Shown: positions 1 through 64,000 of the stretch, piece after piece
Position numbering within the stretch: position 1 is the first letter of the stretch
How the letters are laid out: the number at the start of each line of letters is the position of its first letter
From: Leptospira sp.
Lineage (GTDB): Bacteria; Spirochaetota; Leptospiria; Leptospirales; Leptospiraceae
DNA length: 64,000 nucleotides
Assembly: GCA_034439575.1 (NCBI GenBank)
Contig: JAWXAQ010000016.1
Span: 299,500-363,499, forward strand
Direction of reading: 5' to 3'
Translations under genes and position numbers: made by a program
The notes under the pieces: model-generated
The model's database searches: none
What the model was told of the DNA's origin: nothing
Seen by the model: the letters and a program-made list of their open reading frames with translations, nothing else

Positions 1-572
1 TTTCTATGAGTGCTTAAAAAAATGGTCATGGGAACAATTCCAAAATGAATCACATTGGATTGATGAAAATAAATAGTAAAAAGCTGTAGGCACCAAAGGA
101 ACGCTAGGTGCCAATTCGATAATCCTTTCCTTAAGAACAATACGGAAAATAAAAATAAAAGTGCGAGTAAGCAAGAATGAATGAGTGGGGTATCATTATG
201 GAGACTATAAAACCAAAACGCTTGACTAAATTGAATTAATAGTGCAATTAAAACTGCCAAAACAAAATCATGATAGAGTTTATCCATTAACCAGATAAAG
301 GTGGCAAGGAAAAACAGAGAAGCCGCAAGTATCCTCAGTCTTAAAAAAAACATTATATCATTCGTTGGGAATATGGACTGAACCATTTTCCAGTAGAGAA
401 GGCCTGATGATTCAAATCCTAGGTGATGTGGATTAAAAAAGGCCGATTCCACTCTATTTTTTTGAATATTTAAAGCATACACACATGAATCCCAATCAAA
501 GTTACGCGATAAGTAGCGCAAATGAAAAAGAAATAAAATGAGGATTAGAAAAAATATTAATATTTTTTTCAA
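1..572 (-). CDS. Partial (runs off window) polytopic membrane protein, probable GT-C-fold glycosyltransferase
   Basis: Not in ORF track. Manual translation from TTG at 572: MKKILIFFLILILFLFHLRYLSRNFDWDSCVYALNIQKNRVESAFFNPHHLGF..., open to base 1. N-terminal TM, then a WDS..Y acidic loop and PHH motif, then further TM helices, as in GT-C/PMT-like enzymes. Confidence 0.7.
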   Translation of the reverse strand, partial: MKKILIFFLILILFLFHLRYLSRNFDWDSCVYALNIQKNRVESAFFNPHHLGFESSGLLYWKMVQSIFPTNDIMFFLRLRILAASLFFLATFIWLMDKLYHDFVLAVLIALLIQFSQAFWFYSLHNDTPLIHSCLLALLFLFSVLFLRKGLSNWHLAFLWCLQLFTIYFHQSNVIHFGIVPMTIFLSTHR

Positions 573-587
573 AGAAATGATTTCCGA

Positions 588-1178
588 TTACCTATTGAGA
601 ATTTGGTTGAGCAATTTTTTATTTTTACCATAAGGAAAAAAATAAGGGGAATGAGCGAGAATTTGATCTCCTTTTTTCCAAACGATACGGTTTAATCCCA
701 GAAAATTTAAAAAACCAGAGTGTAACCATTCAATTTGAATATCGTCTTTCGCATTCGTAAATTTTGTCAATTTATCACCTAAGCCATGTCTTTTGATCAT
801 CCAAATTTCGTTTTTAACTAAATACAATTTGGTATTTAATTTTCCAAGGATTGTCGCAATATCCGAAAGGAGTGAAATGGAGATATAAAGAAAAAAGAAT
901 AATGTTAGGTATTGGTAATATTTGATATGATCTAAAAAAGGAATTTTTAAAACTTTCGTAATTTCTAAAACGCCAACGAACCAATATAAAAAATCAGATA
1001 GATAATGTATGTTCAATAGAAATAGATAAAAAAATCCTGAAGCACATATTATCAGAACAATTTGTGGAAGTGGGTTCGCTTCTATTTTTTCGTACAAAGA
1101 GGTTCCAAAGTATGAATTTTTTCTTCGGGCAAAATATTCTTTGATTAAAAACATAAGTCTCGTTAGTTTATATTTCAT
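588..1178 (-). CDS. Hypothetical membrane protein (196 aa, 2-3 TM)
   Basis: ORF with hydrophobic segments; 4-bp ATGA overlap with the upstream GT4 gene. Confidence 0.7.
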   Translation of the reverse strand: MKYKLTRLMFLIKEYFARRKNSYFGTSLYEKIEANPLPQIVLIICASGFFYLFLLNIHYLSDFLYWFVGVLEITKVLKIPFLDHIKYYQYLTLFFFLYISISLLSDIATILGKLNTKLYLVKNEIWMIKRHGLGDKLTKFTNAKDDIQIEWLHSGFLNFLGLNRIVWKKGDQILAHSPYFFPYGKNKKLLNQILNR

Positions 1179-2263
1179 TTTAATAGTTCCTTTTCAAGTA
1201 ATTGTGTTGTTCTATCCCAAGACCAGTTTGTTTCCTTAAATTTCGGAATTCTATTTTTGGTTTTGAACTTAGAAACTTCTTCAAATGCCATTTCCCACTT
1301 TTCTGTATCGAATGGATCAACGTATAAATCATTTTTATCTTCTAAAATTTCTTTAAATACAGGAATGTTAGAGGCGATGCAACGTTTGTTTTCAATCATA
1401 GCCTCAAGTAAGGGGAGTCCGAATCCTTCGTGCAATGATGGGAAGAAAAAAGATTCACATTCATGTATTGCTTGGCCAAGTAAATCATCGCTAGGATTTT
1501 CTATAAACTGAATGGAAAGTTTTTTTGCTGTATCGGAAGTTAAAAATGAAAAAAGTTCCATCCCTTCTTCTCCCCAGCCTTTTCTCCCTAAAATAAGCAA
1601 GCTGTGTTTGTCTTTGGGATTTTTGATTTTAAAATTTTGAAAAGCAGTTGTGAGGCGTTTGATATTTTTTCTTGGCTCCAAAGTTCCGACCGTTAAAAAA
1701 AAGTTAGTTGGTAAAACATTCTTTATTTTTTTGAAATTTCTTTTGACAACACCTGGAAAAATCACGACACATTTATTTTTTGCAAATGGAAAGTTTATCT
1801 CAATATCATGGAAAGTATTTTTGGAAAGACAAAATATACGATCCGCAATTTTCAATGTTCTTGGTGAAAAGAATTTATGTTGGTAATAATTCCACTTTGC
1901 CATCGTTTCCGGTGCAGAAATAAAATTAAGATCATGATAATTGACAAAAGTAGGGATATTTAATTTAAAAAATGGTAATAGCTGTAAGGTGGCCCAAAAT
2001 TTAACTATATTGTCCTTTTTAATTCGACGAGGTAGAAAAAAATGGAGATAGATCGGTCCTGGAATACTTTTATCTTCAATTCGTAAAACTACATTCGAAT
2101 GATTGATTAAATCTTCAAAAATAGGGTGTATCGGTTTATTGCTATAAAAATAGAACTGCACATTTTTATGTTTCGGGATCATCCGTCGGAGTGTTTCCGC
2201 TAGATAACGCGAGTTACCTGTGACGCCGTATGCCAGTGGCCTTACATCAATTCCTAATTTCAT
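1175..2263 (-). CDS. Glycosyltransferase family 4 (GT-B)
   Basis: GTLEPRKN and FPSLHEGFGLPLLEAM (EX7E) motifs; N-terminal HDL motif. Confidence 0.92.
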   Translation of the reverse strand: MKLGIDVRPLAYGVTGNSRYLAETLRRMIPKHKNVQFYFYSNKPIHPIFEDLINHSNVVLRIEDKSIPGPIYLHFFLPRRIKKDNIVKFWATLQLLPFFKLNIPTFVNYHDLNFISAPETMAKWNYYQHKFFSPRTLKIADRIFCLSKNTFHDIEINFPFAKNKCVVIFPGVVKRNFKKIKNVLPTNFFLTVGTLEPRKNIKRLTTAFQNFKIKNPKDKHSLLILGRKGWGEEGMELFSFLTSDTAKKLSIQFIENPSDDLLGQAIHECESFFFPSLHEGFGLPLLEAMIENKRCIASNIPVFKEILEDKNDLYVDPFDTEKWEMAFEEVSKFKTKNRIPKFKETNWSWDRTTQLLEKELLK

Positions 2264-3536
2264 CTTTTATAAAAATTTCTCTGAGGATAAAGATATAAAG
2301 TGCAATGCTTGTATAAAATAAAATAGAGAACATCAAAAAGACTCCCTCCATCACACCACCAATAATGGATCTATGTGTTAGCAATGGTATCACCAAGATA
2401 AGGATCAAGGATATAGATTCTTTCTTAGTATAATTTTGATTTAAATAGCGAGATATTAGTAAAAATATAGGGAAAATACATATCACAAAACTATGAATCC
2501 AGCTGATGCCACTAAAAATTGCCGAGGCTAAAAATAGTAAGGCGGTCAGTTCCCATTTTTTATCTTTCATCTTCAAAATAAATAAAACCGGAATGCCAAA
2601 GATTCCTATGATAACCAATTGGATGAATTTGACAACTTCCATGGAAAGGCTAACGAAAGGCATACGGTATAAGGGTTGGTTTACGAAATCTGCACCTGAA
2701 ATAAAATATTTTGCCAATGTGGAAGGCAGACTTTGGTTATTTTTCCAGGAACGTAACAAAGGATTTGTGAGAGCATTGCCAAGGACTTCCTGAAACCAGA
2801 CTTTTGTCATTTCTATCGTATAATGGGGATTATAAACCATTGGCAAAAGATTCCATAGAAACAATCCTATAAAAAACCAAAGGATAGATCTCCATTTTTT
2901 TTCATAAAATAAAACAAAGAGAAAAACAATCGGAGTCACTTTTATCGTTGTCGCAAGGGCGAGTAAAATTCCAGAAATTATTTCATTTTTAACAGTCAGT
3001 GACAACAATACAAGTAACACGAGTAATAAGCCCACTTGGTTATTTTGGATATGACTTTCTATATAACGAAAGTTAATGACTAGCACCAATGATAATAACC
3101 ATTCTATGTTTTTTATGCGAATGCCAAATTTTTCTGGTCTTGAAAATAAAAATAAAATGCCACATAAAGATAAAAAGTTGATACTGGTATGAATTCCTGA
3201 TGCAGTCTTTTCAGAAAAATAAGTAAGAGGTAAGAGTAAAAAAGAAAACAGAGGAGGGTAAATGTAAGTCGCAGTTTGCGTTTGTAAGGCTGTGAGCAAA
3301 CTTATGTTCTCTGGTAAAAATAATTCTTCCCAAGATTTGACTTTATCTTTTAATTCATAAGCGACATCAAATTTATAAAGATTTTCGCTCGTTTTCCATC
3401 GTTCACTGGCATGGTAATAATCTAAGAAGTCCGATTTTTGGGAGACACGCGAAAGGCTAGCTACTAAAAAGTAACAGAGGAAAAGGATTAGAACGAACCG
3501 TCCTCCTATTTCTGACTTTTGAAATGACTTCCACAT
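2247..3536 (-). CDS. Glycosyltransferase family 87 (DUF2029, GT-C membrane mannosyltransferase-like)
   Basis: DF..YY N-terminal motif, YIYPP, NNQV, LA..IKVTP and NQSL motifs, about 10 TM helices. Confidence 0.8.
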   Translation of the reverse strand: MWKSFQKSEIGGRFVLILFLCYFLVASLSRVSQKSDFLDYYHASERWKTSENLYKFDVAYELKDKVKSWEELFLPENISLLTALQTQTATYIYPPLFSFLLLPLTYFSEKTASGIHTSINFLSLCGILFLFSRPEKFGIRIKNIEWLLSLVLVINFRYIESHIQNNQVGLLLVLLVLLSLTVKNEIISGILLALATTIKVTPIVFLFVLFYEKKWRSILWFFIGLFLWNLLPMVYNPHYTIEMTKVWFQEVLGNALTNPLLRSWKNNQSLPSTLAKYFISGADFVNQPLYRMPFVSLSMEVVKFIQLVIIGIFGIPVLFILKMKDKKWELTALLFLASAIFSGISWIHSFVICIFPIFLLISRYLNQNYTKKESISLILILVIPLLTHRSIIGGVMEGVFLMFSILFYTSIALYIFILREIFIKDEIRN

Positions 3537-3591
3537 TGATTTCCTACCAATTTTTGGTTTTTCCCCAATATAGCAAGATTTTCCTGACAGA

Positions 3592-4638
3592 ATGAGCCTA
3601 GACTTCCTGGATGAGTACGATTTTCCCCTCGATGAGAGTCAAATCGCAAAATATCCAGCAAAAGAGCGAGATGAATCAAAACTATTGGTTCTAAAAAGAC
3701 AAAGTTCTACGATTACAAAGCATAAAAATTTTCGTGAAATTACTTCATATCTTAGGTCTGGAGATGTACTAGTTTATAATGAAACTAAAGTCTCTAAACG
3801 AAGGGTCTTTTTGGAAACGAAATCGGGACGTAAGCATGAATCCATTTTTTTGGAATCTCGTGACCCCGAGGGCTTGGAATGGTTGTGTATTTTAAAGAAT
3901 CGTAAGAAACTTAAGTTAGGTGAAAGTATCTGGCCAATTGGTGAAACAGAAATATCCTTTTCCTATACCGAAGCCAAAGAAGAACTGTCTCTCCTTCATT
4001 CCTCAAAAAAAATTACGGAAGAAGATTTTGAAAAATGGGGAAAAATTCCTATTCCTCCCTATCTGAAACGGGAGGCCACTGAAGATGATGAAGAAAGATA
4101 CCAAACAATATTTGCAAAAAATCTTGGTTCGGTCGCGGCACCCACGGCAGGTTTGCATTTTACAAATGAATTAAAGGAACAATTGTTAAATATTGGAGTG
4201 CAATTTGTACCTATCAATTTGGAAATTGGTTATGGCACCTTCCAACCGCTAAGTGAGGCCCAAGTCGTCGAAAAAAAATTGCACAAAGAAAAGTATTTTG
4301 TCTCATTAGAAAGTGCTGAACTCCTAACACTTGCCAGGAGGGAAGGTCGACGTATTATTTCCATAGGTACCACAAGCCTTCGTGTATTAGAAACAATCTA
4401 TGAGAATCATTCTCAACTATTTGTGGCAGGGCAAGGTGAAACTGACATATTTGTGTCACCAGGAGATGAGATTCATTCCATCGACGGTTTAGTCACGAAT
4501 TTTCATCTGCCGAGAAGTTCTTTGCTCTTACTTGTTAGTACATTTGCGGGTAAAGAATTAATTATGAAATCTTATCATCATGCTTTGGACAATGGCTTCC
4601 GATTTTACTCATACGGTGACACAATGTTTGTGCTTTGA
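3592..4638 (+). CDS. queA: S-adenosylmethionine:tRNA ribosyltransferase-isomerase
   Basis: PIPPYLKR, YQTIFA...GSVAAPTAGLHFT, GTTSLRVLE, TNFHLPRSSL, FYSYGD motifs. Confidence 0.97.
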   Translation: MSLDFLDEYDFPLDESQIAKYPAKERDESKLLVLKRQSSTITKHKNFREITSYLRSGDVLVYNETKVSKRRVFLETKSGRKHESIFLESRDPEGLEWLCILKNRKKLKLGESIWPIGETEISFSYTEAKEELSLLHSSKKITEEDFEKWGKIPIPPYLKREATEDDEERYQTIFAKNLGSVAAPTAGLHFTNELKEQLLNIGVQFVPINLEIGYGTFQPLSEAQVVEKKLHKEKYFVSLESAELLTLARREGRRIISIGTTSLRVLETIYENHSQLFVAGQGETDIFVSPGDEIHSIDGLVTNFHLPRSSLLLLVSTFAGKELIMKSYHHALDNGFRFYSYGDTMFVL

Positions 4639-4646
4639 AAAAGGGA

Positions 4647-4675
4647 TTTACAAAGTAATCAGCATTCACTAAATT
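4647..4675 (+). promoter_or_regulatory. Putative sigma70 promoter for the 4700 gene
   Basis: TTTACA (4647-4652), 17-nt spacer, TAAATT (4670-4675), 24 nt before the ATG. Confidence 0.5.
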
Positions 4676-4699
4676 CGAAGGACACTAATAATTCATTTC

Positions 4700-6016
4700 A
4701 TGTTTTCCCCTCAATCTTCAGTAATCATTTCCTTACTCTCCGGAGTGGGTTTAGTGGCAGTTGTGTCCTTAGCACCTGTACGCTCAAATGGTTCGGGAGA
4801 TCCTTCGGTTCCGATTCAAAAAGAGAAAAATATCCTTTTTCCTAATATAAATCGCCATCCTAGTGAAGGTTTAGAATCCGATGGCCTGAGCAAAATCGTT
4901 AGAGAGCCTGATCAAACGGAATTCAATTTAAAAGCAGATATGAACGATTCCTTCCGTTCAGAAAACAAAATTTGGGCAGATACGATTTTGCCTTCTCAAT
5001 CAGAAGGTAGATTTTCATCGATTCGTTCTCAGTCAGATTGGGATCTCTATGAAAATCAAAATGGAGAACGAAAAATTTATTTCCAAAAAGATGGACTCGT
5101 TATGCGAGGACTTTCAAATCAAACTTCTCTTAGCTCAAGTTTGAGCCGTCGCGATTTTACGCCAAGCGAGCGCTTTGCGAATAGAAGACTCGACGCCTAT
5201 GAAGTTCAGTATGCGATTACACCTAGCATCGGTGCAGTGGTGCAAGGTGGAAACATCGACCAGATTGATGATAGATCTAGATTCCAGAGAAATTTTGCTA
5301 TGGCGGGAGTCTCCATCAAAGGGGGAGACTTTTTTCAAGCAAAAGTGCTCACAGGTGACACGAGCGTCACTACAAACCAATCGTCAAATTTTAATTTCAA
5401 TCCTTTGAACCCAAATCGCCCCAATGATATTTCCAGACGTGAACGTGATGATGTGAAGCAGTTATATGAATGGCAGGCAAATTTCACACCGTCCGATTAT
5501 TTTAAATTACAAACATCGCTTTATAACCAAAGAACGGAAAATTCATTGAATATGTCCTCGCCTGACGGTGGTAAGGTCTCCGTATTTGTTGGTGGCAAAC
5601 AAGTACAAATGAATCTCCGATACAATTATTTAACAAATCGAAATGCTTCTGGTTTTTCTTCGAATGGACAAACTTTCAACCCTTCACAAGATCTCGCATC
5701 CCTTGGAGTGGTTGTATTTTTGGATCAGTCGCAAAGGTATTCCGTTTATGTGGGTAATAATTTTTACAATGTTCTCAATGACCCAGCGAACCAAATCAAA
5801 GATGCCAGTGGACGATCTCCTTCCACATTCACTGCCTCCTTTCGTGGTAAAAACCCATCATCTAGCAGGTCTAGTTTTTTCTTAAACTTCCAAAATCAAT
5901 TTTATAAGGATGGAGCTGTGATTGGATTGCCTGGTGTGATTCCGATTTCAGGTGCCCAACAGGGAAAATCTTTCTATGAATACGCGACTTCACTTGGTGT
6001 AGATGTCTCATTTTAG
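4700..6016 (+). CDS. Hypothetical exported protein, possible outer-membrane beta-barrel
   Basis: N-terminal hydrophobic segment, alternating beta-strand-like segments, C-terminal ...LGVDVSF resembling a beta-signal. Confidence 0.6.
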   Translation: MFSPQSSVIISLLSGVGLVAVVSLAPVRSNGSGDPSVPIQKEKNILFPNINRHPSEGLESDGLSKIVREPDQTEFNLKADMNDSFRSENKIWADTILPSQSEGRFSSIRSQSDWDLYENQNGERKIYFQKDGLVMRGLSNQTSLSSSLSRRDFTPSERFANRRLDAYEVQYAITPSIGAVVQGGNIDQIDDRSRFQRNFAMAGVSIKGGDFFQAKVLTGDTSVTTNQSSNFNFNPLNPNRPNDISRRERDDVKQLYEWQANFTPSDYFKLQTSLYNQRTENSLNMSSPDGGKVSVFVGGKQVQMNLRYNYLTNRNASGFSSNGQTFNPSQDLASLGVVVFLDQSQRYSVYVGNNFYNVLNDPANQIKDASGRSPSTFTASFRGKNPSSSRSSFFLNFQNQFYKDGAVIGLPGVIPISGAQQGKSFYEYATSLGVDVSF

Positions 6017-6500
6017 AATTTCCCTTCTACTTTTGGTATTTTTATGTTCCTGTTTTTTTAGCGAAGAAAAGGATTCTCCTCCAAAGAAAGTGCAGATTCC
6101 TCCTTTGGAAAAATTGGCCATTTCACTTTCTGAAAAAGGGTTTTTGGTCAACAAACAAAGATTGATCGTGCTTACCTTTACCTCCACCGAGGGCACGGCA
6201 AATGTCTACGGCAATATATTATCCGAAAAACTGACTACAGAACTGGTTAAAAAAGATCGTTTTTCCGTTTTGGATCGGATGGTAAATGAAAAGACCCTTC
6301 GCGAAAAATCACTGAGCCTTGAGTCTTCTTTGGACATTGCCACCTTGCGAAAAATAGGCGAAGTATTAAATTTAGACGTCATAGTCACGGGAATCATTAG
6401 CCCTTATCAAAATGGAGTTTTTGTAAATACCCGCTTAATTGATATAAAAACAGGATTAATTCTCAAAGCTGAAGAGGTCTATGTCCTAATCGACGGCTAA
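6003..6500 (+). CDS. FlgO/CsgG-like fold lipoprotein
   Basis: Lipoprotein signal (LVFLCSC), then LSEKLTTEL..FSVLDR..IGEVLNLDVIVTG..VNTRLIDIKTG.I pattern. Confidence 0.75.
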   Translation: MSHFRISLLLLVFLCSCFFSEEKDSPPKKVQIPPLEKLAISLSEKGFLVNKQRLIVLTFTSTEGTANVYGNILSEKLTTELVKKDRFSVLDRMVNEKTLREKSLSLESSLDIATLRKIGEVLNLDVIVTGIISPYQNGVFVNTRLIDIKTGLILKAEEVYVLIDG

Positions 6501-6590
6501 TCTTTCAATTTCTCTAATTTTACTCATGTAGGATTCAATTTTGGATTGATTCTGACTTTTACAAACTCATAAATGTATCAAGAGGACACG

Positions 6591-8846
6591 ATGGCATTTG
6601 ATATAGAAATGATTCAGGCTCGCTACAAGAAAATGGAAGCGGCGATTGCTGCGGCAAGAAAGGTAGTTGGACGACCCCTTACACTTACGGAAAAAATTCT
6701 TTACTCCCACCTTTGGGACGGAAACGCAAAACAAGCGTTTGATCGAGGTAAAGACTATGTAGATTTCGCACCTGACAGAGTTGCGATGCAAGATGCTACA
6801 GCCCAAATGGCTTTATTACAATTTATGCAAGCTGGTCGCAAAAAAGTTGCCGTTCCTTCAACGGTTCATTGTGACCATTTAATTACTGCTAAGGTGGAGT
6901 CAGGGAAAGACCTCGGTGTGGCCCTTGACGAAAACAAAGAAGTGTATGACTTCCTATCTTCTGTTTCTACAAAGTACGGCATAGGTTTTTGGAAACCTGG
7001 TGCTGGTATCATTCACCAAGTTGTTTTAGAAAACTATGCATTTCCTGGCGGGATGATGATCGGAACAGATTCTCATACGGTCAATGCTGGCGGACTTGGA
7101 ATGATTGCTATTGGTGTTGGTGGAGCTGACGCTTGTGATGTGATGGCTGGGCTTGCTTGGGAATTAAAATGGCCAAAAGCAATTGGTATCAAACTCACAG
7201 GTAAGTTAAATGGCTGGACTGCTGCTAAAGATGTGATCCTTAAAGTAGCTGGTATCCTTACTGTAAAAGGTGGAACAGGTGCTATTGTTGAATACTTTGG
7301 ACCAGGTGCAGAATCCCTATCTTGCACTGGCAAAGGAACCATTTGCAATATGGGTGCCGAAATTGGTGCGACAACATCTACCTTTGCTTATGATGCATCC
7401 ATGGAAAGATACCTTCGTTCCACTAACAGAGCTGATGTGGCAGACCTTGCCAATCAGTACAAAGAATATCTGACTGCAGACAAAGAAGTATACGCGGACC
7501 CACAAAAATACTTTGATGAAGTCATCGAAATAAATCTTGATACACTTGAGCCATACGTTAACGGCCCTTTTACGCCAGACCTTGCAACTCCAATTTCAAA
7601 ATTGAAAGAAGAAGCGATCAAAAATGGCTGGCCTATGAAAGTGGAAGTTGGCCTTATCGGTTCTTGCACAAATTCTTCTTATGAAGATATCTCACGTGCG
7701 GCTTCCCTCGCCAAACAAGTAGCAGATAAAGGTTTAAAGACAAAGGCTGAATTTACGATCACTCCTGGCTCTGAACTAGTGCGTTATACGATCCAACGCG
7801 ATGGATTTATCGATACCTTCTATAAAATCGGTGCTAAGGTATTTTCCAATGCTTGTGGTCCTTGCATTGGGATGTGGTCACGGGTGGGTGCGGATAAAAA
7901 GGAAAAAAACACAATTGTTCATTCCTTTAATCGTAACTTCCAAGCGCGCCAAGACGGTAACCCAAACACATATGCATTTGTAGCTTCACCAGAACTCACA
8001 ACAGCTCTTGCGATTGCAGGAGATTTGGGCTTTAATCCGCTCACAGACTCACTTATCAATGAAAAGGGAGAGAGTGTGAAACTGGATCCACCTTCAGGGG
8101 AAGAGTTACCGAAAAAAGGATTTGCTGTGGAAGATGCAGGTTACCTTGCACCAGCGGCCGATGGTTCGGGTGTGCAAGTGATCGTTGATCCAAAATCAAC
8201 TAGATTACAGCTTCTTGCTCCATTCCAAAAATGGGAAGGTTCAGATCTTAAAGGTTTGAAATTACTAATCAAAGCAAAGGGAAAGTGTACTACGGATCAT
8301 ATTTCTATGGCAGGGCCTTGGTTGAAGTTTAGAGGTCATTTGGACAATATTTCCAATAACCTTTTGATTGGTGCCACAAACTTTGCCAATGGAAAACAAA
8401 ACGAAGTCAAAAACCAGCTAACAGGAAACTACGAACCAGTCCCACAAACCCAACGTGCCTATAAGGCGGCAGGAATTGGGTCCATTGTAGTGGGTGATGA
8501 AAATTATGGGGAAGGATCTTCTAGAGAACATGCCGCTATGGAACCAAGACATCTTGGTGTTCGTGCCGTTCTTGTGAAATCTTTCGCTCGTATTCACGAA
8601 ACAAACCTCAAAAAGCAAGGGATGTTGGCTTTGACATTTGCCAATAAAGAAGATTATGATAAAATCCAAGAAGATGATGTGATAGATATCATTGGACTGA
8701 CTTCTTTCGCAGAAGGTAAGCCTCTCACATTAGTTTTGAATCATAAAGATGGTAAAAAGGATGAAATCACTGTTAACCATACTTACAATGCACAGCAGAT
8801 AGATTGGTTCAAAGCGGGGGCCGCATTGAACCTTATGAAAGCTTAA
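6591..8846 (+). CDS. acnA: Aconitate hydratase (mitochondrial-type)
   Basis: [46 protein letters not shown] motifs. Start moved to ATG 6591, which follows a GAGGA SD. Confidence 0.97.
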
Positions 8847-8867
8847 AAAAACTCCAATTTCGACAAA

Positions 8868-8908
8868 CACTGGCTAGCTGAAACTCAAAGGCTAACCAGT
8901 GCTTTTTT
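8868..8908 (+). terminator. Intrinsic terminator after aconitase
   Basis: CACTGGCTAGC (8868-8878) / GCTAACCAGTG (8891-8901) stem with one mismatch, followed by CTTTTTT. Confidence 0.7.
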
Positions 8909-8917
8909 ATAAAACCT

Positions 8918-10114
8918 ATGCCCAAAGTATCTAATAATAAAATTCAAAAAAAAACTTCCATTTCCAAAACAAAAGCTAAAACCATAAATCCTCAATCAGA
9001 GGATCAAACAAATGTAGTATGGGTGAGTACCGGATCAAATCAAACCAAAGCGCAAAAAGAATTTAACGATGCTCTGGGTAAACACAAAGAAACCCAAAAT
9101 AAAGTCAAAGAAGCGGAAGCTCTCTTTACTCTCGTCAATGAAAGATATCTGAAAGATGTCATCCCTGAAATTGAAAAACAAAAGAGTATGATCAAAAAAA
9201 GATACACTCTTATGTTTGAGATTCTCACGGAAGAAAAATGTTCCTTATCTGTGACTCAAAGAGAGTTTATCCGTCGTTATCTGATGGAGAGTGCTTATGA
9301 ACTTCTTTCAGAGGACAATGCTTTTTATTTGGGACTGATCGAAGTACTTGAAACCAAAGCTGAAAAACAAGAACGCCTAGGAAACAAACGAAGAGCCGAA
9401 GCTCAAATTAAACAAAAGTTTGGTGTTGATATTGATCTTGATGAATTAAATCAAACAGAATTTGATAGTGAAGAAGAAAGACAAGCGCATGATGAAAAGT
9501 TTAGAGAATTTCGGGAGAAATTTGAAGAATATAGAAACAATCATTATGAAAAATTTGGCAGGGAAGACAGATCCCAAGAAAGAAAAAAATCCAAGGCACA
9601 AATAGAAAAGGAAAAGAAAATATCGGAGGCAGAAAAGATGATAAGCCTTGATATCAATTCTCTTTTTAAAAGTCTTACAAAACTTATCCATCCAGATAAA
9701 GAATTGGATCCTGTACTTAGAGAAAAAAAATCTCAAATCATGCGAAATCTTTCGGGCGCTAGAGATAATATGAATATAGCTGAGATTTTAGAAATCAAAA
9801 TGCAAGTGGATGAGTTGATTCCTGATAACCAAACCGAAGTTTCATTTAATGACAAAACGATCAAACGATTTGTTTCTATCATTAAAACAAAAATTAAAGA
9901 ATTGGAAATGATGATTTCGAGAAGATTATTTTCGCATCCCTTATTAGAGTCCTATCCTGGTCGGAGTTTGAGTCCAGAATCGCTTAGAAAATATGTTGAA
10001 AAGATAGTAAACGACAATCGTTCCATTACGAAAGTGATCCAGATAGATGTGGAGAGGTTAGAACGTGACCCCAAGCACATTAAGAATATGATTCGTTCTT
10101 TGCAAGAATATTGA
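8918..10114 (+). CDS. Coiled-coil protein with internal J-domain-like HPD motif
   Basis: Highly charged helical sequence; LFKSLTKLIHPDKE resembles J-domain helix II plus HPD loop. Confidence 0.65.
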   Translation: MPKVSNNKIQKKTSISKTKAKTINPQSEDQTNVVWVSTGSNQTKAQKEFNDALGKHKETQNKVKEAEALFTLVNERYLKDVIPEIEKQKSMIKKRYTLMFEILTEEKCSLSVTQREFIRRYLMESAYELLSEDNAFYLGLIEVLETKAEKQERLGNKRRAEAQIKQKFGVDIDLDELNQTEFDSEEERQAHDEKFREFREKFEEYRNNHYEKFGREDRSQERKKSKAQIEKEKKISEAEKMISLDINSLFKSLTKLIHPDKELDPVLREKKSQIMRNLSGARDNMNIAEILEIKMQVDELIPDNQTEVSFNDKTIKRFVSIIKTKIKELEMMISRRLFSHPLLESYPGRSLSPESLRKYVEKIVNDNRSITKVIQIDVERLERDPKHIKNMIRSLQEY

Positions 10115-10117
10115 TTT

Positions 10118-10816
10118 ATGCCTATCAAATCGTTTTTGAATCAAAGAGGAACGAATGTTAGTCGCAGTGGTCTTGGTAAAAATGGAAAGACATTCGAGTC
10201 AGATTATTGGACAGAAATATATGGGAGCGGACTTGACGTAGACGGCTCATACAATGCGAAACAACATGCTACTTACTTACATTCGTTACTTGCACTAATG
10301 GAGATTCCGATTTACAAAATTGCCGATTTTGGATTTGGGAAGGGTATTTTATTAAAAGAATTTGTCAGAACATTTGCACCTGTTAAAGTTTATGCTGTGG
10401 ATGCTTCCAAAGATGCATATCTTGAATTATTAAAAAAAGATTGGGTGAAAAAATCGGATAAATTTCAAGTATATCATTCCTCTTTAGAGGATTTTTCTTT
10501 GGCAAAATTGGAAAGGGAACCTGTAGAACTTGGCATTTGCAATTCCGTTTTACAGTATTTGCCGGACTCAGTTTTGCCCCAAGTGATAGAAAGGCTTGCC
10601 AAATATTGCAATTATTTGTATTTCACAGTCCCCACTAAGGCTGATTATGATTTGATGCGAAAAGAAATGAATTTTTCCGATCCCTATGCCTTCGAACGTA
10701 GCCAAAAAAAATACAGAAAATTACTTTCGAGGGATTTTGAAATCGTCAGTTACAATCTTTTGCAGAGCAAATGGCTCGGCGAAAAGGGGTTTCGTGAGGA
10801 GTTCTTTCGAGTTTAA
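10118..10816 (+). CDS. Class I SAM-dependent methyltransferase
   Basis: IADFGFGKG motif I, YAVDAS motif II, CNSVLQY post-II. Confidence 0.85.
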   Translation: MPIKSFLNQRGTNVSRSGLGKNGKTFESDYWTEIYGSGLDVDGSYNAKQHATYLHSLLALMEIPIYKIADFGFGKGILLKEFVRTFAPVKVYAVDASKDAYLELLKKDWVKKSDKFQVYHSSLEDFSLAKLEREPVELGICNSVLQYLPDSVLPQVIERLAKYCNYLYFTVPTKADYDLMRKEMNFSDPYAFERSQKKYRKLLSRDFEIVSYNLLQSKWLGEKGFREEFFRV

Positions 10817-10882
10817 TCAGGTAAATTTCTTTACTATTTGAACTCATACCGGAGAATAAGAAAGGTATTTGGAATTCAAAAA

Positions 10883-13800
10883 ATGAAAAGGATTTTTATC
10901 TTAGGGACGATATTCATACAATTCGCGTGCGGGATTCCCTCCCTCACAAGAAACCCTCTAGAATTCTTTTCTCTCCTACGTATATTTGGTCGTTCCTCAT
11001 CCACTCTTACTGAACATAGTTTAGGTGGTGCTGTATCTGGCTTACTCTCTGGAACTTCTGTGACTTTGACAAATAACCAGGAATCAGTAATTGTCAGCGC
11101 GGATGGGAATTTTACCTTTCCTACAAAACTTAAATCAGGTACTACCTACAGTGTCACATTGACAACAACTGCCACTAACCTAACATGCACACTTAGCAAT
11201 GCCCAAGGGACAGTTCAAAGTTCTGACATTTCCAATGTGAGCGTGACTTGCGGTTGGGGAAATAACTACTATGAGGTGGGAGTCAATGTTTCAGGAATTA
11301 GCGGGACTATCACCGTTCAAAACAATGCTTCAAATTCTTTGAATATTTCTGCCAATGGTCTACATAAATTTTCCGAGCGAATTGCCACTGGATCGAGTTT
11401 TGCTGTGACCATATCTTCGCAACCAGTTGGGACCATATGTTCTTTTGATGAGCCGACATTAACCATAGGTAGTATCGCAACTTCTAATATTACTTTGTAT
11501 ATAACCTGCGTTACTGGATACTTGGTTGGTGGAAATTTGCATCTCTCGGCAAGTTCCGATCTTGGCACAAATCTCATTTCTCGAAATGCGTATCTTAGGA
11601 CAAGGGTGGGTTCTTATCCACCTACCTCTTCGTCTGGTTTAGCTGTTCCCAGCGCAGGACCAACAGCTGCTCGGTTCAATAGCCCAGCTATGATCGCAAC
11701 AGATTATAATTTTATTTATGTAGCCGATTCAGTAAACGCTGTCATTCGAAAAATCGACAAGTCTAACGGCACAACTACGATCCTCGCGGGAGGAGATACA
11801 GGTGGCGGAACCACTTGCCCTGGAGGCTCGACTGTAAATTGCAAAGATGGTGTTGAAACTGCCGCACAGTTCAATGGTATCGTCGGCCTTGCTACTAATG
11901 GGAATAATTTATATGTTTTGGAGTCAACTGGTAGAAGGATTAGAAAAGTAAATCTTACGAATGCGGTGGTTTCTACCTTTGCCGGAACTGGTTTTGCTGC
12001 CTCAGCGGACAATGCTTCTGGTATGCTTGCATCATTTAACAACCCTTCGTGGATCACGGTATTCAATGGAAACCTTTACGTAGTGGATCGTGGCAATTGT
12101 ACGATACGAGTTGTGAATCCTGTTACGACTGCTGTCACCACTCTTGCTGGTGGTCCGACACTTTGTAACTTTACAAATGATCCAATAGGAACAAACGCTC
12201 GTTTTGTTTCTCCGTTAGGCATTGTAGGTCTTGGTACTTACCTTTATGTAACTGATATAGGACCAGGGGGAGGACATAAAATTCGCCGTATCTCACTTAG
12301 CGGAACAAATGCGGTTGATACGATTGCTGGCGATGGTGTGCAAGCCTCAACTGATGGATTTGGCACAAATGCCCAGTTCAATGACCCCCACGGTATCACA
12401 ACAGATGGAACAAATTTATTTATTTCAGAATGGTCCGGACACAAAATTCGACATGTGCGTTTATCAGATAATAAAGTAACAACTTTAGTAGGCAGTGTTT
12501 CTGGTTATGAAGACAATACTTCCGGGAATGGTCTTTTGAATTTTCCGGGTTATATTTTGTCTGATGGAGTGAATATTTATATTTCCGACACAGGCAATCA
12601 TTCCATCCGTTACCTTGAGCATTCCGAAATTCTTCGTTATACGTTTGATGGAGATTCAAATGATTCTATCGGAACTAACCACGGTTTATTGACAGGTTCC
12701 CCGACGACAACTACGGATGAAAACGGAAATGCCAGTGGTGCGTATGAATTTGATGGCAGTACCCAATACATCCAATCAACATCCAACATATCTCCTGTGA
12801 TTACAGACAACCTAACAATTTCTGCTTGGGTTTATCCTGCGGGTGTTTCAGGAAGCCAATTTCTTTTTTATAATGGACAAGGTGGCGCCAATGGCTACGG
12901 AGTTATTTTCAATGGTAGTAATCGAACTATCAATATATCCTTAGGTGGTGTGGCGGCTAGTGGAAATTCAACCATGATGTTACCTTTAAACCAATGGTCT
13001 CATATAGTCCTTACACGAAAGGCTACGAACTGGCAAGTTTTTATAAATGGCAAAAGTGATTCACTAGTTTTTTCACTAGCACCAATTGCTCCAGCTAGTA
13101 CTTTCAAAGTGGCTGATGCAGGAAATGGTTTTTATTTCAAAGGTAAAATCTCTGATGTGCGTTTTCTAAATGGTGCACTAGACAATGATGCGATCCAAAA
13201 ACTTGCCATCCAAGTTCCGTCTGGCCTTATCTCCTATTTCCCGTTAAATGGCAATTCTAAAGATTATGGAAATTATCTAAATCATTTGACCGTATCTGGT
13301 GCTACTACAACGACAGATAGAAATGGTCACGCCAATGGTGCCTACAATTTTAATGGTGGCGCCTTTATGCAAAAATTAAATCCGAGTGGTTTGCCGACGG
13401 GAAGCAGCCCACGTACGAATTGTGTTTGGTTTAGAACGACAAACACTGTTGGTCAATATTTAGTGGGTTACGGCCTTATGAACCCACCTGCTGGTCTTGG
13501 CAATGGACTTGTGATCACCTCAACTGTCACTGGCAATTTTGGTGTCACAGACGATGCCAATGTCTTTCATGAGGAATTCATAAATCAGTGGATGCACCTT
13601 TGTGGAATTTACGATTCTACGACAGCCTATGTCTATGAGAATGGAGTGTTGCGTCATTCCGAACCTAAAACTTGGTCAACGGCCACGAGTCCAAATTTAG
13701 AAGTGGGAAGACTCATCAATGGAACGGGGAATTTTTTTGGTGATATCGACGATGTGCGAATTTACAATCGTGCATTATCTGTCTCTGAAATGAAAGCTTT

Positions 13801-14587
13801 AGCTGGGCATTACCCGACACAAGTCAGTAGCTGGAACCAAACACTCGCTAGCAGTAGTTTGAAGTTTTTTCTTATGCCACAAGCCACTACTTATAGTGGT
13901 GGCCTTTGTAGTGGAGGAGTCAATTGTGTTAGTGCTTGGAATGATAGAAGTGGCAGCGGTTATAATGTTAGTCAAGGTTTAGGTACTTCACAGCCATTTT
14001 ATAATGCGACTGGAATCAATGGTTCACCTGCTGTGCGTTTTGTGGGCACTGTAGTAACTCCAGCATATATGACGAAAGTATGTGAGCCAGCTCTTAATTC
14101 AACTTCCAATTCAATTTTTGCTGTTCTGCGAGAAGTAGATGTCACTGGCAATAATGGAATTTTCCAAAATGGAGCTCAGACATCAGGAAAACTAGTTTAC
14201 TTCCCTGATGCCGGCGGTAACAGGCTAAGTTTAATGGATCGTCAAATTGCTGCAGATAAATTAATTACAACTGGAGCCTTTAACATTTCGAATGAAGAGG
14301 TTATAATGGCTTTGAACTTTAATGGTACAAGTGGAAATATTTATAAGAGTGGTTCTTTAGTCGGATCCAATAGTTTCGCTGGTATAGCTTATAATTGTAG
14401 CGGAGGGGATTTACATATCGGTCGCAAATATAATGGTGGGATCTTCCCTTTTGATGGAGATTATTTCGAAGGATTCATCGGTGACTTTCTTTACTTCGAC
14501 CAAGTTCTTTCTGCTAGTGATCGCCAAATTGTAGAATGTTATTTATCCAATAAATATAATATCCCTGTCGGACATACTTGTCCCTAA
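10883..14587 (+). CDS. Large surface lipoprotein: Ig-like repeats, NHL beta-propeller, three LamG/concanavalin-like domains
   Basis: Signal MKRIFILG..IQFAC; NHL repeats (ARFNSP, AQFNDPHGITTDG, IRKI); LamG motifs (TISAWV, WSHIV, GKISDVR, GDIDDVRIYNRALS). Start placed at ATG 10883. Confidence 0.85.
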   Translation: MKRIFILGTIFIQFACGIPSLTRNPLEFFSLLRIFGRSSSTLTEHSLGGAVSGLLSGTSVTLTNNQESVIVSADGNFTFPTKLKSGTTYSVTLTTTATNLTCTLSNAQGTVQSSDISNVSVTCGWGNNYYEVGVNVSGISGTITVQNNASNSLNISANGLHKFSERIATGSSFAVTISSQPVGTICSFDEPTLTIGSIATSNITLYITCVTGYLVGGNLHLSASSDLGTNLISRNAYLRTRVGSYPPTSSSGLAVPSAGPTAARFNSPAMIATDYNFIYVADSVNAVIRKIDKSNGTTTILAGGDTGGGTTCPGGSTVNCKDGVETAAQFNGIVGLATNGNNLYVLESTGRRIRKVNLTNAVVSTFAGTGFAASADNASGMLASFNNPSWITVFNGNLYVVDRGNCTIRVVNPVTTAVTTLAGGPTLCNFTNDPIGTNARFVSPLGIVGLGTYLYVTDIGPGGGHKIRRISLSGTNAVDTIAGDGVQASTDGFGTNAQFNDPHGITTDGTNLFISEWSGHKIRHVRLSDNKVTTLVGSVSGYEDNTSGNGLLNFPGYILSDGVNIYISDTGNHSIRYLEHSEILRYTFDGDSNDSIGTNHGLLTGSPTTTTDENGNASGAYEFDGSTQYIQSTSNISPVITDNLTISAWVYPAGVSGSQFLFYNGQGGANGYGVIFNGSNRTINISLGGVAASGNSTMMLPLNQWSHIVLTRKATNWQVFINGKSDSLVFSLAPIAPASTFKVADAGNGFYFKGKISDVRFLNGALDNDAIQKLAIQVPSGLISYFPLNGNSKDYGNYLNHLTVSGATTTTDRNGHANGAYNFNGGAFMQKLNPSGLPTGSSPRTNCVWFRTTNTVGQYLVGYGLMNPPAGLGNGLVITSTVTGNFGVTDDANVFHEEFINQWMHLCGIYDSTTAYVYENGVLRHSEPKTWSTATSPNLEVGRLINGTGNFFGDIDDVRIYNRALSVSEMKALAGHYPTQVSSWNQTLASSSLKFFLMPQATTYSGGLCSGGVNCVSAWNDRSGSGYNVSQGLGTSQPFYNATGINGSPAVRFVGTVVTPAYMTKVCEPALNSTSNSIFAVLREVDVTGNNGIFQNGAQTSGKLVYFPDAGGNRLSLMDRQIAADKLITTGAFNISNEEVIMALNFNGTSGNIYKSGSLVGSNSFAGIAYNCSGGDLHIGRKYNGGIFPFDGDYFEGFIGDFLYFDQVLSASDRQIVECYLSNKYNIPVGHTCP

Positions 14588-14636
14588 ATTGAAATCGAAT
14601 TCTGTTGTCTAAATATTTCATTATCTGGTTCTCAAT

Positions 14637-15290
14637 TTGGAAATAATTAAATCTTATTTATCGCTAGATTTTATAATATTCGAAATTTTGAATTACCCTG
14701 TCAGCTTACTTGAATTTATTGGGATCATATCTGGTCTCATTTGTGTGTACACTGCCGCCAAAAATCAAATCATCACATGGCCAATTGGTATAATAAATTC
14801 TGTATGTTTTTTATTTTTATTTTACCAAGTACAATTGTACTCGGATATGATATTGCAGATTTACTTTTTCGCTTCGAGCATTTATGGATGGATTTTTTGG
14901 CAAAAAAGAAAGGGGAAAGAGATTCCGATCACAAGTGCTTCACAAAAAGTATTTATTTATTTAATATTAATTATTATTATTTCAAGTTATCTGTTAGGTG
15001 AATTTACTCTTAGACTTCCTATTTTCTTTCCTGTTTACTTTCCATTGCCTCCAGCGTTTCCTTACTTTGATGCCTTCACAACCACTGCAAGTGTCGTCGC
15101 AAATTTTTTACTCGCAAGACGTATATTGCAAGCATGGTATCTATGGGTAGCCGTGGATGTGGTTTGTATTGTTATTTATTTTATGAAGGGAATTGATCTG
15201 ATCGCTATAGAATATATTGTGTTTTTGATGATTGCCATCCAAGGCATTCGACATTGGAATGCGGAGTTTAAGCTCCAGCATTCCGTTTGA
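14637..15290 (+). CDS. pnuC: PnuC-family nicotinamide riboside/vitamin transporter
   Basis: WPIGI, QLYSDM.LQ, YGW..W, D..TT..S, W.LW...D motifs; about 7 TM. Confidence 0.88.
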   Translation: MEIIKSYLSLDFIIFEILNYPVSLLEFIGIISGLICVYTAAKNQIITWPIGIINSVCFLFLFYQVQLYSDMILQIYFFASSIYGWIFWQKRKGKEIPITSASQKVFIYLILIIIISSYLLGEFTLRLPIFFPVYFPLPPAFPYFDAFTTTASVVANFLLARRILQAWYLWVAVDVVCIVIYFMKGIDLIAIEYIVFLMIAIQGIRHWNAEFKLQHSV

Positions 15291-15606
15291 TTTTGTCGGC
15301 CACAAAAGCTTTGTAAGCTGGTGAACCAAAACTAACATCCATACGAATGATTTCAGGCGCAATGTATGGATGTTTTTTCATTATGTAGTCTTCGATAGCT
15401 GCGTAATGAGTGGCATCTGCTTTGAGTAAAATTTTATTTTCTGTATCAACGGTAATTTTTCCATCCCACATATAAACAAGTTCTACTTCGGGGAAAATAG
15501 TCCCCGATTTAATGATTCCTTGTTCTAACATTTCAGAGATATGCTCTTCGGCCATATCCCTGTCTCCAATTGTCGTAAAAACTAAAATCTCTTCCGATGA
15601 TGCCAT
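15268..15606 (-). CDS. cutA: CutA divalent-cation tolerance family protein
   Basis: Y.W.GKI..D.E..I.LK and HPY..PEI motifs. Confidence 0.85.
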   Translation of the reverse strand: MASSEEILVFTTIGDRDMAEEHISEMLEQGIIKSGTIFPEVELVYMWDGKITVDTENKILLKADATHYAAIEDYIMKKHPYIAPEIIRMDVSFGSPAYKAFVADKIKRNAGA

Positions 15607-15624
15607 TTAAATTTGCTCCGTAAT

Positions 15625-18090
15625 TTAGTTCTTTGAAAAACTAAATTCTAAATCCTCTCCAAGTTCACTCACTCCCTGCAATCGTACAAGTGAATTTCCA
15701 GGTACATCTTTTTGCAAATCGAGTTGCATCCCATTGGTTCGGATACCACTGCTACCAGGAGTCCAAGTGCCCGCATAAGTTTTAGTGACTTTATCATTAA
15801 TTTTTAAGTTAGCTTTGAAATCTTGATTGGCACCAGTCACCTCTAAGCTAAGTTTTTGTGGGCCTGATTTGGGATTCCAATATACACCCGACCAATTCCC
15901 GATAAAATCTTTTGGCAATTCGGCGAGGCTAAAGGCCCTCTTTTTCACTTTATTTTGTTCTGGGTTTAAAAAAACGGAAACTAAGTTAGAGTCTTTGGAT
16001 TCAGCACCAAACTCTGATTTGGAGCGAACACTATAAAGATAAAGATCCCCAGCACTGCCTGGGAAATTTTCAGAATAAGTAGTTTGTATACCAGGAACAG
16101 AATTTACGAAATCGAATTTCTTTGCCGTTGCACCTGATTTTGATTTCATTAGTTTGCGATACACATAGTATTCGTTAGAGTCTTTGACCGCTTTCCACTT
16201 AAGTTTGATTTTATTGTCTTTGGAATTGATCTCAGAACTTAAATTAGCTGGAGGTGCCAAGGTTTTTCCTGCAGCACGTTTAGCTAATTCGGGATCAACA
16301 CTTCCTACAACATAGTCGCTCTGTTCAGAATATCCAGCTGTATTGTACGCATACAATGTATAGGAAAAGTAACCACCCTTTAAGACTTTAGGATCTTTAT
16401 CTTCATAACTAGAACCAGATACGGTAAATTCTTTAGATAGTTCCGCATTTTCATCAAATCTAAAAACATAATAACCTGTGGCGCCAGGAACCTGAGTCCA
16501 ACTGATCACAATTTTATCTGGGTATTCACCATCTGATGCATGTAAGTCGGATACTTGGCCGGAAGGGGCTAATTCTGCTTCCTCAGAACCAATATCAATG
16601 CCGAAACTTTCACTCCATGCTCCTAGTTTTCGATTACTAGAAACTGCTCTAACCCGGTATGTGTTAGTTGCCTCTTTTGAGGGAGAGCTGTCCGTATAAG
16701 AAGGGCTGGAAACATTCCCTAGAATTTTCCATTTGCCACCGGATGTTGCTTTAGAAACTGAATAATTGGAGATACCATCAATTTCTGACCAAGTGATTGT
16801 CACCTTTGCTTGGTTACCCTCTAAAGAAGTAGATCCATGAATTCCTACGACTTGCGGTGGGTTAGCATCAAAATTTACCTTAGCCAAGGTATAACCTTCC
16901 ACTTCCTTCGAAGCCCCGGAACTTTCTTCATTCGACATAGAGATGACGCGATAAAAATAAGTAGTACTTGGCGTTACGTTGGTGTCGATAAAGGAAGTTG
17001 TATTTGAATAGGCGATATCAGTAAAATTTTTCTCTTCTTCGTCTCTTCTTTGGATTTGGTAATTGATGGCACCGGCACTCGCTTCCCAATTGAGAGTAAT
17101 TTTTATATCAGATTCTCCTCTGGACGCATTTACATTATTAGGTGGAGAAAGAGGCTTCACCACAACATTGTTTGTATTGGGAGTGTTATTGATTTTTGTA
17201 TCATCAATTAATGCATAGGCTTCCTGACCAACGCTTGCGAGCATTCCGTAAGACAACCAACCAAAACCTTTATCGCCCCAACGATCTCCCCAGGAGTTTT
17301 GAAATTTGAAAGCACCTTGGTGGCCTTTTTTTGATTTTTTATTATCATCATAACCAACAATCGTCATGGCATGACCACCATAACTTTTTCCACCTGCTTG
17401 GTCATAAATTTCGGATCCTTTTACTTTATAGAAGGCATCATCTATTACGATTCCAAAAAGGACAACGTTTCCGCCAGCTAATACGCGCTTGATATCATCT
17501 GGTTTTTTAATATTCAGTCGAGAATAAGATTTAATTCGATAATTCATCGCTTCCTGTTTGGCGGAAGCAGAAGGTTGGGATCTATAATCCTTATCCGAGT
17601 AGGGCATACTACTCCAAGGTACAACTCCACTTTTTTGGAGGAAGTCCATGGTTTTGTAATAGTATAATCCTTCGTCTTTTCCTCCGTTTTGTTGGTTATA
17701 AATAAAAGCGGGAGAAAATACATTTTTACCATTGCCGCCAGCAAAAGGAGGATCATAACTGGAAAATTTCCCGCCACTTTTTGCCAAATAAGATTTGATC
17801 GCATAACCAGAAGCCCAGGCCACACAACTGTTTTGTTGGCCTTGGTTTCCTACAGGTGGCATTTTGGAAGAAAGATCCACACTTGAGGGTAGGTCCTCAA
17901 AGCTATTAAAATCGCGTTTGAGTGGGATGGTATCTTGAATTTCTTTAGGAGCAGGCTGGTAACCACAGTTAAACGTATCAGGTTTGCAATTTTTTGACCG
18001 AACAGAATTTGGATCAAACTCTTGGGCTATAAGTGGACTAAAAGTGAGAAGGGCAATAAGTAAAAGCTTCATTGGTTTGCGGTGTTTCAT
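15625..18090 (-). CDS. Secreted C1A (papain-like) cysteine peptidase with fibronectin type III repeats
   Basis: Signal peptide; QGQQNSCVAWA (Gln/Cys), GGHAM (His), QNSWG (Asn); about 4 FN3-like repeats (W....GA..Y, Y.Y.V.A). Confidence 0.9.
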   Translation of the reverse strand: MKHRKPMKLLLIALLTFSPLIAQEFDPNSVRSKNCKPDTFNCGYQPAPKEIQDTIPLKRDFNSFEDLPSSVDLSSKMPPVGNQGQQNSCVAWASGYAIKSYLAKSGGKFSSYDPPFAGGNGKNVFSPAFIYNQQNGGKDEGLYYYKTMDFLQKSGVVPWSSMPYSDKDYRSQPSASAKQEAMNYRIKSYSRLNIKKPDDIKRVLAGGNVVLFGIVIDDAFYKVKGSEIYDQAGGKSYGGHAMTIVGYDDNKKSKKGHQGAFKFQNSWGDRWGDKGFGWLSYGMLASVGQEAYALIDDTKINNTPNTNNVVVKPLSPPNNVNASRGESDIKITLNWEASAGAINYQIQRRDEEEKNFTDIAYSNTTSFIDTNVTPSTTYFYRVISMSNEESSGASKEVEGYTLAKVNFDANPPQVVGIHGSTSLEGNQAKVTITWSEIDGISNYSVSKATSGGKWKILGNVSSPSYTDSSPSKEATNTYRVRAVSSNRKLGAWSESFGIDIGSEEAELAPSGQVSDLHASDGEYPDKIVISWTQVPGATGYYVFRFDENAELSKEFTVSGSSYEDKDPKVLKGGYFSYTLYAYNTAGYSEQSDYVVGSVDPELAKRAAGKTLAPPANLSSEINSKDNKIKLKWKAVKDSNEYYVYRKLMKSKSGATAKKFDFVNSVPGIQTTYSENFPGSAGDLYLYSVRSKSEFGAESKDSNLVSVFLNPEQNKVKKRAFSLAELPKDFIGNWSGVYWNPKSGPQKLSLEVTGANQDFKANLKINDKVTKTYAGTWTPGSSGIRTNGMQLDLQKDVPGNSLVRLQGVSELGEDLEFSFSKN

Positions 18091-18584
18091 GGTTTGATTC
18101 CTTTCATAATCGTGACGATTTCTTTTTTGGTTTTAAATTCGCTTTTATCAATATCTTGGAAAAGATAATAAAATTTAGATTTTTTGGTTCCTAAGTGAAA
18201 CTCAACGGTGTTATAGTTGACACCTAACAATCTTTCTTTGGGCAATTCTTCTATTCCGAATTTTTCTATGCCCAATTTGATAAGTTTCGAAGATATTTTT
18301 TCATAAGTTTTCTCTGAAATTCGCTTCTTAGTATGCACAATGGATTCGCCAGCCTTAGTTTCTTTTCGAAAAATAAATAATCCATGTTTGGTGGCTTCTA
18401 TATAGGTATCGAGAGTATAACGGTATTCAGGTGCAACAGCTCCAGAACTTTCAGACAGAGATATGTGCAGGGTGCGCCAGTCTCCCGCTTCGTTTTTTAA
18501 GGGATTATTCTTGAGATTGGTTTTGTCAGAAGCATTTAATTCCATAATTGCAAAAAGGAAAAAAAAATAGATAAGGATACGCAC
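18087..18584 (-). CDS. Hypothetical exported protein (165 aa)
   Basis: Signal peptide; 4-bp overlap with the C1 peptidase start. Confidence 0.7.
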   Translation of the reverse strand: MRILIYFFFLFAIMELNASDKTNLKNNPLKNEAGDWRTLHISLSESSGAVAPEYRYTLDTYIEATKHGLFIFRKETKAGESIVHTKKRISEKTYEKISSKLIKLGIEKFGIEELPKERLLGVNYNTVEFHLGTKKSKFYYLFQDIDKSEFKTKKEIVTIMKGIKP

Positions 18585-18646
18585 GGGAACACAATCCTAT
18601 CTAGAATTATAGAATAAGCAATTATTTTTATATGGGATTTTTCCCT

Positions 18647-18895
18647 TTACGTAGGGGAATTGTCTGTTGGGTCTTTTCGGTAAGCCGCAACTCCATCCAT
18701 AAATTTTTCAAGGATTCCGGATTGTTTGATGGTCCTTCCAACTCTTTGCCAAAATCGGATTTTCCCTTGGAACTGATTCCATTCCAATTCCAAGTCCAAT
18801 CGTTTGATTTTTAAAAGCATACGTAGTTCATCAAGACTCATGTCTCTAGGGTCTTTACTGGAATAGAGATCGTGGTCTTTGAGTGGATTGAACAT
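18647..18895 (-). CDS. Small protein, YqjK-like by position
   Basis: 82-aa ORF directly after the YqjE-like gene; helical R.DL..EW pattern. Confidence 0.6.
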   Translation of the reverse strand: MFNPLKDHDLYSSKDPRDMSLDELRMLLKIKRLDLELEWNQFQGKIRFWQRVGRTIKQSGILEKFMDGVAAYRKDPTDNSPT

Positions 18896-18896
18896 T

Positions 18897-19268
18897 TTAT
18901 TTTTTGGACTTCAAAACAACTTCAATGAGAATGATGGCAAAAAATAAAAAGATCCCGGATGTCACAAAACTGGAAAGGATAGGGTCTCCATTCATTAAAA
19001 ACTTTTGAAGGCTTAAAAAAACGGCATAGGATAGATAAACGAAGGCGATGAAGATAAAAAAGAGAGCAGAGAAAATCCAAACGGATGAGAATATTAAATT
19101 TCTTAAGAAGAGATGGATATTTTTCTCAATGTAAATAGCCATGACCTCCCAATAAGCGACAAGCTTATCTAGAAGGTCATAGAAAGCCGCTTTGATCCCG
19201 CCTTTTTTGCGAGATTGATTGCTGCCGGTTGGATTTTGCGATTGGGAGTTTTTTTCTCTACTAGACAA
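18897..19268 (-). CDS. YqjE/holin-X-like membrane protein
   Basis: Two C-terminal TM helices; lies directly after a DUF883 gene. Confidence 0.65.
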   Translation of the reverse strand: MSSREKNSQSQNPTGSNQSRKKGGIKAAFYDLLDKLVAYWEVMAIYIEKNIHLFLRNLIFSSVWIFSALFFIFIAFVYLSYAVFLSLQKFLMNGDPILSSFVTSGIFLFFAIILIEVVLKSKK

Positions 19269-19271
19269 AAC

Positions 19272-19556
19272 TTATTTTCTTTTGAAAAACCAACCGAGTG
19301 CTAAGCCAACGCCAAGGCCCACACCGAAACCAATCACTGCCGCTTTTTGTGGGTTTTCTTTTACGTAATTTCCTACGTTATCAATTACTTCTTTGGCTCT
19401 AAGTGTAGCTTCTTCACTAGCTTTTCCGAATTTTTGTTTGATATCAGATACTTGTTCCATATATTTCTCCTTGGCGATTCGCTCAATTTCCTTTGCTTTC
19501 TTCTCGTATAACTTGATCTCGTCGATCAATGATTTGTGAGGTTTTGTTTCTTCCAT
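19272..19556 (-). CDS. DUF883 (ElaB/YqjD) family tail-anchored protein
   Basis: YVKENP.KA..IG.GVG.GVG..LG..F.RK C-terminus. Confidence 0.88.
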   Translation of the reverse strand: MEETKPHKSLIDEIKLYEKKAKEIERIAKEKYMEQVSDIKQKFGKASEEATLRAKEVIDNVGNYVKENPQKAAVIGFGVGLGVGLALGWFFKRK

Positions 19557-19559
19557 ACA

Positions 19560-20285
19560 CTAGTCAGGCACCACAATATTTTCATAATTATCGGTAAAAC
19601 GATACCCAATTCCCCAGATTGTTTCAATCCATTCTGGTTGGGCAGAATTTTTTTCTAGTTTGGAACGAATTCTTTTGATATGGCTATCGATCATTCGTTC
19701 AAAGCCGTCCCATTCCACACCCCAGACTGATTCTAAAATCATCTCGCGAGAAAAAACCTTTCCAGGTGAGCCTGCAAGCAATTGTAGAATATCGAATTCT
19801 TTCCTAGAGATATTTATAATGTTTTCATTTAAGGTCACTCGTCGGCGAATGGAATCAATTTTTAAGGCTCCTCTAAGGATTTCTCCGGCTTGGCCTACAT
19901 TTGGTTTGATTCCAATTTTTTTATCCCAACGTCTGAAAAAAACATCGACTCTTGTTTTTAATTCTCTAACAGAAAATGGCTTTGTGATGTAATCATCAGC
20001 ACCTAACTCGAGACCCATGATGCGATCTATTTCTTCTGTTCTCGCAGATAAAATAAAAACAGGAGTGCTTTCATCTGCTTTGCGAATGCTTCGGCAAATT
20101 TCAATCCCATCAATATCGGGAAGGGAGAGATCCAAGATGATAAGATCTGGGTGATTTGATTTATAAAACTTCAAACCATCTTCTCCATTTTCAAAAACGG
20201 AAGTAGTGTAATGCGCTGAATCTAGGGATTTACGGATTAAGTTTCCAATGTCCGGATCATCCTCGATAACCAAAATATTTTTCAT
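19560..20285 (-). CDS. OmpR/PhoB-family response regulator
   Basis: [20 protein letters not shown] receiver; winged-helix [20 protein letters not shown]. Confidence 0.95.
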
Positions 20286-20349
20286 GTTTTTCCCTTGAGT
20301 TCTATCTCAATTTGTTTCTTCTAGGAGAAAAAAAAAGTAAAAAATACAA

Positions 20350-20769
20350 ATGGAAACGCAAAGGGAACCAAAATCATGGGCAATGATCGCTATTTTCGGA
20401 CCAAAGGTCAAACCTGTGGAAATCACGTCCAAATTGGGTATGGATCCAGATTATTTCCATGACTCTGACATAAAAGACATAAATAATGTAAGCCTGGAGC
20501 CGCATTGGCAACTCAATTCCAAGCTAGGTCCAGAGTCCCCATTGAATGAACATATATGGGAATTGCTCAAACGACTCGCTCCCGTAAGACGTGAATTGAA
20601 AGAAATTTCGAGTTTGTATGCTACTTGTCTTTATGCTTCTGTGGAATATGCCTCAAGAGCAACGAAAGGCATTAAATTGGATAAAAGGACTATGCTTTTG
20701 TTAGGCGAGCTTGGGATTCAATTGGAAATTCTCCCTTGGCTCGAAGAGGATTCACAAACTTCTTCCTGA
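20350..20769 (+). CDS. DUF4279-like protein
   Basis: P.EIT..LG..P start, W.L.S, L..H...LL..L and L..LG..L pattern. Confidence 0.7.
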   Translation: METQREPKSWAMIAIFGPKVKPVEITSKLGMDPDYFHDSDIKDINNVSLEPHWQLNSKLGPESPLNEHIWELLKRLAPVRRELKEISSLYATCLYASVEYASRATKGIKLDKRTMLLLGELGIQLEILPWLEEDSQTSS

Positions 20770-21100
20770 CCATTCCACCTTGGGCAGGGAAAAAAAGTCT
20801 AGTTAGGTGAAACCTTTCTAAATAATGATATGTAGAATAGGGCAGACCAACGAGAACCAATACTCTTTTTTTTGCCCTTAGATCCCTTGCCAATGCGACA
20901 ATTTGATTTATAAAAATAAGTGGAAGGGATTTTAAATTTGAAACATCCAGTTGGATATGGGATCGTGTTTGAAAAAAGAGCATCCCTATAATGGAATGGA
21001 CTTCGTCATCTAACTCTTGCGAAAATTCTTTGCTATGAATTTGTATCTCGTAGGCGTTTTGAATTTCCTGCAAGGTAAGGTGTTTCATTTTTTTCGCCAT
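20690..21100 (-). CDS. STAS-like (anti-sigma antagonist fold) protein
   Basis: IQLDVSNLKSL..LVLVGL....YLERFHL..LF pattern. The phospho-Ser motif is not evident. Confidence 0.6.
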   Translation of the reverse strand: MAKKMKHLTLQEIQNAYEIQIHSKEFSQELDDEVHSIIGMLFFQTRSHIQLDVSNLKSLPLIFINQIVALARDLRAKKRVLVLVGLPYSTYHYLERFHLTRLFFPAQGGMVRKKFVNPLRAKGEFPIESQARLTKA

Positions 21101-21112
21101 AGATAAATAATT

Positions 21113-22093
21113 ATGAAAGCTCTCTCAAAAGAAACACAAATTTTAAGACCCCATTTTTTGAAATTCACTCGTGAATTTCTCTCTAGCAACAATTTTCTAG
21201 AAATTGATACGCCCATTATGAAACCTATTGTCGGGATGGAACCATACCTTGATCCCTTTTTGGTGCAGTCCCCGAATGGAAAAGAGAAAGGGTATTTGAT
21301 CACCTCACCAGAATATTCTCTCAAACAATCACTTGCATCAGGCCTAAATAAAATTTATGAAATCACGCATACATTTCGTTCTGGCGAAGAGGGAAGTCCT
21401 TATCATTCACGTGAATTTTTAATGTTAGAACTTTATGTGAGAGGTGCTGATGATAAAGCTTTGATGAAACTCATCCAAGAATATTTCCTGCATATGATTG
21501 ATTCTTTTTCTAAATTTAAATTAAAAGGTTTTCAATTTCATTTACCAAGTGAAAAGAAAGTTTTCAAATTTGTCAGCGTAAAACAAGAGTTTATCGAATG
21601 TACAGGAAAAGACTTTTCGCTTGATGCCCTCTTGTATTTAATTCATGCGCACCGATTGACACAAATTCCTGAAGAAGAATTGAAGTTATGGCCGTATGAA
21701 GATTTATTTTTTTTGGTTTTTTTAAATTTAGTTGAACCAAAATTAGGTGAAGGTATCGTATTTTTATACGACTATCCGAAGGAACTTGCGGCATTAGCCA
21801 GAGTTGAAGACGGATTTGCTAAACGCTTTGAAATTTATTGGGGTGGGCTAGAAATTGCGAATGCCTTTTTTGAACTAAGGAATCCCGCCGAACAACGTGC
21901 TCGTTTTGTGGCAGAACAAAAATTGCGCCAAACTTTGGGTAAGGAAGTATTTGCTATGGATGAGGACTTTTTAGCCGTATTAGAAAATGGAAGTTTTCCT
22001 GATGCCTCTGGAATCTCCCTTGGTTTGGACCGCATTTTTTTGAAATTATTGGGCAAAAACCATTTATCGGGACTTAGCCCTTACTATGAATGA
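21113..22093 (+). CDS. epmA: EF-P lysine aminoacylase (class II LysRS catalytic domain only)
   Basis: TSPEY.LK, FR.GE..H..EF.MLE, RFEIY..G.EIANAF.EL, SG..LGLDR; no anticodon-binding domain. Confidence 0.9.
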   Translation: MKALSKETQILRPHFLKFTREFLSSNNFLEIDTPIMKPIVGMEPYLDPFLVQSPNGKEKGYLITSPEYSLKQSLASGLNKIYEITHTFRSGEEGSPYHSREFLMLELYVRGADDKALMKLIQEYFLHMIDSFSKFKLKGFQFHLPSEKKVFKFVSVKQEFIECTGKDFSLDALLYLIHAHRLTQIPEEELKLWPYEDLFFLVFLNLVEPKLGEGIVFLYDYPKELAALARVEDGFAKRFEIYWGGLEIANAFFELRNPAEQRARFVAEQKLRQTLGKEVFAMDEDFLAVLENGSFPDASGISLGLDRIFLKLLGKNHLSGLSPYYE

Positions 22094-22151
22094 GTGATTT
22101 TTTTTGAAGAATCACTAGACAATTATTCCATATGAGTTAGTTTGATTGCCT

Positions 22152-22739
22152 ATGAAACAGATCCTAAGTAGTTTAATTGCCATTTTATTTGTCGGCGGAC
22201 TCTCCGCACAAAATTTGACACCGAGACCAGAAGTTACGTTTTCAAGCGTCCCTCAATCGATGGCCGATTTTGAAGCATTGCAAACTAGTTTAAGTAGCAC
22301 GCCCGAAGGAGCCGTCGCCGTTGTTGTGATGGCGATACATCTTTATGGAAAAGATACAACTATGGGAAACCATGCGCTTGTTACATCCATTCTTAAAAAA
22401 AATCGTTCACGCTCCACAAAACCTACTGCTTATAAGGGTGAGGATTTAGGGAATGGGGATCGTTTCCTCGTCGGCCAATTGGATAAATATAAAATGTTGG
22501 CAAATGGTTATTTTAAAGGTGCAGAGCCAGCTAACGGCTACACACCTTCAAATCCCCTGACTGTTGAGACGTTTACAAATCCTTATTCAGGCGAAGAGTC
22601 TTCTGGAAAAATTAAACTTTTTGTCGCCACACGTGGTGCCTCTAGTTTTCGTCCTGTGACAGTCGAAAAAGAATCGGATGGGGTGTGGCGAGTTAAAGAA
22701 TTTAGTTCACTCTGTGTTGGTATGATGCCCGCAAAATAA
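22152..22739 (+). CDS. Hypothetical exported protein
   Basis: Signal peptide MKQILSS..LSAQ; TPEGA and RPV..G.W.VKEFSSL pattern. Start placed at ATG 22152. Confidence 0.7.
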   Translation: MKQILSSLIAILFVGGLSAQNLTPRPEVTFSSVPQSMADFEALQTSLSSTPEGAVAVVVMAIHLYGKDTTMGNHALVTSILKKNRSRSTKPTAYKGEDLGNGDRFLVGQLDKYKMLANGYFKGAEPANGYTPSNPLTVETFTNPYSGEESSGKIKLFVATRGASSFRPVTVEKESDGVWRVKEFSSLCVGMMPAK

Positions 22740-22753
22740 AGAACGGAAATTCA

Positions 22754-23779
22754 TCACCATGCGATAGTTACTTTCCCGAAGTGTTTTCCACTTTGCAAAT
22801 AGGCAAAAGCTTCGGGAACAGTATCCCAATCAAAAATTTTATCAACGACAGGCTTCATTTTGTTATGTGAAATCGCCTGGTTCATATTTTCAAAATCGAA
22901 CCTGCTTCCGACTATCACCCCTTGCACTTTGACACCTTGCATAAGGATGGGATATAAGGAAAGGTTGGATTCACCGCCCGCAAGTACGCCGATAAGTGCA
23001 ATGGTTCCATACGGTTTTATTGACATCATGGACTTTGGCATGGTTCCCGCTCCGCCCACTTCTATGATTAGGTCTGCTCCTTTCATATCTGTGAATCTAC
23101 GAATTTCTCTTTCCCAATTTGTTTTTTTGGAATAATTGATAAGTTCATCGGCACCAAGTGCCTTTCCTCTTTCTAGTTTTTCATCGCTAGAAGAAGTGAG
23201 AATCACACGCGCACCCATCATCTTAGCAAATTGCAATGCGAATAGTGAGACTCCTCCTGTACCTAGTGTAACAACTGTACTGCCAGGTTGGATCCCTCCA
23301 AATGTGACAACTGCATTATAAGAAGTAAGACCTGCGCAACCTAGAGTAGCCGCTTCTGCATCGCTTAGGTGGCTTGGAGTTGATACTAATCCGTCTTGGT
23401 GAAAAGTAGAATACTCCATTAAACAACCGTCATTTGGTCCACCAAGTGTAGACCTGAGGCTATTCATATCGGGTGGACCTGCTAACCATTTTTGTGCGAA
23501 TATAGGGATCACTCGGTCACCAACTTTCCATTTACTGACATTTTTGCCAATGGCCGTAACAACTCCCGCTCCATCGGAACAAGGAACAAGGGGCAACTTC
23601 TGTCTAGGATTGTATTTACCAATCACCATCAAATAGTCTCTGTAATTCAAGGAAGTAGCGGTTAGGCGAACTAAAACATCCTCATCTTTGATATTCTCAG
23701 GTATCGGTCTCTTGTTTACTTTTAAATTTTCTAATCCAAAGGATCCTTGGATTTCCCACACTCTGTTTGTATCTGCCAT
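22754..23779 (-). CDS. Medium-chain (alcohol dehydrogenase/quinone reductase-type) NAD(P)-dependent oxidoreductase
   Basis: SLNYRD, P.SDGAG.V, GTGGVS, HFGKV motifs. Confidence 0.92.
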
Positions 23780-23839
23780 TTTGTAACCTTATAAAAATTT
23801 CACTCGTCAGAGGATGCGAAAGTTTCATCGTATGTCGAG

Positions 23840-24667
23840 TTGCTTTCACTGCAATCGGGGGATCGTTTGAAAGATTTTTGGAACAGTAAGGTAGTTTTGA
23901 TCACTGGTGCTTCAAGTGGGATTGGCGCCTCTCTTGTAGTAGAATTGTCCAAGTATCCGATTACCATCATTGCTATGGCGAGACGTGCCGCGGAAGTCGC
24001 TCTACCTCGTGATGCAAATTTGAATGCAAAATTAATTTCTATCGCGGTAGATTTTTTAGATCCAAGTTCGATTGAAGATGCGATTGCTCTTATCCCAAAA
24101 GAGATCGATGGCATTGATGTTATCTTTAATAATGCGGGCATCACTGCACATGGAAGATTCGATGAGTTGCAAATGGATGTTTATAGAAAAACATTTGCTA
24201 CAAATTTTTTCGGCCCAGTGCAATTGATCCAAGGCTTGATGACTCGTTTGAAAAAAAGTAAGGGGCGGGTGGTGACTACATCCACAGTCTCGGCACTGTA
24301 TGGAATTCCAGGGAGGGCGGCATATTCAGCATCCAAGTCAGCTTTACATGCGGCTATGGAATCCATGCGAATTGAATTATCTGAATTTGGAATTGGATCC
24401 GTTTTGGTTTGTGTACCTTATACGGAAACGCCACTTCGCAAATCAGGTCTCGGTGCTGATGGAAATATTTTAGATGAAGGCCAAGCAAATCGAAAGTTAA
24501 AAACACCAACAGAGGTCGCAAGATTGTTAATGAAGGCAGCTACCAATCAAAATGATAGGTTAGTCACGATTGATTTTACTGGTTTTTTTGTTAAATGGAT
24601 GCGAAATTTCGCACCTGGAAGTTTAGAAAAAATTCTTTTTAAAAAACTTTATCACGACTTTCATTAA
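23840..24667 (+). CDS. Short-chain dehydrogenase/reductase
   Basis: TGASSGIG, NNAG, YSASK. Confidence 0.92.
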   Translation: MLSLQSGDRLKDFWNSKVVLITGASSGIGASLVVELSKYPITIIAMARRAAEVALPRDANLNAKLISIAVDFLDPSSIEDAIALIPKEIDGIDVIFNNAGITAHGRFDELQMDVYRKTFATNFFGPVQLIQGLMTRLKKSKGRVVTTSTVSALYGIPGRAAYSASKSALHAAMESMRIELSEFGIGSVLVCVPYTETPLRKSGLGADGNILDEGQANRKLKTPTEVARLLMKAATNQNDRLVTIDFTGFFVKWMRNFAPGSLEKILFKKLYHDFH

Positions 24668-24701
24668 TTTCCAACTGTCTAAAACTTCGATAGAGGGAAA
24701 A

Positions 24702-25520
24702 TTGGAATTCTTAAATCCGCCTTATTTAGCAACCGTTATCTTTGCATTTCTTTTCATGACTCTTATGTGGTATTGGGGTAAGTCTAGAAATAATTATGCT
24801 GTGATCGATGTGGGTTGGGGGCTTGTTATTGCCGGGATCTTTTCCGTTTATATGATTCTTGGTAATGCCAATTTGTATGCCAAGTTTGCACTTCTCATTC
24901 CAGTTTGGATTTGGGCATTACGTTTGTCTGGATTTTTATATTTTACTCGCATTCGAACAAACCATCCGGAAGACAAACGTTATGCGAACTTTCGAAAAGA
25001 CTATGGTGACAAAGTACATCAAAAGTTTTTTACGAATGTATTTCTATTACAAGGATTCCTCGCTCTTTTATTATCAGGGCCTGCGATATCGGCCTCGTCT
25101 TGGAATTTAAAAATCAAAGATGGATTAGGTTCTATTTTACCAATTATGATAGGATGGGCATTTGTTTTGATCGGTATCATTGGTGAAACAGTTAGCGACA
25201 ACCAATTGCACAAGTTTGTCGGCAATCAAAATAATAAAGGAAAAGTATGTGATATCGGTTTATGGAAATACTCACGCCATCCAAATTATTTTTTTGAATG
25301 GGTGATTTGGCTAGGGATAGGAATGATTCCACTTCGGGATTATATTTCTTTAATTAGTTTATTTAGTCCTTTAGTCATGTTTGTGCTATTAAGATTTGTT
25401 TCTGGAGTGCCTTTTGCTGAAAAGTATTCCTTAAAATCCAAAGGTGAATTATTTGTAAAATATCAAAAAACCACAAATGCATTTTTCCCTTGGTTTCCAA
25501 AATCAATTTCCAATGTTTAA
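24702..25520 (+). CDS. DUF1295 membrane protein (steroid 5-alpha-reductase-like)
   Basis: D..WG, W..RL, EDKRY, D.QL..F, GLWKYSRHPNYFFE motifs. Confidence 0.9.
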   Translation: MEFLNPPYLATVIFAFLFMTLMWYWGKSRNNYAVIDVGWGLVIAGIFSVYMILGNANLYAKFALLIPVWIWALRLSGFLYFTRIRTNHPEDKRYANFRKDYGDKVHQKFFTNVFLLQGFLALLLSGPAISASSWNLKIKDGLGSILPIMIGWAFVLIGIIGETVSDNQLHKFVGNQNNKGKVCDIGLWKYSRHPNYFFEWVIWLGIGMIPLRDYISLISLFSPLVMFVLLRFVSGVPFAEKYSLKSKGELFVKYQKTTNAFFPWFPKSISNV

Positions 25521-25565
25521 TTATTATAAATAATTTCGTATATTATAAAATACAAGAGTTCCATT

Positions 25566-26594
25566 ATGAATATAAATTCCCTATTAGAAAAAAATATTTT
25601 TCCAGATTGGCTGATTCGTTTTCGAATTAGGCAATTATTAAACTTAAGACTCAAACAAGAGACCAAAGAAAGTGCCGAATTGCAATTACAACATAAATTG
25701 GATTATGTACGATCTTTGAAATCTAGCCCAATTGCCGTTCATACCAAAGATGCCAATGAACAACATTATGAAGTTCCGAGTGAATTTTTTACGTATGTAA
25801 TGGGCCCAAGAATGAAATATTCATCGGGGTATTGGCCTTCGGCTGATACAACTTTCGCGGAATCGGAAGAAGTAATGTTGCGACTAACGGTGGAGCGTGC
25901 TGAAATTAAAAATGGAATGAAGGTTTTAGATTTAGGCTGCGGTTGGGGATCTATATCTTTATATGTCGCTGAAAAATTTCCCAAATGTAAAGTCTTTGGT
26001 GTCTCAAATTCCCGCACTCAAAAAGAATTTATTGATTCACGAGCAAAAGAAAAAGGATTAAAAAACCTAACTATAATTACACAAGATATGAATGATTTTT
26101 CTATCAAAGAAAAATTTGATAGAATCATTTCTGTCGAAATGTTAGAGCATATGAAAAATTATGAAAAATTATTTGAAAAGTTATCGAAGGTTTTGGATAC
26201 CGATGGTAAATTTTTTGTTCATATTTTTACACACAATACTTTTGCCTATCCATTTGAAGTGATAGATGAAACAGATTGGATGGCAAAGTATTTTTTCACT
26301 GGTGGACAAATGCCTTCTGACGATTTGTTTTTATATTTCCAAAAAGATTTTTTAATTGAAAATCATTGGCGAGTCAACGGGACTCATTATGCAAAGACCA
26401 GCGAAGCATGGTATGAAAATCTTTTGAAACATCAAGAGCAAGTAATGTCCATACTTGCTAAAACTTATGGCGAGAAGGAGAAGACCAAATGGTTTGTCTA
26501 TTGGAAAGTTTTCTTTCTCGCCTGTGCAGAGTTATGGGGTTATCGAAATGGAGAGGAATGGTTTGTTAGCCATTATTTGTTTCGAAAACGCTGA
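25566..26594 (+). CDS. SAM-dependent methyltransferase, CFA-synthase/coclaurine N-methyltransferase-like
   Basis: ANEQHYEVP, KYSS, LDLGCGWG, SVEMLEH, FFTGG.MPS, HY.KT..W. Confidence 0.88.
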   Translation: MNINSLLEKNIFPDWLIRFRIRQLLNLRLKQETKESAELQLQHKLDYVRSLKSSPIAVHTKDANEQHYEVPSEFFTYVMGPRMKYSSGYWPSADTTFAESEEVMLRLTVERAEIKNGMKVLDLGCGWGSISLYVAEKFPKCKVFGVSNSRTQKEFIDSRAKEKGLKNLTIITQDMNDFSIKEKFDRIISVEMLEHMKNYEKLFEKLSKVLDTDGKFFVHIFTHNTFAYPFEVIDETDWMAKYFFTGGQMPSDDLFLYFQKDFLIENHWRVNGTHYAKTSEAWYENLLKHQEQVMSILAKTYGEKEKTKWFVYWKVFFLACAELWGYRNGEEWFVSHYLFRKR

Positions 26595-28117
26595 GGTTTG
26601 CCACCTTTAGAAGCAGGAGCAGATGACCCTTTACTGGTTCCTTTGTATCCGCCACCTGAAGAAGAAGAATTTGATCTTCCACCACCACCACTAGATCGGC
26701 CACCGCGACGTTCGCCACTGCTATTGCTTCTTCCACCAGTGCCACCGCGACGTTTTCCACCAGACGAGGGAGGATTCTCACTCCATTCTGTTGCAGTTTT
26801 TCCAATTTTTTCAGGTCCACTGATTTTTACTTTATCAAGGATCTGAGAAAGAATTTTTAGAGAGATAGATTTTTGATCTTCATCCTCGCAAAGTTTTGTG
26901 AACAGTGCTTCTGCATCTGGATTTATATCTGTTTCAAGGATTCTTGTTAAAAAATCTTCGTGTCTTTTTGCTTGCACATCTTTTTTAGTCGGAAGAGTCG
27001 CAATTGTTAATTCTGTACCAGAAGTTCCTTTTAATCTAGAGAGTGCTCTTGATTCGCGTGTTGTAACTAGCGTTATAGCTCTTCCTGATTTTCCAGCTCT
27101 ACCTGTTCTACCGATTCTGTGCGTATAACTTTCGCTATCGAATGGTAAATGAAAGTTAATCACTAATGCCAGATCTTTTACATCTAACCCGCGTGCGGCC
27201 ACATCTGTCGCTACGAGAATTTTAATTTGTCCACTATGTAGACTTTTTAAAACAGATTCTCTTTGCTTTTGGCTAAGATCCCCGTGTAATGCTTCAACAT
27301 GATAACCTTTAAATGCTAAATTAGTTTTTAAATCATCAGCTTCTTTTTTAGTTTTAGTAAAAATGATCGCTTTGAAAGGATTTTCAAAATCTAAAATTCT
27401 TACAACAGCATTGTCTCTTTCTTGTTCATCAATTATATAATAAACCTGTTCTATGTTTTTAGATGCTTTTTCGGTCACAGCAATCTTTACATGTGCAGGG
27501 TGATTTAAATATTTTCCAGCTAACTTCTTAATCGCATCTGGCATCGTTGCTGAGAAGAGAAGTGTTTGTCTTTCTTCTGGTAAGTGTGAGAAAATAGATT
27601 CGATATCTTCTAAAAATCCCATATCCAACATTTCATCTGCTTCATCCAAGATGATCATTTTTGGTTTAAAATTTTTAAACTCTTTTGTTTTCAAAAGATC
27701 AAGTAGGCGGCCAGGAGTTGCAACTGCTACTTGTGCACCTTTAGTCACTTGTGAAATTTGTTTGGAATAAGAAGCGCCGCCATAAATGGTGGTCGTCTTA
27801 ATTCCCATATTTTTTCCTAAACGGAAGAGCTCGTCAGATACTTGTAATGCGAGTTCGCGAGTTGGAGTGATTACCAAAACTTGCATACCATCATTCAATT
27901 TGATTCGATTGAGGCAAGGAAGGCCATATGCGGCTGTTTTTCCTGTGCCTGTTTGGGCTTGGGCGATCAGGTCTTTACCTTCGAGAACGAGGGGAATGGC
28001 TTGTCGTTGGATGGGGCTTGGAGTCAGGAAACCGGCGTCGGCGATTCCTGACAAGAGCTCGGGTCGAAATCCAAAAGATTGGAATTCGTTTTCCTGCTCG
28101 GAGTGGTTCGTAGTCAT
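26573..28117 (-). CDS. DEAD-box RNA helicase
   Basis: Q motif, AQTGTGKT, PTRELA, TPGRL, DEAD, SAT, HRIGRTGRAG; Gly/Ser/Arg-rich C-tail. Confidence 0.96.
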   Translation of the reverse strand: MTTNHSEQENEFQSFGFRPELLSGIADAGFLTPSPIQRQAIPLVLEGKDLIAQAQTGTGKTAAYGLPCLNRIKLNDGMQVLVITPTRELALQVSDELFRLGKNMGIKTTTIYGGASYSKQISQVTKGAQVAVATPGRLLDLLKTKEFKNFKPKMIILDEADEMLDMGFLEDIESIFSHLPEERQTLLFSATMPDAIKKLAGKYLNHPAHVKIAVTEKASKNIEQVYYIIDEQERDNAVVRILDFENPFKAIIFTKTKKEADDLKTNLAFKGYHVEALHGDLSQKQRESVLKSLHSGQIKILVATDVAARGLDVKDLALVINFHLPFDSESYTHRIGRTGRAGKSGRAITLVTTRESRALSRLKGTSGTELTIATLPTKKDVQAKRHEDFLTRILETDINPDAEALFTKLCEDEDQKSISLKILSQILDKVKISGPEKIGKTATEWSENPPSSGGKRRGGTGGRSNSSGERRGGRSSGGGGRSNSSSSGGGYKGTSKGSSAPASKGGKPQRFRNK

Positions 28118-28176
28118 GAGAAAAGGATACTATAAAAAAATGGCCTAGGAAAGAAAGTCAAAAATATCCCTATGAA

Positions 28177-29829
28177 CTAGGATTCAGATAGGATTGAATC
28201 TAATATCGAATAAAGTTCATTTTTTATATAAGGTTTTGGCAAAAAGTATTGGAAACCAGATTTTAGGATTTGAGATTTTTCTTCCGGCATACAGAGTCCC
28301 GTGCAAGCAATATGGATTCCTTTTTTACCAATTTCCCGTAATCGGAGAGAAAGCTCTGTGCCAATCATTCCTGGGATTTCAATATCCAAAAATAACAATT
28401 TGAAATCTTGGTTTGATGCTAATTTAAATGCCTCATTTCCGTCAGAAGTTTCAGTGACAATAAATCCCAAGCCATTCAAATAAGATTTTAATACAATACG
28501 ATTCATCTCATTATCATCTGAGATTAAAATAGGAACATTATTGAATTTCTCCTTCAAAACTTCCTTTGTCAAAATTGTTTCTTTGAGTATTTTCTCCGGT
28601 TCCGATGATCCGTATTTCAAAGGTAAGGTGACGATAAACTCTGTGCCAACTCCAAGAATAGATCTAACTTCTATTTTTCCGCCCATGGCTTCCGTTGCAA
28701 GTTTGACTATGGATAATCCAAGGCCTGAGCCTGAGATTTGGCAATCAGTTGGAGTAAACGTATTGTACTTTTGGAATAGGTTTGGAAGAACGTTTTTAGA
28801 TATCCCTGGCCCAGTATCATAAATACGAAGTATAATATTTGGAACATTTGGAGCAGTATCCAAAGAAATATGAATCCCAATCTTTCCGTGAGTGGTAAAT
28901 TTTACAGCGTTGGCTGTGAGATTCCAGATTATTTTTTCGAATTTTCTTTCATCGCCAATATAGAAATCTCTCACACCGTCTTCGATGGTAACTTCAAATG
29001 TAACACCTTTCTTTTTGGTTTCCATTTGATAAAATTCTTTTAATGGAATCATGGTTCGCTTAATAGAGAATAAATGGTTTTCAAGATTGATTTGATTTGA
29101 TTCCAATTGTGAAAGATATATTACATCATTGACAATTTTTAAAATAACTTCGCCCGAATTTTTAAATTGTTTTACGTAATCTATTTGTTCCTTGTTGAGT
29201 TCTGTCGCTTCAAGCATACTGGAAATGCCCATAAGAGAATTGAGTGGATTTCTAATATCATGACTAATTGCGGCTATAAAATCTCGTTTTGCTGCGTTAG
29301 CCTGAGTTGCATTTTCTCTTTCATTTTCAATGACTTTTAATACTTCTCGCATTTTTATTAAGTGTATCGTTTGTTTGGCGAGAAATTTCATCATTGATGA
29401 TTGTTCCGAAGTTAATGTTCGCGGAACGTGATCTATTACACAAAGTGTTCCTAAACGAAAATCGTCTTCCGTTTCCAATGGATAACCTGCATAAAAAACA
29501 ACATTGGGTTCTCCAACGACTAAGGGGTTATCAAAAAATCGATCATCCTTTCGTGAATCATTAATGATGAATGGTTCATTATTAAGAATTGCGTGCGCAC
29601 AAAATGCCACATTTCTATCAGTTTCTTTTACCTCAAGTCCGACCCTTGCTTTAAACCATTGTCTGTTTTCATCAATTAGGCTAACGAGCGCTATGGGAAC
29701 TCCACAAATATAAGATGCGAGTTTTGCGACATTGTCGAAAAGTTCCTCTTCTGTTGTATCCAAAATATCATAATATCTTAGTTTTTGTAATCTTTCGACT
29801 TCGTTTGGAGGTAGTGCAGCAGGTTTCAT
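28177..29829 (-). CDS. Cytoplasmic hybrid sensor kinase (GAF-HisKA-HATPase-REC)
   Basis: GAF (FCAHAI, FYAG.PL, GTLCVID), SHDIRNP, NAVKFT, DTGPG, GSGLGL, C-terminal receiver. Confidence 0.93.
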   Translation of the reverse strand: MKPAALPPNEVERLQKLRYYDILDTTEEELFDNVAKLASYICGVPIALVSLIDENRQWFKARVGLEVKETDRNVAFCAHAILNNEPFIINDSRKDDRFFDNPLVVGEPNVVFYAGYPLETEDDFRLGTLCVIDHVPRTLTSEQSSMMKFLAKQTIHLIKMREVLKVIENERENATQANAAKRDFIAAISHDIRNPLNSLMGISSMLEATELNKEQIDYVKQFKNSGEVILKIVNDVIYLSQLESNQINLENHLFSIKRTMIPLKEFYQMETKKKGVTFEVTIEDGVRDFYIGDERKFEKIIWNLTANAVKFTTHGKIGIHISLDTAPNVPNIILRIYDTGPGISKNVLPNLFQKYNTFTPTDCQISGSGLGLSIVKLATEAMGGKIEVRSILGVGTEFIVTLPLKYGSSEPEKILKETILTKEVLKEKFNNVPILISDDNEMNRIVLKSYLNGLGFIVTETSDGNEAFKLASNQDFKLLFLDIEIPGMIGTELSLRLREIGKKGIHIACTGLCMPEEKSQILKSGFQYFLPKPYIKNELYSILDSILSES

Positions 29830-29884
29830 TTAAAATACTCCAAGATTTGACGATTGGATTTTAAATACTCCAGTCTAATTAAAC

Positions 29885-30484
29885 ATGGAAAATAAATTTG
29901 TTAATAAAACTAGGTTTTTTCAATCTTCAATTTCAGTAATAATTATAGGATATTTGTTTTTTGGGTGTGGATTCTCTAAGAAATCTGAAACTCGATCGCT
30001 TGAGAAAATTCCAACAAATATTGATGTATCAAAAATAGAGAAAAAATTTGTAGTTCCAGACCCCACAAACCTTCACTCAAAATTATCTGATTTGGAATAT
30101 CGAGTGACTAGGGAAGATGAAACTGAACCACCATTTAAAAATCTATATTGGAACCATCATGAGGAAGGTATCTACGTCGATATCGTTTCTGGAGAGCCCT
30201 TATTTAGTTCCAGAGACAAATTTGAATCAGGAACTGGATGGCCTAGTTTCACTCGACCAATCGTTGCCAACTTCATAGTTCAAAAGAAAGATGACGCTTA
30301 TGGAATGACAAGGGTAGAGGTGAGAAGTAAGATTGGGGATTCCCATTTAGGACATGTTTTTGATGACGGACCACAACCGACAGGTCTACGTTATTGTATC
30401 AATTCTGCATCGCTTAGATTTATAGGAAAGGACGATTTAATGAAGTTTGGTTATGGGGAATTATTAAAGGATTTTGAAAAGTGA
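29885..30484 (+). CDS. msrB: Peptide-methionine (R)-S-oxide reductase with lipoprotein-like leader
   Basis: [31 protein letters not shown]-terminal ..LFFGC. Confidence 0.95.
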
Positions 30485-30507
30485 AAAGGATTTTGTGAAA
30501 GGTGTTT

Positions 30508-31290
30508 TTAGTAATTGAGTAAAAATTCTTCGTCCTTTCTAAGTGCAATGAGTTCATATTTAATCTCGAAAAGCTCGTCCCTATGTATTTCTTTTTTCCA
30601 TCGAGCTCTTTTTTTTAGATTATATAGGCGCAGTTGCAGTCTGAGCAATCCAATTACAGTATCATCAATCTCGTTTTTGTATAACGATTGAAATAAGGGT
30701 TCAAGTTGGCTTGGCACATCCATTTTGATTAATTCTACGGCCGTTAGGTCATGGATATTTTTTATTGCCCATAAATGTAAAGTGATGGTACAGATTCGTT
30801 CTAATTGAGAAATTTCTTCTTTGATTGTTTTGAAAGTTTGTTGTTTGAAAAAACGAATTCGTTTTTCGAGATAATTTGAAAGTTCTTGAATGGGAATATC
30901 TCGGTTTTTAATTTGATTCCATTCGCCTTGCAGTTGTTCCCAGATCGATTCTCCAAAAAAGATAGAGGCATTTTCCAATAATTGAATGGAGCCTGGTTCT
31001 TTGATTCGCATTCTAAGTTTCAGAGATTCGGAGTCGCCAGCAATCATATTCACAGGTGCTACGTCTTCGAGATGATTCAGTGCTTGGGAAACTGATTCAA
31101 TGAAACTAGGTTTCATTTGATCTGTGGAGTTTGCTAAAAGATAAAAGTTAAGATCTGAGTATTCGTTAAAATCTCCGCGTTCCCTAGATCCATAAAAAAG
31201 AATTTGAAAAGGTTTATGTGAACGAATTAATTCCAATTCATCCAAAACTTTAGCATATAAGTGGGGATTTAATGGCTCGAATTCAGACAT
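30508..31290 (-). CDS. Nucleotidyltransferase (MNT)-fold protein with C-terminal helical domain
   Basis: ILFYGSRERG....SDLN signature; helical C-terminal half. Confidence 0.75.
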   Translation of the reverse strand: MSEFEPLNPHLYAKVLDELELIRSHKPFQILFYGSRERGDFNEYSDLNFYLLANSTDQMKPSFIESVSQALNHLEDVAPVNMIAGDSESLKLRMRIKEPGSIQLLENASIFFGESIWEQLQGEWNQIKNRDIPIQELSNYLEKRIRFFKQQTFKTIKEEISQLERICTITLHLWAIKNIHDLTAVELIKMDVPSQLEPLFQSLYKNEIDDTVIGLLRLQLRLYNLKKRARWKKEIHRDELFEIKYELIALRKDEEFLLNY

Positions 31291-31293
31291 GTA

Positions 31294-31500
31294 TTATTCA
31301 AAAAATAATTTCATTCGCGATAGGTTTTCTAGAATTGCTTTGAACGCACGATCTCGTTCTTCCACACCTGGAAAAGGTAAAGTTTTTATATTGTTTAGGT
31401 CTTGGTAGATAATTTCAATGTTTGGCTGAGTTGAATTCTTTTTTATGGAAGCAATATAGTCCAGATTTATAACTTCAGATTCCCCTAATTTTAACCACAT
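31294..31500 (-). CDS. Small hypothetical protein (68 aa)
   Basis: MWLKL..E.INLD.I.SI beta-rich pattern; 3 nt upstream of the NTase gene on the same strand. Confidence 0.7.
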   Translation of the reverse strand: MWLKLGESEVINLDYIASIKKNSTQPNIEIIYQDLNNIKTLPFPGVEERDRAFKAILENLSRMKLFFE

Positions 31501-31601
31501 TTGATTGGTACCGATTTCTTCTCAAAACTATGGGGACTGTATCATTTGCCTAATCTTTTTCTAATTATTTTTGCCAAATTATAAGTCTTTAGACCCTTAT
31601 A

Positions 31602-32153
31602 ATGATGGTCACTACGCTTAGATTTGAAGGATTTATTTATCAAAGTGGGCAATTTCGTTTGCCTCGCTCATGCAAAGCAGTGAACGAATTGGACTACGAT
31701 GTCAGCCGAAATACCAGCTTTCTAATTCCAAAAGTCTATTATTTAAGATTTTTCAAAGGCAAAAAAAACCTAAATGCGGTAGTTAAATATTTATTAGAAG
31801 AAAGTAGCTCCACAATACTTTTTGGTTTAAAATGTGAAATGAAAAGGACCTCTGCTGTTTCTTATCAAGATCAGGGTTTGGATTTGGTAAAAGTTTCGTG
31901 TCGGATTGAAGAAAGCTTATTGATTGAACTGGAAGCAATGTCCAATTATTTTCGGATGTCTAAATGCCGATTGCTTTCGGTTATGATGAGGCTGAAAAGA
32001 TTGGGATGGTTACGGTTGGTCCGTCGATTTGGAATTATAAGAGATACCACAAAATTCGCTTCATTAACATACGCTTTAACCATTAACCCCAAAGCATACC
32101 CTAGACCTCAATATACATCTCAAATAATCGAAATTTTGAAAGATTCGTCTTAA
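31602..32153 (+). CDS. DUF1564-like Leptospira protein (ribbon-helix-helix-like)
   Basis: YQ..G..L..VS.R..E....EL...S....MSKC.L pattern. Confidence 0.65.
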   Translation: MMVTTLRFEGFIYQSGQFRLPRSCKAVNELDYDVSRNTSFLIPKVYYLRFFKGKKNLNAVVKYLLEESSSTILFGLKCEMKRTSAVSYQDQGLDLVKVSCRIEESLLIELEAMSNYFRMSKCRLLSVMMRLKRLGWLRLVRRFGIIRDTTKFASLTYALTINPKAYPRPQYTSQIIEILKDSS

Positions 32154-32169
32154 TTAAATAAACTATAAT

Positions 32170-32730
32170 TTAAAATAGTATCAAACTTTCTTTAACATGT
32201 GTATGGAAATTTTGAGATATTACTTCTGTTCCAATATTTTTTTGATTTTCAATTTCAGTTTCAATGACTATCAAATATCCGTTGTGGATAGTTTCCCACC
32301 GGCAATAGCTACTCTCAATTTTGGTCGTTGATTTCTGGATAACAACTGTTATAATTTTTGATTGCCAATTAAAATAAAAAACTTTTGAATCAGAATTAGT
32401 TTGAAGATATGGAAAATTGTATTTATTTTCTTGATTTGTTGAAGAAATTTTAACCCAATTAAGTAGTGTTTGATTATCCTTATATGATATTTTATAAGAA
32501 ATTCCATTTCCGTAAAGATTATTAGATTCAATCAATGTAAAAGGTGTTTTAGGTGACCATATTGAATCATATGTTACTCGAAGCACGGCCGGAGAAACTT
32601 CTTTAGATTTATTAATTTCTTTAATTTCAGTATTATCTTTATTAAATGTATTACAATCAAAGACTATAAAGATTGTTATTAAAATTACCTGGATTTGATA
32701 CTTAATGTGATATTTCAAATTGATCGCCAT
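32170..32730 (-). CDS. Hypothetical lipoprotein-like protein
   Basis: Hydrophobic leader ending FIVFDC; very AT-rich; overlaps the epmB 3' end, so the true start may be downstream. Confidence 0.55.
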   Translation of the reverse strand: MAINLKYHIKYQIQVILITIFIVFDCNTFNKDNTEIKEINKSKEVSPAVLRVTYDSIWSPKTPFTLIESNNLYGNGISYKISYKDNQTLLNWVKISSTNQENKYNFPYLQTNSDSKVFYFNWQSKIITVVIQKSTTKIESSYCRWETIHNGYLIVIETEIENQKNIGTEVISQNFHTHVKESLILF

Positions 32731-33766
32731 TGTAATTTTTCATTAGAAATCCCTTGTTTGTTTTTTGAACAAGATAATCTGGATTTAAGGTAACTTTTCC
32801 ACCTCCGCCAGTCAGATCTTTAACATATGTTGGTTGGCAAATACCTGATTGTTTGCCCCTAAGTGAATGTATTAATTCGATTCCTTTTGTAATAGGTACC
32901 ACAAACCCACTGCTGCCATATACTTCATCGCATTGATGTAAATAATATGGTTTTACTCCAGATTTTATAAGATCGTAATTTAACTTTTGAAGAATACTAC
33001 TATCGTCATTGATTCCTTTTAACAGTACAGATTGGTTTAGTAAAATCACGTTCCCTCTTTGAATTAATTTTCGAAGGGCGTCTTTTGCATCAGAAGTTAA
33101 TTCTTTCGGATGGTTAAAATGTGTTACTATGTAAATCGGGAAAAAACGCTTTAATAAATTGCAAAGAGCATCATCAATTCGCATGGGAAGAGTAACTGGA
33201 TAACGGGTATGAATCCTGATTTGATTGATATGTTTAATTTTGCTGAGTTCTTCCAAAATATATTCTAACTGAGTTGTATTTAATGAAAGTGGATCACCAC
33301 CAGAAAGTATCACTTCCTTGATTTCTGGCGTATTTTTAAAGTATTCCAAAGCGATTTCCCATTCTGAACGATTTGGAGTTTCGTCTGGTTTGGAAACTTT
33401 GCGTTTTCTCGTGCAAAATCGACAGTATACCGCACATACATGTGAGAGGTACCACAAAGCTCGATCCGGATACCTATGAGTCACACCTTTCACAGGCATA
33501 TTAGCCTGTTCTGCAAGTGGATCTTCTACTTCATTTTCCTTTCGAATGAGTTCTTCTGCTTGTGGTATCGCTTGTTTTCTTATTGGACAATTCAGATCAT
33601 TCGGATCAATCAGTGAAAGATAATAGGGAGTCACTGAGAAAGAGAAAATTTCTTTGGCCTGTTCAAAAGTGGCAATTTCTGAAGCAGTAAGCTTAATGCT
33701 GTTTTGTAAATCCTCTAGATGAACAATTCGATTCTGCAATTGCCATTTCCAATCGTTCCAGCTCAT
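32702..33766 (-). CDS. epmB: KamA-family radical SAM lysine 2,3-aminomutase (EF-P beta-lysylation)
   Basis: HRYPDR, CAVYCRFCTR (CX3CX2C), SGGDPL, NQSVLLKG.ND, PYYLHQ, GGGGK; divergent from efp. Confidence 0.9.
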   Translation of the reverse strand: MSWNDWKWQLQNRIVHLEDLQNSIKLTASEIATFEQAKEIFSFSVTPYYLSLIDPNDLNCPIRKQAIPQAEELIRKENEVEDPLAEQANMPVKGVTHRYPDRALWYLSHVCAVYCRFCTRKRKVSKPDETPNRSEWEIALEYFKNTPEIKEVILSGGDPLSLNTTQLEYILEELSKIKHINQIRIHTRYPVTLPMRIDDALCNLLKRFFPIYIVTHFNHPKELTSDAKDALRKLIQRGNVILLNQSVLLKGINDDSSILQKLNYDLIKSGVKPYYLHQCDEVYGSSGFVVPITKGIELIHSLRGKQSGICQPTYVKDLTGGGGKVTLNPDYLVQKTNKGFLMKNYNGDQFEISH

Positions 33767-33834
33767 AACTTATAACCATTGTTGGATTGACACTTCGGCA
33801 AGTCCCTCGGATTTTGTTTACGAGCATTGAAAAT

Positions 33835-34401
33835 ATGACATTAGGCATCACAGAAGTAAAAAAAGGGATGATTCTCAAAATTGAGAATGAACTCTATTCG
33901 GTCGTAAAATCTGAATTCGTAAATCCAGGCAAGGGTTCTGCATTCATTAGAACAAAATTGAAAAATATCATACGTGACTCTTCTATTGAGCGCACTTTTA
34001 AAGCTGCGGAAAAATTAGAGAGCGTAGATTTGGAAAAGCGTAAAATGCAATATTGTTACGCTGATGGAGATGATATCATTTTCATGGACGTAAATGATTA
34101 CGAACAAATCCCCGTTTCAAAAGACTATGTTGAAGACATTCTTCCATTTATGAAAGAAGAGACCCAAGTAGAAGTTTCTTTCTATGAAGATAAACCAATC
34201 GGCGTGATACCACCAAATTTCGCAATTTTAGAAGTCACATACGCGGAAGATGGGCTCAAAGGTGATACTACGGGTTTAGCATTAAAACGAGTAACTGTTG
34301 AAACAGGTGGGGAAGTAAATGTCCCAATTTTTATCAAACAAGGTGATTTTGTTAAGATAGATTTAAGAGATTTAACTTATGTAGAGAGGGTGAATAAGTA
34401 A
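33835..34401 (+). CDS. efp: Elongation factor P
   Basis: VNPGKGSAF loop with modifiable Lys, FMD...YEQ, KGDT, VP.FI..GD. Start at ATG 33835. Confidence 0.97.
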   Translation: MTLGITEVKKGMILKIENELYSVVKSEFVNPGKGSAFIRTKLKNIIRDSSIERTFKAAEKLESVDLEKRKMQYCYADGDDIIFMDVNDYEQIPVSKDYVEDILPFMKEETQVEVSFYEDKPIGVIPPNFAILEVTYAEDGLKGDTTGLALKRVTVETGGEVNVPIFIKQGDFVKIDLRDLTYVERVNK

Positions 34402-34403
34402 TC

Positions 34404-35033
34404 TTGGGTGACCAAGAATCTAAACGCGAGATAGTAAGGCTCGCAAAGATTTATTATGATCGGCAGTGGATGTTTGCCACTGCCGGCAATTTATCATTCC
34501 GATCTATAACCCCTGAACAATTTTGGATCACTGCCTCAGGCAAAAATAAGAACTCGCTAACAGACGATGATTTTGTTTGCATTGAAATCGCTTCGATGTC
34601 TCTCCTTAATTCAAAGTTTAACAATAAACCTTCGGCAGAAACTTCGATTCATCGCTCAATCTATAATTTTTTTCCTATTGCGAACTCAATATTGCATGTT
34701 CACACTCTGTCGTCTAACTTATTGAACTTTAATTTGTCCAAAGTTGAAAAATACCGACTTGTTCCAATTCCAAATATCGAAATTATAAAAGCATTTGGTA
34801 TATGGGATGAAAAACCCAATCTGGAAATGGCAGTATTCTATAATTTTGGTGAAGTAAATCAAATTGCAGAATCTATTAGTCAATTTTTAATCGAATGTCC
34901 AAATTATAAATTGCCGTTCGTTTTGGTAGAAGAGCATGGGCCCACTGTTTGGGGTCCTTCAATAGACATTACAAATCGATATTTAGAAGCGACAGCATTT
35001 CTGTTTGATATAATGAAAGAAATTCGCAAATGA
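34404..35033 (+). CDS. mtnB: Methylthioribulose-1-phosphate dehydratase (class II aldolase family)
   Basis: ATAGNLS, ITASG..K, KPSAET.IH, LHVH, HG..VWG. Confidence 0.85.
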   Translation: MGDQESKREIVRLAKIYYDRQWMFATAGNLSFRSITPEQFWITASGKNKNSLTDDDFVCIEIASMSLLNSKFNNKPSAETSIHRSIYNFFPIANSILHVHTLSSNLLNFNLSKVEKYRLVPIPNIEIIKAFGIWDEKPNLEMAVFYNFGEVNQIAESISQFLIECPNYKLPFVLVEEHGPTVWGPSIDITNRYLEATAFLFDIMKEIRK

Positions 35034-35764
35034 AAAAAACGATACTTGTATTTGGTGCAGGCTCAGGGCTAGGTGCAGGGATATTAAACAAAATTAACAA
35101 TAGTATTGCGAATGAAAATAAACTAAACTTTGATATATTTGGTTTTTCGCGAAGAGGGAGACTTTATGAAAATTCATTCAATAATTTTGAAAATAATCAA
35201 TTTGATCTAAGCCTCGAATCAAACTATACTCATTTCCAAAAATGTTTTGAATCTTATCACCAAAATTTAACAAGCGATAAAGAAAACAATCATCGTGAGC
35301 TTATCGTATACTTCGCGCAAGGCGATGGGTTGTTCAATTCGATAGAAAACATTTCAGATTCAGAATTAAAGAATCATTTTCAATTAAATTTATTTTCTAT
35401 ATTTAAACTTCTGAAAATTTTATATGCAAATATATCTAATTATCGACTTGTTACATTAATTTTTATTTCATCAACTGCTTCGAAAGTGGGATTTGCTGAT
35501 TCTACGGCCTATTGTGCTTCTAAACATGCTATTTCCGGTTTGGCAAAAGCGATCCGAGAAGAATGGAAAGAAAAGGGAGTAAAAGTCGTCAATGCGTATT
35601 TAGGTGCTGTCGACACTCCGATCTGGAATAATCGCCCTTATTTTAACAAAAATGATATGATTTCTTTGGACGATGTTTCTGAATTCCTTGCAAGTTTAAC
35701 TAACATACCACAAACTCTATATCTCGACGAAATTCATCTGACTCCGAGAAAGGGAATATTATAA
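35030..35764 (+). CDS. Short-chain dehydrogenase/reductase
   Basis: GAGSGLG, SST, YCASK. Confidence 0.85.
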   Translation: MKKTILVFGAGSGLGAGILNKINNSIANENKLNFDIFGFSRRGRLYENSFNNFENNQFDLSLESNYTHFQKCFESYHQNLTSDKENNHRELIVYFAQGDGLFNSIENISDSELKNHFQLNLFSIFKLLKILYANISNYRLVTLIFISSTASKVGFADSTAYCASKHAISGLAKAIREEWKEKGVKVVNAYLGAVDTPIWNNRPYFNKNDMISLDDVSEFLASLTNIPQTLYLDEIHLTPRKGIL

Positions 35765-35766
35765 AC

Positions 35767-36504
35767 ATGGAAGTACCAGAATCCATCATTCTTGTGACTG
35801 GCGGAAGTGGCGGTATAGGGCGGGAGATTGTTCGATCTTTAGTTCTCTCGGGTTTTTCCGTTTGGAACATAGATAAAGTGCGCCCCGATTCACCTGTTAT
35901 GCAAGAAACTTTCAGGGAAATTGATTTATCAGAACCCCTTTTCGTTTTGGAGAGAAACTTAACAAAGTTAATACAAGAATGCACACAAACTGGTGAAATT
36001 TATGGAATTGTACATTGTGCGGGATATGGAGGCCCCTATCATCAGATAACAGAAGTAAGCATTGATGAATGGCAGTCTATTTTCAGAGTGAATATAGACT
36101 CATTATTTCTCTTGTTAAAAATATTACTTCCGATTTTTAAAAAATCAAAGCATGGCAGAATCATTGCAATTGGATCTTCATTATCTATCATTGGGCAATC
36201 TTTGTCCGTCACATATTCGGCATCCAAACATGCGTTAGTCGGGTTAATAAAATCCATAGCAGATGAATGGGGCGAGTTTGGAATCACAGCAAATTGTATT
36301 AGTCCAGGTTATGTTGAAACAAAAATGGGGGTAAATGACTCTGAAATTTTAGGACACAGAGAAAAAATTATAAATAAAACACCGGTGAAACGAATTGCTG
36401 ATCCATCGGAAATATCTCGAGTTGTTAGTTTCCTTGTCCAAAGAGAGTCAAGTTATATCACGGGTGCCAACTGGACTGTTGATGGGGGCATAACAGCAAT
36501 CTAA
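35767..36504 (+). CDS. Short-chain dehydrogenase/reductase (FabG-like)
   Basis: TGGSGGIG, YSASK, N.ISPG.V.T, YITG....VDGG. Confidence 0.9.
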   Translation: MEVPESIILVTGGSGGIGREIVRSLVLSGFSVWNIDKVRPDSPVMQETFREIDLSEPLFVLERNLTKLIQECTQTGEIYGIVHCAGYGGPYHQITEVSIDEWQSIFRVNIDSLFLLLKILLPIFKKSKHGRIIAIGSSLSIIGQSLSVTYSASKHALVGLIKSIADEWGEFGITANCISPGYVETKMGVNDSEILGHREKIINKTPVKRIADPSEISRVVSFLVQRESSYITGANWTVDGGITAI

Positions 36505-36512
36505 TTCATATT

Positions 36513-38339
36513 ATGCGATTCAATCCTCCAAAAGATGCTTTTTTGTCTATAACTTCGAAGGAGATGCTAGGTAGAACTTCTGGCATTATCTTGCAGAAGG
36601 AAGGCCTTACTATTATGAAGGCAATAGAAATTCAAAGTACAAAAGAAAATTTTGATCATGGTCATCTTTTCGAACCTATCACTCAAAATTTTGATAAACT
36701 AAAAATAGCTCATGATATAGCCTTAGATCAAATTTGGGAATTAATTGACTATGGAATTGTTACACAAGTATTTGATCTCAGGTTAGATGAAGTAAATAAT
36801 GAACTATACATTAGGCCCTTTTTGGTATCTAATCAAGACGGACTATTTACTCTCGAGGAATCATTTCATAAATTATTATCAAAATCCGTCTCCAAAATCA
36901 AAAGATACATTATAGATAAAAAGCCACTAACAGAAGAATTGTGGCGCCTAATTCTAATTAAAATATCGGATCCAGAATATTTAAAAAATTTCGGTGAGCA
37001 AGATGAACTAGATCGTTGGTTAGACTTAAAAAAATTTCCGTTCCCTCCATCAAAGGAAATGGTCAATTCTGCTAGAAATTTGATTACCGAAGAATTAAAT
37101 CGTGATCCAAAACTTATGATCCTTCCCAAAATTGGATTTTACTCTTTTCTGGATTCCCAAGCATTCAATTTTTTACAAATTTCGATGGAAATATTTTTGG
37201 CCAAAATTGAACCATTATTGAAAAATTTGGACTTGGCTTTAAAAGATCGCTTAGACGAATTCAGTCGCCTTGAAAAAGAATCCTTAGCGTCTAACAATGG
37301 TAATGAAATAATATCGATTCAAAAAAGATTAGAAATCTATCTGCCTTTTGAGAAGTTAATGAATGAGAAGGGCTATGATCTCTATCTTTCTGTACTAAAT
37401 AAACTATCAAAAGTTGCGGAGAAGACTATAGAGGCTGAAAAAAAACAAGAAATAGAAAAACTGCTATTGGTTTATCTTAAAATGTTGGAAAGCACTTTCG
37501 ATTTTGATTCTCGGCTTTTAAGATTAAATTTAGAAAAAGAAGATGAAAACCTTCAAATCATCATCGAACAATTAAAAAAGAACCCTAATGTCCTATCAGC
37601 TGAATGGCATGATGATACGACTAAGATTATAGTATTTTCCTTAAAAAATATTCAAAGTTTAAAAGATATTAATAAGCTAATTTATGAAAATCATAGATTT
37701 ACCACCGAATACATATTATACTTCAAATCCCTAATAGAATTTAATGAACCGGATATCAAGCCAATTTTTCAAGATGAAGAATTTGTTAAGTTTTATGGAA
37801 GAAATCTGCAAGCTGTGTATTTCAATTATATCCCTTGGTTTTATAAATTTTTTTATTATATTGGGATAACGCCAATTGTAAACATAGGTTATGCGAAAGC
37901 AAAGTCTATTATTGCTTATTCACAAATGGATCGGCAATTTAAATATAATAAACGTCGTGAAACTTATTTTAAGAAAAAAATTAGAGAAAGAGAAGAACGG
38001 TTGGAAAAAGAAAAAAAATTCCAACACAAAAGAATTCTCATTCAAGCCATTGAAGAAGCCTTCTTTACGAAAAAAACTTTGCCTACTATGGAATGGATTT
38101 GTGCAAATTATCCAATCTTTTCCATGTCTGTGATTGAAAAAATGATTCCTGATTTTGCATTTCAAAAGTTTCCAAATCGAGATTTTACAGATTCTACAAT
38201 ACTTACATTTCCCAATTCCCCTGAGTTTGAACTAAGAAATCAAAAACTAAAAGATCTTTTAAATCTTTGGATTCGAGGAGATGAACCTTTTCCGAAAGAT
38301 TTGATGCCTCGTTTAACGGAGATTAGAGCAAACATATAA
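36513..38339 (+). CDS. Hypothetical protein (608 aa)
   Basis: Long ORF continuing the efp run; no recognised motif. Confidence 0.75.
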   Translation: MRFNPPKDAFLSITSKEMLGRTSGIILQKEGLTIMKAIEIQSTKENFDHGHLFEPITQNFDKLKIAHDIALDQIWELIDYGIVTQVFDLRLDEVNNELYIRPFLVSNQDGLFTLEESFHKLLSKSVSKIKRYIIDKKPLTEELWRLILIKISDPEYLKNFGEQDELDRWLDLKKFPFPPSKEMVNSARNLITEELNRDPKLMILPKIGFYSFLDSQAFNFLQISMEIFLAKIEPLLKNLDLALKDRLDEFSRLEKESLASNNGNEIISIQKRLEIYLPFEKLMNEKGYDLYLSVLNKLSKVAEKTIEAEKKQEIEKLLLVYLKMLESTFDFDSRLLRLNLEKEDENLQIIIEQLKKNPNVLSAEWHDDTTKIIVFSLKNIQSLKDINKLIYENHRFTTEYILYFKSLIEFNEPDIKPIFQDEEFVKFYGRNLQAVYFNYIPWFYKFFYYIGITPIVNIGYAKAKSIIAYSQMDRQFKYNKRRETYFKKKIREREERLEKEKKFQHKRILIQAIEEAFFTKKTLPTMEWICANYPIFSMSVIEKMIPDFAFQKFPNRDFTDSTILTFPNSPEFELRNQKLKDLLNLWIRGDEPFPKDLMPRLTEIRANI

Positions 38340-38363
38340 TCTTAAGGACTTAGTCCAGACATT

Positions 38364-39320
38364 TTAGAACCAGCGCTTAATTCTAAAATACATGAGCATG
38401 CCTATCCCGGTTAAAATCATAAATCCCAATGACAAGTGATATCCATACTGCCAATTTAAGGTTGGGATATATTGAAAATTCATTCCATAAATGCCCGCAA
38501 TCAATGACATAGGTAACATAATAGCTGTCATAATGGTTAGAATTTTCATGATTTCATTGGTTCGTCTACTCGATAAAGCGATATGTGCTTCCAATGCAGA
38601 TGAAATAGACTCAATATTACTATCCACAAGTTCTAATATTCTAATGGAGTGATCTCTCACGTCTCGAAAAAATGCATCTGCCTCATCACTGAAAAAATTG
38701 CTCTTTATTTTTTCTACATCTTCAAGAACTTCTTTGTTCTGGTTTATTCCTTTTTTCATATTTTGCAAATTTCCGCGAAGGCTATAGACATTTGCGATAT
38801 CTAATGTTTTCGCATTGGTAAAAATTTGTTCTTCAAAATGTTCGATTCTTTCTTCAATTTTTTGAGCAATGAGTAAAGTATGATCAGTTTCAATATCCAA
38901 AATTTTATGAACTATAAATTCATATCCACGAGAGAGTAATTTATGATTGACTTTCCAATCTTCAATTAAATCACCGATACTAGGCCGATAATCTAATGTT
39001 AGACTAATGATCTGATTTTCTGTAAGTATAAAATTAAAGTTCTTCGGAATCAAAATATTTTTTTCGAATTGGAAACCCTTGAATATAAAAAATATATAAT
39101 TTGGAAATTTTTCTAATTTTATCCTACTGTTCGGATTTAAAATGTCTTCAATGGTTAAAGGGTGAATTTTGTGTTTTTCAAGTAGTAAGGTTAGCTGGTC
39201 CTCGTTTTCGGCAGTCACATGGATCCAGTGTTTCCCTTGTTTTGCGAGGGGCAATGGTTTATCTAGTACGACTTCTTCTTTGGTGGTAGGGCTTAATATA
39301 TAGTTAAATATTCCTGGCAT
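38364..39320 (-). CDS. corA: CorA-family magnesium transporter
   Basis: HPLTIED, RDV.DH, TNEIMKILT, GIYGMNF..P.L.W..GY. Confidence 0.93.
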   Translation of the reverse strand: MPGIFNYILSPTTKEEVVLDKPLPLAKQGKHWIHVTAENEDQLTLLLEKHKIHPLTIEDILNPNSRIKLEKFPNYIFFIFKGFQFEKNILIPKNFNFILTENQIISLTLDYRPSIGDLIEDWKVNHKLLSRGYEFIVHKILDIETDHTLLIAQKIEERIEHFEEQIFTNAKTLDIANVYSLRGNLQNMKKGINQNKEVLEDVEKIKSNFFSDEADAFFRDVRDHSIRILELVDSNIESISSALEAHIALSSRRTNEIMKILTIMTAIMLPMSLIAGIYGMNFQYIPTLNWQYGYHLSLGFMILTGIGMLMYFRIKRWF

Positions 39321-39324
39321 AGTT

Positions 39325-41037
39325 TTAAATTTTTAAGAAAAAAATATCCTGTAGTTTTTTTTGTGATTCATTTGGTTCATCGATAAAGGAAAGTTTTTTG
39401 TTTTTATAGCAAAATCCGACCTCTAACATAATTTCTTTGGTGTGTCCAAATCGAGAAATTAAAAAGTGAACCCTTTCTTTGGGTTGAAGCATTTTTTCAG
39501 CACGATCAAACATTGATTTGTTGATCCGTTTTCCGTTCATCGCGATAAGTTCATCATCTAACTGTAAGTCGAATGAAGTTTCATCATCAGAAAATAGGAT
39601 TTTATTAACATATAAATTCCCATTTTTCTCCTTAACTTTGAATTTCAGATCCGGTGAAATATCTGATTCAATTCTAAATAAGCCAATAGATTCAAGATAA
39701 TCATCAACCGGTATTTTGATAGGTTTAATTAGATATGGGTCAAATTCTGTTTTCAAATCTATTCCTGTAGCTTCTTTGGCTGTATCAAAAAATTCCTGTT
39801 TGGTGAATCCTCTATTCTTTTGAATATGATACTTTGTGTATAAGAGTTGCATGATATCACGAAAAGATTTATTTCCTTCAGACTTACGTAAAATATAAAG
39901 GATCATACATAAAATTAAAACGGCACCTTTCGTATAATAAGAGACGGTCAAATTATGACTATTTCCATTTCTTTTATAGTATTTTGTCCAAGCCGTGAAT
40001 GATGAATCTTCTAAACTCATTAAATTTTCGGCAATTGTTTCATCCAAAGAAAAGATATCACTTTGTAGGCGAACGACAAACTCATCTTTAGATAAAAAGT
40101 TTGATTGATATAAAAAATATATATCGTAGAAACTTGTCGCTCCTTCAGCAATCCAAAGTTCCTTAGTTAAGTTGGGATTTTGATAATCAAACGGTCCAAG
40201 TGCAATAGGCCTTATCCGTTTAATATTCCAAAGGTGAAAGTATTCGTGCGATAAAAGTTCTAATAATTTCTTATATTCTTCCTCATCGTTAATAAGCTCA
40301 GGGCTAAAAAAATTTATACTACTCGCTTTGTGTTCTAAACCTCCATATGAAGGTTGAGATAAATTGACAACAAACAGATAATAATCGTTTGGTGAATTTC
40401 CCATCCATGAAATTTGTTTGCTGGTGATGATTTTTAAATCATTCGCCAGTTTCTCCTTAAAATTATAAGGGATATTTCCTTCGACGACCATTTCATGTTG
40501 GCAATTTTCCGTTTCAAAAAGGATTGAATTTTGATTTGATAAGTGAATGGGGGAATCATACAATTCATCGATATTAATTGCAAAGAATTCGTTTTCATTC
40601 GCTGTTTTTTTCAAAGAAGTATAAATATTGCTAAAAAACTCATTCACATCGAATTTAATTGTTATCTGTGTATCTAATTTATTTTCTAAATATAAGAATA
40701 ATGCGGGTGGATTTATAAATCCAAAATCTTTGACAAGATAATTTGTCCTTACCGTATAATCTTCAAAGGCATAGATTATATATCTGATTTTTATGTTAGG
40801 TGATTCATTTTTTATCTTCCATTTATGTAAATGAACCTGCTCCCAATTTAAGTCTTTCCCAGTGATCGAATCTTTAGCCGAGAATTGGTGCAAATGAGTT
40901 GAATAATCCCTAATCATATAAGAGCCCGGAGTCCAAGTGGGCATAAGGAGATTTGTATATTCACCTATGGCTTGTAAGTTTAGAGTGACTTCATAATAAT
41001 GTTTGTGAATATCTAGGATCTGGACTGAGTAGTGCAA
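39325..41037 (-). CDS. M61 family glycyl aminopeptidase with C-terminal PDZ
   Basis: MP.WTPGSY..RD, GGLEH, HEYFHLWN.KRIRP, LW.AEG.TSFY, SYY.KG. Confidence 0.92.
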   Translation of the reverse strand: MHYSVQILDIHKHYYEVTLNLQAIGEYTNLLMPTWTPGSYMIRDYSTHLHQFSAKDSITGKDLNWEQVHLHKWKIKNESPNIKIRYIIYAFEDYTVRTNYLVKDFGFINPPALFLYLENKLDTQITIKFDVNEFFSNIYTSLKKTANENEFFAINIDELYDSPIHLSNQNSILFETENCQHEMVVEGNIPYNFKEKLANDLKIITSKQISWMGNSPNDYYLFVVNLSQPSYGGLEHKASSINFFSPELINDEEEYKKLLELLSHEYFHLWNIKRIRPIALGPFDYQNPNLTKELWIAEGATSFYDIYFLYQSNFLSKDEFVVRLQSDIFSLDETIAENLMSLEDSSFTAWTKYYKRNGNSHNLTVSYYTKGAVLILCMILYILRKSEGNKSFRDIMQLLYTKYHIQKNRGFTKQEFFDTAKEATGIDLKTEFDPYLIKPIKIPVDDYLESIGLFRIESDISPDLKFKVKEKNGNLYVNKILFSDDETSFDLQLDDELIAMNGKRINKSMFDRAEKMLQPKERVHFLISRFGHTKEIMLEVGFCYKNKKLSFIDEPNESQKKLQDIFFLKI

Positions 41038-41094
41038 TTTGGAACCTTATAATATAGAGTCTTTCTATTTTTCCCTTTTTTGCCAAATGTTTTC

Positions 41095-41123
41095 TTGACA
41101 CTATTTCAGCGCAGTACTAGAAA
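41095..41123 (+). promoter_or_regulatory. Putative sigma70 promoter for an unannotated small transcript
   Basis: TTGACA (41095-41100), 17-nt spacer, TAGAAA (41118-41123). No long + strand gene follows. Confidence 0.5.
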
Positions 41124-41159
41124 AGGTTAGCTAAGGTATGAGCAAAGGAGGTGGTCCAT

Positions 41160-41216
41160 TTGGATAGTAGTTGTTACAACACAAGATTTTTGACCCGCGA
41201 GGTGGCTGGGCAATAA
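41160..41216 (+). CDS. Candidate small ORF, 18 aa (MDSSCYNTRFLTREVAGQ)
   Basis: TTG start 8 nt after the GGAGG core of AAAGGAGGTGGTCCA (41144-41158); TAA at 41214-41216. Confidence 0.5.
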   Translation: MDSSCYNTRFLTREVAGQ

Positions 41217-41251
41217 GCCTTCCGCATTGTTGCAAAACCGACCAGTCGCAG

Positions 41252-41310
41252 TCTTCCCAAGTTTCGAATGTTGGTCACTTTCGAGCTTTTGCAGTCGCTT
41301 GGGAAGATTT
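41252..41310. terminator. Long stem-loop between the small + transcript and the 3' end of the - strand MCP gene
   Basis: TCTTCCCAAG (41252-41261) / CTTGGGAAGA (41298-41307), perfect 10-bp arms, with an inner TTCGAA/TTCGAG stem. Confidence 0.55.
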
Positions 41311-41326
41311 CTCCTTACTCCTATTT

Positions 41327-43390
41327 TTATAGCACAAATTTTTGAAGTACTTCGCTTAACTTAGTACTGATATTTGTCATCCCATTCGAATTTTCATTCA
41401 TCACAGAAGATTGGTCAGAAAGTATTTGAGACCCATTCGAAATATTGATAGTCATATTTGACAATTCTTCAGTCGCCCGTTTCTGTTCTTCCGTTGACTG
41501 TTGTATGGCGATAATCAATTGAGAAATTTCGTTCATTTCACTAAATATTTCATCGGTTCTAAGTTTTTGGTCTTGGATCATTGGAATGATCTCTTTTGCT
41601 TTGTCAAAAATAATAGAGACTTCGGTTGTGATTTCACGCAAAACTTGTATTAGTTTACTTACTTGTTCACCACCTCTGTCTATTGAAGTCAAGGCTTCCT
41701 CGGATAAATTATTTATCTGAGAAACAGAGTCGGCAGCTTGTGCAGCAAGTTTAGAAATCTCTTCTGCCACAACGGCAAAACCTCGGCCGGATTCACCCGC
41801 ACGTGCGGCTTCGATAGCAGCGTTCAATGCCAAAAGACTAGTCCTTTCGGATATATTTGAGATCACATCTGAGAATTCAGTAATCATTTGAGACTTTTCT
41901 TGAATTTCAACTATGGCTTCCGAAGTTTTTGCCGCCATCGTTCTCCCTTCTTCTGCTTTTTGGTTGGCACCGACAGCGATGCGTCCGAAAGATTCTATTT
42001 CTTTAGTTACATTTTGTACTAAATCTTGAATTTTTGTCAAAGACCCATGGATTGATTTTGTATTTTGTACAGCTTGCGTGACATTACCGTTAATTGTTTC
42101 ACTTGAGGCATTTAATTGTTCGACGGTGGCACTTGCTTCTTCTGAAGAAGCCGCTTGAGACTGCGCCAAATCAGATAATTCAAATATAGATTTTTCCAAT
42201 TGATTGGTAGACTTTGATAGCTCCCCACCTGACGTTTGTGCAACGGTCAATATTTGTTTGATGTTTTCAATCATTAATCCTAGAGAATTAACAAGATTGC
42301 CCATTTCATCATTTTTGGTATTGACAAGAGTTTGCGTAAGATCGCCTTTACTTGCACGTTCTGTGAACTTCAAAATTTCTTGGAGACGGATATCTACAAG
42401 CTTATGAAAGATAATATAATTTGCAATAATTGAAAATATAATCCCTGCGCCACCTAACAAAAGTGATAGCCAGAAAATAAATTGGATTTCTCCAGTGATT
42501 AAATGTAATGGATAAGAAATTCGGATGACCCAAGGTTTAGTGTCTTTAATCAAAGTTATCGATGAAGTTATGTGCAAGTAGTCTGAAGTAGAATAAATTT
42601 CATTAGCGTTTTTTGCATTCAATACATCATTTATTTTATGATCCATTCCGTTTTCCCATTGGTTTGACTCTTTATCGCTATTAAATCCATTGAATAAAAC
42701 ATATCCATTGCTCGCTATAATCGTGATTTTACATTCTCCATTGAATAATTTAACGTTTTGGAAATAACCTTGTATCGTCTCCAATGACAGGTCGGCTCCA
42801 GCGATCCCTACAAATTTATCATTTTGCAAAATAGGGTAAACAAGAGATACCATAGTAATTTCTTTTCCATCAACTTTATATTGAAAAGGTGGAATCAGTT
42901 CTACTTTTTTTGAAGTTTTGGGGATTTGATAAAAGTCAGATTCAGGTTTATCATAGTCTATCACTGGTTCTATGATGATGGAACCGTTTGATTTAACTGA
43001 ATAAGGAATAAATCTCCCCGTATTATCATGGTAAGTTGTATTTCTGAATTTAGCATCTAATCCATCATAGGCGTTTGGCTCAAAAACGAGATATGTACCG
43101 AGAATAGATTCGTTTGAAGCAGTCAAAACATTCATTAACTTCATTGCCCTGTTGCGATCTAAAATTTTCCCATCTTCCAAGAATTTTTTTAACAAATAAG
43201 CTTCTGTCAGTGGGGTTGAAATATAAGAGACAATATCAAGTTTAATTTTTTCGGAAAGTAGGTTGAGATTTTCTATCGTATCCGATTTTGTTTTATTATA
43301 TATAACTATGGAAATGATGATAAGAATGATACCGAGAGTTAAAAGATTTATAAATGAAGTACCTACAGCTAATCTTTGTTTGATAGTCAT
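41327..43390 (-). CDS. Methyl-accepting chemotaxis protein (dCache-type sensor, HAMP)
   Basis: 2 [16 protein letters not shown] sensor, [29 protein letters not shown]. Confidence 0.95.
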
Positions 43391-43457
43391 CGAAGCTAAT
43401 TCTCCTTTAGCAGAAAAGTATAAATAGAATCATTTTAAATAGCAAGGAAAATGAGAC

Positions 43458-43808
43458 TTAGATACTTTCTTGTATCGGATTTGGATAAGTACTAATCCCG
43501 ATTTTATTACCTTCTGGATCAGAAAAATAGTAGGTAAAATTTGTTTTTTCTATTACCGCTACCGTTTTTAGAAACGCCTTCCAAATTAAAAAATCTGTTT
43601 TTATTAAACCAAAAACAAGGGCACGGGGTGCTTGTGGTTCCCCGTCTTCAAGCATCAATATCCAATCAGGAAAATGGATCCAAATCGACCTAAGAGTTCC
43701 ATCTTTTTCCTGAAAAGTTTCATTCATTTTTTTTGCATTGGGAATTTTTAAATAAAATTCCGCAAGTTCGGCTACATTCTTAGTTCCAATTGCGATATGG
43801 TGTATCAT
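43458..43808 (-). CDS. VOC/glyoxalase family protein
   Basis: IHHIAI..L.EFY; YF.DPEGN.I. Confidence 0.85.
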   Translation of the reverse strand: MIHHIAIGTKNVAELAEFYLKIPNAKKMNETFQEKDGTLRSIWIHFPDWILMLEDGEPQAPRALVFGLIKTDFLIWKAFLKTVAVIEKTNFTYYFSDPEGNKIGISTYPNPIQESI

Positions 43809-43873
43809 TTTTTACTTTTCAAAAGGCTTTCCCAAACAGATAGTAACATGAAATAAAACCCTCGGAGTTTTTC

Positions 43874-44152
43874 ATGAAAAAAACACTCGTAATGGCGCTC
43901 TTTTTGAGCTTGGCTTTCACAAATTGTAAATCAAAAGTTTATACTCAGGAAGAATGTGATGCAGCACTTTCATCTGCATTCGTTGCGATTGAAGAAGAAG
44001 CTAAAAAGAACCCACAAGCGGCTCCTCTTCTTGCAGGTCTACAACAAGGAAAATCCAAAATGGTAGAGCAGTGTATGGAAGGAAAATTTGATCCAAATTG
44101 CTTAAAAAATGCTCCTGGCATCACAGGCATTATGGGTTGTGTAAAGAAATAA
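43874..44152 (+). CDS. Small Cys-rich Leptospira lipoprotein
   Basis: Signal MKK..LAFTNC plus four further Cys. Confidence 0.8.
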   Translation: MKKTLVMALFLSLAFTNCKSKVYTQEECDAALSSAFVAIEEEAKKNPQAAPLLAGLQQGKSKMVEQCMEGKFDPNCLKNAPGITGIMGCVKK

Positions 44153-44169
44153 CGATCCGTTATATCACA

Positions 44170-44199
44170 GACCCCCCGATCTTTTGGGGGGTCATTTTT
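44170..44199. terminator. Intrinsic terminator between convergent genes
   Basis: GACCCCCCGA-TCTT-TTGGGGGGTC hairpin followed by ATTTTT. Confidence 0.75.
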
Positions 44200-44479
44200 C
44201 CTTTTCTAATTCTATAAAACCATCCGGTTCTAAATAACACCCATGCAATCTGTAAGGGCCTGATTCATAAAAATAAATTTTTTGAGCATATTGTTTCCCC
44301 TCCCACAAACAACGTTTACATATAAAGGGTAATATTGCCCAATCTTCACATTCTTCTGGTCGAAAGGCAGGCCAAACGCGTAACAATGGTTTGGAGATCT
44401 CTTCTTCTTTGCTATCAATTGAATTCATAGAAATTAGAAACAAAACGACAAATACGAATTGCACTAGTATCTTCAACAT
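44192..44479 (-). CDS. Small exported Cys-containing hypothetical protein
   Basis: Signal-like N-terminus; four Cys including CKRC. Confidence 0.65.
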   Translation of the reverse strand: MLKILVQFVFVVLFLISMNSIDSKEEEISKPLLRVWPAFRPEECEDWAILPFICKRCLWEGKQYAQKIYFYESGPYRLHGCYLEPDGFIELEKEK

Positions 44480-44523
44480 CTAATTAAAGTATCGGAGAAT
44501 CACTCAATTTTAAACATGGGTTT

Positions 44524-45453
44524 ATGCCTGAAATAGTTAAGGATCATAAGCAAGAATTGAATGGTGCCATTCTCGTACTTATCGGTGCGATCCTCTTTTC
44601 TGCAAAGGCCGTCGTTGTTAAGTTAACGTACCAATTTCCCTTGGGCGCCTTAACATCTCTATTTTTCCGCATGTTCTTTGCGTTTCCATTTTTATTATGG
44701 ATCGCTTACCGAGAAGAAAAGAAAGAAGGCACGGTCAGAATTACAAAATCAGAGTGGGTATCAGTCATACTCATGGGTATTGTAGGATACTATCTTGCCA
44801 GTCTCTTTGATTTTATCGGATTACAATACATTACAGCAGGCCTGGAACGTATTATTTTATTTGTATACCCAACTCTCGTTGTTTTACTTTCCTTTTTGTT
44901 TTTAAAAACAAAAATTCATGCGCGTGAAATGTTTTCTCTGCTATTGACTTACACAGGTGTCGGGATTGCATACAGCCAGGATTTAAAGATTAGTGATGCG
45001 AAAGATGTTACTTTAGGTGCATTTTTCATTTTGTTATCAGCTTTGACATACGCTATATACCTAATGGGAAGTGGAAAGATCATACCTAAGTTAGGTGCCC
45101 AAAGATATACGGCCTATGCGCTCACTATTTCTTCTATCGTTGTATTCCTTCATTTTTTATTTTTTGGGAATTGGAAAGAACTCCATCAACCACTAGAATT
45201 CTATGCATTGGCCTTTTTTATGGGAACAATGAACACAGTTCTGCCTGCAATTTTTGTTTCGGAAGGGATCAAACGAGTAGGTTCCAAAGCTGCCGCGATC
45301 ATTGGATCTGTCGGGCCTATGTCAACATTGTTTCTAGCGTATTGGTTTCTTGGCGAAACAATTACATTATTACACATATTTGGCACGATTTTCGTACTTT
45401 CTGGCGTTTTTTTAATTAGCCAGAAAAAAAAACCAAACGCCGAAGTTACTTAG
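44524..45453 (+). CDS. DMT/EamA family transporter
   Basis: About 10 TM in two EamA repeats; GLQYITAGLERIILF.YP. Confidence 0.9.
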   Translation: MPEIVKDHKQELNGAILVLIGAILFSAKAVVVKLTYQFPLGALTSLFFRMFFAFPFLLWIAYREEKKEGTVRITKSEWVSVILMGIVGYYLASLFDFIGLQYITAGLERIILFVYPTLVVLLSFLFLKTKIHAREMFSLLLTYTGVGIAYSQDLKISDAKDVTLGAFFILLSALTYAIYLMGSGKIIPKLGAQRYTAYALTISSIVVFLHFLFFGNWKELHQPLEFYALAFFMGTMNTVLPAIFVSEGIKRVGSKAAAIIGSVGPMSTLFLAYWFLGETITLLHIFGTIFVLSGVFLISQKKKPNAEVT

Positions 45454-45507
45454 GAGAGAATTTTTTCTTTCAATTGTTTAAAAGGTTGGAACATTGAAGG
45501 GGAAATT

Positions 45508-46635
45508 ATGAAAAAATCATTAGGCCTGTTTTTATTGCTGGGTACCCTCATTTTGTCAAATGATCCCCTACAAGCACAGTTCACTTGTACGGGCCAAGCC
45601 TGTGGATTTCTCCCAAGTAACCTCACTGATTCTCTCAATACATCATATGTGCGTTTGCAATCTGACTATTTAAACCAAGTTTTAAAAACCAACACGGAAG
45701 CGGGCTTCCTCGCAAATATTGGAACTAGTAACATTGGAACGGGAACTGTTAGGCGTATCCAAATTGGTGCCAGTGCCTCTGCCGCTGGTTACAAAAAGGA
45801 TGATATCATCATTGAAGAACCAGGCTTTAAACTTCCGAAGCTACCGAATGTTGGTGGTGCCGTTATCCCCAATATCAATGTAGATTTCAATCCTGGCTGG
45901 CTTCTCGGTTTTGATAGTCGTCATTGGTCTCGTCGTTTTGCTGTTTACTTGCATGGTATGGATATGGTAGTTTCCAACAAACAATTGCAAGGTTTATCGA
46001 ATAACAAGAATTATGAGGGAAGGATTACCATCAAAAGTTATGGTGGTATGCTCCGTTATCAAGTCATTGAAAAAAAAGGATTCCTTATGAATCTTTTTAC
46101 TTGGGATGGAATCAACGTGGGTGCAGGACATCACGTCATGGAAGAAAATTTTAATTTTAAATATTTAGAAGGAAAAGCCGCATCCATCGAATCAAATGGG
46201 GTCACTGCCAAATGGGGTGGTGATACAAATTTTTACTACAACACGAAAGTTCGCACAACTAACGTAGATGTTCGAACAGGCATTGGTCTATTTTGGATTG
46301 CGAATTTAATTGTTGGGGGTGGTTACAGTTGGAATAGTGGAGATAGTTCGATGGCTCTGTCCAGAAGTGGCCCATTACTCATTCAAACTTCAGCAGCATC
46401 TACAATTGAAATTCCACGCGAGTACCAATCCCAAATCGATCCCGCTCTACTTGCAGCAAGTCCTTCTGGTACATTGGGACTTTCATTGAATGGAAATGCC
46501 AATTCCAAAAGAAACATCGGATATGGAATAGCTGGTTTAGAACTAGATATCTATGTAATCAAATTGATCTTTGAAGGATTGTATGGAGGAAAGGATCTTT
46601 ATTCAGCCAACTTAGGGGTTCGAGCTTCCTTTTAA
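45508..46635 (+). CDS. Lsa36-like Leptospira outer-membrane/surface protein
   Basis: Signal peptide, then QFTCTGQAC; beta-rich; terminal LGVRASF. Confidence 0.65.
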
Positions 46636-46685
46636 AAAGTTGCCATTTCGTTGAATTGACCCAAATTGACCATTGGGTCAATGCA

Positions 46686-49223
46686 ATGAATTTATTTAAA
46701 CGCTATAATCGACAAGTTCTTATTTCCTCAATTGGATTTTCCATGGGGGTAGTAGTTCCGTTAGGTTCCCTTTTCATATATTTTTTGATTAAACCTGAAG
46801 GGGACTTACTTAGAGTCTTTTTTTTGACACTAATTACTGCCGCGGTAGTAGTTCAGATTTTTCCTATTATTTTTATGTCAAGACTTTTAAAGGGAGTTAA
46901 AGATTACCTAATCTCTTTGGAAAGTGGTGCGATTGTAAATGACGATGATTATTTAAATGCATGGAATTCTGTTTCCAAAATGCCTATCGCTATGGCAGTT
47001 ATGGGTGCTGTGCAATGGGCTATTGCAGGATTCATTATCGTGATTCCATTTGCGATGCATTCGGAATCGACAAAAACGCAAACCTTTTTCTTAGAAAATA
47101 CATTAATATTTTTAGCTCTTCTCAACATCATTCTTTCTTTTCTCTTTATGGAAAGAACATCCAGTTTTTTGCTTAAAGAAAATGCATTTGAACGGGAGTT
47201 AGATGATTCAAAAAATCCTTTTTACCGTCGATTGAGTGTATCTATTCCGATTATGATTTCATTGCTCATTGTACTTATGAGTGATGTTTATTTAATGATT
47301 TCATTCAAAATAAATTCAAACTCCCTAGAAAAAGCTTATTCAAATCAGTTGTATAATTTTAATATCAGTAATGAAACCGCCATGACCGTGTTATTCGAAG
47401 GCGTAGAAACGGCGATCAATGATACTTCAAAAAGAACTGATATCCTCGAAGCCTTTCAAACTAAAAAATATAATATAATCACACCCGTATTGCGTAATAT
47501 TTATGAAAACCCTTCCTTGTTTTTAGAAAATACATTTATAGCTAGTCTGGATGACGGTTATCCTATAGTGGTCTCTGGTTTGTCTAATGGTTCGAGTTTA
47601 GGATTTCGTCTAGATTCAAATCCTGTGTTAAAAGAAAATATTTCAAAAGCATTGGAAGGAAAAGTTCACTTTGGGATGGCTGAGATGTCACCTATCACAA
47701 AGAAAGTGGTCATTATGGTCAGCGCACCATTGATTGTTGATGGTAAAGTTATTGGTATTATAGGATTTCCAGTAAGAATTGGCGATGCCCTTGGAAATTT
47801 ATTAAAAAGTATAAAAATTGGACAAACAGGTTATTCGTTTATGTTGGACCGCGAATCTCAAATGGTTTGGCATCCAAATCCAAAGTACATTTTGGCAAAA
47901 TTTAAAGATTCAGAATTTGAAAAATTAGCAATCGATGCAGGTGATATAAATTCATTTGTAAATCCTTGGGAAGGTTCAAAATTCCTACTTCGAAAAAAGA
48001 CGAGCAAAGTTTTTGGATACCAATTTTTTTCCACTATAGATCTCGCTGAAATTGAAAATGAATGTTATGAGTCATTGGATGGACTCATGTATTTAAGTTT
48101 AGGTGGTGCTTTTATAATTGCACTATCTACTTTTTTAATATTTTATTTTAGATTCCAACCTATTAAAAATATTGAAGCTATACTTTTGAAGATGGGAGCA
48201 GGGAACCTAACAGAAAAAGTTGCGATTGTTTCTTCGGATGAATTTGGAAAATTAGCCCAAGGATTAAATAAATCACTAAACCAAGTTTCTGAAGTTGTTT
48301 CTTCTAACCAATCCATATCAGACGATATGGCCGCCGCTTCAGAAGAGATGTCTGTTTCCTTAAATAGTCTATCTGCCAATTCACAAACACAAGCTGCTTC
48401 CGCCGAAGAAATTTCTGCATCCATAGAAGAGATATCAGCTGCTGTTGAATCAGTGGATGGCCAAGCAGAATCTCAATTCAAAAAAGCAGATTTTTTGAAA
48501 CAACAGATGCAAGAACTTACAAATGAAATTCAAATGACGGGAAGTGAAGTGACAAAGGCTACTATTGAATTCAATAAAATCACTTCCGAAGCTAAACGAG
48601 GCCAAACCTCTCTTGATCAAATGCAAAGTTCGATTTCCAAAATTGGCGAGAGTTCTGAGCAAATAGGTAGTGTCATTGAAATTATCAATACCATCTCTGA
48701 ACAAATCAACTTACTTGCATTAAATGCCGCCATTGAAGCCGCCCGCGCTGGTGTTTATGGGCGAGGTTTTGCTGTTGTGGCTGACGAAATCGGAAAACTT
48801 GCTATCAAAACTGCAAACTCCATCAAAGATATTAGCGAACTCATTGATGCAAATAATGATGAAATTTCGAAAGGAACTACCATCATTGAATCCACGATCA
48901 ATTTGATTCAAAATATCATTATGGGTGTAGCATCCTTCCAAAAGGTGACGGAATCCATCCAACAGAGTACCAAACGCCAATTGGACAGAAATGAAAAGGT
49001 CGTACATGAAGTAGAAGGTGTGAACGAAATTTCCAAAATGATTCGGATGTCGATGGAAGAACAGAAAAATGCCATTGGCGAAGTGGCCATTGCCATTTTC
49101 AATATCAATGATCTGACCCAAGCCAATGCGGCAGGTCTTGAGGAAATGACGGCTTCTTCTACTGGGATTGCCAATTTGGCAGAAAATCTCCGTAGGAAGA
49201 TAAATTTCTTTCAAATCAAATAA
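46686..49223 (+). CDS. Methyl-accepting chemotaxis protein with multi-TM N-terminus and Cache domain
   Basis: About 5 N-terminal TM, GYSFMLD..G/Q.V.HP Cache, [31 protein letters not shown]. The start could be TTG 46656. Confidence 0.93.
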
Positions 49224-49242
49224 AGATTCGCTTGCCAAAAAG

Positions 49243-49268
49243 TAGATATCAAGATTTCTTGATATCTA
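49243..49268. promoter_or_regulatory. Palindromic operator (SahR-type) upstream of the ArsR-methyltransferase gene
   Basis: TAGATATCAAGA-TT-TCTTGATATCTA, a perfect 12-bp inverted repeat ending 12 nt before the ATG. Confidence 0.8.
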
Positions 49269-49280
49269 GATATCCTGCTT

Positions 49281-50285
49281 ATGACAACGAAATTAGCTCC
49301 GAATCCACAAACCAATGCGAAATTGTTATTATCTGCTTTGAAGGCAGTTTCAGATGAAACTCGCATTCGCATCCTTCATATCTTAACTTTTGGTGCATTT
49401 TCGGTAAATGAAGTCGTAGAAGTCCTCGGTATGGGGCAATCTAGGATTTCTCGGCATTTAAAAATCCTCACGGAAGCAGGGCTCATCCACAACCGAAGAG
49501 AAGGATCGCTCGTGTATTCTTTTTTGCGGGAACCGAGTGGAAAGGTCGAAGGCGATGGGTCTTCCTTTTTTAGCGAACTCACCGATTTAATATTATCATA
49601 TAAAGAAGATTTACCATTCCGAGAAAAAGACCAAAAGATGGTCAGCATCATCTTGGAGAGTCGAGAGAAAAAATCAAAAGGGTTTTTTGATCGAGTCGCA
49701 AAAGATTGGGAAAAATTACAAGAAGAGATCCTTCATCCAAAAGTGTATCGTTCTTGGATTTTGGAAAACTTACCAACTCATTTAGAATCCATCGTTGACC
49801 TTGGTTGTGGTCCTGGTGGATTGATTCCTTATTTGCTGCCAAAAGCAAAACAAGTGTTAGGCATTGATTCTTCATCGAAAATGATAGAAGCAGCAGAATC
49901 AACATTTGGAAAAAATGCTAGTGTCAAATTTTTAACAGCACAATTGGAAGCTTTGCCTCTCGCCGAACATTCTACAGACGCCATCATAAGTAGTATGGTA
50001 CTGCATCATATTTCTCACCCTCCTGCTGTTTTGGAAGAGGCTTCACGCATTTTAAAACCGGATGGTGTATTTTGTATTGTTGATCTAGTCAAACACAACC
50101 AAGAAATGATGAGAGATAACTTTGCTGATTTATGGCTTGGTTTTGAACCTGAATTGCTTGAGTCATGGTTATCTAACTCAGGTTTTGTGATCGAATCATT
50201 AAGCGAAATTCAAACGGACTCTATATTTAAAATTTTAACAATCAAAGCAAGAAAAAAAGGAGGACATTATGTCCACAGCAACTAG
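49281..50285 (+). CDS. sahR: ArsR-family HTH fused to SAM-methyltransferase domain (SahR-like SAM-cycle repressor)
   Basis: [51 protein letters not shown]; overlaps the ahcY start. Confidence 0.85.
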
Positions 50286-51588
50286 CACAAAATCGGAAAG
50301 GCTTCCATACAAAGTAAGAGATATCTCTCTTGCAGATTGGGGAAGAGAAGAAATTATTTTGGCCGAAAAGGAAATGCCAGGTTTAATGGCACTTCGGGCA
50401 GAATTTGGAAAAACAAAGCCATTGAAAGGTGCAAGGATCGCAGGATCTCTTCACATGACAATTCAAACAGCAGTTTTAATTGAAACACTTATTGAGTTAG
50501 GTGCTGAAATTAGATGGTCTTCTTGCAATATTTTCTCCACACAAGATCATGCTGCATCTGCTATCGCAAAAGCAGGTATCCCCGTATTTGCTTGGAAAGG
50601 TGAAACGGAAGAAGAATACTGGTGGTGTATTGAACAAACATTATTTTTTGATAATGGTCTAGGACCAAATATGATCTTAGATGATGGTCACGACCTAACG
50701 CATTACGTTCATGAAAAACACCCTCAACTTTTAAAAGACATCAAAGGTGTTTCCGAAGAAACAACTACAGGTGTGATCGGACTCCACAAAAAATTGAAAA
50801 ATGGTGAATTAAAAATTCCTGCGATCAATGTAAATGACTCTGTAACAAAATCAAAATTTGACAACCTCTATGGTTGCCGTGAATCACTAGCTGACGGAAT
50901 TAAACGTGCAACAGACGTTATGCTTGCAGGTAAAGTGGCTCTGGTTTGTGGTTTTGGTGATGTGGGAAAAGGTTCTGCCGCATCTCTTCGTAACTTTGGT
51001 GCACGCGTTGTAGTCACAGAAATCGATCCGATTTGTGCATTACAAGCAGCTATGGAAGGTTACCAAGTTCTTAGAGTGGAAGACATCATTGAAAATGCAG
51101 ATATCATTGTAACTGCAACTGGTAATGATGATATCATTACACTTGAGCACATGAAGAGCATGAAAGATGGTTCAATTCTTTGTAACATTGGACATTTTGA
51201 TACAGAAATCCAAATGTCTCGTTTGAACGCTGAAAAAGATGTGATCAAAAAAGAAATCAAACCACAAGTAGACAAATACACTTTCCCTAATGGCAGATCC
51301 ATTATCGTTTTAGCGGAAGGTCGATTAGTAAACTTAGGTTGTGCTACTGGTCACCCGTCATTTGTAATGTCGGCATCTTTCACAAATCAAGTCCTTGCTC
51401 AAATGGAACTATGGAATAATAAATATGAAGTAGGCGTTTACAGACTTCCAAAGAGATTGGATGAAAAAGTAGCGGCACTCCATTTGGAACAACTAGGTGT
51501 GAGATTAACAAAACTAACATCTAAACAAGCTGAATATATCGCGGTTCCTGTTGAAGGTCCTTTCAAACCAGAACACTACCGATACTAA
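50269..51588 (+). CDS. ahcY: Adenosylhomocysteinase
   Basis: [59 protein letters not shown]. Confidence 0.98.
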
Positions 51589-51597
51589 AATGAAAAC

Positions 51598-51630
51598 TGC
51601 TATGCTCGACTGTGAAATTTGGGCATAGCA
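51598..51630 (+). other. Intergenic hairpin without U-tract (ahcY-fdx)
   Basis: TGCTATGCTC / GGGCATAGCA arms; probably a stability or pausing element. Confidence 0.5.
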
Positions 51631-51646
51631 AAATTAGGAGAAAAGA

Positions 51647-51946
51647 ATGGCTTACGTTGTAACTGAAATATGTGTGGATTGTAAGTATACAAGTTGTGCG
51701 GCAGTTTGTCCAGTGGAGGCTTTCCATGAAGCAGCTGACACATTATATATAGATCCAGATGCTTGCATTGACTGTAACGCTTGTCAGTATGAATGTCCTA
51801 TAGAAGCAATTTTTCCAGATTATGATGTTCCGGAAAAATTCAAAGGTGACATTGAACTGAACGCTAAGGAAGCGAGTAAATATCCTGTCATAGTAAATAC
51901 AAAGCCCCCACTCAAAGGGCCAAAGTGTTCAGATTCTAGCAAATAA
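51647..51946 (+). CDS. fdxA: Dicluster ferredoxin (FdxA-type)
   Basis: CX2CX4CX3CP and CX2CX2CX3CP motifs; AGGAG SD. Confidence 0.92.
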   Translation: MAYVVTEICVDCKYTSCAAVCPVEAFHEAADTLYIDPDACIDCNACQYECPIEAIFPDYDVPEKFKGDIELNAKEASKYPVIVNTKPPLKGPKCSDSSK

Positions 51947-51955
51947 ATTTTTTTA

Positions 51956-51977
51956 TCGCAGAGGGTTTTCTCTGCGA
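51956..51977 (+). other. Intergenic hairpin before metH
   Basis: TCGCAGAG (51956-51963) / CTCTGCGA (51970-51977), perfect 8-bp arms. Confidence 0.5.
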
Positions 51978-52003
51978 ACTTCCTTGATATAAATTATAAC
52001 ATT

Positions 52004-55000
52004 ATGAAACACGAATATACAAATCCCGCCGCCAAAAGTCTTTTAAAGTTATTACAAGAAAAAATTCTCATTCTCGATGGGGCTATGGGTACAATGATCC
52101 AAAGGCATGCGCTCGAGGAGGATGATTTTCGCGGAGAAAGATTTAAGGATTGGAAATTATCTGTAAAAGGTAACAATGATATGTTGGCAATTACTAGACC
52201 AGATATCATTGAAAGTGTCCACTTGGAATATTTAGAAGCGGGTGCTGATATCATTGAAACAAATACATTTAGTTCCAATTCCATTTCCCAAGCGGATTAT
52301 CATATGGAATCAGCAGTCAGAGATTTGAATTTGGCTGCTGTAGAATGTGCAAAAAAAGCAGTCCAAAAATTTAAAGAAAAATCAGGCAAAACCGAAGTAT
52401 TTATTGCTGGGTCCATTGGCCCAACAGTTAAAACTTCTTCACTTTCACCAGATGTCAATAATCCCGCTTTCCGAGCTGTCACATTTGATCAGTTAGTTGA
52501 TAGTTTTTATGAACAAGTGACTGCACTTATTGATGGAGGAGTCGATTTACTCTTACCTGAAACAAATATTGATACTCTAAACCTAAAAGCTTGTATTTTT
52601 GCTATAGATAAAGTATTCGAAGAACGTAATATACGAATTCCCGTAATTTTATCTGTTACCATTACAGACGCATCTGGAAGGACTTTGTCTGGACAAACAG
52701 GCGAAGCATTTTATCTATCAGTCCGACATGCGAATGCATTAGCCGTTGGAATCAATTGTGCCTTAGGTGCAGGTGAAATGCGTCCTTATATTGGGGAAAT
52801 TTCTCGTGTAGCTGAATGTTATGTTTCCTGTTATCCAAATGCGGGTTTACCAAATGCCTTTGGTGGTTATGACCAAACGCCAAAAGAGTTTGGAACTTGG
52901 ATGGAAGATTTTGCGAAGGCTGGTTTTTTAAATATTGTTGGCGGATGTTGCGGAACAACCCCAGATCATATCCGTGCCGCCGCAGAAGCGGTTAAAAACA
53001 TAGCTCCTAGAAAACTTACCGATAAACCGAGGTATTCTTCTTTTGCTGGTCTTGAACCACTTCACCTAACAAAAGATCAAGGATTTATCAATATTGGAGA
53101 GAGAACAAACGTAACAGGTTCTCCAAAATTCAAAAAATTAATTTTGGATGGGAATTTTGAGGAAGCAGTCCAAGTCGCCTTACAACAAGTGCAAGCTGGT
53201 GCCAACATAATTGATATCAACTTCGATGAAGCACTTTTGGATGGTGAAGGTTCCATGACTAAATTTTTAAATTTAATCGCAGGTGAACCAGAAATCGCAA
53301 GAGTTCCTTTTATGATTGACTCATCCAAATGGACGGTACTTGAAGCTGGTTTGAAATGTATCCAGGGAAAACCGATCGTAAATTCTATTTCATTGAAAGA
53401 AGGGGAAGAATCTTTCTTAAAACATGCGAGAACCATACAAAGATTTGGTGCTGCAGCCATAGTTATGGCCTTTGATGAAAAGGGACAAGCGGCAACTAAA
53501 GATGATAAAGTGCGAATTTGCAAACGGGCTTATGATTTACTGATTGCGAAACTGAATTTCCATCCTGAAGATATTATTTTTGATCCAAATATTCTAACCG
53601 TTGCGACTGGAATTGAAGAACACAACAATTATGCGGTGGATTTTATTGAAGCCACTCGTGAGATCAAAAAAGTATGTCCTGGTGCGAAAGTCTCTGGTGG
53701 ACTCAGTAATATTTCCTTTTCCTTTCGTGGTAACAATCCAGTAAGAGAAGCCATGCATTCTGTTTTTTTATATCATGCGATCCAAGCAGGTATGGATATG
53801 GCCATTGTCAACGCGGGAATGCTTGAAGTTTACGAACAGATTCCCAAAGACTTATTGGAATTAATAGAAGATGTATTATTAAATCGAAGACCTGATGCCA
53901 CCGAACGTTTGATTGATGCGGCAGGGACATTTCACGGCGAAGCTAAAGTTTTGAAAAAAGATGATGAATGGCGTAAAATGTCAGTCGAAGAAAGACTAAC
54001 GTATGCACTCGTTAAAGGTATCGATGAATTTGTAAATGCTGATACCGAAGAAGCTAGACAACTTTTTGCCAAACCACTTGAAGTGATCGAAGGACCACTC
54101 ATGAATGGAATGAAAGTCGTTGGTGAGTTGTTTGGTGCTGGTAAAATGTTTCTTCCCCAAGTGGTAAAAAGTGCGCGCGTTATGAAAAAGGCTGTCGCAT
54201 ATTTATTACCATTTATGGAAGAAGAAAAAAGAAATCAAAAAGATGATTCAGCACAAGCAAAATTCTTAGTTGCGACTGTTAAAGGTGATGTCCACGATAT
54301 TGGAAAGAATATTGTCGGAGTCGTACTTGCGTGTAACAACTATGAAGTGATAGATCTCGGTGTGATGGTACCGACGGAAAAAATTCTTGAAACCGCAAGG
54401 CGTGAAAATGTACAAGCGATTGGACTATCGGGTCTTATCACTCCATCTTTGGATGAAATGGTATTTGTTGCCAAAGAGATGGAAAGGCAAGGATTCACTA
54501 TCCCACTCCTTATCGGGGGAGCCACGACTTCACCAGCACATACTGCAGTAAAAATTTCAGAACAATACTCTCATCCCGTCATTCATGTTTTGGATGCATC
54601 TCGCGTTGTGAATGTGATGAATGGTGTGCTGAATCCTTTAGAAAAGGTGAAGTACCTTGCCGGTGTCAAAGAGGAACAAGCGCAAATTCGTGAGGATTTT
54701 TATGCACGCGAAAGTGAAAGAAATTTACTCACGTTACCTGATGCGATCGCAAATAAAATTAAAATTAAATGGGAAACCTATACTCCACCTAAACCATCTT
54801 TTACGGGCGTCAAACAGGTTAAAGATGTCACACTTGAGATGCTTGTGCCTTTTATTGATTGGTCTCCCTTCTTTTTGGCATGGGAATTAAAGGGAAGATT
54901 TCCATATATCTTGAAAGATCCAGTTGTTGGAAAGGAAGCCACAAAACTCTACCAGGATGCGAAGGAAATGCTTACCAAAATGATTTCGGACAAACGTTTG

Positions 55001-55726
55001 AAACCACAAGCAGTCGTCGGTATGTTTCCTGCCCATTCCTTAGGGGAAGCCGTTGAAATTTTCGAAGATGAGGATAAGAAAAAATCATTGGGTCTTTATC
55101 CTATGTTACGTCAACAGATCACAAGACTCAAAGGGCACCCAAACTTAAGTTTGGCGGACTATATTGCACCTAAGGAGACTGGTTTAAAAGACTATATGGG
55201 ATTTTTTGCTGTGACTGCAGGGCACGGCGTTGAAGAAATCGCTAAGGAATACGAAGCTGATCATGATGATTATAATTCAATTCTTGTAAAGGCACTCGCA
55301 GATCGTTTTGCGGAAGCCTTTGCAGAATATATGCACAAACAGATGCGCGATGAATGGGGTTTTGGAAAAGAAGAAAATCTGAGTTCTGATGATTTGATTC
55401 GGGAAAAATACCGTGGCATACGTCCAGCACCTGGGTATCCAGCTTGCCCAGATCATACGGAAAAACGCAAACTTTGGGAATTATTGGAAGTAGAAAAAAA
55501 CACAGGGATGATACTCACAGAGAGTTGTGCTATGTGGCCTGCAAGTTCAGTGAGTGGGTATTATTTTTCTAATCCAGAAGCAAAGTACTTCGCCATTGGA
55601 AAAATTAACGAAGATCAGGTGGAGGCATATGCAAAAATGAAAAATATGCCAATTCCTGAAATTGAAAGATGGCTATCACCTTACTTGAATTACGATCCAT
55701 CCCGTAAAGCAGTCACTTCAAAATAA
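52004..55726 (+). CDS. metH: Cobalamin-dependent methionine synthase
   Basis: [53 protein letters not shown]. Confidence 0.98.
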
Positions 55727-55727
55727 T

Positions 55728-56012
55728 ATGCATGATCACGGATGGAAATTTGTTGAGACCACTAAGCTCGGTGATGGTTTTTCGTTTCATCCGAATCTAT
55801 CAAAGTGGCTGACCGAACTCACGCAATTACCACAAAATATTGAGATTAGTGTTTTTGAGGCTAATTGTGGTGAGGTGAATTGCCCCGTGGAAGAAGTTAA
55901 ATTGACTTGGAATGAGGGACAGTCGGAAGATAAGTTGCGACTCGGAAGAGGGAAAGAGAAGATACTCAAACAAGATGTTTATCTTTCTTGGAAAAAGAAA
56001 ATAAGTAATTAA
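55728..56012 (+). CDS. Small hypothetical protein with CX4CP motif
   Basis: Starts 1 nt after the metH stop; EANCGEVNCPVEEV. Confidence 0.65.
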   Translation: MHDHGWKFVETTKLGDGFSFHPNLSKWLTELTQLPQNIEISVFEANCGEVNCPVEEVKLTWNEGQSEDKLRLGRGKEKILKQDVYLSWKKKISN

Positions 56013-56026
56013 GGATTAAAAAATCT

Positions 56027-56857
56027 TTAATTTGAAGATCTAACAGGGAATAGGTATTTTAAACCAAGATTTCCTTGGACTTCTGGAGACCAAAGATCGT
56101 CCAAAGTTTTGTTCGCTTCACGAGCGTTAATCGGCACTTTAACCATACCTTCAAATACTAGATTGCTATTGGAAATGCTAATCCCTGGTGAAACATAGAT
56201 TTGACGGCCAACGAAATTGGACCGAGCAGGATCCTGGACTTTCAGAGCGGTATTGAATTGGCGAGAAATACTATCCCCTTCGAATCTATGCAATTCTGAA
56301 AGTTGGAGGAAAAGTTCCCAACGAGAATTTTTTAGGAAAGAAAATATATTGCGATTGAGTCGGTATTTGACTCGCATTTTGGTTTCGGCTGCATCCAAAT
56401 ACGCAAGACTGCCTTGGTTAAGCGACAATCCAAAACTTAAACCCATATCAAAACTAACACCTCTACGGTAACTAATGTATGTTACATTTGGCTGGTAAGA
56501 GAGAACGCTATTATTTACCACTCGGGAATTTGCATCAAAATTACCCTCTGGGTTTCGGTACGGCAAACTGGCAGAAAAAGGAACGACTGGTGAAAAAATT
56601 TGAACATTGCCAATCGGATCAGCAATGGAAAATCCTTTTTCCAAACGTGGCGTCCGTCCCAGTTCTAATTCAGCGGGAAAACGAAAAGGGATGGATAAGG
56701 AAGGGGAATTAAAATCATCGTTCGCGTTATTGACACGAAACAAAGAAGGGCGCGGATCCGAAATGGAATAACTAGAAAAAAAGGGCAAACCCTGCGAAAG
56801 CAATGTCATCGCAAAACTTGGCATTACAAGTAAGATGATGAGTGCCTTTTTAGTCAT
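56027..56857 (-). CDS. Hypothetical exported protein, beta-rich
   Basis: Signal peptide; beta-strand-like C-terminus GNLGLKYLF. Confidence 0.65.
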   Translation of the reverse strand: MTKKALIILLVMPSFAMTLLSQGLPFFSSYSISDPRPSLFRVNNANDDFNSPSLSIPFRFPAELELGRTPRLEKGFSIADPIGNVQIFSPVVPFSASLPYRNPEGNFDANSRVVNNSVLSYQPNVTYISYRRGVSFDMGLSFGLSLNQGSLAYLDAAETKMRVKYRLNRNIFSFLKNSRWELFLQLSELHRFEGDSISRQFNTALKVQDPARSNFVGRQIYVSPGISISNSNLVFEGMVKVPINAREANKTLDDLWSPEVQGNLGLKYLFPVRSSN

Positions 56858-56943
56858 TACTTATGACTCTCGGTTAAAATTCCTAAAATTGCAATGAAAT
56901 TTGCTTTCTTGTTTTGTTTTTTTTTGTGATAAAACTAATGAGA

Positions 56944-58248
56944 ATGAACAAGAATGATACCTTAGTTGAAAATTTTGGCGAATGCAATTATCCAAATCCC
57001 GCGAATTATGAAAATTGGACGGACGAAAATTCCGTAGTCTTATTCCAGACTATTTTTTCAGGCCCAGAAGATGCCTTAAAAACGGTTCAGACAAATCCTG
57101 TTTTTTTTGAACAAGCAGGGCCCAGGGAAAAAATCTATTTCAATCCACTAGATGTGACTGCAGGTATCGTCACCTGTGGCGGGTTATGCCCTGGCATCAA
57201 TGACGTAATTCGGGCACTTGTCATGGAATTACATTATAGATATAAAGTTCCACGCATTTTGGGCTTTCCCTTTGGCTACGAAGGTATGGTCAAAAAGTCT
57301 GGGCATAGACCTGTTGAGCTAACACCCGATAAAGTGGCTCATATTATGAATTTCGGGGGTTCGATTTTAGGCTCTTCTCGTGGCAACCAAACAACAACGG
57401 ATATGGTTGACACCTTATGTTTGTACGGTGTTAAAATGCTTTTTTGTATCGGGGGGGATGGCACATTACGAGGAGCCCAGGCTATCCAAGATGAAGTGAA
57501 AAGACGAAAGGAAGACATCGCCATAGTTGGAATTCCAAAAACAATTGATAATGATATCAATTATGTCCAAAAAACTTTTGGTTTCTCAACAGCGTTTAGT
57601 AAGGCGGTCGAAGCTGTCAACTGTGCACATGAAGAGGCAAAGGGTGCTCCTTTCGGTATTGGTCTTGTTAAATTAATGGGGCGGCATTCTGGATTTATCG
57701 CAGTGAATGCGGCACTGGCTTCAAAAAATGTTAATTTTGTTTTGATTCCTGAATCTGATTTTGATTTGGAAGGCAAAGGAGGATTTTTAGAAGTTTTGAA
57801 AGAACGTATCAAACGAAGAGGGCATTCCGTAATCATAGTTGCTGAAGGTGCTGGCCAAAAGTATTTCGAAGACAAGGGAGAAAAAGACCAATCAGGTAAC
57901 AAGAAATTGGCGGATATCGGAATATTTATGAAAGATAAAATTACTGAATACTTAAAAAAAGAAGGAATTCCTGCAAATCTCAAATACATTGATCCAAGTT
58001 ATATCATTCGTTCTGTTCCTGCCAATGCAGAAGATTCTGTATTTTGTGGGTTTCTGGCGCAAAACGCAGTACATGCGGCCTTCGCTGGTAAAACAGGTTG
58101 TGTCGTAGGCATTTGGAATAATGTATTTACGGTGATGCCGATTTCACTTGCGATAGCCGAAAGAAAAGTACTTCGACCAGAAAAGAGTACTCTTTGGAGA
58201 GCCTTACTTGCATCCACGGGACAACCAAACAGCATGAAGGCGAGCTGA
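56944..58248 (+). CDS. pfkA: ATP-dependent 6-phosphofructokinase (GGDG + PKTIDND subtype)
   Basis: [44 protein letters not shown]. The start may be 56938. Confidence 0.93.
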
Positions 58249-58309
58249 GCGTTGGAAATGGTAAGATTATATTAATTTGAAAAAGATATTCGAAATTGAT
58301 TAAATTAAT

Positions 58310-60055
58310 TTAATTGAGACGAATGATAAAAAGTGTAATGTCATCATGAGGCTCAGCATCACCGATAAATTCACCTACTTTTTGTAAGATGGATTTACGG
58401 ATGATTTCAGGTGAATCGTTGATATGAGTGAGGACTGCTGACTCCAGTCTTTCATCGGAAAAAAGTTCTTCCTTGGCATTCATAGCTTCTGTTACACCAT
58501 CGGTATAAAGTACGATCAAATCACCTGGTTGGTAGGGGACAACATGTTCGGAAAATTCACAATTGCTAATCCCCATAGGTTGTCCTTTTCCTGAAAGATG
58601 TTGGATTTTATGGGATTTTTTGCGGTACATCAACTGCATATTGTGGCCAGCAGAAGAATATGTGATTTCCTTTTTTGTCATATTGATTCGTACGAGCATG
58701 GCTGTAACAAACATTAAAAAACCAGATTTATCTTGAATGATTTCATTCGCACGAGTGAGTGCTTCTTTGGTGGAAGTGGTTTTTGCGACCTCTTGTTGGA
58801 GTATGGTTTTTGATAATTCCATAAAAAGAGCCGCTGGAGTTCCTTTCCCAGAAACATCCGCAATCATAACTGAGACTTCATCTTTACCGTGAATGACCAT
58901 ATCATAGAAGTCACCGCCTATCTCACGTGAGGCTTGGTAATAGGTATCAAATTCCAAAAGCGAATAATTCTTCGGAATGATCGGCAGTGAATGTTTTTGG
59001 ATCATTGCCGCTGTTTGCATATCTCTGTCTATGTTTTTTAGCCGTTCACTTTGTATCTTTACTTGTAATGTAGTGTAGGCCTCTCCGACTTGGTTTGAAA
59101 GAGTGCGTAGGATTTTGATGTCCATTTCATCAAATTTTGTGCGGGTATTTTTATCAGATACAGTTAAGGAACCTAGCCATTGTTTGTTTTTTAATATCGG
59201 AAGAACGATAAGGCTATGTTGAAAGATTCCTTTTTGTGTCAGAGACATTCCTTGTGGGGAATTCGCAAGTATGACTTTAAATCCTTTATACATCCAGTCT
59301 GCTTTGTCAGTATAGAGTGCTGCTTGCACTTCATCATCTTGGAAAACATCAGAAAATCCCTTTGATTTAGATCTCGGCAATCCTTTTTGCTCCAACTTTT
59401 CAAAGTTAAGCGCGACTCTATCCACATGCAAAATATCTGATATGGTTTTCACAGCTAAATCCATAAACTCTTCCGAATTTTGGATGTTTGAGAGGGCTTG
59501 CGAAATTTGATATAGGCAATTTAATTCATTCGCCCTGGAATTTAACTGATCGATTAAAATACGGTTACGAACAGCAATCGCTGCAAGATTGGAAAGATAT
59601 TTTAAAATTTTAATATCTGTTTGGTTGAAACTTCTTCCATCCAATGTATTTACGGCTTCAAGTACACCTTGTACTTCGTTTTGAGCAATCATCGGTACAC
59701 AAAGTAAATTTCTAGTATGGTAACCCACTTTTTTATCAATATCTTTAAAAATTCGGGGATCGTTTTCGGCATCGTTTACAATTTCTGGTTGTAAAGTTTC
59801 AAGCACCATACCTGCAATCCCTTTTCCCCTAGGAACAGTTAGTTGGGATAATGATTCTTCTTTTAGGCCACTGGTTGTATTAAAAACTAAGACGTCTTTT
59901 TCCTTATCATATAGAAGGAGAGAAGACCCTTCTGTATCCAAGACGTCACGAGTGATGCCCATAATTTCACTGAGTAATGTCTCCAGGTCTTCTGTAGAAT
60001 TGATCCGACTCGTTATATCTGAAATTAAGTTGAGTGTGAGTTGTTTCGTCGGCAT
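58310..60055 (-). CDS. GAF-GAF-SpoIIE/PP2C (RsbU-like) phosphatase
   Basis: GAF (GIAG.V, F..ID..GY.TRN.LCVP), IGGDFYD, ADVSGKG, AGH, YTDGVTEA, HDDIT. Confidence 0.92.
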   Translation of the reverse strand: MPTKQLTLNLISDITSRINSTEDLETLLSEIMGITRDVLDTEGSSLLLYDKEKDVLVFNTTSGLKEESLSQLTVPRGKGIAGMVLETLQPEIVNDAENDPRIFKDIDKKVGYHTRNLLCVPMIAQNEVQGVLEAVNTLDGRSFNQTDIKILKYLSNLAAIAVRNRILIDQLNSRANELNCLYQISQALSNIQNSEEFMDLAVKTISDILHVDRVALNFEKLEQKGLPRSKSKGFSDVFQDDEVQAALYTDKADWMYKGFKVILANSPQGMSLTQKGIFQHSLIVLPILKNKQWLGSLTVSDKNTRTKFDEMDIKILRTLSNQVGEAYTTLQVKIQSERLKNIDRDMQTAAMIQKHSLPIIPKNYSLLEFDTYYQASREIGGDFYDMVIHGKDEVSVMIADVSGKGTPAALFMELSKTILQQEVAKTTSTKEALTRANEIIQDKSGFLMFVTAMLVRINMTKKEITYSSAGHNMQLMYRKKSHKIQHLSGKGQPMGISNCEFSEHVVPYQPGDLIVLYTDGVTEAMNAKEELFSDERLESAVLTHINDSPEIIRKSILQKVGEFIGDAEPHDDITLFIIRLN

Positions 60056-60067
60056 AGGATTGATGAT

Positions 60068-60940
60068 TTATTCGATGAGACTCCCGATTCCCTGATTTGT
60101 CAAGACCTCAATTAAAACAGAATGAGCTACTCTTCCATCGATAATATGACTTCTTTTGACACCACCGGCCAATGCTTCCAAACAACATTCTACTTTTGGT
60201 ATCATTCCACCGCTGATATCACCTGATTTAATCCAGTCGTTTATGATTTGTTTGTTGAGACCAGTTACCAATTTTTCTTTAATGAGAATGCCTGGAGTGT
60301 CTGTCAAAAGGATCAATTTTTCCGCTTTTAAGGAAGCAGCAATGGCACCTGCCATAGTGTCGGCATTTATATTTAAAGTTTTTCCTTCTTTGGATGCGGC
60401 TACTGGTGAAATAATTGGGATAAAACCTTCTGATTGTAATGTGCGGATGATCGAAGGATTGACTTCTGTCACTTGGCCAACAAGCCCCAAATCCATAGAT
60501 TGTTTTGTGCCATTCTCATCTTCAAATTCCATGAGATACTTTTCGGCAATAGCAAGCCCACCATCTTTACCAGAAAGGCCCACAGACTTTCCACCTTTTT
60601 CTTGGATTAAGGAAACAATTTGTTTGTTTACCTTGCCCGTTAGAACCATTTCCACAACTTCCATAGTGGGTTCATCTGTCACACGGTGACCGCGCACAAA
60701 TTGGGTGTTTAAATTAAGCGATTTAATCAATTGATTGATTTCTGGACCTCCGCCGTGTACGACAACGGGATTGATTCCCAGATATTTCAATAGAACAATG
60801 TCCTCAGCAAAGGATCCACGTAATTCTTCTTGAACCATTGCGGCGCCACCGTACTTGATAACGATAGTTTTGCCAGAGTATTTAATCAGATAAGGCAAAG
60901 CCTCTAGGATGTGCGTGATTTTTTCCAATTTCTGGTCCAT
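60068..60940 (-). CDS. argB: Acetylglutamate kinase
   Basis: [34 protein letters not shown]. Start at ATG 60940, after GAGGA. Confidence 0.96.
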
Positions 60941-60998
60941 GGAATTCCTCTTCCTGGACATAGAAATGAAACCTAAAGAATAAAAGGACTTTTTTTTT

Positions 60999-61820
60999 AT
61001 GTCAGAAAAATATAAAGCGGCGGCCATTCAAATTACAAGTACTGCAAGGGTTTCAAATAACCTAACAGTATGTAGGAAATTAATTGAGGATGCTTGCAAA
61101 GAAGGTGCAAAACTAATTGGTTTACCTGAAAATTTTTCCTTTATGGGAAATGAGACAGAAAAAAGAAATCTACTTGGTCAAATTGAAGAAGAGACGATTT
61201 ACTTTTTAAAAGAGACATCGTATGAACTAGGAATTTTTATTCTGGGTGGTGGGTTTCCGACGGATGCGGGAGAAGGAAAAGTTTTTAATACAGCGATGAT
61301 GTTTTCCCCTGAAGGGAAAGAAATTTTTAAATACAACAAAGCACATCTTTTTAATGCCGATGTAGGGGATGGATTTAGTTATAGTGAATCTAAATCTACT
61401 ATGAGTGGGGGAAAACTACCTGATGTTATATCAACGTCTATAGGGAATTTATCCTCTGGTATTTGTTATGATGTGCGTTTCCCTGAACTTTTTCGAAAGT
61501 TGTCGCATAATGGTTGTGAAGTTTGTTTTTTGCCTGCTGCTTTTACCGTCCCAACGGGCATCGCTCATTGGGAAGTCTTATTACGTGCGAGAGCCATAGA
61601 AAATTTAATGTACATCATTGCACCTGGACAGACTGGTACACATGATCCGCATGGAAATAGGAAAACATTTGGTCATTCGCTCATCATCTCCCCTTGGGGA
61701 GATGTGTTAGCTGATGCGGGAACGGATCCTGGTTATGCATTGGCAGAGATAAATCTTTCTACATTACGAGAAAAACGGAAAAATTTCCCTGCATTAGAAC
61801 ATTCGCTTTTTTTAAAGTAA
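60999..61820 (+). CDS. Carbon-nitrogen hydrolase (Nit1-like)
   Basis: LPEN (Glu), YNKAHLF (Lys), ICYDVRFPE (Cys), [13 protein letters not shown]. Confidence 0.93.
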
Positions 61821-62157
61821 TGTATTGATCATTCTGATAAATGTGCTTTCTCATTCGGTAATTGATTTGTCTCATTAAAATGGGACATGGCAGTATCCCG
61901 TTACTCTTCAATATTATCTATGATCCAGTCATGGATTTCTATCGCTATTTTGAGCTTTATGCAATAACCGATAGGTAAATTAATTTGACTGCATTTTTTT
62001 TCGATGGTGACTTTGACCTTACTTGACTAATCGAAGATATGTCTGAAAGAATTTTAAATGTCGAAGTCTCCCTTGTTTAGGGGAGGCAACAAGGTAAATA
62101 TTATGCTTGGCAATTCTAGAAAATTTTGAAATAAATGAGATGCAAAAAGGTATTTAT

Positions 62158-63315
62158 ATGAATTCAAAACAACTATCTATTATTTCAATTCTACTACTAT
62201 TGTTAACGCAGACGAATTCTTGCAAAAAAGAAAATGCTGGAAAAGAACCATTGACAACGAAGACAGAGAGTGCTTCGGAAATTAAAAGTACTACTGCCGT
62301 AGTGATCTTTGCAGTCGGTGATATTCACAGTAAGGAAAGGAAATTGGTGCTTGGTGATGTGGTCACTGATAAAGAAACGATAATCACTGGCAAAAAATCT
62401 CTTTGCGACATTCAAATCGCTGATTCGGAAGCGGGTATTGTAGTTCGCATCAAACCAGATTCTGAATTTAAATTGAATCCATCTCAAAATTCTGATGGAA
62501 GCGATGTAAATATGGCTTTAAAAGTTGGATCTGCTTTATTCAAAGTTAATAACAAACTAAAGAAAGATCAAACGGTTAAAGTGACTATGCCAACTATGGT
62601 GGCGGGTGTTCGTGGGACAAGTTTCACGGCGGATATTTCAAAAAAAGGGGATGTTGCCTTGCAAGTAGCGGAAGGGTCAGTATCCAGTCGCCCAGCCATT
62701 GCAGAGCTTGATTCACTGCCAGAAGAAGTTCGTACTAAGTCTGAAGCCATTCAAGCAGTCGAGACTTCGTTAGCTGGAACAGAGCAAGTGTTAGAAGCTG
62801 GCCAAAAAGTAACTGTCACTAAATCTTATACTGATAAAATTTTGAAAGACACTGGACTCAAAGAAGTAATTCCCCAAGTGCAAGAGGCGATCAAAAAAGG
62901 TGATTTAGCTCTCGCTTCCGAAAAATTAGATTCTTCTTCGGGTAGTAAAGATGAAACTAAACAAAATATATCTGAAAAAGTTACTTCTCAAGTTCCCATC
63001 AAAATTGAAAAATCAAATCCTAAAGATATACAAACTCAGCTAAAAGAGTTTGAAGAGCTTATTGCCATTGAAAAACAAAAAATGGACAATGAGTCAACTA
63101 GGAAAACTGAAATTTCATCACGTAACAAAGAACAAAAAGCGCAATTGATGAAGCGAATCGAACAGATTACTGGAAAAGCGACTGAGACATTAGTTCTAAA
63201 AAATGGCACTAGAGTAGAAGGGGTTATCATTCAAGAAGGGGACACGTATCATGTGTTAACTACAGAAGGCAAAAAAAGTTTTACTGAATCCCAAGTAGAA
63301 GGTACTGAATTCTAA
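62158..63315 (+). CDS. FecR-domain lipoprotein (LipL45-like)
   Basis: Signal ..TNSCKKE; I.TG..S.CD, PT.VAGVRGTSF, V.EG.V; C-terminal L.NG...G.I motif. Start at ATG 62158, after AAAGG. Confidence 0.82.
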   Translation: MNSKQLSIISILLLLLTQTNSCKKENAGKEPLTTKTESASEIKSTTAVVIFAVGDIHSKERKLVLGDVVTDKETIITGKKSLCDIQIADSEAGIVVRIKPDSEFKLNPSQNSDGSDVNMALKVGSALFKVNNKLKKDQTVKVTMPTMVAGVRGTSFTADISKKGDVALQVAEGSVSSRPAIAELDSLPEEVRTKSEAIQAVETSLAGTEQVLEAGQKVTVTKSYTDKILKDTGLKEVIPQVQEAIKKGDLALASEKLDSSSGSKDETKQNISEKVTSQVPIKIEKSNPKDIQTQLKEFEELIAIEKQKMDNESTRKTEISSRNKEQKAQLMKRIEQITGKATETLVLKNGTRVEGVIIQEGDTYHVLTTEGKKSFTESQVEGTEF

Positions 63316-63317
63316 AA

Positions 63318-64000
63318 TTGATCCAATGGCGGCACATATGCTATTTTATAGTAGCATTTGTGTTTGCTTTTTCGTTTAACCATTTTTTCCAGCAAATCCA
63401 AAACAAAAAAAGAATCCAAATTAAGAATCTACACTCTAACATCGAGTATAGATTTCCCGAAGACAAAATCTGGAAAAAATACGATATCAACAGATATACC
63501 TATACTGAACCCCAGCAAACACGAATGTTGATTAGAATTCAAATGCCTGCCTTTGAAAAGGGAGACAATTGTTTGTTTATTGATACGATTGATATTGCCG
63601 GAAGATTTTTTTTTGAAGGAAGACAGATTTATCAACATGGGAATTGGACAGAAGACAATCATGTGAAAGGTTTTCCTAATTTTTATACGCACCTTATACT
63701 TTTGCCCCCAGAAGTGAGTGGTAAGATGATTGATGCTGAGATATATGCGGATTGGAAATCCATAGGCCTTTATAATGAAGTGAGCTTGGGAAATTTTAAT
63801 GATTTAAACGAAAGGGTATTATTCGCACAAATTCCAAACTTTGCTTTTTCTTTTTTTTATGCCATCGCAGGTATTTCTGCAATTCTCATGTATTTTGCTT
63901 CTAAAGATCGCATGTTGATTTTTTTTGGATTGAGTTCTGTTTCTTTATCCATTGTTTGTTTGGCGGAAAGTGACATTAACCTAACAGACTATATCTGGGA
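63318..64000 (+). CDS. Partial membrane sensor protein (extracellular domain followed by a TM region, 7TM-DISM-like)
   Basis: Not in ORF track. Manual translation from TTG 63318: MIQWRHICYFIVAFVFAFSFNH..., open to the window end, with TM helices at the end (FAFSFFYAIAGISAILMYF, MLIFFGLSSVSLSIVCLAE). Confidence 0.7.
   Translation, partial: MIQWRHICYFIVAFVFAFSFNHFFQQIQNKKRIQIKNLHSNIEYRFPEDKIWKKYDINRYTYTEPQQTRMLIRIQMPAFEKGDNCLFIDTIDIAGRFFFEGRQIYQHGNWTEDNHVKGFPNFYTHLILLPPEVSGKMIDAEIYADWKSIGLYNEVSLGNFNDLNERVLFAQIPNFAFSFFYAIAGISAILMYFASKDRMLIFFGLSSVSLSIVCLAESDINLTDYIW

What the first reader, a model, noticed from the sequence alone, without database searches (positions are those of the whole stretch)
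41095..41322. Unannotated small transcript with a 15-nt complement of the 16S rRNA 3' end, an 18-codon ORF and 3' anti-SD fold-back
Seen: the gap between two minus-strand genes holds a + strand unit. It has a TTGACA-17-TAGAAA promoter, then AAAGGAGGTGGTCCA (41144-41158), then TTG and MDSSCYNTRFLTREVAGQ* (41160-41216). A second GAGGTGG lies inside the ORF, a hairpin (GGCT/AGCC) covers the stop, and the trailer ends in CTCCTT (41311-41316) plus a second CTCCT, both complementary to the SD. An overlapping 9-codon ORF (ATG 41138, MSKGGGPFG*) spans the SD. Established: the bacterial 16S 3' end is typically ...UGGAUCACCUCCUU(U/A). The element could pair with about 15 nt of it using one G-U wobble, far longer than the 4-6 nt SDs I noticed elsewhere in the window. 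Long-range 3' sequestration of a strong SD is a hallmark of type I toxin mRNAs (hok, aapA1), but this peptide is polar rather than membrane-like. Inference: a tightly controlled small-peptide gene, or an RNA that captures 30S subunits (ribosome sponge/stalling element), or an atypical type I TA locus.
Basis: partly seen in the sequence, partly recalled or inferred. Interest (0 to 1): 0.85.

Follow-up and report, generated by a model that had tools for sequence, protein, structure and literature searches.

The report
Ribosome-docking small RNA with tiny ORF
This gap holds a small, very conserved RNA gene that pairs with the ribosome's 16S tail, carries a tiny reading frame, and has distant relatives of unknown function in several other bacterial phyla.

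Summary
Window 41095-41322 (+) holds a small gene. It has a conserved sigma-70-like promoter, a 15-nt complement of this genome's own 16S 3' end, an 18-codon ORF and a structured 3' domain ending in a terminator-like stem. That complement is the longest of 2576 GGAGG sites in the 4.1-Mb genome, apart from the antisense of the rRNA genes.

A covariance model finds exactly one copy in 104 of 114 Leptospiraceae genomes. Within the genus the DNA is 82-94% identical, while the neighbouring peptidase protein is about 60% identical.

It is a distant relative of Rfam RF02471 (Ms_IGR-5), a validated but uncharacterised actinobacterial sRNA. It scores below Rfam's cut-off (18.8 vs 45 bits) but has the same architecture. 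That architecture also occurs in Acidobacteriota, Planctomycetota, Latescibacterota and others.

- The second GAGGTGG is the 5' strand of a covarying helix (P1) with a 16S-tail-like strand.
- The stop codon lies 5-7 nt after it in 119 of 120 sequences, although frame and peptide differ between phyla.
- The peptide shows no purifying selection.

A type I toxin is not supported.

Best reading: a translated, 30S-docking sRNA whose translation opens P1. Its cellular role is unknown.

The parts
41095..41123 (+). Sigma-70-like promoter: -35 TTGACA (41095-41100), 17-nt spacer, -10-like TAGAAA (41118-41123). The upstream CAAATGTTTTC is also conserved.
   Evidence: Sequence. TTGAC is invariant at this place in 25 of 25 genus members. 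The -10 is replaced by TATGTT in L003 and by TATTTT-type hexamers in other genera. The simple scan did not list it because TAGAAA lacks the final T. Transcription from it is inferred.
41130..41322 (+). Predicted transcript of about 190 nt. The start is inferred 6-9 nt after the -10 hexamer, and the end in the pyrimidine-rich run after stem S3.
   Evidence: The block of conservation runs from about 41127 to 41308. G-U pairs in the conserved helices fit only the + strand. No direct RNA data exist for this organism.
41144..41158 (+). Extended Shine-Dalgarno sequence (SD1), AAAGGAGGTGGTCCA. It is a 15-nt complement of the 16S 3' tail with one G-U.
   Evidence: AAGGAGGTGGT is invariant in all 27 aligned Leptospiraceae sequences.
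41160..41216 (+). sORF: TTG start, 18 codons (MDSSCYNTRFLTREVAGQ), TAA stop.
   Evidence: The frame is kept across indels of whole codons between genera.
41153..41195 (+). Helix Ha: GGUC (41153-41156) pairs with GACC (41192-41195). It encloses the start codon and most of the ORF, and its 5' strand is the last part of SD1.
   Evidence: 100% of cells paired, and the only variation is G-C to G-U.
41202..41249 (+). Helix P1: GUGGCUGG (41202-41209, inside the second GAGGTGG and the last ORF codons) pairs with CCAGUCGC (41242-41249).
   Evidence: Duplex -14.3 kcal/mol. It is the best partner of this site in many family members. The 1-2 nt after GGCUG covary with the partner across phyla. The core shows a compensatory change in genus g23, GGUGA with UCACC.
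41210..41233 (+). Hairpin P2: GCAAUAA (41210-41216, including the TAA stop) pairs with UUGUUGC (41227-41233). The apex varies in length between genera.
   Evidence: the five base pairs 41210-41214 with 41229-41233 are 100% paired across 27 sequences. The two further pairs are read from the sequence.
41234..41241 (+). Joiner AAAACCGA between P2 and the P1 3' strand. It stands where other genera and phyla have the conserved AAUCC motif.
41251..41308 (+). Stem S3 (41251-41262 with 41297-41308), terminator-like. It encloses hairpin S4 (41264-41270 with 41278-41284, loop UUGGUCA at 41271-41277) and the invariant GCAGUCGC (41291-41298).
   Evidence: S3 has compensatory changes in 7 of 12 pairs and S4 in 7 of 7. 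The loop UGGUC and GCAG.C.C are near-invariant.
41309..41325 (+). Pyrimidine-rich tail containing CTCCTT (41311-41316).
   Evidence: Present. Its complementarity to SD1 is no better than that of shuffled tails in 61 Leptospiraceae sequences.
41138..41167 (+). Overlapping 9-codon ORF (MSKGGGPFG). Judged incidental.
   Evidence: The ATG reads ATA in 15 of 25 genus members.

Best explanation
This is the leptospiral form of an ancient, patchily distributed small RNA. Its actinobacterial form is Rfam Ms_IGR-5.

The RNA is made from its own promoter on the + strand. Near its 5' end, a single-stranded AAAGGAGG plus UGGUCC pairs with essentially the whole free 3' tail of 16S rRNA, so a 30S subunit docks very tightly.

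A start codon at normal spacing then lets the ribosome read a tiny ORF whose peptide does not matter. What matters is the path. The ribosome must melt helix Ha and then helix P1. In P1 a second SD-like strand (GAGGUGGCUG) is held by an internal strand that resembles the 16S tail. The ribosome stops at a codon placed at the P1/P2 junction.

Translation would therefore switch the RNA from a closed form to an open form, exposing the 16S-like strand and the AAUCC-type joiner. The RNA would in this way report, or respond to, the supply of initiation-competent ribosomes.

Shown here:
- conservation and copy number;
- complementarity to the organism's own 16S tail;
- the helices and their covariation;
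- the fixed position of the stop codon;
- the lack of constraint on the peptide;
- kinship with Ms_IGR-5.

Inferred:
- transcription in this organism;
- ribosome docking and translation;
- the switch;
- any downstream effect.
For: 1. Conservation.
- A DNA search matched 24 of 24 same-genus genomes sampled and 39 of 40 in the family-wide search, at 82-94% identity.
- The flanking M61 peptidase protein is 58-65% identical.
- Model R1 finds exactly one copy in 104 of 114 family genomes.

2. 16S pairing.
- The element pairs over 15 nt with the genome's own 16S end. This is the longest such site in the genome apart from the antisense of the rRNA genes.
- The run of A before GGAGG tracks the U-run of the lineage's own 16S gene end. 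UUUCU goes with GGAAA or AGGAA in a Mycobacterium, an Acidobacteriaceae and a Latescibacterota genome. UU goes with AA in a Planctomycetia genome. UUUU goes with AAA or AAAA in Leptospiraceae.

3. Structure.
- 97.4% of cells are paired, against 34-51% when the partners are slid. 15 of 32 pairs show compensatory changes. Many G-U pairs fit only the + strand.
- P1 covaries across phyla.

4. ORF.
- 119 of 120 sequences have exactly one frame with a start 4-16 nt after GGAGG and a stop 5-7 nt after GGCU.
- The frame relative to the motif differs in three phyla.
- In the genus there are 3 synonymous against 8 non-synonymous alleles.

5. The 5' strand of P1 is frozen.
- GAGGUGGCU is present in all 27 aligned Leptospiraceae sequences.
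- Its partner varies, mostly by G-U-compatible changes. This suggests a second reader of that strand, such as the ribosome's anti-SD (site 2 against the 16S tail: -15.8 kcal/mol).

6. Relatives.
- RF02471's only hit in this genome at E <= 10 is this locus.
- R1 aligns end to end with 24 of 25 loci from other phyla, including the AAUCC...CAG segment that was not part of the retrieval pattern.

7. Literature, passages read.
- Ms_IGR-5 is a validated, uncharacterised sRNA (bioRxiv 10.1101/2021.12.14.472595).
- It carries ribosome footprints in M. abscessus and M. smegmatis (PMC4974804).
- It is its own transcription unit in S. avermitilis (PMC8780764).
Against: - No RNA evidence exists for this organism. 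The only RNA data are assembled contigs of relatives, without strand. One 348-nt contig ends near the predicted 3' end but runs about 100 nt upstream of the predicted start.
- The match to RF02471 is far below its cut-off (18.8 vs 45 bits).
- The loci from other phyla were retrieved with a pattern that fixes 21 nt of the two motifs. Invariance of these motifs outside Leptospiraceae is therefore by construction.
- The fold of the single sequence is not unusually stable on the + strand (z = -1.31). The minus strand gives z = -3.32.
- No output of the proposed switch (target, protein partner, phenotype) is known.
- SD1 and site 2 never vary within Leptospiraceae, so pairing with 16S cannot be tested by covariation there.
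- The comparison with 16S ends across phyla rests on five lineages only.
Confidence: 0.55

Rival explanations
1. A 30S-docked structured RNA in which the SD acts mainly as a 5' stabiliser or ribosome sponge. A bound 30S or 70S protects or parks on the RNA. The structured body, not translation, carries the function, for example by binding a protein or another RNA.
For: The SD lies within a few nt of the inferred 5' end in most lineages. ACAC lies 5-8 nt before AAGGAGG, and the M. smegmatis start maps to an A (passage read). The duplex with 16S is very stable (-26.0 kcal/mol). The 3' domain is strongly structured and covaries.
Against: A start codon at working distance and a stop at a fixed place are kept in 119 of 120 sequences across three frames. 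A pure docking site would not need this. A single-copy gene would have to be very highly expressed to titrate ribosomes, and no expression level is known.
Confidence: 0.2
2. A small-protein gene: the 18-residue peptide is the functional product, and the RNA structure only tunes its synthesis.
For: The ORF is kept open with start and stop. The C-terminal ...T-x-E-V-A-x-x is shared by Leptospiraceae, Actinomycetota and Acidobacteriota.
Against: E-V-A is encoded by GAGGUGGCU, the P1 strand, whose third codon positions never vary. In Latescibacterota, Eisenbacteria and Planctomycetota the frame is shifted and the peptide ends differently. In the genus, variable sites fall 5/3/3 over codon positions, with 3 synonymous against 8 non-synonymous alleles. 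The residue after EVA covaries with the RNA partner.
Confidence: 0.07
3. An atypical type I toxin-antitoxin locus with long-range sequestration of a strong SD.
For: A strong SD, a short ORF, a structured mRNA and a pyrimidine-rich 3' tail that can pair with the SD in this sequence.
Against: The peptide is polar and variable. No promoter-like site on the minus strand lies within the element. There is one copy per genome in 104 of 114 family genomes, syntenic within the genus. Tail-SD pairing equals that of shuffled tails.
Confidence: 0.02
4. A cis-acting leader or attenuator, or merely the shared terminator and UTR of the neighbouring genes.
For: In single genomes of other phyla a ribosomal protein gene follows on the same strand: rpmE-like in L111 and rplM-like in L150 (named by my reading of the translations). 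Stem S3 abuts the 3' end of the convergent chemoreceptor gene.
Against: In the window both neighbours are on the minus strand. Neighbours differ between genera and phyla. The element has its own conserved promoter. The conserved block is far more conserved than either neighbouring gene.
Confidence: 0.04

Closest known systems
Rfam RF02471, Ms_IGR-5 (actinobacterial sRNA first reported in M. smegmatis)
   Same: Independent small gene with the same order of parts: a short 5' leader, AAGGAGGUGGUC(C), a start codon, an 11-20 codon ORF ending ...EVAxx, GAGGUGGCUG, the stop codon in a hairpin, an AAUCC-type joiner, a CAG.C.CC strand and a terminator domain with an inner hairpin.
   Different: It scores 18.8 bits against a cut-off of 45. 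The leptospiral 5' leader is longer in this genus and lacks ACAC. The joiner is AAAACC. The terminator domain carries an invariant GCAGUCGC. Rfam's consensus structure pairs SD1 with GCUGCC rather than drawing P1 (alignment). No function is known for the family in the papers I could read.
STAB-SD 5' mRNA stabiliser (cryIIIA of Bacillus thuringiensis). Recalled, not checked in a call.
   Same: A near-perfect extended SD close to the 5' end that is thought to act by binding the 16S 3' end.
   Different: STAB-SD is not followed by a start codon and sits in the leader of a long mRNA. Here a start codon and a tiny ORF are conserved, and the RNA stands alone.
Dual-function sRNAs (SgrS/SgrT, RNAIII/hld, SR1/SR1P). 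Recalled.
   Same: A small RNA that is both translated and structured.
   Different: In those the peptide is a functional product. Here the peptide sequence is not constrained.
Type I toxin mRNAs (hok, aapA1). Recalled; PMC6733600 seen in a search listing only.
   Same: A strong SD embedded in alternative long-range pairings.
   Different: No hydrophobic toxin, no antisense partner, and a single-copy core gene.
prfB programmed frameshift site and other internal SD-like sites that hold a translating ribosome. Recalled.
   Same: An SD-like GAGGUGG lies a few nt upstream of the codon in the P site when the stop codon is in the A site.
   Different: No frameshift or downstream frame is evident. 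Here the SD-like strand is also one strand of a conserved helix.

Membership tests
Rfam RF02471 Ms_IGR-5 | Score at or above the family's gathering cut-off (45 bits) | tested here: not met
   18.8 bits, E = 0.035 on 501 nt and E = 0.067 on the whole genome, where it is the only hit at E <= 10. Scores fall in steps: 85-176 bits in 6 Actinomycetes; 47.7-49.6 in one Acidimicrobiales and two Acidobacteriota loci; 30.5 Latescibacterota, 23.4 Heliobacteriaceae, 20.1 Planctomycetia.
Rfam RF02471 Ms_IGR-5 | Extended SD, then a short ORF whose stop lies just after GAGGUGGCU | tested here: met
   119 of 120 sequences, the window's among them. The Rfam consensus itself reads this way.
Rfam RF02471 Ms_IGR-5 | Stop-codon hairpin flanked by GGUGGCUG and a CAG.C.CC strand after an AAUCC-type joiner, then a terminator domain | tested here: met
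   In this genus the joiner is AAAACC.
Rfam RF02471 Ms_IGR-5 | Reciprocal detection by a model trained only on Leptospiraceae | tested here: met
   R1 hits 24 of 25 and 69 of 72 loci, end to end. The loci from other phyla had been retrieved by a shared 21-nt pattern, so part of the score is by construction.
Rfam RF02471 Ms_IGR-5 | Expressed as an independent small RNA | not testable with these tools
   Only contigs of RNA runs of relatives are available. A promoter-like and a terminator-like element are conserved.
Type I toxin-antitoxin (hok/aapA1-like) | Small hydrophobic membrane peptide | tested here: not met
   The peptides are polar and variable.
Type I toxin-antitoxin (hok/aapA1-like) | Antisense RNA gene overlapping the toxin mRNA | tested here: not met
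   No promoter-like site on the minus strand within 41095-41322. This is a weak test by consensus scan only.
Type I toxin-antitoxin (hok/aapA1-like) | Conserved 5'-3' pairing that hides the SD | tested here: inconclusive
   Tail-SD duplex -8.35 against -8.59 kcal/mol for shuffled tails, n = 61. The tail is pyrimidine-rich in all of them.
Leader-peptide attenuator | Co-oriented regulated gene downstream | tested here: not met
   The next gene (41327-43390) is on the minus strand.
tmRNA | tRNA-like domain and a tag frame without SD or start codon | tested here: not met
   ARAGORN finds nothing in 40800-41600. No Rfam gathering-level hit in the window.

The most novel reading that the evidence does not exclude
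An ancient RNA shared by several bacterial phyla that is built around the ribosome's own 16S tail. One strand docks the whole tail. A second copy of the SD is held inside the RNA by a mimic of that tail. A peptide-indifferent ORF lets a ribosome pry the two apart. The RNA would then be a direct molecular gauge of free, mature, initiation-competent 30S subunits. Its output would be the freed 16S-like strand acting on other mRNAs' ribosome-binding sites, or on the RNA's own stability. That would make it a new class of translation-sensing riboregulator.
Probability: 0.3. Interest if true: 0.85.

Novelty: new variant of a known kind. Interest (0 to 1): 0.7.

Why it matters
Few small RNAs are shared across bacterial phyla, and those that are (tmRNA, 6S, SRP RNA, RNase P) all turned out to be central. 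Here an Rfam family known only as an uncharacterised actinobacterial sRNA gains four things.

- A relative that is single-copy and near-universal in Leptospiraceae.
- A much wider range than its name suggests.
- A common architecture that none of the passages I read on Ms_IGR-5 mentions: docking to the full 16S tail, a peptide-indifferent ORF with a fixed stop, and an internal helix that mimics the SD/anti-SD duplex.
- A testable idea of how it works.

Fast-growing laboratory hosts exist for both branches (saprophytic Leptospira, M. smegmatis, Streptomyces), so the question can be taken to the bench directly.

Tried and rejected
- **Rfam, whole window at gathering level:** nothing.
- **Other weak Rfam hits in 40950-41450:** snoRNA, miRNA and P31, E 0.18-3.3. 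Treated as chance.
- **Earlier findings of this scan:** nothing by sequence, place or words.
- **16S gene in the own genome by RF00177:** no match. I used the 13-nt end pattern instead.
- **Full-length covariance model from A1:** I used a shorter 5'-core model, R1.
- **Structured model from A3:** I built the sequence-only model R2.
- **3' CTCCTT fold-back:** not better than shuffles.
- **9-codon ORF:** not conserved.
- **GGCT/AGCC hairpin:** not conserved.
- **Minus-strand RNA:** folds well as a single sequence, but the G-U pairs of the conserved helices and the promoter speak for the + strand.
- **Conserved downstream gene in other phyla:** none found. ORF calling in high-GC DNA was noisy.
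- **RNA runs:**
  - X2 and X6 gave long contigs that say nothing about a small transcript.
  - X13 gave nothing.
  - X9 gave one 348-nt contig of a relative without strand information.
- **Link to named L. interrogans candidates (LIC2nc20, LIC2nc40; PMC3953431 and PMC5243855, passages read):** could not be made, because their sequences and the supplements were not available.
- **Original Ms_IGR-5 paper (PMC3527728):** not held. Whether it noted the SD or the ORF is unknown to me.
- **Literature searches for a described function**: none found.
Full report
**1. The observation.**
- TTGACA lies at 41095-41100, followed by a 17-nt spacer and TAGAAA at 41118-41123.
- AAAGGAGGTGGTCCA lies at 41144-41158.
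- TTG at 41160 opens an 18-codon frame that ends in TAA at 41214-41216.
- A second GAGGTGG lies at 41199-41205, and CTCCTT at 41311-41316.

The two flanking genes are both on the minus strand. One is an M61 glycyl aminopeptidase (39325-41037). The other is a methyl-accepting chemotaxis protein (41327-43390).

**2. The 16S match.** The Rfam 16S model found no gene in this assembly. The 13-nt end pattern did occur four times, and one site is at the end of contig C1. There, and in four same-genus genomes, the gene end reads ...GCGGCTGGATCACCTCCTTTTATAAAGG.

The element therefore pairs over 15 contiguous nt with one G-U, at -26.0 kcal/mol. Of 2576 GGAGG sites in the genome, only the antisense of the rRNA gene ends are as long. 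The next longest sites are 14, 13 and 12 nt.

**3. Conservation.**
- A 301-nt query matched 24 of 24 same-genus genomes sampled and 0 of 16 genomes of a sister family.
- In the family-wide DNA search, 39 of 40 genus members matched at 82-94% identity. The SD-plus-ORF core also matched 22 of 22 genomes of genus g21.
- The flanking peptidase protein is only 58-65% identical.
- A covariance model of the 5' core (R1) finds exactly one copy in 104 of 114 family genomes. By genus: g1 39/40, g13 5/5, g16 3/4, g18 1/1, g20 1/1, g21 22/22, g22 24/24, g23 8/8. It found none in g11, g12, g14, g15, g17 and g19.
- In an even sample of the phylum it hits 18 of 151 genomes. Outside the family there is one clear hit (E = 6.6e-10) and one marginal hit.
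- Neighbours are kept within the genus but differ in g21.

**4. Anatomy.** The consensus fold and my pair counts on 27 sequences give five helices.
- Ha: 41153-41156 with 41192-41195.
- P1: the upper four pairs were counted, 41202-41205 with 41246-41249.
- P2: 41210-41214 with 41229-41233.
- S3: 41251-41262 with 41297-41308.
- S4: 41264-41270 with 41278-41284.

97.4% of cells are paired, against 34-51% when partners are slid by 1-3 columns. 15 of 32 pairs show changes on both sides, and 0 of 500 shuffles reach the observed values. The only measure that shuffles do reach is the count of further pair types (77 of 500). Frequent G-U pairs would be A-C mismatches on the other strand, so the RNA is read from the + strand.

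AAAGGAGG itself is unpaired in the consensus. TTGAC is invariant at its place in all 25 genus sequences, while the -10 hexamer changes. That is how a promoter behaves.

**5. Helix P1.** The second GAGGTGG is not free. Its GUGGCUGG (41202-41209) pairs with CCAGUCGC (41242-41249) at -14.3 kcal/mol.
- In many family members this is the best partner of the site anywhere in the 230 nt downstream.
- In 77 of 120 sequences my pattern could locate the partner. There the mean duplex is -15.8 kcal/mol, against -9.3 for shuffled partners.
- The one or two nt after GGCUG covary with the partner: UC with GA, CC with GG, GC with GC, CU with AG, A with U, G with C.
- In three g23 genomes the core itself changes on both sides, GGUGA with UCACC.

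The partner strand (CAGCCACC and variants) resembles the 16S tail. P1 is therefore an internal copy of an SD/anti-SD duplex.

Within Leptospiraceae the 5' strand never varies in the 27 aligned sequences, while the partner does. This suggests that the 5' strand has a second reader. The 16S tail would pair with it at -15.8 kcal/mol.

**6. The ORF.** I examined 120 sequences: 80 from other phyla and 40 Leptospiraceae. Many are close relatives and so are not independent.
- 119 have exactly one frame with a start codon 4-16 nt after GGAGG and a stop 5-7 nt after GGCU. The exception has a 1-nt insertion and stops 15 nt after.
- First in-frame start codons are TTG 42, ATG 40, GTG 26 and CTG 11.
- Stops are TAG 95, TAA 22 and TGA 2.
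- The peptide ends ...T-x-E-V-A-x-x in most. In Latescibacterota, Eisenbacteria and Planctomycetota the frame is shifted against the motif, so the peptide differs while the stop stays in place.
- Among 25 genus members, 11 of 54 coding sites vary. They fall 5/3/3 over the codon positions, with 3 synonymous and 8 non-synonymous alleles.

What is kept is therefore the act and extent of translation, not the peptide. The 9-codon ORF at 41138 loses its ATG in 15 of 25.

**7. Relatives in other phyla.** The weak Rfam hit to Ms_IGR-5 has a consensus that reads as the same SD, a short ORF ending ...TCEVAAR, and GAGGUGGCUG. I scanned one genome per species of the GTDB collection for the two motifs with a 20-50 nt gap. 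My own arithmetic for uniform base composition gives about 9 expected by chance.

The 80 loci listed are, by record title:
- 54 Actinomycetota;
- 17 Acidobacteriota;
- 2 Planctomycetota;
- 2 Latescibacterota;
- 1 each of Eisenbacteria, Zixiibacteriota, Heliobacteriaceae, Syntrophobacter and Leptospira jelokensis.

Of 19 of these loci scanned with Rfam, RF02471 passes its cut-off in 9. These are 6 of 6 Actinomycetes, 1 of 2 Acidimicrobiales and 2 of 5 Acidobacteriota. It passes in none of the other 6.

R1 aligns end to end with 24 of 25 and 69 of 72 loci. The aligned part includes the AAUCC...CAG segment that the retrieval pattern did not contain.

In even samples the family is patchy.
- RF02471 matches 44 of 151 Actinomycetota at E <= 0.001, and 20 of those are over the cut-off. 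Four of the 44 are genomes flagged unpublished; without them the count is 40 of 147.
- The sequence-only model R2 matches 16 of 151 Acidobacteriota.
- With the default threshold (E <= 0.001), RF02471 hit none of the 14 control genomes, which include E. coli, B. subtilis and C. glutamicum.

**8. SD1 tracks the 16S end.** In four genomes from other phyla I read both the element and the 16S gene end.
- The 16S end ...CCTCCTTTCT goes with GGAAAGGAGG or AGGAAGGAGG in an Acidobacteriaceae, a Mycobacterium and a Latescibacterota genome.
- The 16S end ...CCTCCTT followed by GAAC goes with GGAAGGAGG in a Planctomycetia genome.
- Leptospiraceae, with ...CCTCCTTTT, have CAAAGGAGG or (G/T)AAAAGGAGG.

The sample is small, but it fits pairing up to the very end of 16S rRNA.

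**9. What is in print.** Of the papers cited in this section and in section 10, I read only search listings and the passages found by term.
- Ms_IGR-5 lies between MSMEG_5794 and MSMEG_5795. It is called validated but uncharacterised, is NAD-capped and starts with A (bioRxiv 10.1101/2021.12.14.472595).
- It was seen again under cold stress (PMC10454040).
- Its homologues carry ribosome footprints in M. abscessus and M. smegmatis (PMC4974804).
- It is an sRNA transcription unit in S. avermitilis (PMC8780764) and is expressed in S. lividans (PMC8079986).

None of these passages mentions the 16S complementarity, the ORF or a function. My other searches found nothing either. The original paper is not held, and supplements are closed.

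**10. Expression in Leptospira.** Only assembled contigs were available.
- One 348-nt contig of a transcriptomic run of a relative covers the homologue. It ends within about 10 nt of the predicted 3' end, but it runs about 100 nt upstream of the predicted start.
- Two other runs gave multi-kb contigs, and one gave nothing.

This is a weak hint and gives no strand. Published candidate sRNAs on the small chromosome of L. interrogans (PMC3953431, PMC5243855) could not be matched to the element.

**11. How it most likely works.**

Shown:
- a conserved promoter-like site;
- an SD that fits the whole 16S tail;
- a start at working distance;
- helices Ha and P1 lying in the ribosome's path;
- a stop fixed at the P1/P2 junction;
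- a terminator-like domain.

Inferred: a 30S docks on the free AAAGGAGG and extends the duplex into Ha. The ribosome reads the tiny frame, melts P1 and halts at the stop with GAGGUGG a few nt behind its P site. While it is there, the 16S-like strand and the joiner are free.

Alternative pairings exist for that strand in this sequence: with SD1 (-8.7 kcal/mol) and with the S4 loop UGGUC (-8.2). Site 2 can also pair with the invariant GCAGUCGC (-13.0). What the open form does is not known.

I put 0.55 on this reading as a whole. Within it I am more sure of the identity (a ribosome-engaging relative of Ms_IGR-5) than of the switch.

**12. Verdict.** The finding is real and well above chance. It is partly known, as a sub-threshold relative of an uncharacterised Rfam family. 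Type I toxin, functional peptide, leader and UTR readings are weak.

Noticed in passing
Loci in G005, G007, G010, G016, G023, G086, G090, G073, G079, G078, G069, G075, G048, G100 (contig C2); G072 (contig C4): In genomes assembled into at most 5 contigs, the element lies on contig C2 in 14 of 15 cases. Where contig lengths were printed they are 0.3-0.5 Mb. It therefore seems to sit on the small replicon across genera.
   Followed up: no
sORF stop codon, window 41214-41216 and homologues: The stop is TAG in 95 of 120 sequences, TAA in 22 and TGA in 2. This holds although most of the TAG cases are high-GC genomes, where TGA is usually the common stop (recalled). A link to release factor 1 is possible but untested. 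The stop also lies in the 5' strand of hairpin P2.
   Followed up: partly
L111 and L150 (other phyla): A ribosomal protein gene follows the element on the same strand in two loci. It is L31-like in a Bryobacterales genome and L13-like in a Latescibacterota genome, by my reading of the translations. Downstream genes otherwise vary.
   Followed up: no
Window 41271-41277 (S4 loop UUGGUCA) and 41291-41298 (GCAGUCGC): The S4 loop repeats the last bases of the extended SD (UGGUC). GCAGUCGC repeats the P1 3' strand. Both are near-invariant in Leptospiraceae. In actinobacterial sequences the loop of the inner terminator hairpin likewise holds GUCC or GGUCC. This suggests further alternative pairings or a pseudoknot.
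   Followed up: partly
L248-L250 (genus g23): The 5' strand of stem S3 reads ACCTCCTTT, an exact copy of the 16S anti-SD. It could pair with SD1 at -17.6 kcal/mol. This would be an explicit SD-sequestering alternative to the terminator stem, seen in that genus only.
   Followed up: partly
Window 41163-41180 and acidobacterial loci L092, L095: The first ORF codons share a nucleotide motif (GAT.GTAGTTGT, giving Ser/Cys-rich peptides) between Leptospiraceae and Acidobacteriota. In the window it can form a small GUUG/CAAC hairpin.
   Followed up: no
G000 contigs C1, C9 and C13: The Rfam 16S model finds no 16S gene in the assembly. The exact 13-nt 16S end nevertheless occurs four times, two of them at or near contig ends. 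The rRNA genes seem to be unassembled or collapsed.
   Followed up: no
Control genomes: RF02471 gives no hit in Corynebacterium glutamicum, although it is an actinobacterium. The family matched in only 44 of 151 sampled Actinomycetota.
   Followed up: no
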